DNA of 64,000 bases, from NCBI GenBank assembly GCA_036381415.1, contig DASVCV010000001.1, positions 1,411 to 65,410 on the forward strand. The letters run 5' to 3'. The notes under the pieces are model-generated. The model was not told the origin of the DNA. It saw only the letters and a list, made by a program, of their open reading frames with translations, and made no database searches. Origin of the DNA: Patescibacteria group bacterium. GTDB taxonomy: Bacteria > Patescibacteriota > Microgenomatia > UBA8517. Shown in pieces: positions 1-64,000 of the stretch; positions within the stretch are counted from its first letter, which is position 1, and every line of letters starts with the position of its first letter. The translations under genes were made by a program, and so were the position numbers.

Positions 1-1
1 T

Positions 2-706
2 ATTGAAGCAAGAACAGGAAGAGCTATAAACCTGGCACTTGCTGGAAGAGACGCTCCAGGCAGATATCCACTTGATACGATTGATGTTTTTGAGGCAAGT
101 CAAATTGCAAGTCCAACTCCTACTGGTACAGGGACTGCTACTCCTACTCCTACTTCTTCTCCAACACCAACCCCAGTGGTTCAAGCAACGCCTACCCCAA
201 CTCCTGTAGTTCAGGCAACACCCACTCCAACTGGAAGTGAATCACCGACTGCTACATTTATACTTGCATCAGCTTCTACTCAAACAAGTGGTTGTACAGG
301 ACTTACGGCAACCCCAAACAAGGGAGTAGTTCCTTTAAATGTTAATTTTACAGGACAGGGATTTGACCAAGGAAGATCAATATCAATGTATGAGTTTGAT
401 TTTGGAGACTCATCCGGAGGACAGCTAAAACTTATAAGACAGGCAAGTGCAGCAGCAAGCCACAGATACTATAATCCCGGAACATACACTGCAACACTTA
501 AAGTATTAACATCAAGCGGCCAGTGGGTAGGGGGAGCAGGATGTAGTGTAACAATTGCTACAACTGGAGCAACTGGAGTGGTTGAAGGAGTATCAACTGC
601 AACAACCCTTCCTCAGACTGGACCAGCTGAAAATATTGCAGCTATATCAGTTATAGTTGGAGCAGCAGGATTCTACATTAACAAACACTTCAAGAGATTA
701 GTATAA
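2..706 (+). CDS. LPXTG-type sortase-anchored surface protein with PKD-like domain (5' partial; frame open to window start; GTG at 176 is internal)
   Basis: Pro/Thr repeats (ATPTPTPVVQATPTPT). PKD-like core (NVNFTGQG...YEFDFGD...HRYYNPGTYTATL). C-terminal LPQTG followed by a hydrophobic stretch and basic tail KHFKRLV. Confidence 0.6.
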   Translation: MEARTGRAINLALAGRDAPGRYPLDTIDVFEASQIASPTPTGTGTATPTPTSSPTPTPVVQATPTPTPVVQATPTPTGSESPTATFILASASTQTSGCTGLTATPNKGVVPLNVNFTGQGFDQGRSISMYEFDFGDSSGGQLKLIRQASAAASHRYYNPGTYTATLKVLTSSGQWVGGAGCSVTIATTGATGVVEGVSTATTLPQTGPAENIAAISVIVGAAGFYINKHFKRLV

Positions 707-741
707 AAAAAGAAAAGTCAGAAGAGATTATAAATTTAAAT

Positions 742-1227
742 TTAGAAGTTTAAATCAGCACAGGAAACATAAACTTGTGCTTGGGTTGCTGACTTGTGTA
801 CATTTACAGCAAGCTTTCCTAATGCTTTTAATTTGTCAAAAGTCGTATCAAGAGTTGTTTGGGAAGTTCCATTTACTGGGGACTTTAAAGGAAACTTAAT
901 TGCTCCTGGGTTTGGACAACTACCTAAGTGGATATGAGCTGGCTGAGAAACTCCAGCTGGTGCTCCAGTTAAATTAAGGCTCACCAATATTTTTCCATCT
1001 ACTTCTTTAAGAACTGCGGTTCCTTTTTCATTAGAACCGTTTTGGGCATCAAGGTTTACAGTAAGGGTTTTAAGTCCTGGGACAAAAGAAGAGTTAATTT
1101 TATTTGATCCATATGAGAAAAGAGCAAATGCACCAACAAGAAGGGCTGCCATGGCAGCTAGCATCATGAGATTTATATCTGCCATCTGACGCTTTGAGTG
1201 GTGTACTTTTTTTGATCTTTTTGCCAT
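742..1227 (-). CDS. membrane-anchored extracytoplasmic protein, CHRD-domain-like (AHIHLG motif)
   Basis: N-terminal TM anchor. The HIHxGxC motif is reminiscent of CHRD or Cu/Zn-SOD-like folds. Function call is weak. Confidence 0.35.
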   Translation of the reverse strand: MAKRSKKVHHSKRQMADINLMMLAAMAALLVGAFALFSYGSNKINSSFVPGLKTLTVNLDAQNGSNEKGTAVLKEVDGKILVSLNLTGAPAGVSQPAHIHLGSCPNPGAIKFPLKSPVNGTSQTTLDTTFDKLKALGKLAVNVHKSATQAQVYVSCADLNF

Positions 1228-1324
1228 ATATTCAGTATGAAGATTAATGATCTATGGTGTCAAGTGTTAAAAGATTAAGGTAGAGCTTGGTCATTTGACT
1301 AGGAATTGGTAGAATGGAATATTA

Positions 1325-2509
1325 ATGTTAGGAAAACTTTTAGTTATTATTCTTCTTGTTCTTTTACTGGCAGGGGGTATTGCAGGATTTATCTTTTACA
1401 GAAAAAACTTTTCAGGAATCTGGCCGGCTGTTAATCCTCCTAGTTCTGATATTACCCAGGCAATTAATACTGCTACAAATAATCCAGGAGAAAATAATAG
1501 TAATTTCCCTTTACAAATACCAGCTAATATGACATTAACTATCTTTGCAAAAGATCTGGTTGCACCCAGAGTGATGGTAAGAGATCAAAGTGGAAACATA
1601 TTAGTCAGCATTACTTCAGAAGGGAAAGTTGTTGGCATATCAGCAGATGGTAGCAAAAAAACTACTATTGTGAGTGGATTAACTCAGCCACACGGTCTTG
1701 CTTTTCTTTGCCACAACCAGTGTTCACTCTATATTGCAGAAACCAATCAGGTTAACTCATATGATTATGATGCAACTTCAATGAGTGTTTCTAACAAAAA
1801 GAAAATACTTGATCTATCAGGAGGAGGATTTCATTTTACAAGAACTATCCTTTTTAACAACAAAAACCAGCTTTTGGTTTCTATCGGATCTGACTGCAAT
1901 GTTTGTGATGAAAAAAACCCTCAAAGAGCAGCAATTTGGATTGCAGATTCTGATGGAAGCAATTTTAGACCTTATGCAACTGGACTTCGTAATTCTGTTT
2001 TTATGGAAGCAAATCCTAATAATGGTGAAGTGTGGGCAACGGAGATGGGAAGGGACTATTTAGGAGATGATTTGCCTCCTGATGAAATTAATATAATTAA
2101 TGATGGAAAAAATTATGGGTGGCCTAGGTGCTATGGAAAAGGAAACCATGATACAAATTTTGATCCAAAAGGAGCTATAGATTCCTGCAACGAAACTGAG
2201 CCTTCTTTTATAGACTTACCAGCACACTCTGCTCCTTTGGGGTTAGCTTTTTGGCAAAATTCTTTACTTGTTTCATTCCATGGTTCTTGGAATAGAAGCA
2301 CTCCAACAGGATATAAAGTTGTTAAAATAACAGGAGACTGCATTACAAAAAGTGATTCCAAGGCATCTTGTAAAATTGAAGACTTTATAACTGGTTGGCT
2401 AAAACCTGGAGGAGCTGTAGGACGACCAGTTGATTTATTAGTAGATGGAAAAAAAATATTTATATCAGATGATAAGTCAGGAGTTATATATTTACTAACT
2501 CAAAAATAA
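1325..2509 (+). CDS. PQQ-dependent sugar dehydrogenase-like beta-propeller (SGL / YliI / sGDH family), membrane-anchored
   Basis: N-terminal TM. GKNYGWP motif and DDLPPDEINII block typical of the soluble aldose/glucose dehydrogenase family. Confidence 0.55.
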   Translation: MLGKLLVIILLVLLLAGGIAGFIFYRKNFSGIWPAVNPPSSDITQAINTATNNPGENNSNFPLQIPANMTLTIFAKDLVAPRVMVRDQSGNILVSITSEGKVVGISADGSKKTTIVSGLTQPHGLAFLCHNQCSLYIAETNQVNSYDYDATSMSVSNKKKILDLSGGGFHFTRTILFNNKNQLLVSIGSDCNVCDEKNPQRAAIWIADSDGSNFRPYATGLRNSVFMEANPNNGEVWATEMGRDYLGDDLPPDEINIINDGKNYGWPRCYGKGNHDTNFDPKGAIDSCNETEPSFIDLPAHSAPLGLAFWQNSLLVSFHGSWNRSTPTGYKVVKITGDCITKSDSKASCKIEDFITGWLKPGGAVGRPVDLLVDGKKIFISDDKSGVIYLLTQK

Positions 2510-2533
2510 TTGATCAAGTGGAGGTGATTAAAA

Positions 2534-2965
2534 TTGCTAGATAACATAAGAAGAAATCCTTTAATACTTGGTGCAATTGCAGTTTTTCTTGCACTTGTTG
2601 GAATTGTGTCAGTATTTATAAGTAGAAATGCTGGACCTTTTATTTCACCACAGAATGCTGGGAATACAAAAATTGAGACTCAGCCGGGAACTACTAATCC
2701 CAACAACACTATAAGCGCCAAGAATACAGTTGACATTAAAAATTTTTCATTTAGCATTTCCACTTTGACTGTAAAAAAGGGGGATACAGTAACTTGGACA
2801 AATAGCGACAGTTCGGTTCACACTGCAACAGCAGATGATGGGACTTTTGATACAGGAAGTATTAATCCGGGAAGCAGTCAAACAGTAACATTTACCAAGA
2901 GTGGAACTTATACCTATCATTGCTCTGTGCATCCCATGATGAAGGGGACTATTGTAGTCCAGTAA
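2534..2965 (+). CDS. cupredoxin (plastocyanin/amicyanin-like type 1 blue copper protein), membrane-anchored; TTG start
   Basis: Type-1 copper ligand pattern H...YHCSVHPMMKG (His-Cys-His-Met) at the C-terminus. N-terminal TM helix. Confidence 0.75.
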   Translation: MLDNIRRNPLILGAIAVFLALVGIVSVFISRNAGPFISPQNAGNTKIETQPGTTNPNNTISAKNTVDIKNFSFSISTLTVKKGDTVTWTNSDSSVHTATADDGTFDTGSINPGSSQTVTFTKSGTYTYHCSVHPMMKGTIVVQ

Positions 2966-3043
2966 GAAGTAAAATTTCTTGGCACCCCTGCGTGTTGTAA
3001 GACAGTAGGTCAACTGTTGATAATCAGCTTCGGAAAGGCTAAA

Positions 3044-3070
3044 ATGAATATAGCCAAAAAGGCTTTTTTT
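3044..3070 (+). terminator. putative rho-independent terminator after the cupredoxin gene
   Basis: agccaaaaaggct hairpin followed by a T7 run. The stem is weak. Confidence 0.3.
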
Positions 3071-3086
3071 ATTGCTTTTAAATTAT

Positions 3087-5690
3087 ATGGATATTGGAAA
3101 AATACAACCAACAGAGATAACTACAGAACTATCTAGAAGCTATCTAGATTATGCAATGAGCGTCATTGTTGCACGCGCTCTTCCTGATATTAGGGATGGA
3201 TTAAAGCCAGTACACAGAAGAATTTTGTATGCCATGCAACAAATGGGTCTTCTTACTTCGGGACACACTAAAAGCGCCAAGGTAGTCGGAGAAGTTTTAG
3301 GAAAGTACCATCCTCATGGAGATATTGCTTTATATGACACTTTAGCTAGAATGGCACAGGATTTCTCAATGAGATATCCGTTAGTTGATGGGCAAGGAAA
3401 CTTTGGAAGTATTGATGGAGATCCTCCTGCTGCTATGAGGTATACAGAGGTAAAGCTTGCAAAAATTTCAGGATATCTTCTTTCTGATATTGAAAAGGAA
3501 ACAGTTGATTTTACAGACAACTTTGATGCCACTTTAAAAGAGCCTCTTGTTCTTCCTGCTCTTCTTCCAAATTTGCTTCTAATGGGGTCTGAGGGAATTG
3601 CAGTTGGAATGGCTACTAAAATCCCACCTCATAACTTAGGCGAAGTAATTGATGCAGTTGTTGCAGCAATTAAAAAAGGAAAACCAATCGTTGATGAGCA
3701 AAAGCATGAAGAAGAAAGCGATTTCTTTATTAAAAGAATTGAGTTAATTGCAGCTGGAGAGAAAAAAGAATTGAGCCAGGAAGAAATACATCCAACTTCA
3801 GTTTCTTTTGAAAGCCCAATAACAATTGAGGAATTGGCAGAATTTATTCAAGGACCAGATTTTCCAACAGGAGGAGCAATATATGATGCCAAATCTTTAG
3901 TAGATGTATATGCAACAGGACGTGGCAAAATTAGTGTACGTGGTATCGCAACCATTAAAGAAGGAGATAAAGGGAAGATGCAGATTATTATTTCTGAGAT
4001 TCCTTACCAGGTAAATAAAAGTTTGCTTGTAGCTCAGATTGCAGATTTGGTACGCGAAAAGAAAATTGTAGGAATATCTAATCTAAGGGATGAGTCAGAC
4101 AAAGACGGTCTTACTATTGCAATTGATTTAAAAAGAGATGCAAAACCAAAATCTGTTCTTAACAATCTTTACAAACACACAAGACTTCAAATTTCATTCC
4201 CTGCAAACTTTGTTGCCTTAATTGACGGGACTCCATATACAGTCAACTTAAAACAAATAATTATAGAGTACATTAAACACAGACAAAAAGTTGTAGTTAG
4301 ACGCACACTTTTTGATTTAACAGCAGCCAAAAAAAGAGCACATATTTTAGAAGGGTTAAAAATAGCCCTTGATAACTTGGATGCTGTTATTAAAACAATT
4401 AGAGCTTCTAAAACCCAAGATGAAGCAAAAGTAAACTTGGTTAAGAAATTTGAATTAAGTGAAATTCAGGCAACTGCAATTTTGGATATGCAGCTAAGAA
4501 GACTTGCTGCTTTGGAAAGAGACAAAATTGAAGCAGAGTATCAGGAAATGAAGAAAAGGATTGATGAGCTTACTTTTATACTTAAAAATCCACAAAAGGT
4601 ATTAGATATTATTGTTGATGAAGTAACAGAGTTAAAAGAAAAGTATGGAGATAAAAGACAGACAAAAATCTACAAACAAAAAATAGGGGAGTTTAGTGAA
4701 GAAGACTTGGTTGCAAAAGAAGAAACCTTAATTGCAGTTACTAAAACTGGATACATTAAAAGAGTTGCAATGAATGCATTTAGAGCGCAAAAAAGAGGCG
4801 GGAAAGGAGTTCTTGGAATGACAACAAAAGAAGAAGATGAAATACAACACCTTATCTCTTCTTCAACCCATGACACAATATTATTCTTTACAGATAGAGG
4901 AAGAGTTTTTGGAACAAAAGCCTGGGACATTCCAGAAGGATCTAGACAAGCCAAAGGACAGGCACTTGTTAATATTATTAATCTAGAACAGGGAGAACAA
5001 ATTAAATCAATACTTCCTGTTAATGGAAAAGGAAGCCACTTAATTATGGCTACAGCAAAAGGCAATATTAAAAAGACAAAGTTGGGAGAATTTTCAAACT
5101 TAAGAGCAAACGGGCTAATTGCAATTAAGATGGATAAAACAGACAGTCTGGTTACTGTACAAGCAACAAGCGGTGAAGACTATGTACTTCTTCTTACTAA
5201 GCAAGGGAAAGCAATAAAGTTTAATGAAAAGGATGTAAGACCAATGGGAAGAGCAACAACTGGAGTAAGAGGAATAAGACTTGAAGCCCAAGATCAACTT
5301 ATCGGCATGGAAGTGTTTCCCAAAAAGGAACCAGTAGTGGAAGATAAACGCAAGAAAGTATTTAGAGATATACTTACAATTTCTGAAAGAGGACTTGGAA
5401 AAAGAACTGGGGTGCATTTATTCCCAGCACAAAAAAGAGGAGGAAAGGGAGTTAAGGCTGCAGTTGTTACAACTAAAACTGGACCATTGGCATCAGCAAT
5501 CATGGTAACTGCCAATATTGGACAGATAATAATGACAAGTAAGTATGGGCAAGTGGTGAGACTAACATTAAAAGAAATTCCACAGCTTGGAAGGGCAACT
5601 CAAGGAGTAATATTAATGAGATTTGCAGACAAGACAGATTGTGTTGCAGCAGTTACACCTTTAGAGAAAACTTCAGAAGAAGAGGAATAA
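3087..5690 (+). CDS. gyrA: DNA gyrase subunit A
   Basis: [33 protein letters not shown] and HPHGD motifs, GPDFPTGG, C-terminal beta-pinwheel repeats. ATG at 3087 matches the canonical N-terminus; the ORF track begins at an upstream TTG at 3072. Confidence 0.95.
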
Positions 5691-5692
5691 AG

Positions 5693-5971
5693 TTAACAAC
5701 GGTTTAGAAAATAAACTGCATAATATACACCATTTATATCAATGTAGGGATAACTGGTATTACCGCAATCTTCATTTAAGAAACTCACTGAATACTTTTG
5801 GTTGTGGGGTATTATTTCCTTCTCTAGAAGATAATTCAAAACCATTTCTGCCTCGCGTGCAATAATTAATCGGCCTATTTTGTCTTCTACAATGGATTTG
5901 ATATTAACGCTTGGACCTACTTGAATTATGATGCTACTATTTTCAGCACTCATTAGGGGATTGTAGCACAA
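5693..5971 (-). CDS. hypothetical small protein downstream of the recombinase gene
   Basis: ORF only. No recognisable motif. Co-directional with the upstream recombinase. Confidence 0.3.
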   Translation of the reverse strand: MCYNPLMSAENSSIIIQVGPSVNIKSIVEDKIGRLIIAREAEMVLNYLLEKEIIPHNQKYSVSFLNEDCGNTSYPYIDINGVYYAVYFLNRC

Positions 5972-6013
5972 GTATAATAATTTTTGGATGACTTTTTGTA
6001 TTTGAAGAATTAG

Positions 6014-6958
6014 CTATTTACTTCTTCCATGGAAGCTTTGATGTATATCTTTTAACTGTTTATTAGTTACATGGGTGTATATCTGGGTTGTAGACACATT
6101 TTTATGTCCTAACATTTCCTGGACACTTCTTAAGTCTGCACCTGCCATGAGGAGATCTGTTGCAAAACTGTGTCTAAGGACATGAGGTGTAGCTTCAACT
6201 GGAAGTTTTACTTTTTTAACATATTTTTTTACCATTCTTTGAATTGATCGGGGAGTAAGACGCATTTTTTCATCTGGTGTTGTTGGATCGATATTCCCCT
6301 TATGTCTAACAAACAAAGGCTTATAATGGTCTTCTCTTGCTCTTAAGTAAATTTTTAGCCAATCAGCAGCCCTTGTTGAAAGAAATACAACCCTTGCTCT
6401 ACCTCCTTTTCCTACAACTCCAAACTCACGCCTTTCCAGGTCTACCTTTTCTTTATCTAATTTAGTCAGCTCTGAGACACGAAGTCCAGTTGAAAATAAA
6501 ACTTCTAAAATTGCCTTATCTCTTTTTCCCTGTATTGTTGATAGGGTAGGGGCATTAAGAAGTCTGTCTACATTTTCCCCTGTTAGAAACTTTACCTGCC
6601 TGTCTTCAATTTTTGGCAAATCTATTTTTTCAGGAGAAATAACTTGGAAATCATGCTTAATCAGCCACTTTAAAAAAGATCTTAGAGCTATTACATGGTA
6701 GCCTTGAGTCTTTTTGGTTAAGACTCCTCCTTTTCCATCAGGAAGCTCAGAAAGATATGCTCTATAGTCACTAATTGTAGATTGGTCTATGTTTTCCAGA
6801 GTTTTAGATTCGCCAACCCAGTTTGAAAAGCGGGTCAAATAGTGTTTGTAGTTTCTAATTGTGAGGGGAGAGGAGGCTTTTTCTACTTGAAGGTACTTTA
6901 AAAATTCGTCAATTTTTCGGTCAAGGTCGGTAAGTGGCTTTGTTTGGGCAGAGTCCAT
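6014..6958 (-). CDS. tyrosine site-specific recombinase (XerC/XerD family)
   Basis: Catalytic boxes RVSELTKL, HVLRHSFAT, LGHKNVSTTQIYTHV (R, HxxR, Y) and an N-terminal SAM-like core-binding domain. Confidence 0.9.
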   Translation of the reverse strand: MDSAQTKPLTDLDRKIDEFLKYLQVEKASSPLTIRNYKHYLTRFSNWVGESKTLENIDQSTISDYRAYLSELPDGKGGVLTKKTQGYHVIALRSFLKWLIKHDFQVISPEKIDLPKIEDRQVKFLTGENVDRLLNAPTLSTIQGKRDKAILEVLFSTGLRVSELTKLDKEKVDLERREFGVVGKGGRARVVFLSTRAADWLKIYLRAREDHYKPLFVRHKGNIDPTTPDEKMRLTPRSIQRMVKKYVKKVKLPVEATPHVLRHSFATDLLMAGADLRSVQEMLGHKNVSTTQIYTHVTNKQLKDIHQSFHGRSK

Positions 6959-7228
6959 ACTAATAACTTGTAATTAATATTATTTAAACTAACATTAATT
7001 TTTCTAAATTCAGTCTATAATCTCAAAAGGCAGTTGTCAATATTGTGCGACATCTATTAGCTATTAAAAGCTAAGGAGTTTGTACAGTCAATATTAGCAC
7101 TCTATTTTTAGAAGATAAACGACTTCTTGTATTTATTAACACCCTATGCACTTATGTGTCTTATAAAGGCATTTACCTTCCTTAGCCTGACATCACCAAA
7201 TGCGTTTTAAGGCCTGTCATTTTCGAAA

Positions 7229-7248
7229 GACGACATATTAGTCGTCTA
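7229..7248. repeat. perfect 7-bp inverted repeat with 6-bp spacer (AGACGAC ATATTA GTCGTCT), candidate recombinase core site
   Basis: Read directly from the sequence. The geometry resembles dif/lox-type core sites. Confidence 0.4.
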
Positions 7249-7937
7249 AGTGATAATCCCGTATTTTCGGGCCAATCACTTAACGGGGGAGAAGAGTGGT
7301 TCCATAGAGAAGCGGGCTAGATAGGCAGTGAGGCTAAATAGGCTTAAACCGAAATAAAAGGCGAATATTTTTTAATTTTGGTCCAAAATCAAAGAAATAA
7401 AGGTGTGTTTGAAACCTGTTACGAAGACTGCAAAATTGTTCTATGACAACAAATCTTATTAGAACCACTACACTCTGCACAGTAAATATAGTACGTCGCA
7501 AAAGTATCATTGTGCGACAGTATAATTAAAGTACTCTGTTAGGTATCTAGTACCCATTTTTCTTTTATTAGACTTCGTGTAATGACTTACAAGGGCATCA
7601 AACTATCTTGGTCTTATGATTAAACCTACTCCTCTAAGGGAGTATGTGTCTTATGTTCCTACTAATAGCGCTTATTAGGCTCGTTTTATTCGTAAGTGCA
7701 GCACTTTAAGGGAGCTTATGTTGACGTATATAGAGAAAAGGTGTGTAAGAATTGTGAGGAAAATGCGTCGCTATTTCTTATTTTTGTGCCTAGTAACTAT
7801 ATCAAAGCATAACAGATTTTAAGTTTTGATTTCGTGAAAATAACCTATAATATTTGTGAAAACCTCTCCTCTTTCTCAACCATACCACTATTAAATTATA
7901 GGATATTATAGCCTCCTCCCCTGCTCTAGAGGTATCT

Positions 7938-7990
7938 GTCTTTTTTTTGCGGAATTTAAAAAAAATTAGCTTCAAGTTGAGGCTAGCCGT
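7938..7990 (-). terminator. putative rho-independent terminator of the membrane-protein/yebC operon (minus strand)
   Basis: Minus-strand hairpin agcctcaa...ttgaagct followed by a T8 run, immediately after the stop at 7991. An A8/T8 pair flanks GCGGAATTT. Confidence 0.4.
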
Positions 7991-8764
7991 TTAGCCCCAG
8001 TGTGTTGCAAAAAGCATTGTTATAAATACTACTAAGCCTACTGTGAGGTATTCCCTAACTGTAGCCTTAAATAGCCTCCCTTCGAGCTTGGCTTGGCCTA
8101 AACCTAAGAGCATATAAACTCCTACTGTTAAGAAAAGGGAGCCTACCACAACTGTTACTGGCCAGAAGAAAAGAAGCACTGCAATTTCCCCTATCCCCAA
8201 ACTTGAGATGAGTGTATAGAAAAAAGTTTTACTAGCTAAAATATTTTTTTGTTCCAAGACGCTAATCCAAAACCCTTGAAGGAAAAGGGCAAATGAAGAA
8301 GCAACAACCCCTAAGGTTGTAATCCAAATTTGCGCTTTGATGGAAAGAATTGCATCAAAAAGAAGAAATGAGGTAAGAAGAGTTAATACAAATCCAACTC
8401 CCCTAGCTGCTCTTACCAATGCAATTGTTCTAACTGCTGAAACTGTAAAAATGTTTGATGTTAGACAAAGTGCATATATTCCCAATCCAAAAAGAATTAC
8501 AACTGGAATTCTGGCAAAGATAGTAGCAGGAAGAAGGAACCAAAAAGTTCCTACTCCTAAGGTATAAAGAGCAGGAAGAACAAGAGTTAAAAGCGTCCAG
8601 TTCCTACCTAGGCCCTCCCAGAGCGACCAAACAAAAAGAACAACAGTCAATAGAGTTAAAACTCCAATTGCTAAAAAGCGGTAATTATTATCTAGAAAGT
8701 TAATACCTATAAAGCCAAGTGAAAGTATAAGGGAGGTAAAAACAAATTTTTGTCTTTTTGTCAT
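7991..8764 (-). CDS. polytopic integral membrane protein, hypothetical
   Basis: About 8 predicted TM helices. 1-nt overlap with yebC suggests co-transcription. Confidence 0.5.
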   Translation of the reverse strand: MTKRQKFVFTSLILSLGFIGINFLDNNYRFLAIGVLTLLTVVLFVWSLWEGLGRNWTLLTLVLPALYTLGVGTFWFLLPATIFARIPVVILFGLGIYALCLTSNIFTVSAVRTIALVRAARGVGFVLTLLTSFLLFDAILSIKAQIWITTLGVVASSFALFLQGFWISVLEQKNILASKTFFYTLISSLGIGEIAVLLFFWPVTVVVGSLFLTVGVYMLLGLGQAKLEGRLFKATVREYLTVGLVVFITMLFATHWG

Positions 8765-9483
8765 TAATTAGAGGTTGCCAAATTGGTATAAACTTTTTGA
8801 ACATCATCGTGTTCATGAAGAGTGTCAAGAAGTTTTGTTGCTTTTTCTATTTGGTCAGGGTCTGATAATTCTTGATAGTTTTTGGGTCTTTGAGTCAACT
8901 CTGTTGTTGTGACTTTAAAGCCTGCATCAATTAACTTTTTTTGTACACTAAAAAGATCATTTGGAGCAACATATACCTCTATTGAATCACCTGCGTCTTC
9001 AACATCTGCTGCACCTAGGTCAATGAGTTTTAGCATTTGTTCATCTGCATTTCCCTCTTTTTCTACAATTAAAAGCCCCATGTGATCAAAGTTGAAAGAG
9101 ACTGCCCCTGGACCTGCAAACTTTCCCCCGCTCTTGTCAAAAATATTTTTAATTTCATTTGCAGTTCTATTCCTATTATCAGTTCCTGCTTCTACCATTA
9201 TTCCAATTCCACCTGGTCCAAACCCTTCATATGTTATTTCTTCAAGCTCGGCTGAATTTTCTGCTTTGGAAATGGCTCTTTCTATATTTTCCTTAGGCAT
9301 ACTTACGGCACGGGCTTTTTCCACTATAACTCTTAATTTAAAATTAGAATCAGGATTAGGACCTCCACCTGTTTTTGCTGCAATTGTTATTTGACGGGCA
9401 AGCTTGGAAAAAACTTGTCCACGAGCTGCATCTTTGAGCTCTTTTTGCCTGTGAGTTGTTGCGTAATGAGAATGTCCGCTCAT
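8764..9483 (-). CDS. yebC: YebC/PmpR family probable transcriptional regulator
   Basis: MSGHSHYATTHRQKELKDAARGQVFSKLARQITIAAKTGGGPNP matches the YebC N-terminus. The ORF track extends 42 codons further upstream to 9609. Confidence 0.8.
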   Translation of the reverse strand: MSGHSHYATTHRQKELKDAARGQVFSKLARQITIAAKTGGGPNPDSNFKLRVIVEKARAVSMPKENIERAISKAENSAELEEITYEGFGPGGIGIMVEAGTDNRNRTANEIKNIFDKSGGKFAGPGAVSFNFDHMGLLIVEKEGNADEQMLKLIDLGAADVEDAGDSIEVYVAPNDLFSVQKKLIDAGFKVTTTELTQRPKNYQELSDPDQIEKATKLLDTLHEHDDVQKVYTNLATSN

Positions 9484-9581
9484 ATAGGTTACAAGCCCAA
9501 TTATACACTTGACTTTAGATATGGGCAATTTATACTCAGTAATGAAATCCGCTTCTTTAAGTAAGCGGAGTTTATTAAAAA

Positions 9582-10148
9582 ATGGATCCAGAGCTTGCCC
9601 AGAGAGCAATTACCGCTGCGTTAAACGGAGATTGGCACCAGGCCGTTAAGGTAAATACCCAAATTCTTCAAATAGAACCTGACAATATTGATGCCTTAAA
9701 TAGAATTGCCAGGGCTTACTGTGAAATTGGAAACGTTGAAAAGGCAAAAAGAACCTCGAAAAAAGTTTTAAAGATAGATCCTTTTAACGGAATTGCCTGC
9801 AAGTGCCTTAAAAAGTGGGAAAGAGTTAATGTGACAAATGGAAGCTCAAGCAAAACTGGTCCCCTTGCCTTTTTAGAAGAACCTGGGAAGACTAAAATTG
9901 TAAAGCTAATTAATTTAGGAGATTCAAAGATCATTGCTAATCTGGACTGCGGTGATGAAGTAAGGCTTATTCCCCACTCCCATAGCGTATCTGTCACAAC
10001 AATGGAGGGAAAACATGTTGGTAAAATTCCTGATGATTTGGCTATGAGATTAATTAATTTAATGAGAAATGGTGGAACATACCAAACTCTCATAAAGGTG
10101 GCAGAACCAGAAGGTGTAAAGATATTTATCAGAGGAATTTTTCTTTAA
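9582..10148 (+). CDS. TPR-repeat protein, hypothetical
   Basis: N-terminal TPR-like helical repeats (DALNRIARAYCEIGNVEKAKRTSKKVLKIDP). Confidence 0.55.
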   Translation: MDPELAQRAITAALNGDWHQAVKVNTQILQIEPDNIDALNRIARAYCEIGNVEKAKRTSKKVLKIDPFNGIACKCLKKWERVNVTNGSSSKTGPLAFLEEPGKTKIVKLINLGDSKIIANLDCGDEVRLIPHSHSVSVTTMEGKHVGKIPDDLAMRLINLMRNGGTYQTLIKVAEPEGVKIFIRGIFL

Positions 10149-10153
10149 AGAAT

Positions 10154-11068
10154 TTAAAATCTCTTTTTAAAGTTTTGTCCGAGAGTGATTTCTGCTTCCA
10201 CATTGCTATTTAGTTTCTTGGCCTCAACTTTACATTTAAAAAGGTTAGCAAGCTTTCCAACAATTGGATCATTTCCTGCCACAATGCAATCAATCGGCAG
10301 AGCATCCTCTTTTTCTATTGAAGATATTTTTGCACCCAAAACCTCAATTATTTCTCCAACACGTCCTGAAACAAAATCACTTTGCATTTTATCTACAATT
10401 ACAACATTGACTCCCCTTTTTGAAATTAAAGCATCTGTAAAAACAGAAGAGACTTTAACTGGAATATTTAGAGAGATTTCATAACCATTAGTGCCATCAG
10501 GAAGCTTTGCTCCAACTATATAGCCGGTGTTTGCTAAATTAATATCAACTCTGGAGGCTGATTTAATTCCAAATGAAAAGAGCGCTATTGCTATTTTATC
10601 TTTTAAGTGAAGATTGGTAGAGGTCTGGCGAAAAAGAGAGAAAAAGGAAAGACTGTCCATACTTTCATCTCCCCAGGCTTCAACTGGAAATTTAAAGGAT
10701 TTTGTAATTGAGGAAGCTAAGAAACTTCCTCCATCTAATTTTTCATTTATTCCTAATTTTTGAATACTCCCCAGCTTCCAGGTTCCAAGGTCGCGGGAGG
10801 CGGATACTTGGGTTGTTGCTGGAATATTAATGGTTGTGATTGAAGAGGAAGATGGATCAAGAGTTACTACTTCTACATCTCCATTTTTCTTTTGAAGAGC
10901 AATGCTAAGCCTTGATTTAGCATCCCATATGTGAGGACCAAAAAGAATGTAAATAATGGCAACTATTAAAAGAACTATTAGGGCAAGGAGAATCCAACGG
11001 CCAAAATTTTTCTTTTTGGGAGGATTTTTTTTAGCAGCGAGGCGTGACGGGCGGGCAGGATATTTCAT
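10154..11068 (-). CDS. membrane-anchored extracytoplasmic protein, hypothetical (possibly LytR/CpsA/Psr-like)
   Basis: Basic N-terminal tail, single TM, then about 260-aa extracellular domain. No firm family motif. Confidence 0.35.
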   Translation of the reverse strand: MKYPARPSRLAAKKNPPKKKNFGRWILLALIVLLIVAIIYILFGPHIWDAKSRLSIALQKKNGDVEVVTLDPSSSSITTINIPATTQVSASRDLGTWKLGSIQKLGINEKLDGGSFLASSITKSFKFPVEAWGDESMDSLSFFSLFRQTSTNLHLKDKIAIALFSFGIKSASRVDINLANTGYIVGAKLPDGTNGYEISLNIPVKVSSVFTDALISKRGVNVVIVDKMQSDFVSGRVGEIIEVLGAKISSIEKEDALPIDCIVAGNDPIVGKLANLFKCKVEAKKLNSNVEAEITLGQNFKKRF

Positions 11069-11074
11069 ATGTTT

Positions 11075-12751
11075 TTATGTAGCTCTTGAGTGGGAAAGTC
11101 TAATACCTTTAATTGAAGTAGCTATTTCCTCACTTGTTTTACCAGATGCTCTTAATATTTCTCTAATCATGGCAAGTGCTCCTTCAAACTCTGGCTGAAC
11201 TACCTTTTCTACTTTCAGCTGTATCAGCTTTTTAACATCTTCATCAAGATGAGCTCTGGCAATTATTTTTAGGCTTGGAACTACTGTCTGACAATATGAG
11301 ATTATTTCATTTTGAGCAATTCTATCTGGAAGACTAACAATTAAAGCTTTTGCGTTTTTAATTCCTGCAGCTTCTAGAACCTCTTTTTCACCTGGGTCTC
11401 CATATATGGCATTTACTCCATTTTTTCTTGCTTCGTGAACTACTTTTTGACTGTAGTCAATAACAACATATGGAATATTCAAATCCTCTAAGGTCTTTCC
11501 TACCCAGTGACCCATTCTTCCATAACCACAAATGACAACATGATTTGTATATGAAATTTCTTTTCCAATATTAACTACCCCGCCTGAAAAAAGAGGAACT
11601 CTTTTTAACTTTCTCCAAATTTTTGTTTTTAACCTAAAAAATATTGGAGAAACTACTAAAGTTACAACCGCTGTTGCAATTCCAATTGAGACTTCCCTAT
11701 CAGTTAATACATGAAGAGTTTTACCTATAAGGTAAAGAACAAAGGCAAACTCCCCTACTTGAGAAATTCCAATTGCAAAAGATATAGCTGTTTTTCCACG
11801 GTATCCAAAAACAACTGAAATCAAAAATCCAGTTACTAATTTAAGTAGTATTACAAATGCAGACAAAAGAAGGATTATGCCTATGTTTGCAATTAAAAAT
11901 GAGGGTACAACTAAAAATCCTAATGTCACAAAAAATAAGATTGAGAAGAGATCCCGCAATGGCCTGGTTTCTGCAAAAATGGCATGGGATTCTTGGGTTC
12001 CTGAAATGACAAGACCGGCAAGGAATGCTCCAATTGCTGCTGAAACTCCAAAAACAGAGACAATTGAGGCAATCCCCAATGCTACAACAACTGAACCTAA
12101 TATCAAAAGCTCCCTACTATCAATATCAGCTACAAAAGAAGTGATATATGGAGCAAAGAGCTTCCCTATTATCAAAACTACCGAAAGAATAACTCCAACA
12201 ATTAAAAGAGACTTAAGAGAAGCACTTGCCCAGTCTCCACCTGCTCCTGAAATAGCTGGCAAAATGACAACTAGGGGCACTACAGCCAAATCCTGAATAA
12301 GACATCCACCAATTAGAATTTCTCCATGAAGAGTGGACAATTCTCCAGCATCATTTAACATTTTAACAACAAGGGCAGTTGAGGAAAGTGCAAAGCCTGA
12401 AGAAAGAAAAATGCTTCCTAATGTACTTATTCCTAACAGGAAATGAAGGAAGGCAAAGGAAATAACGGTTATTAAAAGCATTTGTATAACCTGACCAATG
12501 GTTGCAACACTTCCCACACGAGCTAGCTTTGTAAAAGAGGTTTCAAGCCCAACTGAGAAAAGAAGAAGAACTAGGCCAATTTCAGAAAGAGAGACTATGC
12601 TTTCTGAGTGGACTGGAAGAAACGTACTTCCTATTATTCCTGCCAAGATCACTCCAACCAGAGGCGGCAGTTTAACGAGACGCGCCAGAAACCCGCCAAT
12701 CAAGGCTGCTGCAAGTACTAAAAATAATCCTGTAACTATACTTTCTCCCAC
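11075..12751 (-). CDS. Kef-type K+/H+ antiporter (CPA2 family) with C-terminal RCK/TrkA-N domain
   Basis: Twelve-TM exchanger core plus VICGYGRMGHWVGK Rossmann-type RCK motif. Confidence 0.8.
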   Translation of the reverse strand: MGESIVTGLFLVLAAALIGGFLARLVKLPPLVGVILAGIIGSTFLPVHSESIVSLSEIGLVLLLFSVGLETSFTKLARVGSVATIGQVIQMLLITVISFAFLHFLLGISTLGSIFLSSGFALSSTALVVKMLNDAGELSTLHGEILIGGCLIQDLAVVPLVVILPAISGAGGDWASASLKSLLIVGVILSVVLIIGKLFAPYITSFVADIDSRELLILGSVVVALGIASIVSVFGVSAAIGAFLAGLVISGTQESHAIFAETRPLRDLFSILFFVTLGFLVVPSFLIANIGIILLLSAFVILLKLVTGFLISVVFGYRGKTAISFAIGISQVGEFAFVLYLIGKTLHVLTDREVSIGIATAVVTLVVSPIFFRLKTKIWRKLKRVPLFSGGVVNIGKEISYTNHVVICGYGRMGHWVGKTLEDLNIPYVVIDYSQKVVHEARKNGVNAIYGDPGEKEVLEAAGIKNAKALIVSLPDRIAQNEIISYCQTVVPSLKIIARAHLDEDVKKLIQLKVEKVVQPEFEGALAMIREILRASGKTSEEIATSIKGIRLSHSRAT

Positions 12752-12766
12752 TAGAATCAGTCTAGA

Positions 12767-13456
12767 TCAATCGTGAAAAGAGTTCAATGCAGATTTTAAA
12801 TCTGAAGGAAGATCTGACTTAAAATTCAGGTTTAATATAGAAAGATTAGAGGCGTGTAAGAATAACCTTGGGCACCATTTCCTATCTTGCCTATTTGTTT
12901 TTCTGCCTGAATAAAGGGGGTCTGAAACTATTGGATGACCAATATGTTTGAGGTGAACTCTAATTTGATGAGTCCTTCCTGTTTTGGGATACAGTTCGAG
13001 CAATGTATAGTCTTTACCTTCTTTTGAATAATAATCTAGCACTTTGTAATCAGTTTGGGCCTCTCTTCCTCCCTCCCATACTCCAAACTTTGTTCTTTTC
13101 CAAGGAAGACGGCCAATTTTCTCATTAATGGTTCCAGTTTTAGGTTCCACTTTCCCATGAGCTAAGGCAGTGTATGTTTTTTGAACCTTCCTTTGGGCAA
13201 ATTCAAATTGGAGTTTTTCAAAAGTTTGTATATTTTTTGCAACTAAAAGAACACCGCTCGTTTCTTTATCTAGTCTATGGACAATGCCTGATCTGACTTC
13301 TTTTTCTTTAGCAATTTGATAGTCAAAGTTTTGGGAAAGCCAATCCTGAAGAACAGGGTTTGTTGAAGTGTTTGTTGATTCATTTACAATCCAGCCTGCT
13401 GGCTTATCTATTACAAGAATATTTTCATCCTGGAAGATTATTTTGGGAGAATCCAC
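12767..13456 (-). CDS. RluA-family pseudouridine synthase
   Basis: HRLDKETSGVLLVAKN catalytic motif. Confidence 0.85.
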   Translation of the reverse strand: MDSPKIIFQDENILVIDKPAGWIVNESTNTSTNPVLQDWLSQNFDYQIAKEKEVRSGIVHRLDKETSGVLLVAKNIQTFEKLQFEFAQRKVQKTYTALAHGKVEPKTGTINEKIGRLPWKRTKFGVWEGGREAQTDYKVLDYYSKEGKDYTLLELYPKTGRTHQIRVHLKHIGHPIVSDPLYSGRKTNRQDRKWCPRLFLHASNLSILNLNFKSDLPSDLKSALNSFHD

Positions 13457-13462
13457 TTTGTC

Positions 13463-13882
13463 TTATTTCTTTCTTTCACAATCAACACACCTTGTTGCTT
13501 CTGGATAAATAATAAGTCTGTCTGTGTCAATCATTTTTCCACAGTTTTCGCAGATTGCGTACTTGCCTATTTTTACTCTTGTTAGGGCTTTTCTTGTTTG
13601 AATTATTCTTCTTTCTATCTGATCTTTGGCAGCTGAAGTCAAGGCATGGCCAAACTGTTCTTCTGCTTCTGTGTCAGGGGCTGCATTATCAGATACTCTT
13701 GCCTCAGAGGAAAAAGGATCTGATTCTTCTATTTCTTTTTTATTTTTTTCCAGTTTTTTAAGTCTATCTGAAAGGAAAGTTCTAACAGGAGCAAGAACTG
13801 ATGCAGGAAAATGAATCTCCTCCACTCCGTCCTTTTTGGGAAGATTTACTTTTGTTTTTTGTTTTGATTTAGCTTTAGTCAT
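13463..13882 (-). CDS. DksA/TraR-family C4 zinc-finger protein
   Basis: C-terminal CENCGKMID...CVDCERKK four-Cys finger after a coiled-coil region. Confidence 0.65.
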   Translation of the reverse strand: MTKAKSKQKTKVNLPKKDGVEEIHFPASVLAPVRTFLSDRLKKLEKNKKEIEESDPFSSEARVSDNAAPDTEAEEQFGHALTSAAKDQIERRIIQTRKALTRVKIGKYAICENCGKMIDTDRLIIYPEATRCVDCERKK

Positions 13883-14519
13883 TTAGTCCCCCCAAATTAT
13901 ACACGCTTAGGAAAAAAAGAAAAGAAAGAACAGATGAAATAAGCGCATCGATTTTTCCAATAAAGGATAGCATAGTGGGATCTATTATGGCAATTGCAGC
14001 ACGGACTAAGAAGAAAACTGCAAGAAGAGTAAGGCCCGAAAACCCAACCTTGCCTGATTTGTACCAGGTAAACCTTTTGTACCTTTTATCTAGAAAGAAA
14101 AACATAAAAATCAAGGCAGCTACAACTACTCCATATAAAATAGCTGGAATAAGCTTAAATATTAATGCTGATGAAATTAATAGGACTACAAACCAAAAGG
14201 ATAATCCAAGACTAGCTGCTTCCACTCCTTCAAAAAACCTCATCTTAAGCCTTAATAAGGAAACAGCTAAAACTATAGAGGCCGAGACTAAGGCTAGCCA
14301 AAACCAAAGTCCTTTTGGATCAAAAAAGTAAACTTTTGTGATATTTGGAATTATAAATAGGGCTGATACTAAAAAACTAACTAATATTGCCCCTATTACA
14401 AAGAATCCAAGTGAAAAAATTTTACTTGAAGGATAGTCTTCTTTGAGCCTTCTCCAGAGAAAAAAGAGAAAAATTAGACCTCCGAAAACGTTTGCTAAGA
14501 CCAAAAGAGCCGTTGACAT
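13875..14519 (-). CDS. integral membrane protein, hypothetical
   Basis: Multiple TM helices. No motif recognised. Confidence 0.4.
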   Translation of the reverse strand: MSTALLVLANVFGGLIFLFFLWRRLKEDYPSSKIFSLGFFVIGAILVSFLVSALFIIPNITKVYFFDPKGLWFWLALVSASIVLAVSLLRLKMRFFEGVEAASLGLSFWFVVLLISSALIFKLIPAILYGVVVAALIFMFFFLDKRYKRFTWYKSGKVGFSGLTLLAVFFLVRAAIAIIDPTMLSFIGKIDALISSVLSFLFFLSVYNLGGLND

Positions 14520-14566
14520 AAATAGGTTTGTGAGTATATCATACTACATTAGAAGCTTGTCCTGAA

Positions 14567-15028
14567 ATGCTAGAAACACCTCATGTCGTCGTAGGAGCTG
14601 CGATTGCCGCAAAAGTTGGTAATCCATTTTTAGCAATCCCCTTAGCATTTGGAAGCCATTTTCTTTTAGATAAAGTACCACATTGGAATCCTCATTTAAA
14701 CACAGAAATTAAAAAATACGGACATGTTACAAAGCAAAGCAAAGAACTTGTAATTGCAGATGTTGCTCTTTCAGTACTTGCTGGAGGACTTATTTCCTGG
14801 CATGCAATGCCAGATGTAAATCAGGCTTTTGTAATACTTTTGGGAGGGTTTGCAGGTGTGCTTCCTGATGTGATAGAAGGACCTTACTTTTTCTTAAAAA
14901 TGAAAAGTAAATTTATACTGAGGTGGATTAAATTCCAGAAATCAATTCAGGTGGATACCACACCTTTGCCTGGACTTCTTACACAGGCTGTTACTGTTGC
15001 AGCTGCATTTGCTTGGGTTTTAAGATAA
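14567..15028 (+). CDS. membrane-bound metal-dependent hydrolase-like protein (YdjM/DUF457-like)
   Basis: HVVVGAAI...FGSHFLLDKVPH pattern and TM helices. Confidence 0.4.
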   Translation: MLETPHVVVGAAIAAKVGNPFLAIPLAFGSHFLLDKVPHWNPHLNTEIKKYGHVTKQSKELVIADVALSVLAGGLISWHAMPDVNQAFVILLGGFAGVLPDVIEGPYFFLKMKSKFILRWIKFQKSIQVDTTPLPGLLTQAVTVAAAFAWVLR

Positions 15029-15049
15029 AACTTCAGAAGAAAAAAGAAG

Positions 15050-15610
15050 TTATTTAGCTCTTTCTATATATTCACCAGTTCTTGTATCTACCCTAACCTT
15101 TTCCCCTGCTTTTATAAAAAGTGGAACTTTAACATTTAGACCATTTTCCAGAGTTGCAGACTTATAGATATTGCTTGCTGAGTTGCCTTTAACTCCTGGA
15201 TCAGTGTCTACTACCTCTAGGACTATTTTTGGAGGAAGATCAATTGATAAAGCCTTCTCTTCCCAATAAAGAACATCGGCTTCACTTCCCTCTTTAATGT
15301 AGGCAATATCATCTCCAATTACACTTAGTGGAATTTCTACCTGTTCAAAACTTTCAGGATTCATAAAAACTGCGTTTTGGGCATCTTTATATAAATATTG
15401 GAGGCGCCTTTTTTGTGTAGAAAAATCTTCTACTTTTACATTGGATGAAAGAGAAAGAGGCTCAGTTGCACCATTTTCTAAATTACGGGCTAAAAGCTTT
15501 ACTGTAGCCCCACCTCTTCCCATTTTAATTAGAGAGTATTTAACAACCTTATATGGCTTATTGTTTCTTAAGAAAGTGACACCATTTTTGAGCTCTGTTG
15601 AATTAAGCAT
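15050..15610 (-). CDS. efp: elongation factor P
   Basis: KMGRGGATVK loop region and three-domain EF-P length and layout. Confidence 0.9.
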   Translation of the reverse strand: MLNSTELKNGVTFLRNNKPYKVVKYSLIKMGRGGATVKLLARNLENGATEPLSLSSNVKVEDFSTQKRRLQYLYKDAQNAVFMNPESFEQVEIPLSVIGDDIAYIKEGSEADVLYWEEKALSIDLPPKIVLEVVDTDPGVKGNSASNIYKSATLENGLNVKVPLFIKAGEKVRVDTRTGEYIERAK

Positions 15611-15667
15611 GAATGTATTTTACCCTATTTTGAGCCTAGATCTCAACATGGTAAAATATATTTGTTG

Positions 15668-15751
15668 GCCGGGGTGCTGAAATGGTATACAGAATAGTCT
15701 CAAAAACTATTGAGGCCTCGCCTCGTGAGGGTTCGAGTCCCTCTCCCGGCA
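15668..15751 (+). tRNA. tRNA-Leu (anticodon CAA), class II with long variable arm
   Basis: Acceptor stem GCCGGGG/UCCCGGC. D-arm with GG. Anticodon stem ATAGT/ACTAT, loop CTCAAAA. Variable-arm hairpin GAGGC-CTC-GCCTC. T-arm GAGGG TTCGAGT CCCTC. Discriminator A. No encoded CCA. Confidence 0.85.
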
Positions 15752-15754
15752 CAA

Positions 15755-16438
15755 ATGCCTGCTCATAGAATTACTAATAAGATAAGGTGGTCTTCAGACG
15801 TCGCATATGCCGTAGGGCTGATAACTACTGATGGAAATTTATCTTCTGATGGAAGGCACATTATTTTGACTTCTACTGATAAACAATTGCTCAAGACTTT
15901 TGCATATTGTCTTAATAAGAAAAACAAAATAAGCATCAATCCGCCTAGTAGCATAGGAAGAAAAATTGCTTATCATATCCAAATTGGTGATACTACTCTG
16001 TATGAATGGCTGCAGAAATTAGGTATAACTCAAAGAAAATCACTAACAATTGGGGAGCTCCAGATTCCCAAAAAATTCTTAAGAGATTTTGTTCGAGGTC
16101 ATTTAGATGGTGATGGCAGTATTGTGCATTACATAGATAAATACAACACCTATCTAAATTCCAGATATGTATACGACAGACTATTTGTTTTTCTCATGTC
16201 TTGTAGCAAAAACCATATTGAGTGGCTTAGAGAAAAAATTCAAGAGGACCAGGGATTACATGGCAGTTTTCTTATTCAAAGATCTAAGTACCAGCTAGGC
16301 AAATCTTTTAGCTACAGAATAAAATTCAGCACAAAAGAAGCGAAAAAACTTTTGAATTGGATTTATTACAGAAATAATCTACCTAAACTTGAGAGAAAGT
16401 TTAAAATTGCACAACCATTTTTGAGGGTATCTAACTGA
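15755..16438 (+). CDS. double-motif LAGLIDADG homing endonuclease, free-standing, 4 nt downstream of tRNA-Leu
   Basis: Two LAGLIDADG motifs: AYAVGLITTDGNL and VRGHLDGDGSI. The ORF track starts earlier at 15710, inside the tRNA; the first ATG is at 15755. Confidence 0.8.
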   Translation: MPAHRITNKIRWSSDVAYAVGLITTDGNLSSDGRHIILTSTDKQLLKTFAYCLNKKNKISINPPSSIGRKIAYHIQIGDTTLYEWLQKLGITQRKSLTIGELQIPKKFLRDFVRGHLDGDGSIVHYIDKYNTYLNSRYVYDRLFVFLMSCSKNHIEWLREKIQEDQGLHGSFLIQRSKYQLGKSFSYRIKFSTKEAKKLLNWIYYRNNLPKLERKFKIAQPFLRVSN

Positions 16439-16822
16439 TTAGGAAACTTTAGGTTTTAGAAATTTTGGAATTAAATTAGAAGGAACTGTGTCTGCAAAAA
16501 GAGCAAGACTTGCTGCAAAAAGACCCACATCTCTAATTGTTACTTGGTTTATCCCTGAAACTATTAAAACTGTTGCTATATGGAAAAGAGCTGCTAAGCT
16601 TGCTATCCAGGTAAACATATCTATAAGAAGAAGCACTCCAACTGCAATATCAAAAAACGCAGTTACAATCATGACTTCTATTAAAGGAACTGGGATTAAA
16701 TTTGCTGCCCAGGGCTGAATGTATCCGCTCCATCCTGCTGGATCTTTTAAGATTAATACTCCAATCCACAAGAAAGTAATTGCAATTCCAACTCTTAAAA
16801 TATGAAATCCAGATTTTCTCAT
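16439..16822 (-). CDS. DoxX-like small membrane protein
   Basis: Four-TM small protein with a DoxX-like pattern. Start chosen at MRKSG, giving a 4-bp overlap with the upstream VKOR-like gene. Confidence 0.35.
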   Translation of the reverse strand: MRKSGFHILRVGIAITFLWIGVLILKDPAGWSGYIQPWAANLIPVPLIEVMIVTAFFDIAVGVLLLIDMFTWIASLAALFHIATVLIVSGINQVTIRDVGLFAASLALFADTVPSNLIPKFLKPKVS

Positions 16823-17241
16823 ATCATGAAACCACTTAATATTACAATAATGGTCATTACAAAAACAGTAAGAGCACTCATTAAACACCAGAAGCACCAT
16901 TTTTTAATAACAAAAGCTTGAAGGAAAGTAAAGTAAATTGACATGACTGCACCGCTAATAATTATCAGCACATCTACTGTTTTTAAAATAGAAATTGGAA
17001 ATGCTTCTATTAAGATTAGGGCACTCAAGGTGCAGACAAAGATGTAAAAGATTAAGCCTAAAATATCATTGTGAACTCCTAAAATTTTGTTGTATTTGCT
17101 CTCCAAAACATCATGGCAGCCTGAACCTATAAAGCAAACGGGTATTTCTTCTGCCTTTCTTTTTTTAATTAGATAGACTGTTTCTGAAATTCCAATTGCT
17201 GAAAGAGTAAAAAGAAGTGCCAAGGGAGTTAGCCCAATCAT
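16819..17241 (-). CDS. VKOR (vitamin K epoxide reductase)-family membrane thiol oxidoreductase
   Basis: Loop Cys pair CFIGSGC followed by S.Y...ILGLIFY, and a CxxC (WCFWC) at the start of the last TM. Confidence 0.5.
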   Translation of the reverse strand: MIGLTPLALLFTLSAIGISETVYLIKKRKAEEIPVCFIGSGCHDVLESKYNKILGVHNDILGLIFYIFVCTLSALILIEAFPISILKTVDVLIIISGAVMSIYFTFLQAFVIKKWCFWCLMSALTVFVMTIIVILSGFMI

Positions 17242-17253
17242 ACTATAATGGTA

Positions 17254-18588
17254 CTACTTTTCCCTTTTAGTGTCGCGCCCGAAGAATTTGATTCTATCTC
17301 CATGGAATGCAAGCTTTACTTGTCCAACTGGACCATTTCTGTGTTTTGCAATATCAAGTACTACATTTATAGTTTTACTGGCATCCACTTCTTCATCTTC
17401 ACGCCACAAAAACATTACAACGTCAGCTGTTTGCTCTATACCTCCGCTTTCACGAAGATCTGCAAGCTGAGGGCGTCTTGTCCCTCTTTGCTCTACTGCA
17501 CGGGAAAGCTGTGAGAGAGCAATTATTGGAATTTTTAATTCTCTTGCCAGGTTTTTAAGTCCATCTGAAATTTCTGAAACTTCCTGTACTCTATTTTCCA
17601 GATTTCTGCTTCTTGCTAGCTGAAGATAATCAACAAAAAGAATATCAAGTCCATATTCTGATTGAAGACGACGTGCTTTGGTTCTCATTTCAAGAATTGA
17701 AAGACCAGGAGTGTCATCTATATATAAAGGAGCTTCAGCCAACTCCCCCATTGCATTTGAAAGAGCAGTAAAGTCATCTTCATTTAATTTTCCAGTTTTT
17801 AGCTTCCATGCATCAATATCAGCTTGAGCAACTAACAGTCTATCAACCAACTCCTCTTTGCTCATTTCAAGAGAGAAAAATCCGACAGGACGTTTGTGTT
17901 CGACTGCAACAGCTTGTGCAATACCCAAGGAAAAGGCGGTTTTTCCAATTCCAGGACGCGCTGCTAATATTACAAGGTTTGACTTTTGAAAACCTGCAAG
18001 AAGATTGTCCAGGTCTTTAAATCCAGAAGGAATTCCTCTTAAACCTGTATCCATTTTGTGAAGTTCATCTAGCCTGTCAAAAGAATCTGCAAGGGCTGCT
18101 TTAACTGGAGTGAAACTTTGAGATAAATGCTTTTGAGTAATTCCAAATATTTCCCCTTCTGCTTTATCTAAAAGGTCGTCAGCTCCCAACCCTTCATCTA
18201 GAGCCATATCAACTATTCTTGTTCCTGACTGCATAAGAGCTCTTTTAATAGCTAAATCCTTTACTATTTTTCCATAGTGCTCAACGTGGGCTGCAGTAGG
18301 AACTTTTTCTACAAGAGATGCAAGGTATGTAGTACCTCCTACTTTTTTGATAGATTTTCGTTTCTTTAATCTTTCAGATACTGTTAGGACATCAACTGGG
18401 ACTCTCTGCTCATATAAATCAATTATGGTGTCATAGATTTCCTTGTGGCGTTCATCATAGAAGTGAGCTGGGAGAAGGAACTCTGCAACTGCAACTATTC
18501 CATCACGGTCAAGAAGAAGTGCTCCAAGAACTGACACTTCTGCTTCTTCTGAATGTGGAGGAACTCTTAAGTTTTGATTTGCTGCCAT
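17254..18588 (-). CDS. dnaB: replicative DNA helicase DnaB
   Basis: N-terminal PPHSEEAEVSVLGALLLD, Walker A GIGKTAF, RecA-like C-terminal domain. Confidence 0.95.
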   Translation of the reverse strand: MAANQNLRVPPHSEEAEVSVLGALLLDRDGIVAVAEFLLPAHFYDERHKEIYDTIIDLYEQRVPVDVLTVSERLKKRKSIKKVGGTTYLASLVEKVPTAAHVEHYGKIVKDLAIKRALMQSGTRIVDMALDEGLGADDLLDKAEGEIFGITQKHLSQSFTPVKAALADSFDRLDELHKMDTGLRGIPSGFKDLDNLLAGFQKSNLVILAARPGIGKTAFSLGIAQAVAVEHKRPVGFFSLEMSKEELVDRLLVAQADIDAWKLKTGKLNEDDFTALSNAMGELAEAPLYIDDTPGLSILEMRTKARRLQSEYGLDILFVDYLQLARSRNLENRVQEVSEISDGLKNLARELKIPIIALSQLSRAVEQRGTRRPQLADLRESGGIEQTADVVMFLWREDEEVDASKTINVVLDIAKHRNGPVGQVKLAFHGDRIKFFGRDTKREK

Positions 18589-18615
18589 TAAACTATCCTA
18601 CTATATTGGGGCAAG

Positions 18616-19266
18616 TTAGCGCTTCTCCAGTAATACTACTTTTTGATCTTCTACCACTAAATCCCCTGCCTTAATAGATAATTTGGGAAGCTTTTCAACC
18701 TTAAGCCCAACTTCTGCCAAAAAGGCATCTGGACTTGCCAGTTTTGAAAAGGTTTCTGGATTTAATCCTGGGGTTTGGTAGTGCATGGGTATAACAATGG
18801 TTGGATTAATTTGCTTTACTATTTCAACAGCAGCTTTGGAGTCTATGGTAAATTCACCACCTACTGGAATCATTAAAACATCAACATCAGTTAATTCCTT
18901 AATTTTGTCTTCACTTAGTGAGTGCCCTAAATCTCCTAAGTGGGCTATTGTTAGCCCATCTAATTCAATTGAGTAAATTGTATTTTTCCCTCTTTCTTCA
19001 CCTTTTTTGTCATCATGAAAAGATGAAATCCCTACAATCGAAACTCCTCCTATTTCATACTCACCTGGTCCATCAACTACCCTTTTTACTCCATCCACTT
19101 GAGAATATGCATCATGGTCATCATGGTGGTGTGAAATGGTAACAACTTCAGCTTCAGTTTTAGGAAATTTCAGACCAACTTTTTTAGGATCAAAAGGGTC
19201 TGTAACTACACTCATATTTTTACCTTTAATTTTAAAAGATGAGTGACCGAGATAAATTATATCCAT
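18616..19266 (-). CDS. MBL-fold metal-dependent hydrolase (UPF0173-like)
   Basis: HHHDDHD motif. Confidence 0.75.
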   Translation of the reverse strand: MDIIYLGHSSFKIKGKNMSVVTDPFDPKKVGLKFPKTEAEVVTISHHHDDHDAYSQVDGVKRVVDGPGEYEIGGVSIVGISSFHDDKKGEERGKNTIYSIELDGLTIAHLGDLGHSLSEDKIKELTDVDVLMIPVGGEFTIDSKAAVEIVKQINPTIVIPMHYQTPGLNPETFSKLASPDAFLAEVGLKVEKLPKLSIKAGDLVVEDQKVVLLEKR

Positions 19267-19389
19267 TATTGGCCCATCCTATCATGAAGCTAAGCTAGTG
19301 ACAAGATCTTTCTTTGTTAAAGTTTGCAAAAGTTGACAAGGGTTGATATCCTTCCTCTATCAGTAAAGCCTTTTAAGGCAGAAAACAGC

Positions 19390-20445
19390 ATGCGTAAAGA
19401 AGTTATATTAGCAATTGTAGCAGGAGGAATCTTAGGACTTGTCATTGCATTTGGAATTTGGAGAGCAAATGCTGCACTATCCCCTAAAGGCAAAGGAAAT
19501 GACCCTAAACCAACTCCAGTCGTATCTGTAGGTGATTTTAAAATTACAATTGCAAAGCCAGAGAATAACCAGGTCATTACAGAAACTCCAACAATTATTT
19601 CAGGAATAACTGCTGCTAATTCGTTTGTTGTTGTATCTAGCGAGGACGCTGACTATATAGCAACTTCTGATGGAAGCGGAGAGTTTGAAATAAAAACTGA
19701 ATTAAATGGCGGAGCAAACCAAATAAGAGTGGCTTCTTTTGATGAGAGTGGATCTAGTGCATTAGCAAAACTTCTTTTAGTTTATTCCAGTGAGTTTGCA
19801 AAGGAGTTAGAAAGTGCAACACCAAGTGCCACTCCAAGTGAAACTAATTCATCTGACTCTGCTGATTCAGTCAGGCAAAAGGTACAGGAGAAATTGAAAG
19901 TTGTAACATCCAATCCAACTTCTGCATTAGGAACAATCACAGACCTAACAGACAACACAATACAGATTAAAACCCAGACTGGAGAAATAGAACAAATATC
20001 ATTAGACAAAAATGATATTACATTTATTAAAACAACAAACAACTCAGTGCGCGAAGTCAAATTTAGCGATGTAGCAATTGGAGATTTTATAGTTGCAATG
20101 GGTTCAAAGAATGGAAATGGAATACTCCACGCAAAAAGAGTCTTAATTACAGATCCATTAAAAGAAACTAAAAGAGAAATAGTTTTTGGACAGGCTACAG
20201 ACTTAGCAAGGCTAAAATTAACACTTAAAAATCCTAAAGATGGAAAGAGTGTGAGTATGGAGCCTGACGATCAAATCAAAATTATTGACTTAGCAAATCC
20301 AGATAATCCCACCACCAGATTTAGCCAGATTGAAGAAGGAGATACTATTATTGGAATTGGAACAACCAGTGAGAACACATTTACTGCAAGAACTGTTATT
20401 GTTGCCAAAAATGGAGCTAAACCTACTCCTACTTCTAAATCTTAA
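19390..20445 (+). CDS. membrane-anchored extracytoplasmic protein with Ser/Thr/Pro linker, hypothetical
   Basis: N-terminal TM, SATPSATPSETNSSDS linker. No family assigned. Confidence 0.45.
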   Translation: MRKEVILAIVAGGILGLVIAFGIWRANAALSPKGKGNDPKPTPVVSVGDFKITIAKPENNQVITETPTIISGITAANSFVVVSSEDADYIATSDGSGEFEIKTELNGGANQIRVASFDESGSSALAKLLLVYSSEFAKELESATPSATPSETNSSDSADSVRQKVQEKLKVVTSNPTSALGTITDLTDNTIQIKTQTGEIEQISLDKNDITFIKTTNNSVREVKFSDVAIGDFIVAMGSKNGNGILHAKRVLITDPLKETKREIVFGQATDLARLKLTLKNPKDGKSVSMEPDDQIKIIDLANPDNPTTRFSQIEEGDTIIGIGTTSENTFTARTVIVAKNGAKPTPTSKS

Positions 20446-20489
20446 CTAATTTCTTCAAACTGGTTTTTTGACTTCAAAGAAGATATTAT

Positions 20490-21749
20490 ATGAGTAAGAT
20501 GAGCAAGCAAGATTTGCAAACACTTAAGGGTTTTAGAGACTTTTTGCCTTCTAAAATGGTTGTCCGTAATGAGGCCATAAGGAGGCTAAGGATTGTGTTT
20601 GAAAAATATGGATTTGAAGAACTTATAACCCCTGCTATTGAATCTCAAGGAGTGCTTCTTGGTAAATATGGAGAAGAAGCTGAAAAATTAATGTATCTTT
20701 TTGAGGACCAGGGAAAAAGAAAAGTCGGTTTGAGGTATGATCTTACTGTGCCACTTGCGCGTGTTGCTGCGACTTATCCAGATTTACCCAGACCTTTTAA
20801 GAGATATCAGATTCAGCCTGTTTGGCGAGCAGAAAACACTCAGAAAGGGCGCTATAGAGAATTTTATCAGTGTGATATTGATACAATCGGCTCAACATCT
20901 CCATTGGCTGATGCTGAAATATTAGCTGTTATTTATGAGTCCTTAGGGGCATTAGGATTTCCTTCTTTTGTAATTAAGATCAATTCAAGACAAGTGCTTT
21001 TTGAAAATCTCAAAAAGGCTGGAGTTAAGGAAAGTATGTGGCTTACTACCCTTTCTTCAATTGATAAGCTGGATAAAAAGACAAAAGAAGAAGTAGAAAA
21101 GGAATTAGAAAAGAAAGGACTTATGAAAGATGAAATTGAAAAAGTGTTTGCTAATTTTGAAAAGGCAGTTCCTGATGCATTTTTAGCAAGTGTCATGGAA
21201 TATGCAAATCAGATGGGAGTAAAGGATACAATTTTAAAGTTTGATCCTTATTTATCCCGCGGTCTTGACTACTACACAGGACCAATTTTTGAATCTGTTG
21301 TTACTGAGCCAAAGATTGGATCACTTACTGGCGGAGGAAGATATGACAAGCTTCTTAAAACTTTGGGTGGACCAGATCTTCCTGCAACGGGAACAACTAT
21401 TGGACTAGATAGAGTTTGTGATGTTGTAGAAGAATTAGATCTTTGGAAAGATATGAAAAAAACTACCACAAGTGTACTTGTAACAGTATTTTCCAAAGAA
21501 CTACTTTCAAAGTCACTTGAGATTGCAACAGTACTTAGGCAAAGCGGAGTAAATACTGAGGTATATCCTGAGGAAAATACGAAGCTAGAAAAACAACTTA
21601 AGTATGCTGATAAAAAGAATGTGAGCTGGGTTGTTATTATTGGCCCTAATGAAATAGAAGAGAATAAAGTTGTACTTAAGAATATGAGTGATAACACTCA
21701 AGAAATACTTGCCACTGATGAAGTCATTAAAAAACTTGAGAAACTTTAA
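20490..21749 (+). CDS. hisS: histidyl-tRNA synthetase
   Basis: LKGFRDFLP motif, class II core, C-terminal anticodon-binding domain. Confidence 0.9.
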   Translation: MSKMSKQDLQTLKGFRDFLPSKMVVRNEAIRRLRIVFEKYGFEELITPAIESQGVLLGKYGEEAEKLMYLFEDQGKRKVGLRYDLTVPLARVAATYPDLPRPFKRYQIQPVWRAENTQKGRYREFYQCDIDTIGSTSPLADAEILAVIYESLGALGFPSFVIKINSRQVLFENLKKAGVKESMWLTTLSSIDKLDKKTKEEVEKELEKKGLMKDEIEKVFANFEKAVPDAFLASVMEYANQMGVKDTILKFDPYLSRGLDYYTGPIFESVVTEPKIGSLTGGGRYDKLLKTLGGPDLPATGTTIGLDRVCDVVEELDLWKDMKKTTTSVLVTVFSKELLSKSLEIATVLRQSGVNTEVYPEENTKLEKQLKYADKKNVSWVVIIGPNEIEENKVVLKNMSDNTQEILATDEVIKKLEKL

Positions 21750-21758
21750 GCATTATAG

Positions 21759-22688
21759 ATGTCAAAACGCCGCCTTGCCGCCCTTTTTTTGTTTTTAGTA
21801 GTAACAATTATTTCAGCAGTTGCTGGAATTGTTATTAAATTTACTTTAAGTGGAATTTCTACTCTTCCCTTTTTAACTTACAGGTTTGCAATTTCATCAG
21901 TTGTTGCCATACCCTTTTTACTTTTTTACAAAAAGAGTTTTACTGGGCTAAGGCCTTTTAGCAAAAATGTTTCCACAATATTAGAGCTATTTATTTTTTC
22001 CTTTATCACTTCTACCCTTGCTCTTGGTCTTTTGTTTCTTGGTCTTGAAAAAACAACAGTCCTGGATATGACTCTTATTACCTCTATTGGTCCACTTGTA
22101 ATTGGAGCTGCTGGAGCAATGTATTTAAGAGAGCATATTACAAGCAGAGAAAAAGTTGGAATGGTCATAGCATTTTTGGGGACAGTTCTAGTTTTAGTTG
22201 AACCAATAATCAGGCTTCATGATGGAAAACATCAGGTTTTAGGAAATGTAATCCTAATCTTATATGTATTTTCAACGGCAGTTTCTGCGGTATTAGGCAA
22301 ACGCCTTCTTCAAAAAAGAGTAAGTCCAATAACTATGACAAACTCTATTTTCATAGTTGGGTTTTTGACAATTATTCCTGTAGCTTTATATACATATGGA
22401 TTGCCAAACCTTGTACAGACAGTTACTACTCTTTCCATGCCCTACCAACTGGGAGTTTTATTTATGGCACTAGTTTCAGGAAACTTAGCATACACTCTTG
22501 GAAATAAAGCACAAAAATCAATTGAGATTAGCGAAGCTTCGCTTTTTACATACTTAATACCAATTTTTACAGCTCCCCTGGCCATAGTGTTTTTGGGAGA
22601 AAAATTAACCCCAGTACTTATAGTTAGCTCTGTAATTGTACTGGCTGGGGTTGTAATTGCGGAATACAAGAAAAAAAGGTATAATTAG
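21759..22688 (+). CDS. EamA/DMT-family transporter
   Basis: Ten TM helices in two EamA-like halves. Confidence 0.7.
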   Translation: MSKRRLAALFLFLVVTIISAVAGIVIKFTLSGISTLPFLTYRFAISSVVAIPFLLFYKKSFTGLRPFSKNVSTILELFIFSFITSTLALGLLFLGLEKTTVLDMTLITSIGPLVIGAAGAMYLREHITSREKVGMVIAFLGTVLVLVEPIIRLHDGKHQVLGNVILILYVFSTAVSAVLGKRLLQKRVSPITMTNSIFIVGFLTIIPVALYTYGLPNLVQTVTTLSMPYQLGVLFMALVSGNLAYTLGNKAQKSIEISEASLFTYLIPIFTAPLAIVFLGEKLTPVLIVSSVIVLAGVVIAEYKKKRYN

Positions 22689-22692
22689 CCTC

Positions 22693-23010
22693 ATGCAAAC
22701 AAAGATTCACCCAAAATGGTATCCAGAAGCAAAGGTAACTTGTGCCTGTGGAAACACCTTTACAATTGGTGCAACAATGCCTGCGATCTCAGTTGAAATA
22801 TGCTCAAATTGTCATCCTTTCTACACTGGACAGATGAAATATTTAGGAGTTGCTGGACGTGTGGATGCCTTTAGAGCCAAGCAAAAAGGAGCTTCCAAGA
22901 AAGTACTTTCAAAGAGTGCAAGGCGTGAAGAGAAAAGAAAGAAAAGATTAGAGGCAGATTTGGAAAGACCAGAATCACTTGCTCAACTTCGCAAAAAGAC
23001 AAGCCACTAA
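22693..23010 (+). CDS. rpmE: 50S ribosomal protein L31 with about 35-aa Lys/Arg/Glu-rich C-terminal extension
   Basis: MQTKIHPKWY...CACGN...CSNCHPFYTG zinc-ribbon L31 core. Confidence 0.85.
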   Translation: MQTKIHPKWYPEAKVTCACGNTFTIGATMPAISVEICSNCHPFYTGQMKYLGVAGRVDAFRAKQKGASKKVLSKSARREEKRKKRLEADLERPESLAQLRKKTSH

Positions 23011-23727
23011 ATGGATAAGCAAAGCTTGGCCAGCCCGGCTGGTAATCAAATAGCCTACCTTGAAATCCGCGGTGCTACAGGCGGAGATGAAGCCAAATTA
23101 TGGGGAAGAGACTTGCTTAGGATGTACCTTCGTTTTGCTGTTAAAAAAGGTTGGAAAACAGAGTTGGTTGCTGAAAATACTATCAGATTTAGCGGATTGG
23201 GTGTTTTTGATGCTTTACAAAATGAATCAGGAGTTCATAGAGTACAAAGAGTTCCTACTACTGAAAAAAGAGGAAGAATTCATACTTCTACTGCTACTGT
23301 AGTAGTGTTACCTGAAATTAAGGAAAGTGATGTTACTATTAGGCCTGAGGATTTAGAGTGGCAGTTTTTTAGAGCTGGTTCACAAGGGGGTCAAAATGTT
23401 AATAAAGTTTCAACTGCTGTAAGACTTACTCATAGACCAAGTGGTCTTGTTGTTACTGCTCAAACTGAGAGGTTTCAGGAACAAAATAGAAAGATAGCCC
23501 TAGACTTACTTAGATCCCGACTTTGGGAAAAAGCAGAAGCTGAAAAAGAAAAAACAGTTGCAGGATACAGAACTGCAGTGGGGCGCGGAATGAGATCTGA
23601 GAAAATTAGAACATATAATTTTCCTCAGAACAGAGTTACAGATCACAGAATTGGAAAGTCTTGGGGAAACCTGGATGCAGTTGTTGATGGAGACCTATCA
23701 AGAATTGTTGATTTTAAAAAAGAGTAA
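23011..23727 (+). CDS. prfA: class-I peptide chain release factor, RF1-like, lacking N-terminal domain 1
   Basis: Matches RF1 from about residue 100: YLEIRGATGGDEA, codon-reading PTT (PxT-like), GGQ motif, C-terminal TYNFPQNRVTDHRI. Confidence 0.8.
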   Translation: MDKQSLASPAGNQIAYLEIRGATGGDEAKLWGRDLLRMYLRFAVKKGWKTELVAENTIRFSGLGVFDALQNESGVHRVQRVPTTEKRGRIHTSTATVVVLPEIKESDVTIRPEDLEWQFFRAGSQGGQNVNKVSTAVRLTHRPSGLVVTAQTERFQEQNRKIALDLLRSRLWEKAEAEKEKTVAGYRTAVGRGMRSEKIRTYNFPQNRVTDHRIGKSWGNLDAVVDGDLSRIVDFKKE

Positions 23728-24142
23728 TATACCCTTTTGAGTCAACTCTCAAAACAATGTTGGCAGAATCTAGAACAAGCGTTTCTTTTTCTACTTCAAA
23801 ACCAGTTATACCCTTAATAGAACCTGCTAAGCTTTTTTCTAAGTATGGGTCTTTCTTAAAAAAGGAAGTGTTAAATCCTAAATTAACATAGTCATCAAAG
23901 CCATCACTTTCAATAGTCAGCGTTGTAGTTCCTTCAGGAGTTTTCCAGGTAATTTTAAAGCCTTGATTGGATGTTTCTTCGATAGTTGCATCTTTGACAA
24001 TTCTAGCCAAGTCTCTATCATTTTCAAATACTGGAATGTTATCAAAATTTTGACTTAACAGGAGGTCGAAAGCTTCCATTCCCTTACTTATATCTTCATC
24101 AGTTAATATTTCATGTATTTCTTCTTTAATTTCTTTTGCCAC
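23714..24142 (-). CDS. hypothetical protein
   Basis: ORF only. Confidence 0.4.
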   Translation of the reverse strand: MAKEIKEEIHEILTDEDISKGMEAFDLLLSQNFDNIPVFENDRDLARIVKDATIEETSNQGFKITWKTPEGTTTLTIESDGFDDYVNLGFNTSFFKKDPYLEKSLAGSIKGITGFEVEKETLVLDSANIVLRVDSKGYITLF

Positions 24143-24314
24143 TTAGGATATTTTACATAGACTCCTAAAATTGTCAATTATTTATGCTTTCAAAAATATT
24201 TCATTCCTATGATAAAATAGCTGTTTATGGAAAGGAAACAGGATCAAAATCTATACAATGTTCTCTTTTGTATTGTAATATGCAGTAAAGGTTTGAAACC
24301 TCTTTTTAGAGAAA

Positions 24315-25478
24315 TTATTGAGCAGCTTCAGACAAAGAAGCAGTGATGTTTATAGTATCCCCATTTCTCCAGATTTGAAGATTTACTTTATCTCCTGGAG
24401 ATTTTTGGGTAACAATGGAAGCTAGTCCTCCGTTTGTATCTTTAATATCATTGTTATCTATCTTTGTAATAATGTCTTGAATTTGAACCCCAGCTTTATC
24501 TGCAGGAGAGGCTGGGACAATATTTGTTACATATGCTCCTTGAGGAACGTTGTTCATGATTGCAGTTTGTTGAGGAATCATTTGATATTCAACTCCAAGA
24601 AATGCCTTGGAAGGAAACTTACCTGTAGTTTCAAATTGCTTTAAAGCATCTTTAACAGTATTTATGGGGATTGCAAATCCAATATTTTGAGCTCCTTGGG
24701 CAACTGCTACATTAATGCCAATAACTTGGCCGGCTGAATTTAATAGAGGTCCCCCAGAGTTTCCTGGATTAATTGCTGCATCTGTTTGAATGACATTATC
24801 AAGACGTTCTACATAGCCTTCAAGCGGACTTCCTGCACTAATTCCTCGACCTAAACCTGAAACAACACCTGTAGTTACTGTATGCCTAAATTCACCTAAT
24901 GCAGTTCCAATAGCAATTGCTAACTGCCCTACTTTTAGATTTGAAGAATCACCAATTTCAATCGGAGTAAGAGGTGCTCCAACTGCAGGAGTTATTTTGA
25001 GAATTGCTATGTCGTTTGATGGATCTCTACTTATTTTATCTACTTTATATTCCTTCCCATCTTTAGTTATAACCTGATAAGTGCCAGTTGTATCTGCTAC
25101 AACGTGTTTATTGGTTACAATGAGTCCATCTTTTGAAACTACAAATCCACTTCCTATATCTTCCGGAGTTCCTCCCTGGGTCTGAGATTCAAATCCTCCA
25201 AAAGGACTAAATGAAAGGACTTTTCTTTGTGGCTGCTGAATTGAAACTGTGACAACTGATGGAGAAACTTTTTGTGTAACATCAATTACTACTGATTCTT
25301 CTGAAAGTATCTTTTGCTCTCGGCCAAGATTTGTTATTCTTCCACTAGCTCCAAACAATACATCAAGAGGTTTTATGGAAAAGAGTCTGTCTGCAATTGC
25401 ACCACCAGTTAAAGCTGCTATAAGGATAATTAAACCAGCTACTATAATTAAGATCTTTTTAATGTTAGGCCTTGTCAT
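24315..25478 (-). CDS. HtrA/DegP-family serine protease with PDZ domain
   Basis: Trypsin-like TNKHVV...D...GNSGGPL catalytic triad region and a C-terminal PDZ. Confidence 0.85.
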   Translation of the reverse strand: MTRPNIKKILIIVAGLIILIAALTGGAIADRLFSIKPLDVLFGASGRITNLGREQKILSEESVVIDVTQKVSPSVVTVSIQQPQRKVLSFSPFGGFESQTQGGTPEDIGSGFVVSKDGLIVTNKHVVADTTGTYQVITKDGKEYKVDKISRDPSNDIAILKITPAVGAPLTPIEIGDSSNLKVGQLAIAIGTALGEFRHTVTTGVVSGLGRGISAGSPLEGYVERLDNVIQTDAAINPGNSGGPLLNSAGQVIGINVAVAQGAQNIGFAIPINTVKDALKQFETTGKFPSKAFLGVEYQMIPQQTAIMNNVPQGAYVTNIVPASPADKAGVQIQDIITKIDNNDIKDTNGGLASIVTQKSPGDKVNLQIWRNGDTINITASLSEAAQ

Positions 25479-25526
25479 TAAAAATAATATATTTAATTTG
25501 TCTGAGAAAATGCTGAAAGCAATTGT

Positions 25527-26774
25527 TTAGAACTGAGATTTTAAGACTTCAATTGCTTTTTGTAGTTGAACGTCATCTTTTGAGTTTGGATCTTCTTTAA
25601 CTTCAATATCAGGATCCAATCCTTTTTCATTTACCCAAGTCCCATTTGGAGTGAGCCATTTTGCAATTGTTATGTGGAGTCCTGATCCACCAGGTAAATC
25701 TTGAGGTTCTTGTATTGTTCCTTTTCCAAAGGTCTTTTCTCCAATTAGGGAAATTTTTCTGTCATCTCTTAAAGCACCTGCAAGTATTTCAGAGGCTGAG
25801 GCAGATCCTCCATTTACCAAAACTACAACTTTTGCATTTAAGAATGCACCAGTATCTTTAGTTGTGTTATATGGAGTTTTGTCGTTTCCGCCTTTGTCTT
25901 CAATGACTGCAACAGAACCGCGTGGTAAAAATTCACCTGCTAAATCAACTGCAGCTTGGAGATATCCACCTGGGTTATTTCTTAAATCAAGTATTATTCC
26001 TTTTACATTTTTAGAATTTATCTGGCTGACAGCTTTTTGCCATTCTGTTGTTGTTTCTCCACCAAACTTAAAAAGTTTTATTTGGGCAATTGATTCGTTG
26101 TCTCCTACATAGCTTACTGATACTGAAGGAACATTGATTTTTTCTCTGACCAAATCTACTGTGAATGGTTTGTCTGTACCAGTTCTTAAAATGGCTAGAG
26201 TAATTTTAGTTCCTGCTTCACCTCTAATTGCCTCAACTGCTTCAGGAAGAGTCATGTCAGTAGTAGACTTGTTTATTTTTTTATTATCATCTTTAATAGC
26301 TACAATTAAATCTCCTCCTTTAAGTCCCGCTTTTTCAGCTGGAGTTCCAGGAAGCGGAGACATTACTGCAAGATTTGTTCCTTTGTAGCCAATTTGAATT
26401 CCGACTCCTGAAAAGTTCCCTTGAAGATCTTCCTGGGAAATTTTATTGTCAGAAGGAGGAAGAAAAAGAGTGTATGGGTCCCCTACTGCACTAACCATTC
26501 CTTTAATAGCACCATAGACTAAATTAGCTGGTTGGACTTTTGATTTGTCATAGTAGGAGGAATTGATGGTATCCCAAACTTGCCAGAATAATGAAAAGTC
26601 GAGGTTTCTAACAGGGACTGTTCTTGAAACTGTAACTTTAGGAGTAGAAGATCCAGTTAATGGTTCAATTCTTAAACCTGAATATCCAATTTTATAGCCT
26701 AAAGCAAATGTAACTAAAAAAAGAAAAAGAGAAATAACAATTTTTCTTGCGGTAGGCAAAGAGATTTTAACCAT
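25527..26774 (-). CDS. carboxyl-terminal processing protease (S41 family)
   Basis: PDZ domain plus LDLRNNPGG S41 motif. Confidence 0.85.
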   Translation of the reverse strand: MVKISLPTARKIVISLFLFLVTFALGYKIGYSGLRIEPLTGSSTPKVTVSRTVPVRNLDFSLFWQVWDTINSSYYDKSKVQPANLVYGAIKGMVSAVGDPYTLFLPPSDNKISQEDLQGNFSGVGIQIGYKGTNLAVMSPLPGTPAEKAGLKGGDLIVAIKDDNKKINKSTTDMTLPEAVEAIRGEAGTKITLAILRTGTDKPFTVDLVREKINVPSVSVSYVGDNESIAQIKLFKFGGETTTEWQKAVSQINSKNVKGIILDLRNNPGGYLQAAVDLAGEFLPRGSVAVIEDKGGNDKTPYNTTKDTGAFLNAKVVVLVNGGSASASEILAGALRDDRKISLIGEKTFGKGTIQEPQDLPGGSGLHITIAKWLTPNGTWVNEKGLDPDIEVKEDPNSKDDVQLQKAIEVLKSQF

Positions 26775-26842
26775 CTATATATTCTAGCTTATTTATACTA
26801 AACGGCAAGATTATCTTTAGACTTAAGTTATTAAGTTAAACT

Positions 26843-27088
26843 TTAAAGGTTTCCTTTAAAAGGAAGAAGTCCTAAATGCCTTGCTCTTTTAACTGCTTGA
26901 GATGTACGTCTTTGGTGCTTGGCACAAAGACCTGAGCGGGATCTTCCTAGAAGTCTTGCTCTGTCTGTAACAAATTTAGCTATTTCATCAGTTGCTAAAT
27001 AATCTGGAGTTTTACCTGTTTCACAGAAATAGCAGACATTTGAAATTGGTCTTCTGTTTACTTTTCTTCTTGTTTGTTTTTTAGGCAT
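26843..27088 (-). CDS. rpsR: 30S ribosomal protein S18
   Basis: CYFC...DYLATDEI...RLTGL-like S18 core. Confidence 0.9.
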   Translation of the reverse strand: MPKKQTRRKVNRRPISNVCYFCETGKTPDYLATDEIAKFVTDRARLLGRSRSGLCAKHQRRTSQAVKRARHLGLLPFKGNL

Positions 27089-27117
27089 ATATTTATTACT
27101 TAATTAATTTAAATTTC

Positions 27118-27618
27118 TTAAAAAGGTATATCTTCATCTGAGATATCATCTACTGTTTGCTTTTTGCTTTCTTCTTTTTTGGCTGGTTTTTCAGCTTTTG
27201 CTTTGTGTGGCTGTGGAACTTGTGATTCCTCTCCTACATTAGAAGCTACCCCAAGGTCTTCTGGAACACCTAAGTCATCTGATCTTCTGCCATCTAATAC
27301 AAGCATATCTGAAATTACTATTTCAGTTGTTGTTCTTTGGGCTCCATCTTGTCCTTGCCAATTTCTTGTTTGAAGACGTCCTTCAACATATGTTCTACTT
27401 CCCTTTTTAAGCATTTTGCTGCAGATTTCAGCTAATTTATCCCAGGCAACTATTCTATGGAATTCTGCTTCATCTTTCTGATCTCCGCTTTCTGTCTTCC
27501 ATTGTCTATTTGTTGCAATTGAGAATGTACAAACTGCAGTTCCTGAAGGAGTGTAGCGTAATTCTGGATCACGGGTTAAATTCCCAATAATTAAAACTTT
27601 ATTTAGACTTCTTGCCAT
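27118..27618 (-). CDS. ssb: single-stranded DNA-binding protein
   Basis: OB-fold N-terminus and acidic C-terminal DDIPF tail. Confidence 0.95.
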   Translation of the reverse strand: MARSLNKVLIIGNLTRDPELRYTPSGTAVCTFSIATNRQWKTESGDQKDEAEFHRIVAWDKLAEICSKMLKKGSRTYVEGRLQTRNWQGQDGAQRTTTEIVISDMLVLDGRRSDDLGVPEDLGVASNVGEESQVPQPHKAKAEKPAKKEESKKQTVDDISDEDIPF

Positions 27619-27928
27619 TTGTTTTGCCTTTCTTAACTTTAGGTTCTTCGGTTCTTACCAATAAGTACCTTAAAAGATTATCATCAAGATTGAGTTTTGA
27701 CAATAAACCTTTTGTGCCTATTCCTTCTAAACTTAGCTTCAAATTAAGAAAATAACCAGTATTTGCCTTCTTAATAGTATAGGCTAGCTCTTTCTCTCCT
27801 AATTCTTCTATTTTGTCTACTTTTCCTTTAAAACTTGCAACAAGCTTTTCAAGGCTTTCGGTAACAGATTTTCTCTTGGCAGGAGTTAATTTCCCGTCAA
27901 CTACTACTGTTAATGTGTAATTATTCAT
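27599..27928 (-). CDS. rpsF: 30S ribosomal protein S6
   Basis: S6 fold. Conserved rpsF-ssb-rpsR gene order. Confidence 0.85.
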   Translation of the reverse strand: MNNYTLTVVVDGKLTPAKRKSVTESLEKLVASFKGKVDKIEELGEKELAYTIKKANTGYFLNLKLSLEGIGTKGLLSKLNLDDNLLRYLLVRTEEPKVKKGKTNGKKSK

Positions 27929-28001
27929 TGTAGGGACAAGTATATCATGCTAGCCTCATTTTGATCAATACACAGGGTTTTGGAAATGGTATTATAAAAA
28001 G

Positions 28002-28283
28002 ATGGCATTTTTAGGCAAAGAAGGTACGCTTGCTTGTTCAGAAAACTGCTTTTTAAGAAAAAGCTTTGGAGAAGAAAGATGCAAGGCAGGCTTTTCCATA
28101 GGGGCAAAAGATTGCAGATTCAACGGCCGGATGCTTAGAGACGCCATTAAGGACAACTATGAGGCAGATGTAAAAATAGAAATAGGTCCTTTAGGGGTAG
28201 TTTTTGTATCTAGGGGTGGTGTGACAGCAGTAATGAATGATGGTACTTTTACTATAATTGACAGCTCTAACTTCCAATCTTAA
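28002..28283 (+). CDS. possible small Cys-rich protein in the rpsF upstream region (uncertain)
   Basis: 93-aa ORF with CSENC...C...C. Convergent with ychF and overlapping its 3' end. No homology recognised. Confidence 0.25.
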   Translation: MAFLGKEGTLACSENCFLRKSFGEERCKAGFSIGAKDCRFNGRMLRDAIKDNYEADVKIEIGPLGVVFVSRGGVTAVMNDGTFTIIDSSNFQS

Positions 28284-29271
28284 ATTCAATTACATCTCCA
28301 TCTTTGACTAAATAGTCTCTCCCCTCACTTCTTACCTTTCCTTTCTCTCTGGCATTTTTCCAACCTCCTACTTCTACAAAATCTTTAAAATCTATAACAT
28401 CAGCTTTAATAAATTTTTTAATAAAATCAGTGTGAATTACGCCGGCTGCATTTTGTGCATCAATGCCATTAGGAATTGTCCAGGCACGGACTTCTTTGAC
28501 ACCAGCTGTTAGAAATGTGATTAGTCCCAGGGTTTCAAAGGCTTTTTTGGTTAGTCTTTCAAGACCTGATTCCTTAATTCCTAAATCATCCATATATGTT
28601 TTTTGGTCAGATTCATTTAAATCAGACAATTCTGACTCAATTTTGGCTGATATTGCAATTACTTGATCAGTTTTTAGTCCTAACTTTTGGGCATATTCAA
28701 TCTCTATTTTGGTTGCATCCTTTAAATCAGACTCAGAAACATTTAAAACAACAAGAATTGGTTTCTTTGAAAAAAGCGGAAGACTCTCTTCATCAATTTT
28801 GTCTTTCTTTTTGGTTTTGTGTTTTTCAACCATTTCAAAATCAGCTAAGTCCAGTTCTGTTTTTACTCTCTCAAAATCAGATTTTGGGTCAATACTTCCT
28901 TCTTTAATAATGTCAGTATCAGCAAAAAATCTAACTACATGACAGATTGCATCTACTTCACGGATGTGAGAAAGGAATTTATTTCCCAATCCTTCCCCTT
29001 TATGAGCTCCTGCTATAAGTCCTGCAATATCTACAAATTCAACAGTTGCGGCAACTTCAGGAGGAAATGAATTCATTCCTTCTGATTCTTTAATGGTTTT
29101 GGCAAGGGATGCAAGTCTTGCATCAGGGACTGGGACAACTCCAACATTTGGTTCAATGGTTGCAAAAGGAAAGTTGGCAACATATGCCTGCTGTCTTTTA
29201 AGGAGTGCATTAAACAGAGTGCTTTTACCTACATTTGGAAGACCTACAATTCCTACTTTTAAAGATGACAT
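28267..29271 (-). CDS. ychF: ribosome-binding ATPase YchF
   Basis: VGIVGLPNVGKSTLFNALL P-loop. C-terminal TGS-like VRAWTIPNG...IHTDF. Confidence 0.9.
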   Translation of the reverse strand: MSSLKVGIVGLPNVGKSTLFNALLKRQQAYVANFPFATIEPNVGVVPVPDARLASLAKTIKESEGMNSFPPEVAATVEFVDIAGLIAGAHKGEGLGNKFLSHIREVDAICHVVRFFADTDIIKEGSIDPKSDFERVKTELDLADFEMVEKHKTKKKDKIDEESLPLFSKKPILVVLNVSESDLKDATKIEIEYAQKLGLKTDQVIAISAKIESELSDLNESDQKTYMDDLGIKESGLERLTKKAFETLGLITFLTAGVKEVRAWTIPNGIDAQNAAGVIHTDFIKKFIKADVIDFKDFVEVGGWKNAREKGKVRSEGRDYLVKDGDVIEFKIGS

Positions 29272-29298
29272 ATAGATATTATAACAAAAGATTTGCTA

Positions 29299-30552
29299 TT
29301 ATATTTTCTTGATAATCTCCTGTATGTATATTTTTGATAACCTTAATAATTCTGGATATCTATTGTTGTTTTTTGATGTTTTTACAAAATTTTTGAAGTC
29401 TTCCAAGGCTAATGTGTAATCCTCTTTGCCTCTATAATTTATTAATCCCATGGCAAACTTTATTTGCACTTTAGTTGGATCATCATTTAAGGTTTCTTCC
29501 ATAAATGATTCAGCATCTATCAGTGCCTTTGATGGGATTCGTCTTTTAAAGGCCCTATTGTAATGTCTTAAACCCTGATGAATTTCATCTATAAAAAATA
29601 GTAAAAAACCCATATTGTAAGGCTGGATGGGATCTTTTAAATCTTTTAAACAAACTATTGCTTTTTTTGCATTGTTTTCAATTAAAAAATAATAAATAGC
29701 TAAAAAATTTTTTGCTCTTTTTTCCTTAGGGTTATATTTTATTATTGTATCTAGGTACTTTCGTGTATCAACTATAAATTTCTTGTCACGCTTACGAGAA
29801 TATGTTGTGTATAGAAAATCGCATATTGACAGACTTACTTCTATCGTTCTTTGTGGGACTTTAACTTTCAAGTGCTTAACTGCTTCTATTCCTTTAGTTT
29901 TAGAAATATTATTAAGTTTTTTATCTAGTTCTTCAAATAAGGTATATGCTAACCCTAAATTCCTAGAAACATAAAGGGCAACTCCAATCATATACTCTAA
30001 AGACAAACCCATCCACTCAGTAGTAATTTCAAAACCTAACAAATCATCGTTGGTGGGAAAATACCTTTCTCTGGGAAATATACCAGCAAATTCACTTGAT
30101 AAGAGGTCGCTTAAAATTATAGGAATCGGGTTGTGCACGATACCAGCTTCTAGTTTTAAAGAGTAATTTTTTATACCATTAACATTCCTTTTTGATATGT
30201 GCCCATAAACTATTAAATGGGCCTTATGGCGGCTGACCGCTTTCTGCCAGTTTGTGTTGTCTATTTCTTTAGCTTCTTTGGTATCAAGAGATATTATGTT
30301 AAATAATCCGGCTAGATTTTTTGAGTTAAGGAATTTATTAAGTTCAGATATTAAATCATTGTCTATGTGTTTCTTTTCATCATTATCCTCACTGCTTACT
30401 GCAATTAGTATACCAATTTTATTTCGTGGGTTTTTTTTATTATGATTTATAATTTTACTAAACGAACCAGCCAGAAAGCTTTTTATTTCATCGGGGTCTA
30501 CTTCAAGCGAGGCCTCTGCCCCAGTAGGATTCTTATAAGCAATTTTTACCAT
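29299..30552 (-). CDS. hypothetical two-domain protein in a strongly AT-rich block (likely horizontally acquired)
   Basis: Gene is about 28-30% GC by eye versus about 38% for flanking ychF and the ABC-F ATPase gene. N-terminal alpha/beta region (KIGILIAVSSED...HLIVYGH) plus C-terminal helical repeat region. No family recognised. Confidence 0.55.
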   Translation of the reverse strand: MVKIAYKNPTGAEASLEVDPDEIKSFLAGSFSKIINHNKKNPRNKIGILIAVSSEDNDEKKHIDNDLISELNKFLNSKNLAGLFNIISLDTKEAKEIDNTNWQKAVSRHKAHLIVYGHISKRNVNGIKNYSLKLEAGIVHNPIPIILSDLLSSEFAGIFPRERYFPTNDDLLGFEITTEWMGLSLEYMIGVALYVSRNLGLAYTLFEELDKKLNNISKTKGIEAVKHLKVKVPQRTIEVSLSICDFLYTTYSRKRDKKFIVDTRKYLDTIIKYNPKEKRAKNFLAIYYFLIENNAKKAIVCLKDLKDPIQPYNMGFLLFFIDEIHQGLRHYNRAFKRRIPSKALIDAESFMEETLNDDPTKVQIKFAMGLINYRGKEDYTLALEDFKNFVKTSKNNNRYPELLRLSKIYIQEIIKKI

Positions 30553-30663
30553 TTTTACCTCTTATTTCGGTTATTATAACAGTTAAATCAAAATGTTTTA
30601 TTTGTCGTCTGGAGCAAAAATTCGATTTAATTCGCAAATCCTCAGTTTTTAAAAGTGCGGTGT

Positions 30664-32145
30664 TTAAGTTTCTGCTATTTTATCTAATAAACTGTTGTCC
30701 CAGAATACCATTTTATTTTCAGGCATTAAAAATGCTTTAACCGGTTTTAATTCTTCAACAAATTCTTGGGTGTGGCTTACTATAATCATGGTTCCTTTAT
30801 ATGCTTTTAAAGTATCAAGAATTATTCTTTGAGACATTACATCTAAATAAGTGGTAGGTTCATCCAGAATTAGTAAGTTGTAGTTATTACTTGTAAGTAG
30901 AGCAATTGATAACCTTGTTTTCTCTCCTCCTGAAAGAGATTTTACTTTTTGAAATACTTTATTTCCCATAAAATTAAATCTTCCCAGGAATGGTCTTGCC
31001 TGATAGTCAGGCATGCCAGAACCTTGAGTTATAGTATCAAGAAGTGTTTTTTCTAAATCAAAGGTTTCAAATTCTTGAGAGTAATATCCAATTTTTAAAT
31101 TATAGTTTCTTGATACTTCTCCTTCATCTGGTTTTAACATTCCAACTAAAATTTTAATAAGCGTGCTTTTGCCAGCTCCATTGGGACCAATTAGAGCAAT
31201 CTTTTCTCCTCTAATAATTGAAAAGTTTAAATCTTTAAAAACAACTTTCCCCTCATATGATTTAGTTATATCAAGAGCTCTAATGGGAAGCTCTCCCACT
31301 GGAAGCGGAGTAGGAAGATTTACTTTTATTTTTCTTACCTCCCTTGGGAGGTCAGGAAGTGCTTCTTTTAACTTTTCAAGTCTTTTTTCCAGTTGGACTC
31401 TTTGCCTTACTCCTTTTTCTGATCTATGAGCATATAGACCCACAAGGCTTTCTTCCATTCTTTTAATGTGTTTTTGTTCCACAATTATTTTTCTTTTTTC
31501 CAGTGCATCATGCTCTTCTTTTAATCTTTTAAACTGAGTGTAGTTTCCTTTATATTCCTCTACTTTTTGGTTTTGGTGGTTAATATAGAGAACTTTATCA
31601 ATTGCTTTGTCCATTAGCTCAATATCATGAGAAATAAGAAAAAGACTTTTAGGATACCTACTTAAGAAATTCATTACCCACTTCTTTCCTTCTATATCCA
31701 TGAAGTTGGTTGGCTCATCTAGTAATAGAACGTCTGGTTCAGAGACAAGAGCCCTAGCCAGAGCCAACTTTGTCTTTTGTCCACCACTTAAGCCTTTTGG
31801 AGATTTTGACAAATCAAGATTAGATAGCCCCAGGCTTGTTAGCATTTTCCTATGTTCATGATCTTCTCTTTTGTCTCCTTCATTTAAATAGTCTCTAATT
31901 GTTTTTGCTTTTTCCATTGTTTCATCATACTTAACCTCCTGTGGGACAACAGCAATGTTTCCAATTACTTCTACTTTTCCATCTTGGATGCTTTCCTTTT
32001 GAGTAATGAGGTTAAAAAGAGTGGTTTTGCCTGCACCATTTGGCCCAACAAGTCCTACTTTTTGGTTTTCACCAATGGTAAAGCTCACCTTGTCTAAAAG
32101 AGGCTTATCTGTATAGGCAAAACTGAGAGAATTAACTTTTAACAT
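30664..32145 (-). CDS. ABC-F family ATPase (two tandem ABC domains, no TM)
   Basis: Two Walker A motifs (GPNGAGKTT, GPNGAGKST) and two LSGG signatures. Confidence 0.85.
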   Translation of the reverse strand: MLKVNSLSFAYTDKPLLDKVSFTIGENQKVGLVGPNGAGKTTLFNLITQKESIQDGKVEVIGNIAVVPQEVKYDETMEKAKTIRDYLNEGDKREDHEHRKMLTSLGLSNLDLSKSPKGLSGGQKTKLALARALVSEPDVLLLDEPTNFMDIEGKKWVMNFLSRYPKSLFLISHDIELMDKAIDKVLYINHQNQKVEEYKGNYTQFKRLKEEHDALEKRKIIVEQKHIKRMEESLVGLYAHRSEKGVRQRVQLEKRLEKLKEALPDLPREVRKIKVNLPTPLPVGELPIRALDITKSYEGKVVFKDLNFSIIRGEKIALIGPNGAGKSTLIKILVGMLKPDEGEVSRNYNLKIGYYSQEFETFDLEKTLLDTITQGSGMPDYQARPFLGRFNFMGNKVFQKVKSLSGGEKTRLSIALLTSNNYNLLILDEPTTYLDVMSQRIILDTLKAYKGTMIIVSHTQEFVEELKPVKAFLMPENKMVFWDNSLLDKIAET

Positions 32146-32206
32146 ACTAGAGATATATTATATATCAAACTCATCCATCCTTAATTGAAATTTTCTAAAG
32201 TAGAAA

Positions 32207-32629
32207 TCAAGAAGCAGACTCAGATTTACCCTTTAATTTATTAAGAAGCAATCCAAGAGTAAAGACGGCAATCATAATTATCTGGCAGCCAATGCAGACT
32301 GGACAAACTACATAAAGCTGGAATAATTCTACATATGCAAGGTAAAGACAGAATAAAAGACCAAAGGTTGCCATTACCAAAAGAAGCTTTTTATTTTTAA
32401 TTACAGCTGCTATGAAAATAACAATGTAGCCAACAAGCCCAATTAAAGGAGTTGGAATGCCAAAGGTTTTAGATACTACACCTGATATTACTGCATTGCA
32501 GTTTATTGTGCTATTTATATTACACGGCTGAAATGCAGGATGAAAAAACTGTTCCCAAAGAAGAAAGAGTGCTAGAAATATACCTGCAAGCGACAATATC
32601 TTTACCCAGAAAAACATTTTTCTTTCCAT
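32207..32629 (-). CDS. VKOR-family membrane thiol oxidoreductase (paralog)
   Basis: Loop Cys pair CNINSTINC, then FGIPTPLIGLVGY, then a CPVC CxxC in the last TM. Confidence 0.5.
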   Translation of the reverse strand: MERKMFFWVKILSLAGIFLALFLLWEQFFHPAFQPCNINSTINCNAVISGVVSKTFGIPTPLIGLVGYIVIFIAAVIKNKKLLLVMATFGLLFCLYLAYVELFQLYVVCPVCIGCQIIMIAVFTLGLLLNKLKGKSESAS

Positions 32630-32722
32630 ATCATTTATATAGTAGTTCCCTTAGATAGAAGAGTCAATATTGGAAGTGTTAATTATTTATTAAATAGGAG
32701 AAGAATAAGTTATAATTATAAA

Positions 32723-33256
32723 ATGCTTGAAACTGCTACTTTAGGAGGAGGCTGCTTCTGGTGTACTGAGGCTATTTTTAAAAGACTTAAGGGGGTTGAA
32801 TCAGTAGTAAGCGGATATGCAGGAGGAGAAAAAGAAAATCCAACCTATCAGGAAGTCTCTAGCGGGAAAACTGGATACATAGAAAGCATCCAAATTAAAT
32901 TTGATCCTTCTACTATTAGCTATGAACATATACTGGATATTTTTTGGGCAACACATGATCCAACAAGTAAGGATAAGCAGGGAGCAGATGTGGGAAGCCA
33001 ATATAGATCTGTAATCTTTTACCATAACGAAGAACAAAGAAAAAAAGCACAGGAATCAATGGAAAAAATTCAAGGTGCAGTAACTCAAATAACAGGTTTC
33101 AAAAATTTCTACACAGCAGAAGAATATCACCAAAATTTTTATGATAAAAATAAATCAACCAATATGTACTGTTCACTTGTCATTGATCCTAAAATTAAAA
33201 AACTTTTAGATAAATTTGGTAAAGATGTAAAAGAAGAATATAAAGAGACTAGTTAA
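32723..33256 (+). CDS. msrA: peptide methionine-S-sulfoxide reductase MsrA
   Basis: GGGCFWC active-site motif at the N-terminus. Confidence 0.9.
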   Translation: MLETATLGGGCFWCTEAIFKRLKGVESVVSGYAGGEKENPTYQEVSSGKTGYIESIQIKFDPSTISYEHILDIFWATHDPTSKDKQGADVGSQYRSVIFYHNEEQRKKAQESMEKIQGAVTQITGFKNFYTAEEYHQNFYDKNKSTNMYCSLVIDPKIKKLLDKFGKDVKEEYKETS

Positions 33257-34022
33257 CTTCAAGTTTCGTAAATAACTTATCAATATCTTTTCCTGAGGCT
33301 TCCCAAAGTTCATTAAATTTTGGTACATAATCTTTTAAGTGAGGATATCCTGATGCTGACTGTTTTGTAGTTGCTTTCCCCCATTCATCGCCTGATAAAA
33401 CTACTATATTGAAAATTTCCGACAGTTCCCATAATGGTATTTGAAATTTTCCTTCAAGTTTTTCTTCCATTTCTCTTTCTAATGTATTTGTCATGTCAGG
33501 CAAATATCTTTTTCTAACATAATCATAGAAAATAAAGTGGAGCAATTCATGAGATGCGATTCTTATTCCTCTTTCAGTGGTATCAGATGAAAACTGGAAT
33601 GTTTTGGTATTTAAGTACCTGGGATAAGGAGGGCTTATGGTTAAATATCCTTTATACTCACCTTCCGGCCAAACCATATCTTTAAAAATTTTACCTGCAA
33701 CTTTAAAAAATTGGGGTGAGTAATCAATCCATTCTTTATTTATTTTTTCCACTAAGTTATCTAAATCTTGAGCATGTTCCTGATAATAGCTGTGAACATA
33801 GTCCTTAAGTTTTTCTAACCTATCTTCAGGGTCAAGCTTTTCATAACCCATTAGCTGCGGGTGTGTTTTGGGAAGCATTTCTTTAAAATTAGCACCCCCT
33901 CTTCTTTTTTCGTGAGTTAGAAATTTGTCTAATTTTATTACATCCAATTCTTCGTTAAGAAGAAATTCTACTTTTGGAAAATCACTGGTTGGTTTTTCTT
34001 TACTATTTCCTGAGTCTTCCAT
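33249..34022 (-). CDS. hypothetical protein with HExxH motif (possible zinc metallopeptidase)
   Basis: IASHELLHFIF motif. Overlaps the msrA 3' end by 8 nt. Confidence 0.4.
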   Translation of the reverse strand: MEDSGNSKEKPTSDFPKVEFLLNEELDVIKLDKFLTHEKRRGGANFKEMLPKTHPQLMGYEKLDPEDRLEKLKDYVHSYYQEHAQDLDNLVEKINKEWIDYSPQFFKVAGKIFKDMVWPEGEYKGYLTISPPYPRYLNTKTFQFSSDTTERGIRIASHELLHFIFYDYVRKRYLPDMTNTLEREMEEKLEGKFQIPLWELSEIFNIVVLSGDEWGKATTKQSASGYPHLKDYVPKFNELWEASGKDIDKLFTKLEVN

Positions 34023-34062
34023 CTGTATTATTTTACACTACATTAACTGATATAATTAAAAA

Positions 34063-34449
34063 ATGAAAGTTGATGATTTGAAAAAGAAATTGACAAAAGA
34101 GCAATACAATGTCTGTTTTCTTAAAGGAACAGAACCTCCTTTTTCAGGTAAATATACAAATAACCATGAAGAAGGAATGTATGAATGTGTTGTATGCGGT
34201 ACTCCCCTTTTTTCATCCAACTCAAAGTTTGATTCAAAAACCGGCTGGCCTTCATTTGATAAACCAGTAGTAAATGAAAACATTGACTTTAGCGAAGATA
34301 GCTCAATGGGAATGAGAAGAATTGAAGTAATGTGCAAAAAGTGCGGCTCCCACTTAGGACATGTGTTTGATGATGGACCAACAAAAACAGGAAAAAGATT
34401 CTGCATTAATTCACTTTCACTTAACTTCGTAGCTAAGAAAAAGGAATAG
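34063..34449 (+). CDS. msrB: peptide methionine-R-sulfoxide reductase MsrB
   Basis: CVVCGTPLF...CKKCGSHLGHVF zinc and catalytic motifs. Confidence 0.9.
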   Translation: MKVDDLKKKLTKEQYNVCFLKGTEPPFSGKYTNNHEEGMYECVVCGTPLFSSNSKFDSKTGWPSFDKPVVNENIDFSEDSSMGMRRIEVMCKKCGSHLGHVFDDGPTKTGKRFCINSLSLNFVAKKKE

Positions 34450-34498
34450 AAAAAAGTTTCTCTTGAGTTGGTTGACAGATAATGCTAGAGTTATTTTA

Positions 34499-34717
34499 AT
34501 GACTAAACAAATTGCACTTCTACTTATTTTAGGAATGTCTGTCTGTGGAGTACTCTTCTCGGGATATCTTTCATACAGAGAAATTTTTGGATCAGGCGGA
34601 TGCAAGAGTGGCAGCTGCAAGAATAAGATAATGAGAGTGCCTGTATGCGTGTATGGACTTATTATGTATTTAGTTGTCTTTATGCTTGCACTTCTTGGCA
34701 CACAGGCACTTTATTAA
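34499..34717 (+). CDS. small 2-TM membrane protein resembling the N-terminal half of a VKOR core
   Basis: SGYLSYREIFGSGGCKSGSCKN...RVPVCVYGLIMY matches the VKOR TM1-loop(Cys pair)-TM2 pattern. It lacks the CxxC TM. ATG at 34499; the ORF track starts at an upstream TTG at 34463. Confidence 0.35.
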   Translation: MTKQIALLLILGMSVCGVLFSGYLSYREIFGSGGCKSGSCKNKIMRVPVCVYGLIMYLVVFMLALLGTQALY

Positions 34718-34723
34718 TCTTTC

Positions 34724-35173
34724 TTATTTAGCCGGGCTGGGTGAGGGCCCCGGACTTCCAAACATACGAATTACAGGGTTAATCTGTATGTTTTGAGCAG
34801 TCACGCTTCCATCAGGATTTGTACTTCCAAAAACTGCAACTTTTGTTCCTGTAGCTAGGTCTTTTGTTTGTGCAGGATCTGTTTTTTCTACAGTAGTATT
34901 TCCTGACAAAAATACTATTTTTGTACTTCCATCACTCATTTTTACCGTAATGCTTTTGTCATCTGCACTTATTACTTCACCTGATACTGGCCTTAGGGCC
35001 TGAAAATTTCCATTAGCATTCCCGCCAAATCTGACTCTTTGTTGACCAGGTATAAACTGAGTGTTTACTCCCTGAACTTTCCCCTGCTGGAACTTAGTTC
35101 CACCAAAGAAACCTACTCCTAGTCCAACTATTAAGAAAACTGCAGGTATTAAATACTTTAAATATTTCTTCAT
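34724..35173 (-). CDS. secreted/anchored hypothetical protein at the end of the efflux operon
   Basis: Signal/TM sequence, Gly/Pro/Ser-rich tail. Confidence 0.4.
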   Translation of the reverse strand: MKKYLKYLIPAVFLIVGLGVGFFGGTKFQQGKVQGVNTQFIPGQQRVRFGGNANGNFQALRPVSGEVISADDKSITVKMSDGSTKIVFLSGNTTVEKTDPAQTKDLATGTKVAVFGSTNPDGSVTAQNIQINPVIRMFGSPGPSPSPAK

Positions 35174-35188
35174 ATATAATCACCCCCT

Positions 35189-36412
35189 TTATTCATATCT
35201 TAGTGCTTCTATAGGTTGTAAATTGGCTGCACGTCTTGCTGGATACCATCCAAAAAGAATTCCGATTCCACCTGAAACTATGATTGCAACAAGAATAGAC
35301 TGAAGAGAAAGTGTAAATGGAAGATTAATTAAATTTGATATTAAATAAGATGCAGCAATACCAATTATCATTCCAATTACTCCTCCTGCAACTGTAAGAA
35401 TGATAGATTCAACTAAAAACTGAGTAATGATGGACTTCTTTTTAGCACCAAGTGCTTTTCTTAAGCCAATTTCTCTTGTTCTTTCTGTTACTGTAACAAG
35501 CATTATATTCATGATTCCAATGCCACCTACAAGAAGTGAAATTGCAGCAATTCCTGATAACAGTGCAGTAAAAGTGCCAGTTATTGCTGAAGCTGCTCCT
35601 AGGATGTCATTTTGGGAAAAAATGGTAAAGTCTGCAAGAGCAGGATCTGATAGTTTGTGCTTATTTAGCAGATAGTATCCAACCTCATCCTGGGCCTGGG
35701 TCATTACATCTTCACTCTTTGCTTCTACTGAAATGGAAGTTACATAATCCACTCCAAAAAGCTGTTTTTGAGCAGTAGTAAGCGGGACATAAACAATATC
35801 GTCCTGATTTTGGAAACCAGATCCACCTTTTGAAGCTGTAATACCTATTATTCTAAAGGATTGGCCATTAATTCTTACAGGCTCTCCTATTGGGTTTGCC
35901 CCGTCTCCAAATAAGTTAGTAACCACAGTTGGTCCAAGTACTGCAACTTTTGTCATACTTGCTACATCTCTACTTGTGATGAAAGATCCTTGGGATATTT
36001 CCATCTTTCTTACTTCAGAATAAGCAGGAGTTGCACCTATTACCTGAGTGTTGGTGTTTGCTTTGCTGGTTGTAACCTGTGTTCTTCTTGAAACTTCAGG
36101 AGATACATTTTTGACTGTTGTTATATCAGGTGCTGTCAAAATTCCTAGAGCATCTGAGTAAGTAAGAGTTGTTGCTCCGCCTGCAGCTCCTCTAACAAAT
36201 CCTGAGCTAATTGCACCTGGAATAACTGTTAAAAGGTTTGATCCTAATGACTGAATTTGAGAAGTAACAGCTGCCTGGGAAGACTGCCCTAAGGAAACTA
36301 ATGCAATGACGCTTCCAATTCCAATAACAATACCAAGAGTGGCAAGGCCGGTTCGCAATTTGTTGTGAGTGAGAGTACTTACTGCTTCACTTATTAGTTC
36401 ACGGATGTCCAT
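35189..36412 (-). CDS. ABC transporter permease, MacB/FtsX family
   Basis: Four-TM FtsX-like permease with a large periplasmic domain. 1-nt overlap with the ATPase gene. Confidence 0.8.
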   Translation of the reverse strand: MDIRELISEAVSTLTHNKLRTGLATLGIVIGIGSVIALVSLGQSSQAAVTSQIQSLGSNLLTVIPGAISSGFVRGAAGGATTLTYSDALGILTAPDITTVKNVSPEVSRRTQVTTSKANTNTQVIGATPAYSEVRKMEISQGSFITSRDVASMTKVAVLGPTVVTNLFGDGANPIGEPVRINGQSFRIIGITASKGGSGFQNQDDIVYVPLTTAQKQLFGVDYVTSISVEAKSEDVMTQAQDEVGYYLLNKHKLSDPALADFTIFSQNDILGAASAITGTFTALLSGIAAISLLVGGIGIMNIMLVTVTERTREIGLRKALGAKKKSIITQFLVESIILTVAGGVIGMIIGIAASYLISNLINLPFTLSLQSILVAIIVSGGIGILFGWYPARRAANLQPIEALRYE

Positions 36413-37128
36413 TACTTTTTAGCCTTTCTATTTAAATTTATTTTTCTTTGTCTGTGGCCATTTCCATCTTTAACGATTTTGCCGTCTTTGACATGAATAA
36501 TTCTTTTGGCGTGCTCGGCAATATCAGGCTCATGAGTGATCATTACAATAGTATGTCCCTCTTCATTTAGCTTTTGAAAGATTGCCATAACTTCTTCAGC
36601 CTGAGCTGAGGCAATATTTCCAGTTGGTTCATCAGCAAGAATTATGGCTGGATCCATTACAAGAGAACGGGCAATGGCAACTCTTTGCTGCTGCCCGCCT
36701 GAAAGCTGGCTTGGGGTATGGTCCATTCTGTCCCCTAGACCAACCATTTTTAAATACTTTGCTGCAACCTTTTCTCTTTTGTCTTTGGAAATGCCTCCAT
36801 AGATCATGGGGAGGATTACATTTTTAATTGCAGAAGTTCTAGGAAGAAGGTTAAATGCTTGAAATATAAATCCTATTTTTTTATTTCTAATATCAGCAAG
36901 CTCATCATCTTTGAGATTGCCTATATTCTGTCCATCTAAAATATATTTTCCAGAAGTTGGCAAATCAAGAGCTCCAATAATGTGCATTAGTGTGGATTTG
37001 CCACTTCCTGAGGGGCCCATTATGGCAACGAACTCACCTTTTTTAATGTTAAAGGAGACGTCATCTAAGGCAACTGTAGTCACCTCATCATTTTTGTAGA
37101 TTTTAGACAGATGAGTAATTTGTATCAT
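36412..37128 (-). CDS. ABC transporter ATP-binding protein (MacB/LolD-type)
   Basis: GPSGSGKST Walker [16 protein letters not shown] signature. Confidence 0.9.
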
Positions 37129-37156
37129 ATGGCATTTTAATTGTTTAACTTACTAA

Positions 37157-38434
37157 CTAGTTACCTCTTCTTATAACTGCATTGCCTCCACCTGCCGGGG
37201 CTGTAGTTCTAAAAGTTGCCCCTCCTCCAAATCCTCCACCAAAGACAGAGGTTGTTCTAGTTCCAGTTGATGCCACTGTTCCTGTTACAACTTCATCTCC
37301 TTCCTGCAATCCTGAAACTATTTCTATCTGGGTGTCTGAAGACAAACCAGTTGTTACTTCAACATTTTCTACTTGGCCATTTTTAAGGACCCTGACAGTT
37401 GATGCTCCACTTTGTGTTTGAACTGCAGAAGTAGGAGCAATTAAGATATCGCTTTTAGTCTCAATTATTATGCTTGCAGTTGCAGACATGTTGGGAAGAA
37501 TTAGATCTGAAGTTGTGTCTAGGATAATAATTGCCGGATAACTTGTAACATTATTTGAAATTGCTCCAGTTTTATCTACTGCAACTACTTTGCCAGTAAA
37601 AGTCTTATCAGGAATACTGTCAAATGTGATTGTTGCCTTTTGACCTATTTTTACTTTAGGAACATCAATTTCAGCTAAGTTAAAGGAGAGAATGGGATTA
37701 GCTGCACTTTTAATGATGCCTAGCTTGGTTGAGGTTGAAGCACCAGTTGATGCAGAACTGGAATCTGACCCTACTATCATTCCTTCTACTAGACCGGTAT
37801 TTGAAAACACACCAGTTGATGGAGCAACAACAGAAGGTGAAGTTTGCTGATAGCTATACCAGGCGCTTGTTACAGATGATGTGGCTTGCGAAATCACATT
37901 TTGCTGGTTGTTATAATTTGCCTGGGCAGCCAGCCAAGTGGCATTTTCCTGGATATAGGTTGGGTCATCAGTTGCTAAATCACGGGCTACTGCATCATTG
38001 ATAAATTTTTGATTTGCTGCAAAGGAGGAAGCCTGCAGGGTATACAAATTTGTTTTGGCTGATTCCAAAGAATTTTTTGATGCAAGATAGGAAGACCAGG
38101 CCTGGGCATTTTTTTGCTGGCCTGACTGGTCTAGGGTGATATCTGCCAGTTTTTGGCCTGCACCTACTCTGGCCCCATCTTTTACATATACTTTTTTGAT
38201 TATTCCACTGGCTCCTGATGTAACTTCCATGACATTTGCAGTATTTACTTTTCCTGAAGCAGTAACTGAAGCAACAATTGTTCCTTTTTCAACTTGCGAT
38301 GTGGTGTACTGGGGAGCAGCTGTTTTTCCCCTACCTCTAAGAACTAAAAATAAGACTAAGAGAACAACCCCTAAAACAATTAGTCTTTTTTTATCTTTCC
38401 TAAACCACTTAATGATGCTTTTTAGCTTTGCCAT
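37157..38434 (-). CDS. efflux periplasmic adaptor subunit (MacA/HlyD family) with Gly-rich C-terminal tail
   Basis: N-terminal TM, coiled-coil, biotinyl-lipoyl-like and beta-barrel regions. C-terminal GGGFGGG tail. Confidence 0.7.
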   Translation of the reverse strand: MAKLKSIIKWFRKDKKRLIVLGVVLLVLFLVLRGRGKTAAPQYTTSQVEKGTIVASVTASGKVNTANVMEVTSGASGIIKKVYVKDGARVGAGQKLADITLDQSGQQKNAQAWSSYLASKNSLESAKTNLYTLQASSFAANQKFINDAVARDLATDDPTYIQENATWLAAQANYNNQQNVISQATSSVTSAWYSYQQTSPSVVAPSTGVFSNTGLVEGMIVGSDSSSASTGASTSTKLGIIKSAANPILSFNLAEIDVPKVKIGQKATITFDSIPDKTFTGKVVAVDKTGAISNNVTSYPAIIILDTTSDLILPNMSATASIIIETKSDILIAPTSAVQTQSGASTVRVLKNGQVENVEVTTGLSSDTQIEIVSGLQEGDEVVTGTVASTGTRTTSVFGGGFGGGATFRTTAPAGGGNAVIRRGN

Positions 38435-38477
38435 ACAGTGAAATAGTATACTCCATTTCTGAGAGGAAACTGAAAAA

Positions 38478-39497
38478 TTAGATTACTACTCTAAAGGTAG
38501 ATCCTTCGGATATTTTACTTTTAACTTCAATTTTTCCTTTATGAAGGTCTACTATATTTTTGGCAATAGATAATCCTAATCCATATCCATCTACTTTTTC
38601 TTTACTGCGTGATGCATCAGCTCTATAGAATCTGTCAAAAATATGCGGGATATCTTTTTCTCTCATCCCTCTTCCAAAATCTTTTACTTCAAGTACGGAG
38701 TGGTTTGCCGCTTTAGCAGTTCTTACAATAATTTTTGAATTATTACTGCTGTATTTGATTGCATTGTCTAAAAGTATGACTGTAAGTTCTACAAGAGATT
38801 CTTTGTTTGCTTCTACATATACCTTATTTAATTTTTTCTCGATTGTTATGTTTTTTGTATCTAGTAAAGGAAGGACCCTTTTAATTGCAATCGCTGCAAC
38901 ATCTGCAAGATTAACTTTAGAGAAAGGAAAAGAAGAAGAGTTGGCTTGATATTTATTTAAAGTAAGAAGGTAGTTGGCTAGGCTTTGGATTTTATTTACT
39001 TCCTCTAAGTTACTTGTGAGAACCTCTCTTGCCTCAACTATTTTCATTTTTTTGTCTCTTAAAGACACTTCAATTTCTGATTTTAAAGCAGAAAGAGGTG
39101 TGCGAAGTTCATGGGAAGCATCAGCAGTAAATCTTTTTTGCTCTTCCATCATATTTTCAATGGGAAGAAGTGTTCTTCCAGCCAAAAAGTAGCCTGCAAA
39201 TCCAGAAGCTGCAATAACTGCAAAGTCTATTGCTACAATTGCTAAGGCCAAACGTTTTTCTGATTCCTCAATGACTCTGTTTTCTTCATCTATCATTTGC
39301 TGAATCTGAGTGGGAGTTAAAGTAAAGATTGCTTCAGGAAAAAAAGGGAGATTTCCTGATCTTATTGTTTCTACTCTTACTATCCTCCCTATTTCATGGG
39401 AGAGCATGTTGTAAATTGCAAAGGAAAAAAGTCCTGTGATAACAGCAATAATTACAAGATACCAGAGAGTTAATCTAATACGGGCTGATCTAAACAT
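38478..39497 (-). CDS. two-component sensor histidine kinase
   Basis: Two TM helices, HisKA H-box DASHELRTPLS, HATPase_c. Confidence 0.85.
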   Translation of the reverse strand: MFRSARIRLTLWYLVIIAVITGLFSFAIYNMLSHEIGRIVRVETIRSGNLPFFPEAIFTLTPTQIQQMIDEENRVIEESEKRLALAIVAIDFAVIAASGFAGYFLAGRTLLPIENMMEEQKRFTADASHELRTPLSALKSEIEVSLRDKKMKIVEAREVLTSNLEEVNKIQSLANYLLTLNKYQANSSSFPFSKVNLADVAAIAIKRVLPLLDTKNITIEKKLNKVYVEANKESLVELTVILLDNAIKYSSNNSKIIVRTAKAANHSVLEVKDFGRGMREKDIPHIFDRFYRADASRSKEKVDGYGLGLSIAKNIVDLHKGKIEVKSKISEGSTFRVVI

Positions 39498-40178
39498 CTA
39501 TTTCCTACTTCCTAATCTATATCCAAACCCTCTTACAGTATGAATTAAAGGGACTGAATTTTTAAATGGTCCATCAATCTTTTTTCTTAAGTATCCAATA
39601 TATACTTCCACATTATTTGGAAGAATATCAGCATCATAGTCCCAAACATGGGAAATAATTTGCTCTTTGGTAACAGTCTCACCAGGATGCCTTAAAAGAT
39701 ATTCCAAAAGGGAAAACTCTTTACTGGAAAGATCAATATGTTTGCCTTCTCTTTTTACTTCATAATTTGTTGTATTTAAGCTTAAGCCATCTACTAAGAG
39801 AGTTGTTCCAAGTAAATCTTTTGGACGGCGTGTTAAGGCTCTTACTCTTGCCAGAAGTTCTTCAAAGGCAAAGGGTTTAACTAAATAGTCATCGGCTCCA
39901 GCATCCAAGCCTTCGACCCTATCTTCAATAGCTCCTTTAGCAGTAAGCATTAAAATTGGAGTGTGCTTTTTTTCTTTTCTTAATTTTTTACAAATCTCAA
40001 CACCATCAAGCCTAGGCAGCAGCCTATCTAAAATAATAGCGTCATATTCTTCTACCAAAGCAAGGTCTAGGCCGTCAGTGCCCTCGTATGCAACATCCAC
40101 TGCATAATGCTCCTGCATGAGTCCCTTCTTAATAGAATTTGCAATTTTGTGCTCGTCTTCAACTACTAATATTCTCAT
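39498..40178 (-). CDS. OmpR-family response regulator
   Basis: Receiver domain (ILVVEDE...D) plus winged-helix DNA-binding domain. Confidence 0.9.
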   Translation of the reverse strand: MRILVVEDEHKIANSIKKGLMQEHYAVDVAYEGTDGLDLALVEEYDAIILDRLLPRLDGVEICKKLRKEKKHTPILMLTAKGAIEDRVEGLDAGADDYLVKPFAFEELLARVRALTRRPKDLLGTTLLVDGLSLNTTNYEVKREGKHIDLSSKEFSLLEYLLRHPGETVTKEQIISHVWDYDADILPNNVEVYIGYLRKKIDGPFKNSVPLIHTVRGFGYRLGSRK

Positions 40179-40295
40179 GGGGTTTCTTCCTTTGAGGCTA
40201 TTATAACTTATTTAGACTGAGAGGCGGCTGAGAATGAGCTTTTTATTAAAAGTGGATTTTTCTATTTTTTATTTAATGCAATTATGTGTATATAC

Positions 40296-41570
40296 TTATA
40301 AAGAAAACTTTTCAAAATGGATATTTGAGTTAGGTACCCCTAGTGCAATCAGGTCTTTAGTTACTGCATCCATCATGGGTACTGGTCCACACATCATTAC
40401 TTCATAATCTTCTACATTTTTTACCAGTTTTTCTATCTTTTCTTTATTAAGATGTCCCACTTTTTGGGTAACTATGTAGTGAATAGGAAATTTATATTTA
40501 TTAGATAAACTACCAAGTTCTTTTTTGAAAACTATTTCATTTTCAGTCTTAGCACTGTAAAGAAGAATTATATTTTTACTGCCTGCCAATTCTTCTATTA
40601 AGCTTCTAATTGGAGTTATTCCAATTCCTCCTGCAATGAAGAGCACTTTGTCTTTTTTAATTCTTTTACTTGTAAAAGTTCCATATGGTCCATCAATTAT
40701 TACTTTTGTTCCTGGCTTAAGACTTGGAAGTTCACTGGTAAAGTCTCCACTATTTTTTGGAGTTATTCTAATTTTTCCATTTGCAACCTTTGAAAGAGAA
40801 AAAGGATGAGACTGGTACCAAAACTTTGGTGTTAGAAAATTAAACTTCATGAACTGTCCAGGATTTACATGGAATGATTCCATGTCTTTTCCTGTTATGT
40901 AGATGGATACTACACCTTCATTTTCTTTAACTACCCTATCAACATAAAATTCATGAGTATAGAATTCATATATTGGTTTTAGAATTCTAAAAATTAATAA
41001 GTTGCCAAACACAAAAGCATATAGAAGATACCAATAATAGGCAAAAATAGGCTGACCTAAGAAATCTTCACCTACCCTTAATTGGTGCCCCCATGCAAAA
41101 ACAACTGCTAAGTAAACAAAAATATGTACAAAATACCAGGCTTCATATTTAATCCTGTTTCTAACTATATAAATAGAAATGAAAATTATACTTAAAAATA
41201 AAATGGCTCCAATTAGAGCTTTGTTTACATCTTCAAAGTTATTAATAAGATCAAGAAACTGTGATGTGAAATTAACCTTAGTAATTTGTGCATACCCAAT
41301 TGTTATTAGTATTGGATGAAGAAGTATAAAAACACTGGATAAGTACCCATTTAAGTGGTGATATTTTGACAGCTTGTCTAGGCCAAAAGTCTTTTCCAAC
41401 CAAGCTGCCCTTCCCATTAGTAAAAACTGAAACAAAATGGAAAGGACAGCAAGAAGACCTGACAAACGTCCAAGAGCTAGATAGACACTGCCTCCTCCTG
41501 AGTTTTTCCACCAAAAGAATAAAACTATAAAGAGGTTTAGTGCTAGAAAAGCGTAAATTAGTTTCTTCAC
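40296..41570 (-). CDS. ferric-reductase-like transmembrane domain fused to FAD/NAD(P)-binding domain (NOX/FRE-type flavocytochrome)
   Basis: Six-TM ferric-reductase domain with His pairs. HPFSLSK FAD-binding and GGIGITP NAD(P)-binding motifs. Confidence 0.75.
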   Translation of the reverse strand: MKKLIYAFLALNLFIVLFFWWKNSGGGSVYLALGRLSGLLAVLSILFQFLLMGRAAWLEKTFGLDKLSKYHHLNGYLSSVFILLHPILITIGYAQITKVNFTSQFLDLINNFEDVNKALIGAILFLSIIFISIYIVRNRIKYEAWYFVHIFVYLAVVFAWGHQLRVGEDFLGQPIFAYYWYLLYAFVFGNLLIFRILKPIYEFYTHEFYVDRVVKENEGVVSIYITGKDMESFHVNPGQFMKFNFLTPKFWYQSHPFSLSKVANGKIRITPKNSGDFTSELPSLKPGTKVIIDGPYGTFTSKRIKKDKVLFIAGGIGITPIRSLIEELAGSKNIILLYSAKTENEIVFKKELGSLSNKYKFPIHYIVTQKVGHLNKEKIEKLVKNVEDYEVMMCGPVPMMDAVTKDLIALGVPNSNIHFEKFSL

Positions 41571-42037
41571 TCCACTATCAACGTTCCTTTCATGCCAAGA
41601 CGTCTATGATTACTTACACTGCAGTAATACTCAAATGACCCTGCCTTGTCTGCAACAAATTCAATAGTATCTGATTCACCATCAGGTATTGTTTTTGTTC
41701 TGACATTAAATTCATCAATTACAAAGTCGTGGACACCATTTGAATTATTGAAAATGATTTTTACAGTATCACCTTTTTTAACCCTAATTTCATTTGGTTT
41801 AAAAAAGAAATCGCCGCCTTCTACTGTAAAGGTCTGACTTGTACCTTGAGTTGTTGCTACTGGTTGTACAGTTGAATTTGGAGTTGCAGTTGGAAGGTCT
41901 GAATTTAAAGCTGTAGGATTCGTTTCAGTTGTAGTTGTATTTGAGTTAGAACTCATCCCATTAACTAAAATAAGTCCTCCTCCAACTAAAACTATAATTA
42001 CTATAGCTATTACTATATATAAAGTTTTTTTATTCAT
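41567..42037 (-). CDS. membrane-anchored cupredoxin (type 1 blue copper protein)
   Basis: TM anchor, Ser/Thr linker, H...YYCSVSNHRRLGM ligand set. Stop overlaps the FRE start by 4 nt. Confidence 0.7.
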   Translation of the reverse strand: MNKKTLYIVIAIVIIVLVGGGLILVNGMSSNSNTTTTETNPTALNSDLPTATPNSTVQPVATTQGTSQTFTVEGGDFFFKPNEIRVKKGDTVKIIFNNSNGVHDFVIDEFNVRTKTIPDGESDTIEFVADKAGSFEYYCSVSNHRRLGMKGTLIVE

Positions 42038-42124
42038 TTTTCACCTCCTTCCTATTGTAGTTTTTTTTGAAACCAAATTCTATATTATTTTTGAAAGCTT
42101 AGAATTAGCTGTGAAGTATTTTGC

Positions 42125-42162
42125 AATATCTGGCAACATCTGGATAAATTAGGTAATATCTG
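42125..42162 (+). promoter_or_regulatory. three phased direct repeats A[TC]ATCTGG (offsets 0, 10, 30 bp) immediately upstream of fic; candidate operator
   Basis: ATATCTGG at 42125, ACATCTGG at 42135, ATATCTGG at 42155. Spacings are multiples of about 10 bp. They end 13 bp before the fic start. Confidence 0.4.
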
Positions 42163-42174
42163 GTAAATTGAATT

Positions 42175-43155
42175 ATGATAATTCCTGGCAAGTATAGGCT
42201 TACACCAAGTGTTTCTTCTCTTTTGTCTTCTATTGAAGCAAGCAAGGTTGTAATTGACTCAATCACAATTCCACCTGAAATAGAAAACAATATCAGGCGT
42301 CAATCAACGCTTAGAAGCTCTGTCTACTCAGCTAGGATTGAGGGAAATGAGCTAACACTAGATAGTTTAGATTCTTCAAGCAAAAACCAGCAGAAAGTAG
42401 AAATATTTAACATTTTGAAAGCTTTAAATTTGATAAATAAAAAGTCTAAAAAGGACATTACATTACAAGATATTGTAGAACTCCACAAAATCACTCTTGA
42501 TAGCCTTCATCCTGATGCTGGTAAAGTTAGAAACCAGGCTGAAGCTATTTTTAACTCAGCTGGAATTGCAATCTATATGCCTCCCCCACCAAGACTTGTA
42601 CCATCATTTTTAAATAAACTTTTAAAGTATGTGAATAGCGACAGAGAAAGATTTGTCCCTGTTAAAGCAGCTTTGGCTCACTTTAGCTTTGAAAAAATTC
42701 ACCCTTTTGAAGAAGGAAATGGAAGAGTAGGAAGAATACTCACTCAAAAGATATTAAAACAAGGAGGATATGGAATGAAAGGGCTTTTATCTTTAGAGGA
42801 ATATCTTGATAATCACAGATCAGAATACTACAGAAGTTTGGAAGAACCTGAAAAGGATTTAACTGACTATCTTCATTTCATGCTTACTGCAATTGATGAA
42901 ACTGCAAAAAAGGCAAAAGATATGGTACTTCAAAAACAAAAGGCGGAAGTAACTGATTACTTACTTCCCAGAAGGGCTGAAATTCTAAACATTATCAAAG
43001 AGCAAAGAATGGTTAACTTTGATCAATTAAGAAGGAGATTTCTTGCCGTAAATGAAAGAACTTTAAGATATGATCTTAAAAAACTTCAAGATCAGGGGTT
43101 TATAAGAAAACTTGGATCAACTAAGGGAGTTTATTATCAAACTTCAAAGGAATAA
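42175..43155 (+). CDS. fic: Fic/Doc-family protein (class II, with N-terminal inhibitory motif) and C-terminal winged helix
   Basis: HPFEEGNGRVGR Fic motif. N-terminal SARIEGN matches the (S/T)xxxE(G/N) auto-inhibition motif. Confidence 0.85.
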   Translation: MIIPGKYRLTPSVSSLLSSIEASKVVIDSITIPPEIENNIRRQSTLRSSVYSARIEGNELTLDSLDSSSKNQQKVEIFNILKALNLINKKSKKDITLQDIVELHKITLDSLHPDAGKVRNQAEAIFNSAGIAIYMPPPPRLVPSFLNKLLKYVNSDRERFVPVKAALAHFSFEKIHPFEEGNGRVGRILTQKILKQGGYGMKGLLSLEEYLDNHRSEYYRSLEEPEKDLTDYLHFMLTAIDETAKKAKDMVLQKQKAEVTDYLLPRRAEILNIIKEQRMVNFDQLRRRFLAVNERTLRYDLKKLQDQGFIRKLGSTKGVYYQTSKE

Positions 43156-43228
43156 TTTTTTTTTACAACGAAACTTCGTTTTACCGAGAGCTTGTAATAT
43201 TTACTAACATATATGTACAATAGTTCTT

Positions 43229-43564
43229 GTGACAAAGTACAAAGAATATATTGATAAGATGCTTGAGGAAAACAAGGTTCTTTTTGACTCCTTTAAAGAA
43301 ATCCATGACCAATATGGACTAAACCCTGACAAGTTTCAGGCTCAATTTAATGAAATGGGTGAAAAAGTAATGCTTGTTGTAAGGCACTATGAAGATAAGT
43401 TATGTAAAAGAAGTGAAGGAAGCGGCTATGCAAGCTTTACTGGAACACTAGCTGAGAAATTCCAGGTGGAATTAAGAAAAGTGTTTCCAATGATTGATAA
43501 TATTGGAATAAAAGTAAGCAGCGAAGACAATATTTTTGTTTTGAAAAAGATCAATCTAAACTAA
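43229..43564 (+). CDS. hypothetical helical protein downstream of fic (GTG start)
   Basis: ORF only. Confidence 0.35.
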   Translation: MTKYKEYIDKMLEENKVLFDSFKEIHDQYGLNPDKFQAQFNEMGEKVMLVVRHYEDKLCKRSEGSGYASFTGTLAEKFQVELRKVFPMIDNIGIKVSSEDNIFVLKKINLN

Positions 43565-43731
43565 AAATAAGAAACATATGTTTTAGAGGTTTTATTAGAT
43601 ATCAGGGGGAGGGCTTCTTTCTGGTTTCTCCATACTTACAGAGTACCAAGCCATCATCTATGAAATGACAGTGAAACGTAAGAACTGATTAAGAATCTTT
43701 CCATAACCTAAATTATGATAATAGAAATTCT

Positions 43732-44103
43732 TTAATACTCTGCTTTGTCTGCCTCCTCTTTAGTCTTATGGATTGTACCTTCTGGATGATGAGGTGGTGA
43801 ATACATTGTTATAATTTTCATCCCCATATCTTTACTTGATAAAAAGTTATGTCTTGTTCCCTTTTTAACTAGGACAATATCTCCTGGATTAAAATCTTCC
43901 GCAACACCATCAATAACCACTTTACCTTGTCCTTCAACTAGATATAGAACTTGATCATTATTCTCATGCACTTCTTCCCCAATTTCTCCACCTGGGTTAA
44001 TACTCATTATTACAATTTGGGTATTTGGTCCTGTTACCAAAACTTGTCTAAAAAAGGTATTGTCTTTTGCTTTTTGAGTAATGTTATTTATAATTCCATT
44101 CAT
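43732..44103 (-). CDS. cupin-domain protein
   Basis: Two-motif cupin pattern G(X)5HxH...G...H. Confidence 0.65.
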   Translation of the reverse strand: MNGIINNITQKAKDNTFFRQVLVTGPNTQIVIMSINPGGEIGEEVHENNDQVLYLVEGQGKVVIDGVAEDFNPGDIVLVKKGTRHNFLSSKDMGMKIITMYSPPHHPEGTIHKTKEEADKAEY

Positions 44104-45229
44104 TTTGATTACTCACCCCCTGCTTCTACTATATAATACACCTGTGAGCCAAAAATTTTTTAGATCTAAAAACGGGAATATCCAACTCCCGGTCTTTTTC
44201 CCAGATGCAACAAGAGCAGTTCTTAGGACTCTTGATTCAGTTGATATAAAAAACACCAAGACTCCTGGAGTTTTAGTTAACACATATCATCTATATGAAG
44301 AAATAGGCATTAAGCTTATTAAAAAACATGGAGGGATTGGCAACTTCATGAACTGGAAAGAAGGACTTATTTCAGACTCAGGAGGGTTTCAAGTGATGAG
44401 CATTGCAAAAAAAGGATCAGGAAAGATTTCTGACGAGGGGGTTATTTTTAAATCAGAGGGAGGGAAAAAAGAATTATTTACTCCTGAAATTTCTGTTTCT
44501 TTCCAGTTTCTACTTAATACTGACATGGTAGTTGTTTTAGATGAATTTACAGAACCTGGGGCAAGTTTGGAAAAAGCAAAGGAAACTGTTAGGAGAACTA
44601 TTTCTTGGGCAAAAAGAAGCAAGAAGGAATATGAAAAACAAGTAAAGCTTACAGGACGAAAGCCATACCTTCTTGGGGTGGTCCAAGGAGGAGACTATCT
44701 AGATTTAAGAAAAGAGTGTACCAAAGCATTGGTTGAAATTGGGTTTGATGGATTAGGATATGGAGGCTGGCCAATTAAGGATGATAAGACTTTTAACTAT
44801 GATGTTGCCAGAGTTATTGCAGAGAACTCACCTAGCAATTATCTGTTATATGGTTTAGGAGTTGGAAAGCCTCACGAGATAGTTGAGTGTGCAAGGATGG
44901 GATATACCATATTTGATTGTGTTCTTCCTACAAGAGACGCAAGGCATAAAAGACTGTATGTATATAATGCAAAATCAATTAAGGACATTGATATTAAGAA
45001 AAAGGATTTTTATTCATATTATGTTCCTGATAAAGAAAAATACGCTAGCCAGATAGATCCAGTAAGTTCTGCCTGTGATTGCCTACTTTGCTCTAACTAT
45101 TCAAGAAGCTATTTAGCGCATTTATTTAAAATCAAAGATGCATCTGCATTAAGGCTAGCTACAATTCACAATTTAAGATTTTATTCCATACTGATGGAAA
45201 AAATTAGAGAAGAGATTTTTAAGGAGTAA
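44081..45229 (+). CDS. tgt: queuine tRNA-ribosyltransferase
   Basis: LLGVVQGG, GFDGLGYGG, and zinc site CDCLLCSNYSRSYLAHL. The true start may be the GTG near 44144. Confidence 0.85.
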   Translation: MLFIIPFILITHPLLLLYNTPVSQKFFRSKNGNIQLPVFFPDATRAVLRTLDSVDIKNTKTPGVLVNTYHLYEEIGIKLIKKHGGIGNFMNWKEGLISDSGGFQVMSIAKKGSGKISDEGVIFKSEGGKKELFTPEISVSFQFLLNTDMVVVLDEFTEPGASLEKAKETVRRTISWAKRSKKEYEKQVKLTGRKPYLLGVVQGGDYLDLRKECTKALVEIGFDGLGYGGWPIKDDKTFNYDVARVIAENSPSNYLLYGLGVGKPHEIVECARMGYTIFDCVLPTRDARHKRLYVYNAKSIKDIDIKKKDFYSYYVPDKEKYASQIDPVSSACDCLLCSNYSRSYLAHLFKIKDASALRLATIHNLRFYSILMEKIREEIFKE

Positions 45230-45719
45230 AACTTACAAAGAAATTTATATCAGGCGGTCTAAGGTTTGATTCTTCTAAATCAGTTGCCTCAAGCTTTGTC
45301 TGAAGTGACTTTACATCTTCATCAATTTTTAAAACTGCCGAGTCTGTTGCATAACGGGAAGGAATCCCAATACCAACTGGTGTTGGGAGAGGTGTTGAAG
45401 CCTGTGGAGTTGGGGTAGGTGTAGCTTTAGGAGCTTGGGGCTTAATAGATTTTATAATACTTGCTAAAAGCAGAAGTACTATTGCAAATGCAAACACTCC
45501 CCCTCCTACTTTAAGAAGCCTTTTTTGGCTTGGGGTAAATGCAGAAAATTTATTTGAAAAGTTTGACATGGCTTGCGAGGATTTTACTTTGTCCACTAAT
45601 GACTTAATTTTTTCCTGCGGATTTGGTTGAGGCATTGAATTAAGAGTTGGGCCTTGAGGATTAGATGGCATGACGGGATTATTGGTGTTTTGATTTGGCT
45701 GATTGTTTTGATTTTCCAT
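45219..45719 (-). CDS. Pro/Gln-rich membrane-anchored hypothetical protein
   Basis: Single TM, TPTPTPQ linker. Confidence 0.4.
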   Translation of the reverse strand: MENQNNQPNQNTNNPVMPSNPQGPTLNSMPQPNPQEKIKSLVDKVKSSQAMSNFSNKFSAFTPSQKRLLKVGGGVFAFAIVLLLLASIIKSIKPQAPKATPTPTPQASTPLPTPVGIGIPSRYATDSAVLKIDEDVKSLQTKLEATDLEESNLRPPDINFFVSFTP

Positions 45720-45720
45720 A

Positions 45721-46551
45721 TTAATCTTTTGTTTTAATCTGGGTCATTATTTGTATTATTAATTTTTCTGCATCATTTAAATAGGCAAGAGATTCTTTGA
45801 GCTTGGTTTTGGCATTTTCAAATTTCTGGTCATTACTTTCACTTGCATTTTGCTCAAGAGTCATACCAGTAATTATATTTTTGGCTTCAGATTCTTTGGT
45901 TTGGCTTCTTTGTACATCATTATCTACATCTATTAGAGTTCTTTCTATCTGGGAAGTGTTTTTGTCTCCATTTGCCTTAATCTGGGCAACTTCGACTTTA
46001 ATACTTTCCACAATTCTTTGCATATTGTTTCTGTTGTCATCAATGCGTCCTGTAAAAACATCAAAAAGCCCATTATAGATAACTATTAATGTTGATGGGT
46101 AGTGGTCATATGCTTCATTGGAGTCTGCTACAAGATCATCAAGGGTAGCTGCTGAAGTAAGCTTTGTTTTATGAGCTATCCACCAAGCAACATCAGTGTC
46201 TATTTGGGAAAAAATTACGTTTTTGTCATTATCTACCAGTCCTTGGGTTTCTTTGATCCTCATTCTTAAAGCAGTAAGATAAGTTTTAACCATTTCATCT
46301 CGAGCTTGAAGCATTTTTAAAGTTGCACTTTGGGCATTTGTTTGAGCTGCCAATGTTTTAGATGAAAGATAGGCAGATCTTGCTACCTGATAGTCAGAAT
46401 AGGCAGTGTTATACAAGTCAGTGTTATAAACATAGTCAGCATATGCACGGTTGTAGTCAAATACAGGAGCTGGAGTTTGGGAGTGGATAATACCTATGTT
46501 TGCAAAGATAAATGCAAAGGCAATTAGAAGAATTAATGTTTTTTTAATCAT
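45721..46551 (-). CDS. secreted coiled-coil hypothetical protein
   Basis: Signal peptide, helical/coiled-coil composition. Confidence 0.4.
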   Translation of the reverse strand: MIKKTLILLIAFAFIFANIGIIHSQTPAPVFDYNRAYADYVYNTDLYNTAYSDYQVARSAYLSSKTLAAQTNAQSATLKMLQARDEMVKTYLTALRMRIKETQGLVDNDKNVIFSQIDTDVAWWIAHKTKLTSAATLDDLVADSNEAYDHYPSTLIVIYNGLFDVFTGRIDDNRNNMQRIVESIKVEVAQIKANGDKNTSQIERTLIDVDNDVQRSQTKESEAKNIITGMTLEQNASESNDQKFENAKTKLKESLAYLNDAEKLIIQIMTQIKTKD

Positions 46552-46561
46552 ATAATGGTTG

Positions 46562-47218
46562 CTACTGCAGCTTTTCTAGACTTTTGACGTCTAATTCATT
46601 GTAACTCCATACAACCATGTTTGCATCCATTAAAGGTGCATCTCCCCCTTTTGCCTCATCAGCTATAGCTACAACTTTCATATGTGCTTCCTGGGCAGCT
46701 TTAATACCAGAGGGAGCATCTTCAATGACAATGCAGTTTTTGGGATCGATATCGTCTTTTCTTGCTGTTAAAAGGAAAAGGTCTGGGGAGGGTTTGAGTT
46801 CTACCACTTCTTCAGCAGTTGTTACTATATCAAATACATTTTCAAGACTAAATTTTTTAAATATTGCATCCACTATTGACCAATTGTTGGAAGTGGCAAG
46901 AGCAGTTTTGATGCTTTTTTCTTTTAATTCATTTAAAAAATCTAAAAATCCATCACGAAGGGTTACTTCCTCAATATGCTTTAAGTATTCTTCTTGTGTA
47001 AGGGCAGCCAACTCCTCTGGTTTTTTGTCAGTTTGGATATGGTATTTTTCTAACAGCCTTGGCCACTCCTTTTCAACTCCCACCCCACCTAAAAGATGAA
47101 ATGAATCATCCGGCACTCCTCCTAAGCTTTCTAGAACTGTCTTAAAAGCATTTTTATATTGCTTTTCATCATCAATAATGGTTCCATCCATGTCAAAAAT
47201 GACTAATTCTATTTTCAT
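46562..47218 (-). CDS. HAD-IA family hydrolase (beta-phosphoglucomutase-like)
   Basis: Motif I VIFDMDGT and downstream HAD motifs. The ORF track's 97-codon upstream extension is low-complexity and unlikely to be coding. Confidence 0.8.
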   Translation of the reverse strand: MKIELVIFDMDGTIIDDEKQYKNAFKTVLESLGGVPDDSFHLLGGVGVEKEWPRLLEKYHIQTDKKPEELAALTQEEYLKHIEEVTLRDGFLDFLNELKEKSIKTALATSNNWSIVDAIFKKFSLENVFDIVTTAEEVVELKPSPDLFLLTARKDDIDPKNCIVIEDAPSGIKAAQEAHMKVVAIADEAKGGDAPLMDANMVVWSYNELDVKSLEKLQ

Positions 47219-47316
47219 AATTTTTATGATAACAAGCTTTTGCTTATTTTCATATGCCAATGATACCTTAAAATAGCTCTCCAATAAAGCTTGCAAGCTC
47301 TTGTATAATAGATATT

Positions 47317-48402
47317 GTGTCTTCTGAAAATAATATAGAGAGAATAACAACAATAGGAGGAGGAACTGGAACTCCAATTGTAAATGAGGCTCTTCTAACT
47401 GCAGGTGCGGAATATATAACAAGCGTTGCTTCAACAATGGATTCAGGAGGTACAACAGGAAGAAGAAGATTAGATTCATATGGAATTGAGATTGCCCATG
47501 CTGATGCAAAAAGAATTCTAATTTCTTTAGCTGATAAGAATAATTTGACTCCTAAGCAGTATGAAGCTCTTGTTACACTTCTAACTAAAAGAGACAAAAG
47601 ACAAAAAGATTTGGGTCATGAAATAATGAGCCAACTTTTTGACGGTCATGGAAATGGATATGAAGATGCTCAAAGAATGCTTGAAAATTTAACTAATGTA
47701 GCTTTTAAAGGAAAGGTTGTTCCTGTTACCAAAGAACCAACTAACATTGTCTTTACCACAGAGGAAGGAATTACATATAAGGGTGAAGACCAGCTTGATT
47801 CTCATTATATGTCAGAAGATAAAGTTAAAGGCATGTGGCTTGAACCGTGTGCAGTTGCCTGTCCAGATGCAGTTAAGGCAATGGTTGCAGACTTTGTTGT
47901 TTTTTCTCCAGGAAGCCTGCATGGGTCAGTACTTTGCTGCCTGCTTCCTCATGGAATGAATGATGGGCTCAAAAAATCTGCAGCTTTAAAAATATATGTA
48001 ACTAATTTGGTGAGCGCACGGAATGAAACTCACCATTTTACACCCCATGATTTTGTTGAACTATTTAGACAATATAGCGGGATGGACAACCCAATTGATG
48101 TACTAATAGTTCCTCAAATGACTAGAAGAGAGTTTGAATCTAAATATCCTGATATTTCAAGAAGGTACAGCAAGGAGCACTCTCACTACCTAGGATGGGA
48201 GGATAATGTCTTGAAAAAGGCAGAAGAGGAAGATGGAGTAAGAATGGTAACCCACAAGGCAACTTCTATTGTTGAAAGAGGCCAGCAGAAAGTAATTAGA
48301 CATGACCCAAAAAAACTTTCTGAGCCTTTTAGTACACTACTTTATGAAGCAAGAAGTTTAGTAGCTGACCTTGATTCTTCCAAAGTCGAAGTAGGTAGTT
48401 GA
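47317..48402 (+). CDS. YvcK/CofD-family protein (gluconeogenesis factor / 2-phospho-L-lactate transferase-like)
   Basis: IGGGTG and DSGGTTGRRR motifs. Confidence 0.7.
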   Translation: MSSENNIERITTIGGGTGTPIVNEALLTAGAEYITSVASTMDSGGTTGRRRLDSYGIEIAHADAKRILISLADKNNLTPKQYEALVTLLTKRDKRQKDLGHEIMSQLFDGHGNGYEDAQRMLENLTNVAFKGKVVPVTKEPTNIVFTTEEGITYKGEDQLDSHYMSEDKVKGMWLEPCAVACPDAVKAMVADFVVFSPGSLHGSVLCCLLPHGMNDGLKKSAALKIYVTNLVSARNETHHFTPHDFVELFRQYSGMDNPIDVLIVPQMTRREFESKYPDISRRYSKEHSHYLGWEDNVLKKAEEEDGVRMVTHKATSIVERGQQKVIRHDPKKLSEPFSTLLYEARSLVADLDSSKVEVGS

Positions 48403-49035
48403 TGAGTTTAGGGATTTAATCTGAACTCTATATAGATTTTTGCCAGCCCAGAAACGAAGATAGCCAGATTCTACATCAGTAGCAGTTGCAGTGTTTGTTA
48501 GATTTATTTCTGATCCATCTACTCCTATTCCATGGGTTACATCAAATAGCCTGGCATATGCAGTTCCATTACTGTTACCTACTCTTAAAACAGCATCCCA
48601 AGAAGCTGCAGCAAGGGAACCATAATCATTAGCAAAGTTTAAGTAGAAATCTGAACTTGCTACATCTGTCCAACCAGTAGCTTGAGTGCTTCCTGATACT
48701 CCAATAGGAATGTATGTAATCTTGGGAGTAGATTGGGTTGGCCTAGGGGTAGCAGTTGGAATAGGTGTGGGAGTGGGGGTTTTAGTAGCAACGGGAACAG
48801 TGGTAGCTGACTGGGATGAAACTGAAAGGGAAATTAAGTTTTGCACTTCTTCTTTTGTTACAAAGTTTGATTGAGGAGTTGGATTAGCTATGTTTTGAAA
48901 AATTGGTGAAGTGTTTGTTCCAGTTAAACTGTCTATTTTACTGTTTAAATACATAAATCCAAGGCCAAGTCCAAAGAAGCAAAAAAGAACAAAAACTATG
49001 AATATTTTTAAAAATGTTGAGGGCAGAGAATCCAT
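48358..49035 (-). CDS. secreted hypothetical protein with Pro/Thr linker
   Basis: TM or signal sequence, TKTPTPTPIPTATPRPT linker. Confidence 0.4.
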   Translation of the reverse strand: MDSLPSTFLKIFIVFVLFCFFGLGLGFMYLNSKIDSLTGTNTSPIFQNIANPTPQSNFVTKEEVQNLISLSVSSQSATTVPVATKTPTPTPIPTATPRPTQSTPKITYIPIGVSGSTQATGWTDVASSDFYLNFANDYGSLAAASWDAVLRVGNSNGTAYARLFDVTHGIGVDGSEINLTNTATATDVESGYLRFWAGKNLYRVQIKSLNSSTTYFDFGRIKVSY

Positions 49036-49041
49036 TTTTAC

Positions 49042-50463
49042 CTACTTTTTAATTATTAGGCTACCGCCTGGTGTGTCTTTTACAGTATATCCTTTTTCTT
49101 CTATAACTTTTCTTACATCATCTGCCTTGTCAAACTCCCCTTCTTTTCTTAATTTATTTCTTTTATCAGAAAGTTCTTTTATTTCTTCAGGTATTTCTTT
49201 ATCTTCGTGCTTTGCCTCACTAAGCTTTAATCCAAAAACTTCATCAAAAGACATTATTAGATCATATTTATCAACTGATGGAATGTTACTTTTAAGAACT
49301 TCCCAGACAATTGCCAAAGCCTCTGAGGTATTAAGGTCATTTCCAATTGCATTACTAAACTTTAGCCGTAGGCTATCCATCTTTTCCTGTTTTTCAGGAG
49401 AAAGAGTTGTCCTATCAGTTTGCATTTTAAGAGCTTGCAGCTGATTCCTTAAATTAGTAAGAGCTGTTTGTGCAGATGAAAGGGATTCCCAAGTAAAATT
49501 CATTTGCTTTCTATAGTGGGAGGTTAAATATAAATACCTTAAGGCAATTGGGTCAAAACCTTTCTTTTCAACATCTTCGAGAGTTATGAAATTACCTAAG
49601 CTTTTACTCATTTTCTCTCCATCAACAAGAAGAAATCTTGTGTGCAACCAGTACCTTGCAAATGGCTTGAGACCTGTTGCACCTTCTGATTGTGCAATTT
49701 CATTTGGATGATGAATTGAAAGATGGTCTTCCCCTCCTGTATGAATATCAAATTGAGGACCAAGATATTTAATGCTCATAGCAGAACACTCTATATGCCA
49801 GCCTGGAAAACCTTCTCCATAAGAAGATGGCCAGTGCATTGAGTGGTCTTTAAATCTTCCTACTGTTTTAAACCAAAGAGCAAAATCAGCAGGATGTTTT
49901 TTATGTTTTCCTGTTTCTACTTCTTCTCTAACTGCAACTTTTTTGTCTTCCAGATTTTGTCCAAATATTTTTCCATAATCTTTAAATTTAGTCACATCAT
50001 AGTAAACTGCTTCTGGAGTGTCATAGGCATATCCTTTATCAATTAATTTTTTAATTAAATCCAACTGCTCTGGAATATGGTCAGTTGCTTTGGCAATAAC
50101 ATCAGGACGGATTATGTTTAGCTTATCCATGGAGTCATAGAAGTTTTTGGTAAAGAATTCTGCTACTTCCCAGACTGTCTTGCCAAACTTGCGTGATCCT
50201 TTTTCAAGCTTGTCTTCTCCTTCATCTCCATCTGAAACAAGGTGTCCTACATCAGTAACGTTTTGGACATGTTTTACTTTATATCCAAAATAAGTAAGAG
50301 TTCTTTTTAAAACATCATCGGTTGTATATTTTCTGCCGTGTCCAATGTGTGCAAAATCATATACTGTCATACCGCAGGTGTAGAGACCAACATTGGGAGG
50401 ATTAATTGGAGTAAATACTTCTTTTTTACGAGTTAAAGAGTTAAAAAGTGTTAGATCTGCCAT
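49042..50463 (-). CDS. cysS: cysteinyl-tRNA synthetase
   Basis: HIGH (AHIGHGR) and KMSKS motifs, class I Rossmann fold. Confidence 0.95.
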
Positions 50464-50484
50464 TTAAGATATTGTAGCACGACT

Positions 50485-50904
50485 TTAGCCTGAGGGTGGT
50501 TTTCTTTGTTCAACATTTTTTCCTCTTCCCTTTTTAAACAACTGAAGGCCTCTTTTTGGTATTGAAGTAATTTGAGGAGGAGCTTCAACAGTCATGTTTT
50601 GCTTTTTTTGAATTTCTATCTGCTCTTGCTGCACCCTTTCCTGTTCTTCTTTTTGTTTTTCATATCTAGCCATATCTTGGGCTTCTGTCTGATATGCCAT
50701 TAATCTTCTTTTAGCTCTTACTTCTTCAATTTTTGCTTTTTGTTCCTCAGCACTAGGCTTGTTTTGTCCTTCTTTTTTCTCACCCTCAGCATTAGGAGAA
50801 TATTCACCAGTTGCTGTTATTTGTTCTCCTGCCTTTTTAATAGTTTCAAGACTTTCTCTTGCAACTACTTTGGCAACTTTTTTTGGAACTTTAGTAATAT
50901 TCAT
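50485..50904 (-). CDS. Glu/Lys/Gln-rich hypothetical protein
   Basis: Low-complexity charged coiled-coil. 4-bp overlap with recR. Confidence 0.35.
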   Translation of the reverse strand: MNITKVPKKVAKVVARESLETIKKAGEQITATGEYSPNAEGEKKEGQNKPSAEEQKAKIEEVRAKRRLMAYQTEAQDMARYEKQKEEQERVQQEQIEIQKKQNMTVEAPPQITSIPKRGLQLFKKGRGKNVEQRKPPSG

Positions 50905-51521
50905 ACTTGTCGTCTTCCATCTAGAGCTTCTCTCAGGGTTGCTTCATCAGCATATCCTAAGTCAGCTCCTGTTGGCACTCCCATTCCTAAACGAGTGATT
51001 TTTAATACTCTTCCATTTGGAGGAACTTCTTCCTTTAATTTCTTTGTAATGTACATTGCTGTTGCTTCTCCTTCCATAGTGGGATTTGTTGCAATTATTA
51101 CTTCAGTAACTACATCATCATTTTTTACTCTTTGTATTAAATCTTCTAAGTAAATTTCATCAGGACCTATGTTTTCCAAAGGATTAATTGCACCGTGAAG
51201 AACATGATACATTCCTTTGTATTTTCCTGTTTTTTCAAAAACTAAAATGTCAAAAGGTTCTTCTACTACTAGTATGGATGTTTTGTCACGGCCAGTCTCA
51301 CTACAAACCATGCAAGGGTCTTCTTCTGCCACATTTTTACAGTTGCTGCATATCACTGTAAGTTTTTTTAGGTTGGTTAAACTTTCAGAGAAAGAATCAA
51401 GCTGGGATTGAGGAACACGGATTAAATAGAATCCCAGTCTTTGAGCAGTTTTAGGACCAATACCAGGAAGCCTTTCAAATGATTCAATAACATCTGAGAG
51501 TGGTTTTGCAATCTTTGCCAT
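50901..51521 (-). CDS. recR: recombination protein RecR
   Basis: HhH (LPGIGPKTAQR), C4 zinc finger (CSNC...CMVC), Toprim domain. Confidence 0.9.
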   Translation of the reverse strand: MAKIAKPLSDVIESFERLPGIGPKTAQRLGFYLIRVPQSQLDSFSESLTNLKKLTVICSNCKNVAEEDPCMVCSETGRDKTSILVVEEPFDILVFEKTGKYKGMYHVLHGAINPLENIGPDEIYLEDLIQRVKNDDVVTEVIIATNPTMEGEATAMYITKKLKEEVPPNGRVLKITRLGMGVPTGADLGYADEATLREALDGRRQV

Positions 51522-51551
51522 CAAACCATTTTACCAGATTTAGCCAAAAAA

Positions 51552-52967
51552 CTACTGTGGAGTTATTTCAAAAATTGCAGCAGTATTAGGGTTCATATTT
51601 TGAAGGGTAGACCAATTGGCAGAATCAGTTGCCATTGTGAGACTTAGAGAAATTCCTCCACCATAGTCAAGTCTTCTAAATTGAAATGTTCTTAAGGCAG
51701 AGGATGCGCTGGCTTGTGGAATGTTTACAAAATTAAGAGGAACTGCTTCAGTATGACTTCCATTGGGATCATAATTTACCACAAGGGTTCTTGTTGTTTT
51801 ACCATCATTTTTAGCAAATGCTTTTACCCAGGAACCCTGTCCAATCACATTTACTTTATTTCCAATCATGTTGTTTAGAAAAGTTATAGCTGAAAAACGT
51901 GGTTTGGCAATTGGATCTCCAAATTTATCATTGGTAAAGATTCCCCATCTTCCCCAATATTGGCTTGGACCTATTCCATCTTTTATTTCAAATATGAATG
52001 TTTTATCTATTTTATCTTCAAGAACTGCAGAAGTTGCAATGGTGTGAAGTGCACTAAAGCCTGTGTCATATACTTTATCAACATCCCCATTTGGACCAAT
52101 TTCAGTAATATCTGTTTCTAAATTTGCTGCAATTGGAAAAGGAGCACTCCAGGTTTTAAAGTTTACTGCATCTTTTTCATAATCATCTAAGTTCTTTGAA
52201 TACCTATGCCAGGAAAAGAAGTCCATTCTTAGGTTGTTGTCTGATACAAACTTAAGAAGAGTTGTAACCCAGTTCTCATAAAGAGCAGTTGTAGCTGGAC
52301 CTCCAAACTTAAAAGCATTAACTGATGCCGCACGGCTTGCACCTATGGCTGAGTGGCTATACAAATCTAAATAGTTTTTACTTCCATATGTTTTGTATTT
52401 GCCAAACAGGTCTGGTTCATTCCAAACTTCATAGTAGACTCCAGAAAGATTTAAGCCTTTATTTCCACTTACATGTTCAATTGTTTTTTGCACCAAGTAT
52501 TCCCAGTCTCCCCAATTATCAGGATTTTCAGTGGTGTTGCCTGATTTATTAAATGATGGAGGCATGTATGAAAGAGACAGCATTGGTTTTGCACCCATTG
52601 CAGTGATATCTGAAATTGTCTGGTCAAGCTTTGTAAAATCAAAAACTACTTGCCCATTTTCTTTTTTGACAGTTCCATAGTAATCAAAAATGTGGTCAAG
52701 ACGCACATATTTTGGCCTTAATGGTTTTACCTTTGCTATGACTGAGGCCAGCATTCGTCCATTTTCTTCTCCACCTTGAGCCAGGTTTTGCCAAACAAGT
52801 GGGCTTCTTGAGTAGGAGGCAGACATATCAATAATTAGGTTGGCTGGAGTTCCAGAGGCACGGCCAAAAAATCCCGTGACACGGCCAACAAGATACACAC
52901 TTACTGGAACACCTAGAAGTAAGACAAGAAGGAAAAGAATCTGGGAAAGTTTGGGCCTGGTGTTCAT
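51552..52967 (-). CDS. membrane-anchored clan GH-A glycoside hydrolase (GH39/GH5-like)
   Basis: Acid/base motif YYEVWNEPD and candidate nucleophile ...ITEIG. N-terminal TM. Confidence 0.55.
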   Translation of the reverse strand: MNTRPKLSQILFLLVLLLGVPVSVYLVGRVTGFFGRASGTPANLIIDMSASYSRSPLVWQNLAQGGEENGRMLASVIAKVKPLRPKYVRLDHIFDYYGTVKKENGQVVFDFTKLDQTISDITAMGAKPMLSLSYMPPSFNKSGNTTENPDNWGDWEYLVQKTIEHVSGNKGLNLSGVYYEVWNEPDLFGKYKTYGSKNYLDLYSHSAIGASRAASVNAFKFGGPATTALYENWVTTLLKFVSDNNLRMDFFSWHRYSKNLDDYEKDAVNFKTWSAPFPIAANLETDITEIGPNGDVDKVYDTGFSALHTIATSAVLEDKIDKTFIFEIKDGIGPSQYWGRWGIFTNDKFGDPIAKPRFSAITFLNNMIGNKVNVIGQGSWVKAFAKNDGKTTRTLVVNYDPNGSHTEAVPLNFVNIPQASASSALRTFQFRRLDYGGGISLSLTMATDSANWSTLQNMNPNTAAIFEITPQ

Positions 52968-53013
52968 CTTTTAATCAGTATACATGAACTGCCTTAGGTA
53001 GAAAAAGAAGAAA

Positions 53014-53295
53014 TTAAAAACCTTTTAGAAGAGATCCAAGTCCACCTTCTTCAACCATTTTCTTGGCTGCAGTTTTTTGGACTTTTTCTAAAGCTTCATT
53101 AATAGTTTTAACTAGTTCAGGCTGGGGTTCCCCATTTATTTCAATGTAATCAATTCTTTGGTCTCCTCTTGCTTTTACTGTGTAGTCTCCTTTTTTTAAT
53201 GTCTCTGCAACTTCCTTGAGTTTTTTCTGCATCTCAAGAGCTTCAGATCTCATTTTCCTTAAATCATTTAGTTGTTTTAATTTATCAAATGCCAT
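53014..53295 (-). CDS. ybaB: nucleoid-associated protein YbaB/EbfC
   Basis: YbaB-like length and sequence. Conserved dnaX-ybaB-recR order. Confidence 0.85.
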   Translation of the reverse strand: MAFDKLKQLNDLRKMRSEALEMQKKLKEVAETLKKGDYTVKARGDQRIDYIEINGEPQPELVKTINEALEKVQKTAAKKMVEEGGLGSLLKGF

Positions 53296-53310
53296 AATTT
53301 TATTTTAATA

Positions 53311-54864
53311 TCAGCTGCCAAAGATTTCGCGAGCTGCGTCAATTATATCTTTGTCTTGGGTCTTGGTCAATAAATCTGGCTTTTTAGGAAGTGCTGGATT
53401 GTTTTTTCTCTCAGTTAATTTGTAACTTACTTTTATAAGAGGCTTTCCAAAAGTAATACATAATACATCTTCTAAGGTTTTCCTGTTCTGAAGCACCTCA
53501 AGGCGTTCTTTGTGAAACTGATAGTAGACACCTAATGTGAGTGTTTGGCCGTCAAAACCAATTGGGTGTGCTGCTCTAAGAAGTGCTTCTATTGAAGTGT
53601 TTTTAGTTCTTACATTCTCCAATATTTTGTGCCAGACATCATCTCCTACTTCATCTCCTACCGCAATATCTTTATTAGGAAGATTTAAGTCAGGAACTTG
53701 AGGCTTTTCTTTCTCAATCTGTTTTAACTCATCTTCTAATTCTTTTTTTTTACTAATTTGTGAAGAGGCACTATCTATATTGATTGTTACTTTTTGCACT
53801 ATTTCTTCTTTAGGCTCTTCTTTTTTTGAAAGAGCTTGGGGAGACTTAGGAAGAGGATCTGCCTCACTGCACCACTTTATAACAGCAACTTCTAATGGGA
53901 GCTGCTCAATGGGAGTGACATGAAGATCTCTTTTGGCATCATAAAGAAGTTTTGTTAAAGATAGAAATTCACTTACTCCAACTCCATTCTTGGCAAGTAT
54001 TTCTTCATGAAGTTTGGCAATTAATAAATCCATGAAGTTTCTAATGGAGCCACCAGTTGCTGCAATCTGCTCTATTTTTTCAATAGCCAGCTTGGTGTTT
54101 TTAGAAGATATAATTTCTAAAAAGTCAGAAGGTGAAAGAACTTTGTTTCTTACAATATAATCCTGGGCTATTTTTATGTCTATTGAATCTGTTTGAGAAG
54201 AAAGCTGCTCCAAGATTTTTATTGCATCTCTAAAAGAGCCATCTGCTGCTTTTGCTATTACTTCAACAACCCCCTCATCTGCTTTTAGTTTTTCCCCCAC
54301 TACTACTTTTTTAAGCTTGTTTGCAATTTCAGCTTGTCCTGCTTTTTCAAAAACAACTGTTGAAAGACGAGATGTAACTGTTGCTGGAAGCTTTTCCGGG
54401 TTAGTTGTTGCCAGTATAAATATGACATGGGCTGGAGGCTCTTCTAAGGTTTTTAGGAAGGCATTGGAAGCTTCAGTTGTTAACATGTGAGCTTCATCAA
54501 TAATGTAAATTTTTTTCTTTCCAGCAACAGGAGAAAGAATTATATTGTCTTTTAATGCTCTTACATCATCAATCCCACGATTGGATGCGGCATCTAATTC
54601 AATTACATCCATATTAGAGCCATTTGTGGTAGAGGTACATTGATTGCATTTGTTGCATGGCTCATTTTCTTTAGCAGGTTTTTCACAATTAATTAATTTT
54701 GCCAGTATTCTTGCTGCTGAAGTTTTACCTGTTCCTTTTGGTCCTGCAAAAAGGAATGCGTGAGGAAGATTATTACCACTAACAATTTTTTTTAAGGTGG
54801 TTCTGACTTTTTCTGAGTCTAGGTCACCAATTGTCTGCGGGCGGTATTTTAAATAAAGTGTCAT
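53311..54864 (-). CDS. dnaX: DNA polymerase III subunit gamma/tau
   Basis: YRPQTIGDL, GPKGTGKTS Walker A, zinc module CEKP...CNKCNQC. Confidence 0.9.
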   Translation of the reverse strand: MTLYLKYRPQTIGDLDSEKVRTTLKKIVSGNNLPHAFLFAGPKGTGKTSAARILAKLINCEKPAKENEPCNKCNQCTSTTNGSNMDVIELDAASNRGIDDVRALKDNIILSPVAGKKKIYIIDEAHMLTTEASNAFLKTLEEPPAHVIFILATTNPEKLPATVTSRLSTVVFEKAGQAEIANKLKKVVVGEKLKADEGVVEVIAKAADGSFRDAIKILEQLSSQTDSIDIKIAQDYIVRNKVLSPSDFLEIISSKNTKLAIEKIEQIAATGGSIRNFMDLLIAKLHEEILAKNGVGVSEFLSLTKLLYDAKRDLHVTPIEQLPLEVAVIKWCSEADPLPKSPQALSKKEEPKEEIVQKVTINIDSASSQISKKKELEDELKQIEKEKPQVPDLNLPNKDIAVGDEVGDDVWHKILENVRTKNTSIEALLRAAHPIGFDGQTLTLGVYYQFHKERLEVLQNRKTLEDVLCITFGKPLIKVSYKLTERKNNPALPKKPDLLTKTQDKDIIDAAREIFGS

Positions 54865-54866
54865 AT

Positions 54867-55286
54867 TTAATCATGATGAATACCAACTAAATGCAGTGCT
54901 CCATGTTGGGCAAGATCTGAAATAACTTCATTTATTAATTTGCCTGTTTCTCTTGATCTTTCTACTGCCTGAGGATATGAAATGATAATTTCACCTAAGT
55001 GGAGTTTTCCATCTGGAGGAAAAACAAATGGGCCAGATGGGGTTTGGGAATTTTCAGTTTCTGGGAAAGTAAAAACAGGATGCATATATTCTTCATCCTT
55101 GTAGTAATTTTTATTTAATTCATCCATTTTTGCATCTGAAACTATTGCTACTTCTACAACACAGTCAGAAACTATTCCATTTTCAACAAGAGTCTTTTTG
55201 ACAACCTTTTTAATTTCAGCTGCACTTACTGGATAATCTGATTGTTTAAAGACAGTAATATCAATCATAATTGTAAATTGTGACAA
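54867..55286 (-). CDS. ybeY: rRNA maturation endoribonuclease YbeY
   Basis: HGALHLVGIHHD zinc-binding motif. Confidence 0.85.
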   Translation of the reverse strand: MSQFTIMIDITVFKQSDYPVSAAEIKKVVKKTLVENGIVSDCVVEVAIVSDAKMDELNKNYYKDEEYMHPVFTFPETENSQTPSGPFVFPPDGKLHLGEIIISYPQAVERSRETGKLINEVISDLAQHGALHLVGIHHD

Positions 55287-55296
55287 GCTTTGCTTA

Positions 55297-55761
55297 TCAT
55301 TGTTTTAATAACTTTGTCTTAACCATTTGAGAAACTCTTCCACCTTCTACACTACCCTTTGCCTTGCCCATTACTATTCCAATTACTTTACCCATATCTG
55401 ACATCTGAGAAGCACTGGTTGTTTTAATTGCATCATCAACCATTTTTGCGAGTTCCTCATCACTTAATTGTTTTGGGAGATATTCTTCCAAAACTTTTAA
55501 CTCTTTTTCTTCATTCTCTCTTTTTTCTTTTGCTCTACCAATTCCTTCTCCAGTCACTTTTGAATATGCTTCAATTGCATCTTTTCTTTTTTTTGCTTCC
55601 CGCTTAATAACATCAATTTCTTCATCCGCAGTTAAGACATGCTGCTTTGCAATCCTTTCATAGTTGAAGGCTGATTCAAGCATTCTTAATGTGGAAAGCC
55701 TTACCTTATCATCTGCTTTAAGGGCAAGACCTATCAGTTCCTGCATTTTATTTGAAATCAT
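55297..55761 (-). CDS. GatB/YqeY-domain protein
   Basis: YqeY-like helical domain. Confidence 0.75.
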   Translation of the reverse strand: MISNKMQELIGLALKADDKVRLSTLRMLESAFNYERIAKQHVLTADEEIDVIKREAKKRKDAIEAYSKVTGEGIGRAKEKRENEEKELKVLEEYLPKQLSDEELAKMVDDAIKTTSASQMSDMGKVIGIVMGKAKGSVEGGRVSQMVKTKLLKQ

Positions 55762-55765
55762 AATA

Positions 55766-56086
55766 TTAATAACCTTCCTGTCTATTTATTTTATCTACAA
55801 AGTGAACATGCATGTGTTTAACAAGCGCTCTTTCTCCGGTGTTTGTTACAAGAGAAAAACCATCTAATTCATTTTGCTTTTCCAAAACTAAAGCAATATC
55901 TTGGACTTCGGACCATATCTCTTTTGGAGCAGTACGCAAATCTTCAATATGGGTTTTAGGAACAATTAGAAGGTGGATGTTTGACTTAGGATGTGCATCT
56001 TTAAAAACCAAGAAATTTGGTGTTTCATGCACAATATCTGAGTCAATTTCTCTTTTTACAATTTTACAGAAGATGCAATCATTCAT
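55766..56086 (-). CDS. HIT-family (histidine triad) protein
   Basis: CIFCKI N-terminus and HxHxHFV triad (HMHVHFV). The ORF track extends 25 codons upstream to 56161. Confidence 0.8.
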   Translation of the reverse strand: MNDCIFCKIVKREIDSDIVHETPNFLVFKDAHPKSNIHLLIVPKTHIEDLRTAPKEIWSEVQDIALVLEKQNELDGFSLVTNTGERALVKHMHVHFVDKINRQEGY

Positions 56087-56167
56087 AGTGAAGATAGTAT
56101 AGATTGATGGTCCATTTGTATCAATAAGACAAACTATGTCTTCAGTCTTGCTGTAAGTCAAAACAGG

Positions 56168-56605
56168 TCAAAATCCAAGCCAGCCAAAATCATCATAGTC
56201 ATCATCACTGCTTTGGTCTACTGGTATTTGAGCCATTTCATTAGCAGGGGTAATACTTTCAGGACAACCCTCATACCCTACAACTCTTCCTCTTCCAGTT
56301 TTATCAAATACTAAGTGGTATAAGTACCACTGTCTTACTCTTACATCTGGTATAAAGCTTGAAACTAGATCATTGGCATCTTTAACTGCTCTTTTTGCAC
56401 AATTAAGGCATCCACAGCCTTCTAAAGAACCATATTTTTCTTTTTCAGCTTTTCTAATAATTTCAAGCTCACTATCTGAAAGACCAATATTTTTGAAGAA
56501 GCCTACTTTTTTCTCTATCTGTTCCTGTCTTTCCTCTTCATTAACTTTTCTGGCATCTATAAACTTAGGCGTTTTAACTTGTGATTCCAGAATTTGCTCA
56601 ACCAT
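56168..56605 (-). CDS. hypothetical protein with CGCLNC cluster and acidic aromatic C-terminus
   Basis: ORF only. Ends with C-terminal DDDYDDFGWLGF. Confidence 0.4.
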   Translation of the reverse strand: MVEQILESQVKTPKFIDARKVNEEERQEQIEKKVGFFKNIGLSDSELEIIRKAEKEKYGSLEGCGCLNCAKRAVKDANDLVSSFIPDVRVRQWYLYHLVFDKTGRGRVVGYEGCPESITPANEMAQIPVDQSSDDDYDDFGWLGF

Positions 56606-56659
56606 TTGGAATATTGTAGTACAAATGTAAAGAAAAGTTAAAAATTTAGAGGGTTTAGA

Positions 56660-56911
56660 TCAAATTAACTTTTCTGATCTGGAAGGTTTGCTTTTACTTT
56701 TTGTTTTTATTTCTTCCTGGGCAGCTTCCATTGTTTCAAGCCTGTCAACAATTATATTTGAGGCCTCTGCTAAAGTTACCGGCCTTTTTTGTAAAGCAAC
56801 CATCATATCTCGTGCTTTTTTTATTGTTTCCTCCTCTATTCTTTCTTGAGTCATTAAAGAATGGTAGCATTTAACTGTAGGGCTTACAATATAATAATTA
56901 AGGGAAAACAA
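56660..56911 (-). CDS. hypothetical small protein
   Basis: ORF only. Confidence 0.3.
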   Translation of the reverse strand: MFSLNYYIVSPTVKCYHSLMTQERIEEETIKKARDMMVALQKRPVTLAEASNIIVDRLETMEAAQEEIKTKSKSKPSRSEKLI

Positions 56912-56958
56912 AAGATTTTCTTACTGAATGTTCACAAATTTGGTATATTATTAGATAC

Positions 56959-57360
56959 ATGTCTGAGAGAGTTAAAAATTCCATCAGTTTAATAAATTCT
57001 GCAAGCAACCCTACTTTTTCAGGAACTATAAAAGTAGAAGGCAAGAAGGTTTACATTTCTGGATACAGAATAGATAAATTAGGATTGGACCCCAAAGAGG
57101 CTTCGTGCAACTTTGCCGCAAAACCAGAAGGAAAAGGTGAAGCTTCACAATTGAGTAGGTCTTGGCTTAAAAAGCATGAAGGAAAACAGCTTACATTAAC
57201 ATTTCACTATGTAGACGGAACAGGTCCTATGATTGGGGGTATTGGAACAATTTTTAAAGGAATGGTTTATAAAAAAGGAGAAGGTAACGAAGAACACAAC
57301 GCGCAAGTCAAGGATCTAAATAAATATTCTACAGTTATATTTAGATCACCTTTTAAATAA
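56959..57360 (+). CDS. hypothetical protein
   Basis: ORF only. Confidence 0.4.
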   Translation: MSERVKNSISLINSASNPTFSGTIKVEGKKVYISGYRIDKLGLDPKEASCNFAAKPEGKGEASQLSRSWLKKHEGKQLTLTFHYVDGTGPMIGGIGTIFKGMVYKKGEGNEEHNAQVKDLNKYSTVIFRSPFK

Positions 57361-57364
57361 AATC

Positions 57365-57733
57365 TTATTCTTTTGTAGGGATTTCAACTTCAGGAGGATT
57401 AAAAGTTAATCCAAATGATTGAGCTTTTTTCTCAAATCTTTCAACTTTATTTTCTGGAAGAAGAGGCTCTCCTCTTTTTTCAGCCTTTTCTTTTACTTGT
57501 TCAACCACATGAGGAAACTTGTTTTTTAGTTTTTTTAAATCATCATCTGCTCCGCGGTATTTTGCTTCTTCCATTCTTGCAAAAAGACCTATAAAAAGTT
57601 GAACTGGAGTAACACCGTTTTTCCTCTTAGCAGCCAACTCTTCATCATGAGGCTCTAAATTTAGTTCATCATCAAAAGTAGTTTTTGGCATATGCCATTC
57701 TTCTTTAGCTACTTCTGAAATGTTGTCTGCCAT
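57365..57733 (-). CDS. hypothetical protein, paralog A, with C-terminal EIPTKE motif
   Basis: Ends ...FNPPEVEIPTKE. Start placed at the second ATG (MADNIS) to avoid overlap. Confidence 0.45.
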   Translation of the reverse strand: MADNISEVAKEEWHMPKTTFDDELNLEPHDEELAAKRKNGVTPVQLFIGLFARMEEAKYRGADDDLKKLKNKFPHVVEQVKEKAEKRGEPLLPENKVERFEKKAQSFGLTFNPPEVEIPTKE

Positions 57734-57734
57734 T

Positions 57735-58256
57735 TTATTCTTTAGTAGGAATTTCAATTTCCTGCACAGTTTTTAGCTTTCCGTCAGATGTGTGAAATGA
57801 AAGTCTAAATTTGTTAACATTTTCTTCTAGTTTTTCCAGAGTGCGGGGTGGTATTTCTTGATGAAGTCTATCCTCCCTGGTGTCGCCTAGGGCTTTTATA
57901 ATGTCTTGAAATTCTTCTTTTGCAGCATCCACTAGTTTTTTTCCAATTCCAAAACCGTTTTTTGCATAATTTTCTCCTAAATTCAAAACTTCAATTCTTG
58001 CATTAAAAACTTGGGCAAGGGGTTTGTTGGATATTTCTTGGGTTGCATATTTTTGTTCACCACCGCGGTCTTTAGCTGTGGCTATATTTAAAGCAGGATG
58101 CTCAGCTGTTTTAGCCTGAGAGGCTCTAATTTCTGCATTTACCCTTTGGAATTTTTCCCACTTTGAAGGAGCCTTCTTAACTTCTGGCTCCATAACTTTG
58201 TCTGTCATTCCTAGCAATTGTAGTACAGTTGGCTCTCCAAATTCAATAAGAGACAT
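57735..58256 (-). CDS. hypothetical protein, paralog B, with C-terminal EIPTKE motif
   Basis: Ends ...FHTSDGKLKTVQEIEIPTKE. Confidence 0.45.
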   Translation of the reverse strand: MSLIEFGEPTVLQLLGMTDKVMEPEVKKAPSKWEKFQRVNAEIRASQAKTAEHPALNIATAKDRGGEQKYATQEISNKPLAQVFNARIEVLNLGENYAKNGFGIGKKLVDAAKEEFQDIIKALGDTREDRLHQEIPPRTLEKLEENVNKFRLSFHTSDGKLKTVQEIEIPTKE

Positions 58257-58329
58257 ATGTAATTCTAACAGTAGAGTTGTGAAAAAGTCAACTTACTATA
58301 AGATATCTTGTAAACTTTGCTAGTCAGGT

Positions 58330-59556
58330 TTACGAGAGTTTTTTAAGGATTTCCTGAAGAGTAATGAGGCTCGTTTTATCACTTTTTCTTTCTTTATATT
58401 CAATTTTATCCCCTGTTTTTTCTGAAACAACTAGCCTTACAGGAATCCCAATAAGGTCTGAATCTCCAAACTTTTCACCAGCTCCTACAGCTCTGTCATC
58501 CCAGAGAACATCAATCCCATTTTCTTTCAACTCATCATAAATTTTTTGCGTATTTTTTGCTCCAGGGAGCTCTATTAAGTGGACATCAAAGGGAGCAATT
58601 TCTTTGCTCCAGATAATTCCTTTATCATCATGAGAAACTTCAACCCAGGTTCCCATAACTCTAGTGGAACCTATTCCATAGCTTCCAAACCAAACGGGCT
58701 TTTTCTTACCTTCTTTATCTGTATAGTAAAATCTCATGAGCTCTGCATATTTAGTACCTAATGGGAATATGTTTCCTACTTCAATTGATTTCTTTTCTAT
58801 AACTTTTCCTTTTTTACAGGAAGGACAGACATCTTTCTCCTTACCATCATATATTTCTTTGTTTGCTGCCCAGTCACATTTGTCACAGTAATAGATAGTA
58901 TCTTCCCCTACTTCTGAGAGAACTTGGAATTCGTGGGTGTGATTTGGGGTAAATACTCCACCTGCTGCTTCTGTAATTTTAAAATCAAATCCAAGTCTGG
59001 TAAAAATTTTTGAGTATGCTTTTTTTACTTTTTCATAATAATCCATTAAATCTTTTTCAGAAGTGTGGGCTGAGTAAAGATCTTTCATCATGAACTCTCT
59101 GCCTCTTAGAATTCCTGATTTAGCTCTTGGTTCATTTCTAAACTTTGTTGAGAAATGATAGATTGCAACTGGAAGATCCTGGTAGCTATTTATATGCTTT
59201 CTTAATAAATCTATAACAATTTCTTCATGAGTAAATGAAAGAGCTGATTCTTTTCCTCTTGCATCTCTTAACTTGTACATAATGTCTCCTGCTTTGTCCC
59301 ATCTTCCAGTTTCATTCCAGATTGATTTAGGATGAAGAAGAGGCATGAGAAGTTCTTCTCCCCCTACTGCATTCATTTCCTGTCTAATTATGTTATTTAT
59401 TTTATTAACTACTTTAAAACCTAATGGAAGAAGAGTCCAAGAGCCTGCCATTAGTTGATCAATAAATCCTGCCCTTACTAGGAGTTTGTGATTAACACTA
59501 GCTGCCTCTTTAGGTGCTTCTTTAATTGTTTTGGGGAATAGTTTAGATTGAAGCAT
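58330..59556 (-). CDS. proS: prolyl-tRNA synthetase (compact, archaeal/eukaryote-like class II) with inserted zinc ribbon
   Basis: Class II motifs. CDKCDW...CPSCKKG insertion. Confidence 0.9.
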   Translation of the reverse strand: MLQSKLFPKTIKEAPKEAASVNHKLLVRAGFIDQLMAGSWTLLPLGFKVVNKINNIIRQEMNAVGGEELLMPLLHPKSIWNETGRWDKAGDIMYKLRDARGKESALSFTHEEIVIDLLRKHINSYQDLPVAIYHFSTKFRNEPRAKSGILRGREFMMKDLYSAHTSEKDLMDYYEKVKKAYSKIFTRLGFDFKITEAAGGVFTPNHTHEFQVLSEVGEDTIYYCDKCDWAANKEIYDGKEKDVCPSCKKGKVIEKKSIEVGNIFPLGTKYAELMRFYYTDKEGKKKPVWFGSYGIGSTRVMGTWVEVSHDDKGIIWSKEIAPFDVHLIELPGAKNTQKIYDELKENGIDVLWDDRAVGAGEKFGDSDLIGIPVRLVVSEKTGDKIEYKERKSDKTSLITLQEILKKLS

Positions 59557-59557
59557 T

Positions 59558-59854
59558 TTAGAAATTTGCTTTTAACCTCACATCAATCATATTTTTAAGT
59601 CTTTCACATTGATTATTCTTCGGATTAATACCTCCATCATTTACAAAACACATTGATTTACAATTTTTTCGAGTTTCTTCCAAAGCCTCACCAATTTCTC
59701 GCAAGAGTTTTCTCCTTTGGGGAGTAGTTAGCCTAATTCCTTCTTCCTGCTCTGTTAAAAACTCTACCAAAGTACATGGACTGGCCACTCCTCCTAACAG
59801 CTGACATGTTTTACACTCTATTGGATTTGGCTTAAGGGACATGAGTTCTACCAT
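59558..59854 (-). CDS. Cys-rich small hypothetical protein, translationally coupled upstream of proS
   Basis: Six Cys (CKTC, C, C, C, C). 1-nt gap to proS. Confidence 0.4.
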   Translation of the reverse strand: MVELMSLKPNPIECKTCQLLGGVASPCTLVEFLTEQEEGIRLTTPQRRKLLREIGEALEETRKNCKSMCFVNDGGINPKNNQCERLKNMIDVRLKANF

Positions 59855-59927
59855 ATTTAGTATTTTATATTACTCAGGCTTAAAGGTAAATGGGAAAGGC
59901 ATTCACTTGCAATGATATAATAGCCTT

Positions 59928-60152
59928 ATGAAGAAGGTAATAAGATTAGATCAAAATCATGAGTATTTTGTGAGAGCTGACCTATCTAAATATCAAAATG
60001 AGTGGATAGCAATTTCAGGCAAGAAGGTAGTTGCACATGGATCTGATGCAGATGTAGTCTACAAAGAAGCAAGAAAGAAAAAACCAAGAGCAGAAATCTC
60101 TTTAGCTAAAGTTTTGCCTCCCAAACCAATGATTCTTTCCTTTCTTAAATGA
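59928..60152 (+). CDS. small protein partner of the retropepsin-like protease
   Basis: 74 aa. ATGA 4-bp overlap with the next gene. Confidence 0.45.
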   Translation: MKKVIRLDQNHEYFVRADLSKYQNEWIAISGKKVVAHGSDADVVYKEARKKKPRAEISLAKVLPPKPMILSFLK

Positions 60153-60559
60153 TTGCTTTTAAGTATAAAAAAGAAAAAGTTGGAATATTGGGAGAAGCTA
60201 CTCCAAGACCAGTTGCAATAGTAAGCCTTAAAACAGCGGATGGAAAATGGTATAGATTCCAGCCTTACATAGATTCAGGGGCTGATATTACTCTCCTTTC
60301 CCAGTCAACAGGAAAACTTATTGGATTAAAAGAAGACGGACCTAATCAAAAGAAAAGTACATTGGGTGGAATATCAGGAGGGATACCAGTAATTTATACA
60401 ACTGTTACCATGTCTATTGATAACCATGAATTCCAGGCAAAAGTAGCCTGGGCACAGATATCTGGGATTCCCCCACTTTTAGGAAGAGCTGATGTATTTG
60501 AACACTTCAAAATCACTTTTAAAGAAAAGGAAGGAATTATTGAGTTTGAGAAAGTTTAG
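60149..60559 (+). CDS. retropepsin-like (clan AA) aspartic protease
   Basis: YIDSGADITLLS catalytic D-S-G-A motif and about 135-aa single-domain size. Confidence 0.65.
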   Translation: MIAFKYKKEKVGILGEATPRPVAIVSLKTADGKWYRFQPYIDSGADITLLSQSTGKLIGLKEDGPNQKKSTLGGISGGIPVIYTTVTMSIDNHEFQAKVAWAQISGIPPLLGRADVFEHFKITFKEKEGIIEFEKV

Positions 60560-60565
60560 CTTGTG

Positions 60566-62260
60566 TTACCTGACAAGAGGTGACTCCAAGGAGCGGTCAA
60601 ATCTTTGGTATTTTTCAAAACTGTTAAGACTGCTATAAAGATTAAATGATTTGGTAAGAACTGCTTCTAACTCTTTTTTAATAATTGTGTTTTTAAGTTT
60701 TTCGTAGGCATTTTTCTCTGCAAAATTAAAATCATATTTTCTATAGGGAGACTCATTTCTTCCAATCAGGGAGGAATAATTACTGTTTATGTTTTGAAGC
60801 GTTAAAGATGAATATACTATTTTTCTAACATCATCTGGGGTTCTAGCAGAAGCTGGGATTGCCCCTACTCTTTCTACTTCTTTCTTGGCGTTATCATAAG
60901 CTGCAATCCATCCATCTACTGCATCTGGGGAGAGCTTACTTATATAAACATAATCTACTTCATTATTTACTGTGGGAGGAAAATTGTTTGCAATTAATTT
61001 ATCAACATTTACTACTCCAACTAGAAATAGTGCACCTATGCATAAACCAATTTCAGACAAGAACCATTTCTTTCTTGTTGAAATAAGCTGACGAGTAATA
61101 AGTACTATTGTTAATGCAATAAGAAGAATTAGAAATGCAGATCCATATATCCTAATTCTTGTTAGGCCATGGGCTATTTGATAAAGGTATACTCTTCTTA
61201 AAATTGAAATTATAAACACAAGAATTTCAAAAAGAAGCGCAAGGTTTAAATTTCTTAACAACTTTTTTGACTTTTCTGACGCAGAGTAGATATGTGAAGA
61301 AATAATACTTGTAAAATAAACAACAACGGCAACAAGAGTGAGTTCTCCAAACCCACGCCTGACATATTCAGAGTAAGTCATAATTCCAAATTCTGACAGT
61401 TTATTTTCTGGCACCTGGACAAAGAGATACTTAAATTGAATTACTAAAAATACAGCAAAAATAGTACACAGAATTGATACCAGAGTTGCTGTTTCTAATT
61501 GGTATTTTCCAACATGAATATCTTTAAAAGGATGTGCATATTTTTTCTTTATAGTTGAAAAGAGGAACGGAGCAGCAAAAAATAAAAATGCAGAAGTTCC
61601 TACTATCCTTGCTATTAGCCAAGGAGCAATTGGAGGAAGTTTAATGTTAAAAATATCTTTTACTAATTTGCCAAAAATTGGATCTGCTGATCCCAAAAGA
61701 ATTAATACAAATGCAGCGATTGGAATTGCTATTAAAATTCCTCTTATTACTGAACCAATCTCACTCTTTTTACTGCTTAGGGATAATTTTCTTTTTAAGA
61801 AAACAGCGAATAAATCAAGAGTCTGAGGCAAAAGATTAAATATTTGTAAAAATCCTCTAATCCAAACCATAAACAGCCTTTGAGGAACAACAAGGAATTC
61901 TGAGATTGTTTGGCTTAAGGGGTTTGCAAGAGATATGACATAAATGAGAATTAAAGTAAGTATTCCGCTTAAGAAATTAAGAAGAAAAGAGTCTATGAAA
62001 TTTGCTCTAAAAAGTGCTATTAAAGAAGAAAGAATTGCTACTCCTGATAAAAGATAGGCGTATTTTTTATTGTCTTTATTTAAATCTTTATATTTTCCAA
62101 CAAATAAATAAATTTGAGCTGAAACAACAAAAATTAAAAACCCTAGTGTGCCTATAAGGGGTACTGTAAAAAATGTTACTGCACTGGAGTTATATGAAAC
62201 AAAAAAAAGAAGGTTAAAAACAACGATGGCTAGGACGATAGCAATGGCTTTTCGTATCAA
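60566..62260 (-). CDS. large polytopic membrane protein, hypothetical
   Basis: About 12 TM helices plus a C-terminal soluble domain. Confidence 0.5.
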   Translation of the reverse strand: MIRKAIAIVLAIVVFNLLFFVSYNSSAVTFFTVPLIGTLGFLIFVVSAQIYLFVGKYKDLNKDNKKYAYLLSGVAILSSLIALFRANFIDSFLLNFLSGILTLILIYVISLANPLSQTISEFLVVPQRLFMVWIRGFLQIFNLLPQTLDLFAVFLKRKLSLSSKKSEIGSVIRGILIAIPIAAFVLILLGSADPIFGKLVKDIFNIKLPPIAPWLIARIVGTSAFLFFAAPFLFSTIKKKYAHPFKDIHVGKYQLETATLVSILCTIFAVFLVIQFKYLFVQVPENKLSEFGIMTYSEYVRRGFGELTLVAVVVYFTSIISSHIYSASEKSKKLLRNLNLALLFEILVFIISILRRVYLYQIAHGLTRIRIYGSAFLILLIALTIVLITRQLISTRKKWFLSEIGLCIGALFLVGVVNVDKLIANNFPPTVNNEVDYVYISKLSPDAVDGWIAAYDNAKKEVERVGAIPASARTPDDVRKIVYSSLTLQNINSNYSSLIGRNESPYRKYDFNFAEKNAYEKLKNTIIKKELEAVLTKSFNLYSSLNSFEKYQRFDRSLESPLVR

Positions 62261-62305
62261 AGTAATACTAATTCTACCATAAAAGACAAGTTTTTTTATA
62301 TTTGG

Positions 62306-63427
62306 CTACTTTAAAATTGAATTTACAAAGTTTGAGACAGACCCTGCTTTAATTAGCATTGGAATCTCACGGACTGTAAGAAGAACCATTAAAAGAAGGA
62401 GAAGTATAAGACCTATTGTATGGATAGCTGATTCAAATTTAGGAAGGAATTTCTTTCCCAATATTTTTTCTACAATTGTGGTTGCAATTCTATACCCATC
62501 AAGAGGTGGAAATGGAATAAGGTTAACAACTGCAAGGTTAACTGAAATTATTCCTACAAATCTTACCAAAGGAATAAATCCAAGTTTTGCAATTTCATAA
62601 AAAATGGCAACAATTGCAAGAGGACCTGCTACTCCTTTTGGAGACTGCCCATGGGATGCTTGCTGGACAGCACCTGTTAAGCCCTGAACCACTGCCTGGA
62701 CATAGAAGAAAGCATCTTTAAAACCATAGTAAATTCCATAGAAAGGTCTTTGCCAAACTGGAGGATAGTAAACCTCGGGGACGTCTCCAATTTCTACCCC
62801 AATAGGGCCTTCCCCTTCTGGAGGGAAAGCACGAGGTAATAAACTTAGTGTTTTTGTTTCACCATCCCTTACAACTTCAATCTTAACTTGTTTTCCTTTT
62901 GAATCATCTACAAACTTTTTAAACTGGTCTGTGGTTTCAACCTCACGGTCACCTACTTTTTTAATAATATCTCCAACTTTTATACCTGCATACTCAGCAG
63001 GAGAGTTTGCACTGACATTTAATATTTTTACATCAATCTTTCCTGATTCAATTCCATTTATTGAATAAACCAAGGCAAATGCTGCTACTGCTAAAAGTAG
63101 ATTCATCACAATTCCTGCGATTGTGATTGCAATCTTTGTTAGTTTGTTTTTACCTACAAAGGATCTGTTGGCATTAGTAACTACATCTTCCTCTTCTTCA
63201 CCATGAAGTTTTACAAATCCTCCTATAGGTAGAAGGTTTAAAGAATAAATAGTTTCCCCTATCTTTTTTCCCCAAAGACGGGGTGGAAGTCCTAAACCAA
63301 ACTCCTCTACCCAGACACCACTCTTTTTAGCAACAATGAAGTGGCCAAACTCATGAACTAAGATTAGAACAGAGAAAGCTATTATTACTTTTATAATTGC
63401 AAAGAGGATTAAGGGTATGTTTACCAC
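62306..63427 (-). CDS. rseP: RIP zinc metalloprotease RseP (site-2 protease, M50)
   Basis: HEFGH in TM1, PDZ domain, LDG motif. Confidence 0.9.
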   Translation of the reverse strand: MVNIPLILFAIIKVIIAFSVLILVHEFGHFIVAKKSGVWVEEFGLGLPPRLWGKKIGETIYSLNLLPIGGFVKLHGEEEEDVVTNANRSFVGKNKLTKIAITIAGIVMNLLLAVAAFALVYSINGIESGKIDVKILNVSANSPAEYAGIKVGDIIKKVGDREVETTDQFKKFVDDSKGKQVKIEVVRDGETKTLSLLPRAFPPEGEGPIGVEIGDVPEVYYPPVWQRPFYGIYYGFKDAFFYVQAVVQGLTGAVQQASHGQSPKGVAGPLAIVAIFYEIAKLGFIPLVRFVGIISVNLAVVNLIPFPPLDGYRIATTIVEKILGKKFLPKFESAIHTIGLILLLLLMVLLTVREIPMLIKAGSVSNFVNSILK

Positions 63428-63447
63428 AAGAACATTCTATCAGAAGA

Positions 63448-64000
63448 TTAGAGTTGAAGTAACTCCTGCTTTTTCTTTTCTCCCATTTCTTCAATCTTTT
63501 TAATAAATTCATCAGTTAGAGTTTGGAGCTTTTTTTCCTGGGCAAATTTTTGATCTTCAGTTATTGTTTTGTCTTCATATCCTTTCTTAATTGCATGCAT
63601 AGTGTCACCTCTTACTCTTCTAATTTCTATTTTCCCTTCTTCAAGCTTTCCTGAAAGAAGCTTTACATATTTTTCCCTGTCTTCACTTGTCAAAGGAGGC
63701 ATGGAAATTCTAATTATTTCTCCATCAATTTGAGGGTTCATTCCAAGATTTAAGACTTCAATTCCCTTTTTAATTTCTCCAATTATTGATTTATCCCAAG
63801 GATCAATAACAATTGTTACTGGATCTGGAGATGTAATAGAAGCTAATTCTAGAATTCTTAACCTTTGCTGTCCTCCATAGACTGCAACATCTACATTTTC
63901 TACTAAGGAAGGACTAGCTCTACCTGTTCTAATTGTTGCAATTTCTGCGGCAAGCTTATCTACAACAGCCTGCATTTGAAGTTTAACACTCGTTTCATCC
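63448..64000 (-). CDS. frr: ribosome recycling factor (N-terminus runs off the window)
   Basis: IRTGRASPSL motif. Reading frame is open through the window edge. Confidence 0.9.
   Translation of the reverse strand, partial: DETSVKLQMQAVVDKLAAEIATIRTGRASPSLVENVDVAVYGGQQRLRILELASITSPDPVTIVIDPWDKSIIGEIKKGIEVLNLGMNPQIDGEIIRISMPPLTSEDREKYVKLLSGKLEEGKIEIRRVRGDTMHAIKKGYEDKTITEDQKFAQEKKLQTLTDEFIKKIEEMGEKKKQELLQL

Follow-up and report, generated by a model that had tools for sequence, protein, structure and literature searches.

A DUF5678 protein paired with a free-standing retropepsin-like protease: a candidate toxin-antitoxin-like cassette of uncultivated prokaryotes

A small DUF5678 gene and a gene for a free-standing retropepsin-like aspartic protease overlap in a stretch of 64,000 nucleotides (hereafter the window) from a metagenome-assembled genome of the Patescibacteria (CPR). 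The reading that we favour, and hold to be somewhat probable, is that the two genes form a mobile toxin-antitoxin (TA)-like cassette, with DUF5678 acting as a pro-domain-like inhibitor that restrains a harmful protease. A wider proposal is put forward more tentatively: the pair could represent the first TA or abortive-infection family with an aspartic retropepsin-like toxin, neutralised by a separate pro-domain-like DUF5678 protein and widespread in CPR, DPANN and other uncultivated prokaryotes. It could at the same time be a counterpart, possibly a relative, of the restraint of retroviral proteases within their polyproteins. If this holds true, aspartic proteases would be a new enzymatic class among the toxins and effectors of prokaryotic TA and defence systems, and DUF5678 would gain a function. 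It would also provide a natural protein inhibitor of a retropepsin, relevant to protease regulation and to inhibitor design. Free-standing regulated retropepsins would then be a feature of bacteria and archaea alike, and this would be relevant to the origin of retroviral and Ddi1-type proteases.

The gene pair and its products

The DUF5678 gene (59928..60152, + strand) encodes a protein of 74 amino acids, the putative inhibitor or antitoxin-like partner. It is followed by the protease gene (60149..60559, + strand), encoding a free-standing protein of 136 amino acids, the putative effector or toxin. Both open reading frames were confirmed on the plus strand at the coordinates given by a previous annotation made from the DNA alone (the sequence-only reading). 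At NCBI, the products are named 'DUF5678 domain-containing protein' (HEX6976803.1) and 'hypothetical protein' (HEX6976804.1). The two genes share the four nucleotides ATGA (60149..60152, + strand), where the protease ATG (60149-60151) overlaps the TGA of the small gene (60150-60152). This overlap, likewise described before, is seen in the sequence and indicates translational coupling of the protease gene to the DUF5678 gene. The pairing of a basic with an acidic protein, in contrast, was not found, as both window proteins are basic (pI 9.9 and 9.1).

Upstream of the pair, an extended -10 promoter-like element, TGATATAAT (59913..59921, + strand), was identified by sequence inspection 6 nt 5' of the ATG of the small gene. 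The two orthologous loci, L170 and L171, likewise contain TGnTAnAAT, 5-6 nt upstream of the ATG. A Shine-Dalgarno sequence was not apparent at either gene of the pair upon inspection of the sequence. From these features we infer that TGATATAAT serves as an extended -10 promoter, giving rise to a leaderless or near-leaderless mRNA. A generic scan for sigma-70 -35/-10 elements and terminators did not pick up TGATATAAT and returned nothing useful on the plus strand. A search for an inverted-repeat operator upstream of the pair found none, and the composition profile of the window contained no clear compositional island.

The protease was assigned by means of profile searches. The window protein scored 21.1 bits against the RVP model, over the gathering cut-off of 20.7, and 20.7 bits against Asp_protease_2, slightly under the threshold of 24.3. 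Asp_protease_2 was matched by 21 of 30 family members (best E 5.5e-6). When a profile of the family was compared with the PDB, the proteases of RSV, MAV and EIAV as well as Ddi1 were retrieved with E-values of 6e-4 to 8e-3. In NCBIfam, no aspartic-protease model matched the window protease at E<=1, and neither protein had a relevant match. This includes clan_AA_DTGA, a family proposed in the sequence-only reading, and the AF_0612-type family (no match at E<=1); we take these clan AA subfamilies to be TIGR02281 and TIGR03698, respectively, and assume that the TIGRFAM-derived models are part of the release searched. The predicted fold is that of a single-lobe retropepsin with a flap hairpin and a G-R-(N/D) helix. 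HMM, profile and predicted-fold evidence thus agree on a clan-AA retropepsin-like protease, and the DSGA match that had first pointed to it is not fortuitous.

Further support for this assignment is provided by the conserved motifs. The catalytic motif D42-S-G-A-D46 is encoded at 60272..60286 (+ strand), with D-S-G-A as residues 42-45 (60272-60283); its counterpart in HIV protease is D-T-G-A-D. Across 30 homologues, the stretch Y-I-D42-S-G-A-D is invariant, and the invariant positions comprise D42, G44, A45, D46, G74 and P108-x-L-L-G-R113. Among 118 full-length family members at the fetched loci, D-S-G-A is retained in 117, occurring as IDSGAD in 100 and as VDSGAD in 15. This conservation points to a working enzyme. 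The glycine-rich, flap-like hairpin L-G-G-I-S-G-G-I-P-V (residues 72-81; 60362..60391, + strand), which contains the invariant G74, aligns with the G-I-G-G flap region of avian retroviral proteases. In the structure model of the protease, a beta-hairpin is predicted at residues 69-90. The segment P-P-L-L-G-R-A-D (residues 108-115; 60470..60493, + strand) resembles the helix-capping motif (I/L)-(I/L)-G-R-(N/D) of retropepsins. Its residues P108, L110, L111, G112 and R113 are invariant, and L(L/M)GRxD is found in nearly all relatives. Such proteases had been considered rare in bacteria. In uncultivated lineages the family is not rare, with 660 clusters (50% identity) at E<=1e-10.

Since fold and motifs match those of retroviral proteases, the gene might be a relic of a virus or retroelement, that is, a leftover viral maturation protease without a cellular role. 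We regard this as extremely unlikely. Genes for capsid, integrase and reverse transcriptase are absent from the flanks, and the PHROGs gave no relevant match. A scan of 2.9 million viral contigs with the protease profile did not yield a single relative, and both genes are under purifying selection.

The small protein matched Pfam DUF5678 (PF18929) with 49.9 bits (threshold 23.2) over profile positions 3-46 of 49, and PF18929 is carried by all 120 profile matches listed. The small partner gene that had been described is thus present, but its product belongs to this known family and does not found a novel one. Its most conserved part consists of A-K-V-(L/P)-x-x-x-x-(hydrophobic)3 and the C-terminal tail (residues 60-74; 60105..60149, + strand). 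Across 54 partners G38, P63 and L70 are nearly invariant, and A60 and K61 are invariant across 49. The C-terminal tail is unstructured in the predicted model. Residues 60-74 are a candidate for the segment that contacts the protease. In a comparison of the DUF5678 profile with the PDB, the only matches were to GPx and PRTases, and these were rejected as spurious beta-alpha similarity. Some DUF5678 proteins of 64-70 amino acids (P0043, P0048, P0083, P0103, P0104 and P0105) carry public names such as 'succinyl-CoA synthetase subunit alpha', 'orotate phosphoribosyltransferase-like', 'MinD ATPase' or 'enoyl-CoA hydratase'. These odd names are probably mis-annotations from short beta-alpha similarity.

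Linkage, fusion and decay of the pair across genomes

A scan with the protease profile of one genome per GTDB species retrieved 80 loci, distributed over about 20 phyla of bacteria and archaea. The bacterial loci belong to Patescibacteria, Omnitrophota, Nitrospirota, Dehalococcoidia, WOR-1, WOR-3, Aminicenantes and Planctomycetes. Archaeal loci were found in Thermoplasmata, Aciduliprofundum, Methanosarcinales, Methanoperedens, Bathyarchaeia, Aenigmarchaeota, Woesearchaeota, Nanohalarchaeota, Altarchaeum and Nitrosotalea. Of 83 protease open reading frames, 79 begin where a DUF5678 open reading frame ends, and the remaining four are located at contig ends. By a strict count, all assessable intact proteases (73/73) have an intact DUF5678 gene directly upstream, so that the linkage of the two genes extends to every assessable genome. 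Among 109 intact pairs of other genomes, 78 (72%) have the 4-nt overlap, which reads ATGA in 75. Loci that differ more from each other in one of the two proteins also tend to differ more in the other (r=0.72, Mantel p=0.001). Identity to the window protease amounts to 46-50% for archaeal homologues and to 40% for some proteins of Patescibacteria; the closer relation to the archaeal proteins indicates transfer between both domains.

Two same-strand DUF5678-protease pairs lie close together in an Altarchaeum MAG (L047; 2908-3520 and 3810-4414) and in a Shapirobacteria MAG (L018; 1133-1788 and 3480-4090). Eight close relatives (L001, L003, L005, L006, L009-L011 and L023) come from assemblies labelled 'uncultured Gammaproteobacteria', a label that looks doubtful.

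In some relatives both parts are joined in one polypeptide. Among the best 150 library representatives, seven fusion proteins of 201-216 amino acids carry the protease domain at the C-terminus. In five of them, the N-terminal ~75 residues matched DUF5678 below threshold and at the expected position. A profile of this N-terminal domain aligned to that of the DUF5678 partners with an hhalign probability of 95.8% (E 6.6e-9). The fusions are joined end to end, and the stretch after the conserved V-P continues directly into strand 1 of the protease. Such 'Rosetta stone' fusions argue that both proteins work as one physical unit, and suggest a pro-domain-like relationship of DUF5678 to the protease. 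Four over-long protease open reading frames (L012, L052, L069 and L070) were also considered as fusions and discarded as artefacts of ORF calling, with the small gene located in another frame.

The reverse search started from DUF5678. An alignment of the 64-aa clade of DUF5678 was searched against metagenome contigs, which yielded 80 loci or, after collapsing near-identical ones, 58 clusters. An intact protease gene was present in 25 of these clusters. In six the protease was split by a frameshift or stop, in eight a deletion remnant was left, in 12 there was none, and seven were cut by a contig end. An intact protease is thus missing in 26 of 51 assessable DUF5678 loci, while the partner is missing in 0 of 73 proteases (Fisher p ~6e-13), where the two samples are different collections with only partly overlapping clades, and where some 'split' proteases may be sequencing errors (20/45 versus 0/73 without them). 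With a protease gene that exceeds its partner only about twofold in length, neutral decay of a dead cassette cannot explain a ratio of 26:0. Such one-sided decay is what one would expect of a protease that does harm when DUF5678 is missing. Separate look-ups identified P0048, P0124, P0070 and P0115 as orphans and P0031 and P0032 as members of intact pairs; P0083 is followed by a protease remnant lacking the catalytic region.

The decay pattern also bears on the possibility of a housekeeping protease with an obligate helper, where DUF5678 would act as a folding chaperone, an activator or a ClpS-like substrate adaptor. Loss of a helper would leave the protease neutral, and intact proteases next to decayed helpers would be expected. 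This situation was seen in 0 of 73 cases, whereas the reverse is common. Moreover, the patchy spread across domains, the unrelated flanks and the tandem duplicates (L047, L018) are atypical of housekeeping genes. Long retention of the pair in the window lineage (see below) would fit such a role, which we nevertheless consider decidedly unlikely. Of the two architectures suggested in the sequence-only reading, the toxin-antitoxin-like one has gained comparative support from the asymmetric decay, the lineage-variable context and the occurrence of orphans among TA and defence genes. The chaperone-protease architecture is less favoured.

Alternatively, DUF5678 might be a dedicated substrate or precursor, for example with a C-terminal tail that is cleaved to release or activate the small protein. 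The conserved hydrophobic tail (…ERMLVL, …PMILSFLK) resembles the P1/P1' preferences of retropepsins, and the orphan small genes stay intact, which may reflect a function of the small protein on its own. However, DUF5678 is a conserved folded domain and not a variable core peptide, and orphans keep the same tail in loci without protease. A role as substrate also leaves unexplained why the protease is never found alone, and is very unlikely in our judgement.

Comparison with retropepsins and toxin-antitoxin systems, and a proposed mechanism

The proteases of HIV-1, HIV-2, SIV, EIAV, FIV and RSV (RVP, MEROPS A2) and the window protease have in common the D-(S/T)-G-A-D motif, the glycine-rich flap, the G-R-(N/D) motif and the fold, where the profile E-values to retropepsins of the PDB are weak (6e-4 to 1e-3). 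A retroviral protease is restrained by the upstream segment of its polyprotein until self-cleavage takes place. This restraint resembles the role proposed here for DUF5678 and the arrangement in the fused forms. Unlike its retroviral counterparts, the window protease stands outside a polyprotein or virus, has a separate folded protein as partner and contains an additional N-terminal strand pair of ~20 residues. A bacterial retropepsin-like protease is also known from Rickettsia conorii (ApRick/APRc, PDB 5c9b), with only 13% sequence identity to the window protease. APRc constitutes the soluble domain of a protein with a membrane anchor and, to our knowledge, no small partner gene has been reported for it. 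The window protease, in contrast, is free-standing, 136 amino acids long and cytosolic, and the proteases of its family are always preceded by DUF5678.

With type II TA systems the pair shares a small upstream gene, a downstream effector gene and an overlapping stop and start. The resemblance extends to autonomous cassettes in variable contexts, horizontal transfer between domains, tandem paralogues and orphan 'antitoxins' with decayed 'toxins', placed among other TA genes. A difference lies in the small protein, as no known antitoxin DNA-binding fold was recognised in DUF5678. The combination of a DNA-binding antitoxin and operator autorepression that characterises type II systems was not found for the pair. 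Searches of the literature for aspartic-protease toxins of TA systems found none. Likewise, a description of the DUF5678-protease pair was not found in literature searches with DUF5678, retropepsin or aspartyl protease together with toxin-antitoxin, arCOG and PDC-M52.

For the TA-like cassette, we propose the following course of events. Transcription of the DUF5678 gene would start from the extended -10 promoter and probably yield a leaderless mRNA. DUF5678 would be translated first, and synthesis of the protease would follow by termination-reinitiation at the ATGA. By analogy to all retropepsins, the soluble protease is expected to homodimerise, with one active site built from two D-S-G-A loops. 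DUF5678 may bind the protease in a fixed ratio and keep it harmless, and would thus represent a pro-domain that is encoded as a separate protein. Its 'AKVP...hydrophobic' tail might lie beside the N-terminal strand of the protease and hinder either dimerisation or access to the cleft. In retropepsins, the N-terminus forms the dimer interface. Upon loss or degradation of DUF5678 in response to a putative trigger, the protease would cut cellular targets and thereby harm the cell.

Genomic neighbourhood and defence genes

The 141 genes immediately flanking the loci matched 159 Pfam families at E<=1e-5. None of these families was found more than twice, and most are housekeeping families. Flanks that are unrelated between lineages argue for an autonomous cassette. 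Matches to defence models were obtained for a minority of neighbours only, a few of which match AbiE, MTase or SoFic. Orphan DUF5678 genes adjoin MazF and RHH, PIN remnants, MNT-HEPN, DUF4258, TumE, DndB and GmrSD.

In L081-L084 (~3001-3195), the same orphan DUF5678 (P0048), located by hisG and apbE, borders a variable slot. This slot contains GmrSD in two assemblies and DndB together with an SMC-like ATPase in two others, and looks like a hotspot for the exchange of defence genes. In L087, L088 and L175, and also in L146 and L148, an MNT (nucleotidyltransferase) and HEPN pair directly follows a protease-less DUF5678 gene, and at least two of the contexts are unrelated to each other. Two explanations can be given for these sites: replacement of the protease by a TA cassette, or alternative partners of DUF5678.

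The family was also compared with the PADLOC defence models. PDC-M52B was matched by 28 of 30 family proteases (best E 3.1e-9), with the window protease itself reaching only E 0.025, and PDC-M08B was matched by nine. On the side of the small protein, none of 54 DUF5678 partners matched PDC-M52A even at E<=1, and no other PADLOC defence model matches DUF5678. PDC-M52 is a two-gene candidate, FAM_01284>>FAM_00696, seen 55 times. It belongs to the PDC systems, putative defence systems that were discovered inside BREX, DISARM and type I RM loci (Payne et al., bioRxiv 10.1101/2024.01.29.577857). The B component of PDC-M52 is homologous to the protease family described here, whereas its A component is not DUF5678. 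With a homologous protease but a different partner, PDC-M52 is not the window pair.

These matches raise the possibility of an abortive-infection or anti-phage variant, where DUF5678 and the protease form a sensor-effector pair and phage infection frees the protease to cut host or phage proteins. The PADLOC matches and the embedding of these candidates in BREX, DISARM and type I RM systems are in line with this idea, as are the orphan DUF5678 beside the slot with GmrSD or DndB and the few neighbours with AbiE, MTase or SoFic matches. On the other hand, the window protease matches PDC-M52B poorly, DUF5678 matches no defence model, the neighbours are mostly housekeeping genes, and homologues are absent from the viral contigs. 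The PDC systems are, moreover, themselves candidates only. We consider this variant unlikely. A further small retropepsin with a link to defence is Saci_1895 of the Sulfolobales, a free-standing retropepsin-domain protein of ~100 amino acids that is associated with type III CRISPR systems (Vestergaard et al. 2014, PMC3973734). By its description, this protein is similar to the window protease in being small and free-standing, in an archaeal setting. It differs in occurring with cas genes and not with DUF5678, while cas genes are not found near the window pair.

In the window, the pair lies on the plus strand among minus-strand genes, namely proS, a 98-aa open reading frame and the genes for a DUF4153 protein, an M50/PDZ site-2 protease and ribosome recycling factor. 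Three genomes (the window, L170 and L171) share this conserved site between proS and rseP-frr, and in L170 and L171 the pair is located between proS and rseP-frr-tsf-rpsB. The M50 protease is 89% (L170) and 54% (L171) identical to that of the window. Between the window and L170, identity is 72% for the small protein and 62% for the protease, compared to 89% for M50 and 92% for Frr. With dS saturated in most comparisons, a single dN/dS value was usable for the protease, ~0.25, compared to 0.07 for M50. In this lineage, the cassette has thus persisted for a long time, subject to purifying selection. Long retention at one site together with a dN/dS of ~0.25 would also fit a useful housekeeping role. 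A pair that is under purifying selection and yet less conserved than its flanks has either diverged much faster than these or been exchanged.

Several further observations were made around the pair. Prolyl-tRNA synthetase comprises 408 amino acids in the window (58330..59556, - strand) and 486 amino acids including a ProRS-C_1 domain in L170 (2511..3971), and the two proteins are only 24% identical. The segment to the left of rseP, including the cassette, thus looks replaced or fast-evolving. Between the cassette and rseP, the window contains a gene for a DUF4153 multi-pass membrane protein of 564 amino acids (60566..62260, - strand), which is absent from this position in L170 and L171. The 98-aa open reading frame (59558..59854, - strand) contains cysteines, is separated from proS by a gap of 2 nt and gave only non-significant IS66-like matches (E 0.02-0.07). 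Two adjacent, slightly overlapping open reading frames of 130 amino acids (57365..57757, - strand) and 173 amino acids (57735..58256, - strand) are without a Pfam match. They finish with the same C-terminal motif, E-(I/V)-E-I-P-T-K-E, and may be paralogues or carry a common C-terminal signal.
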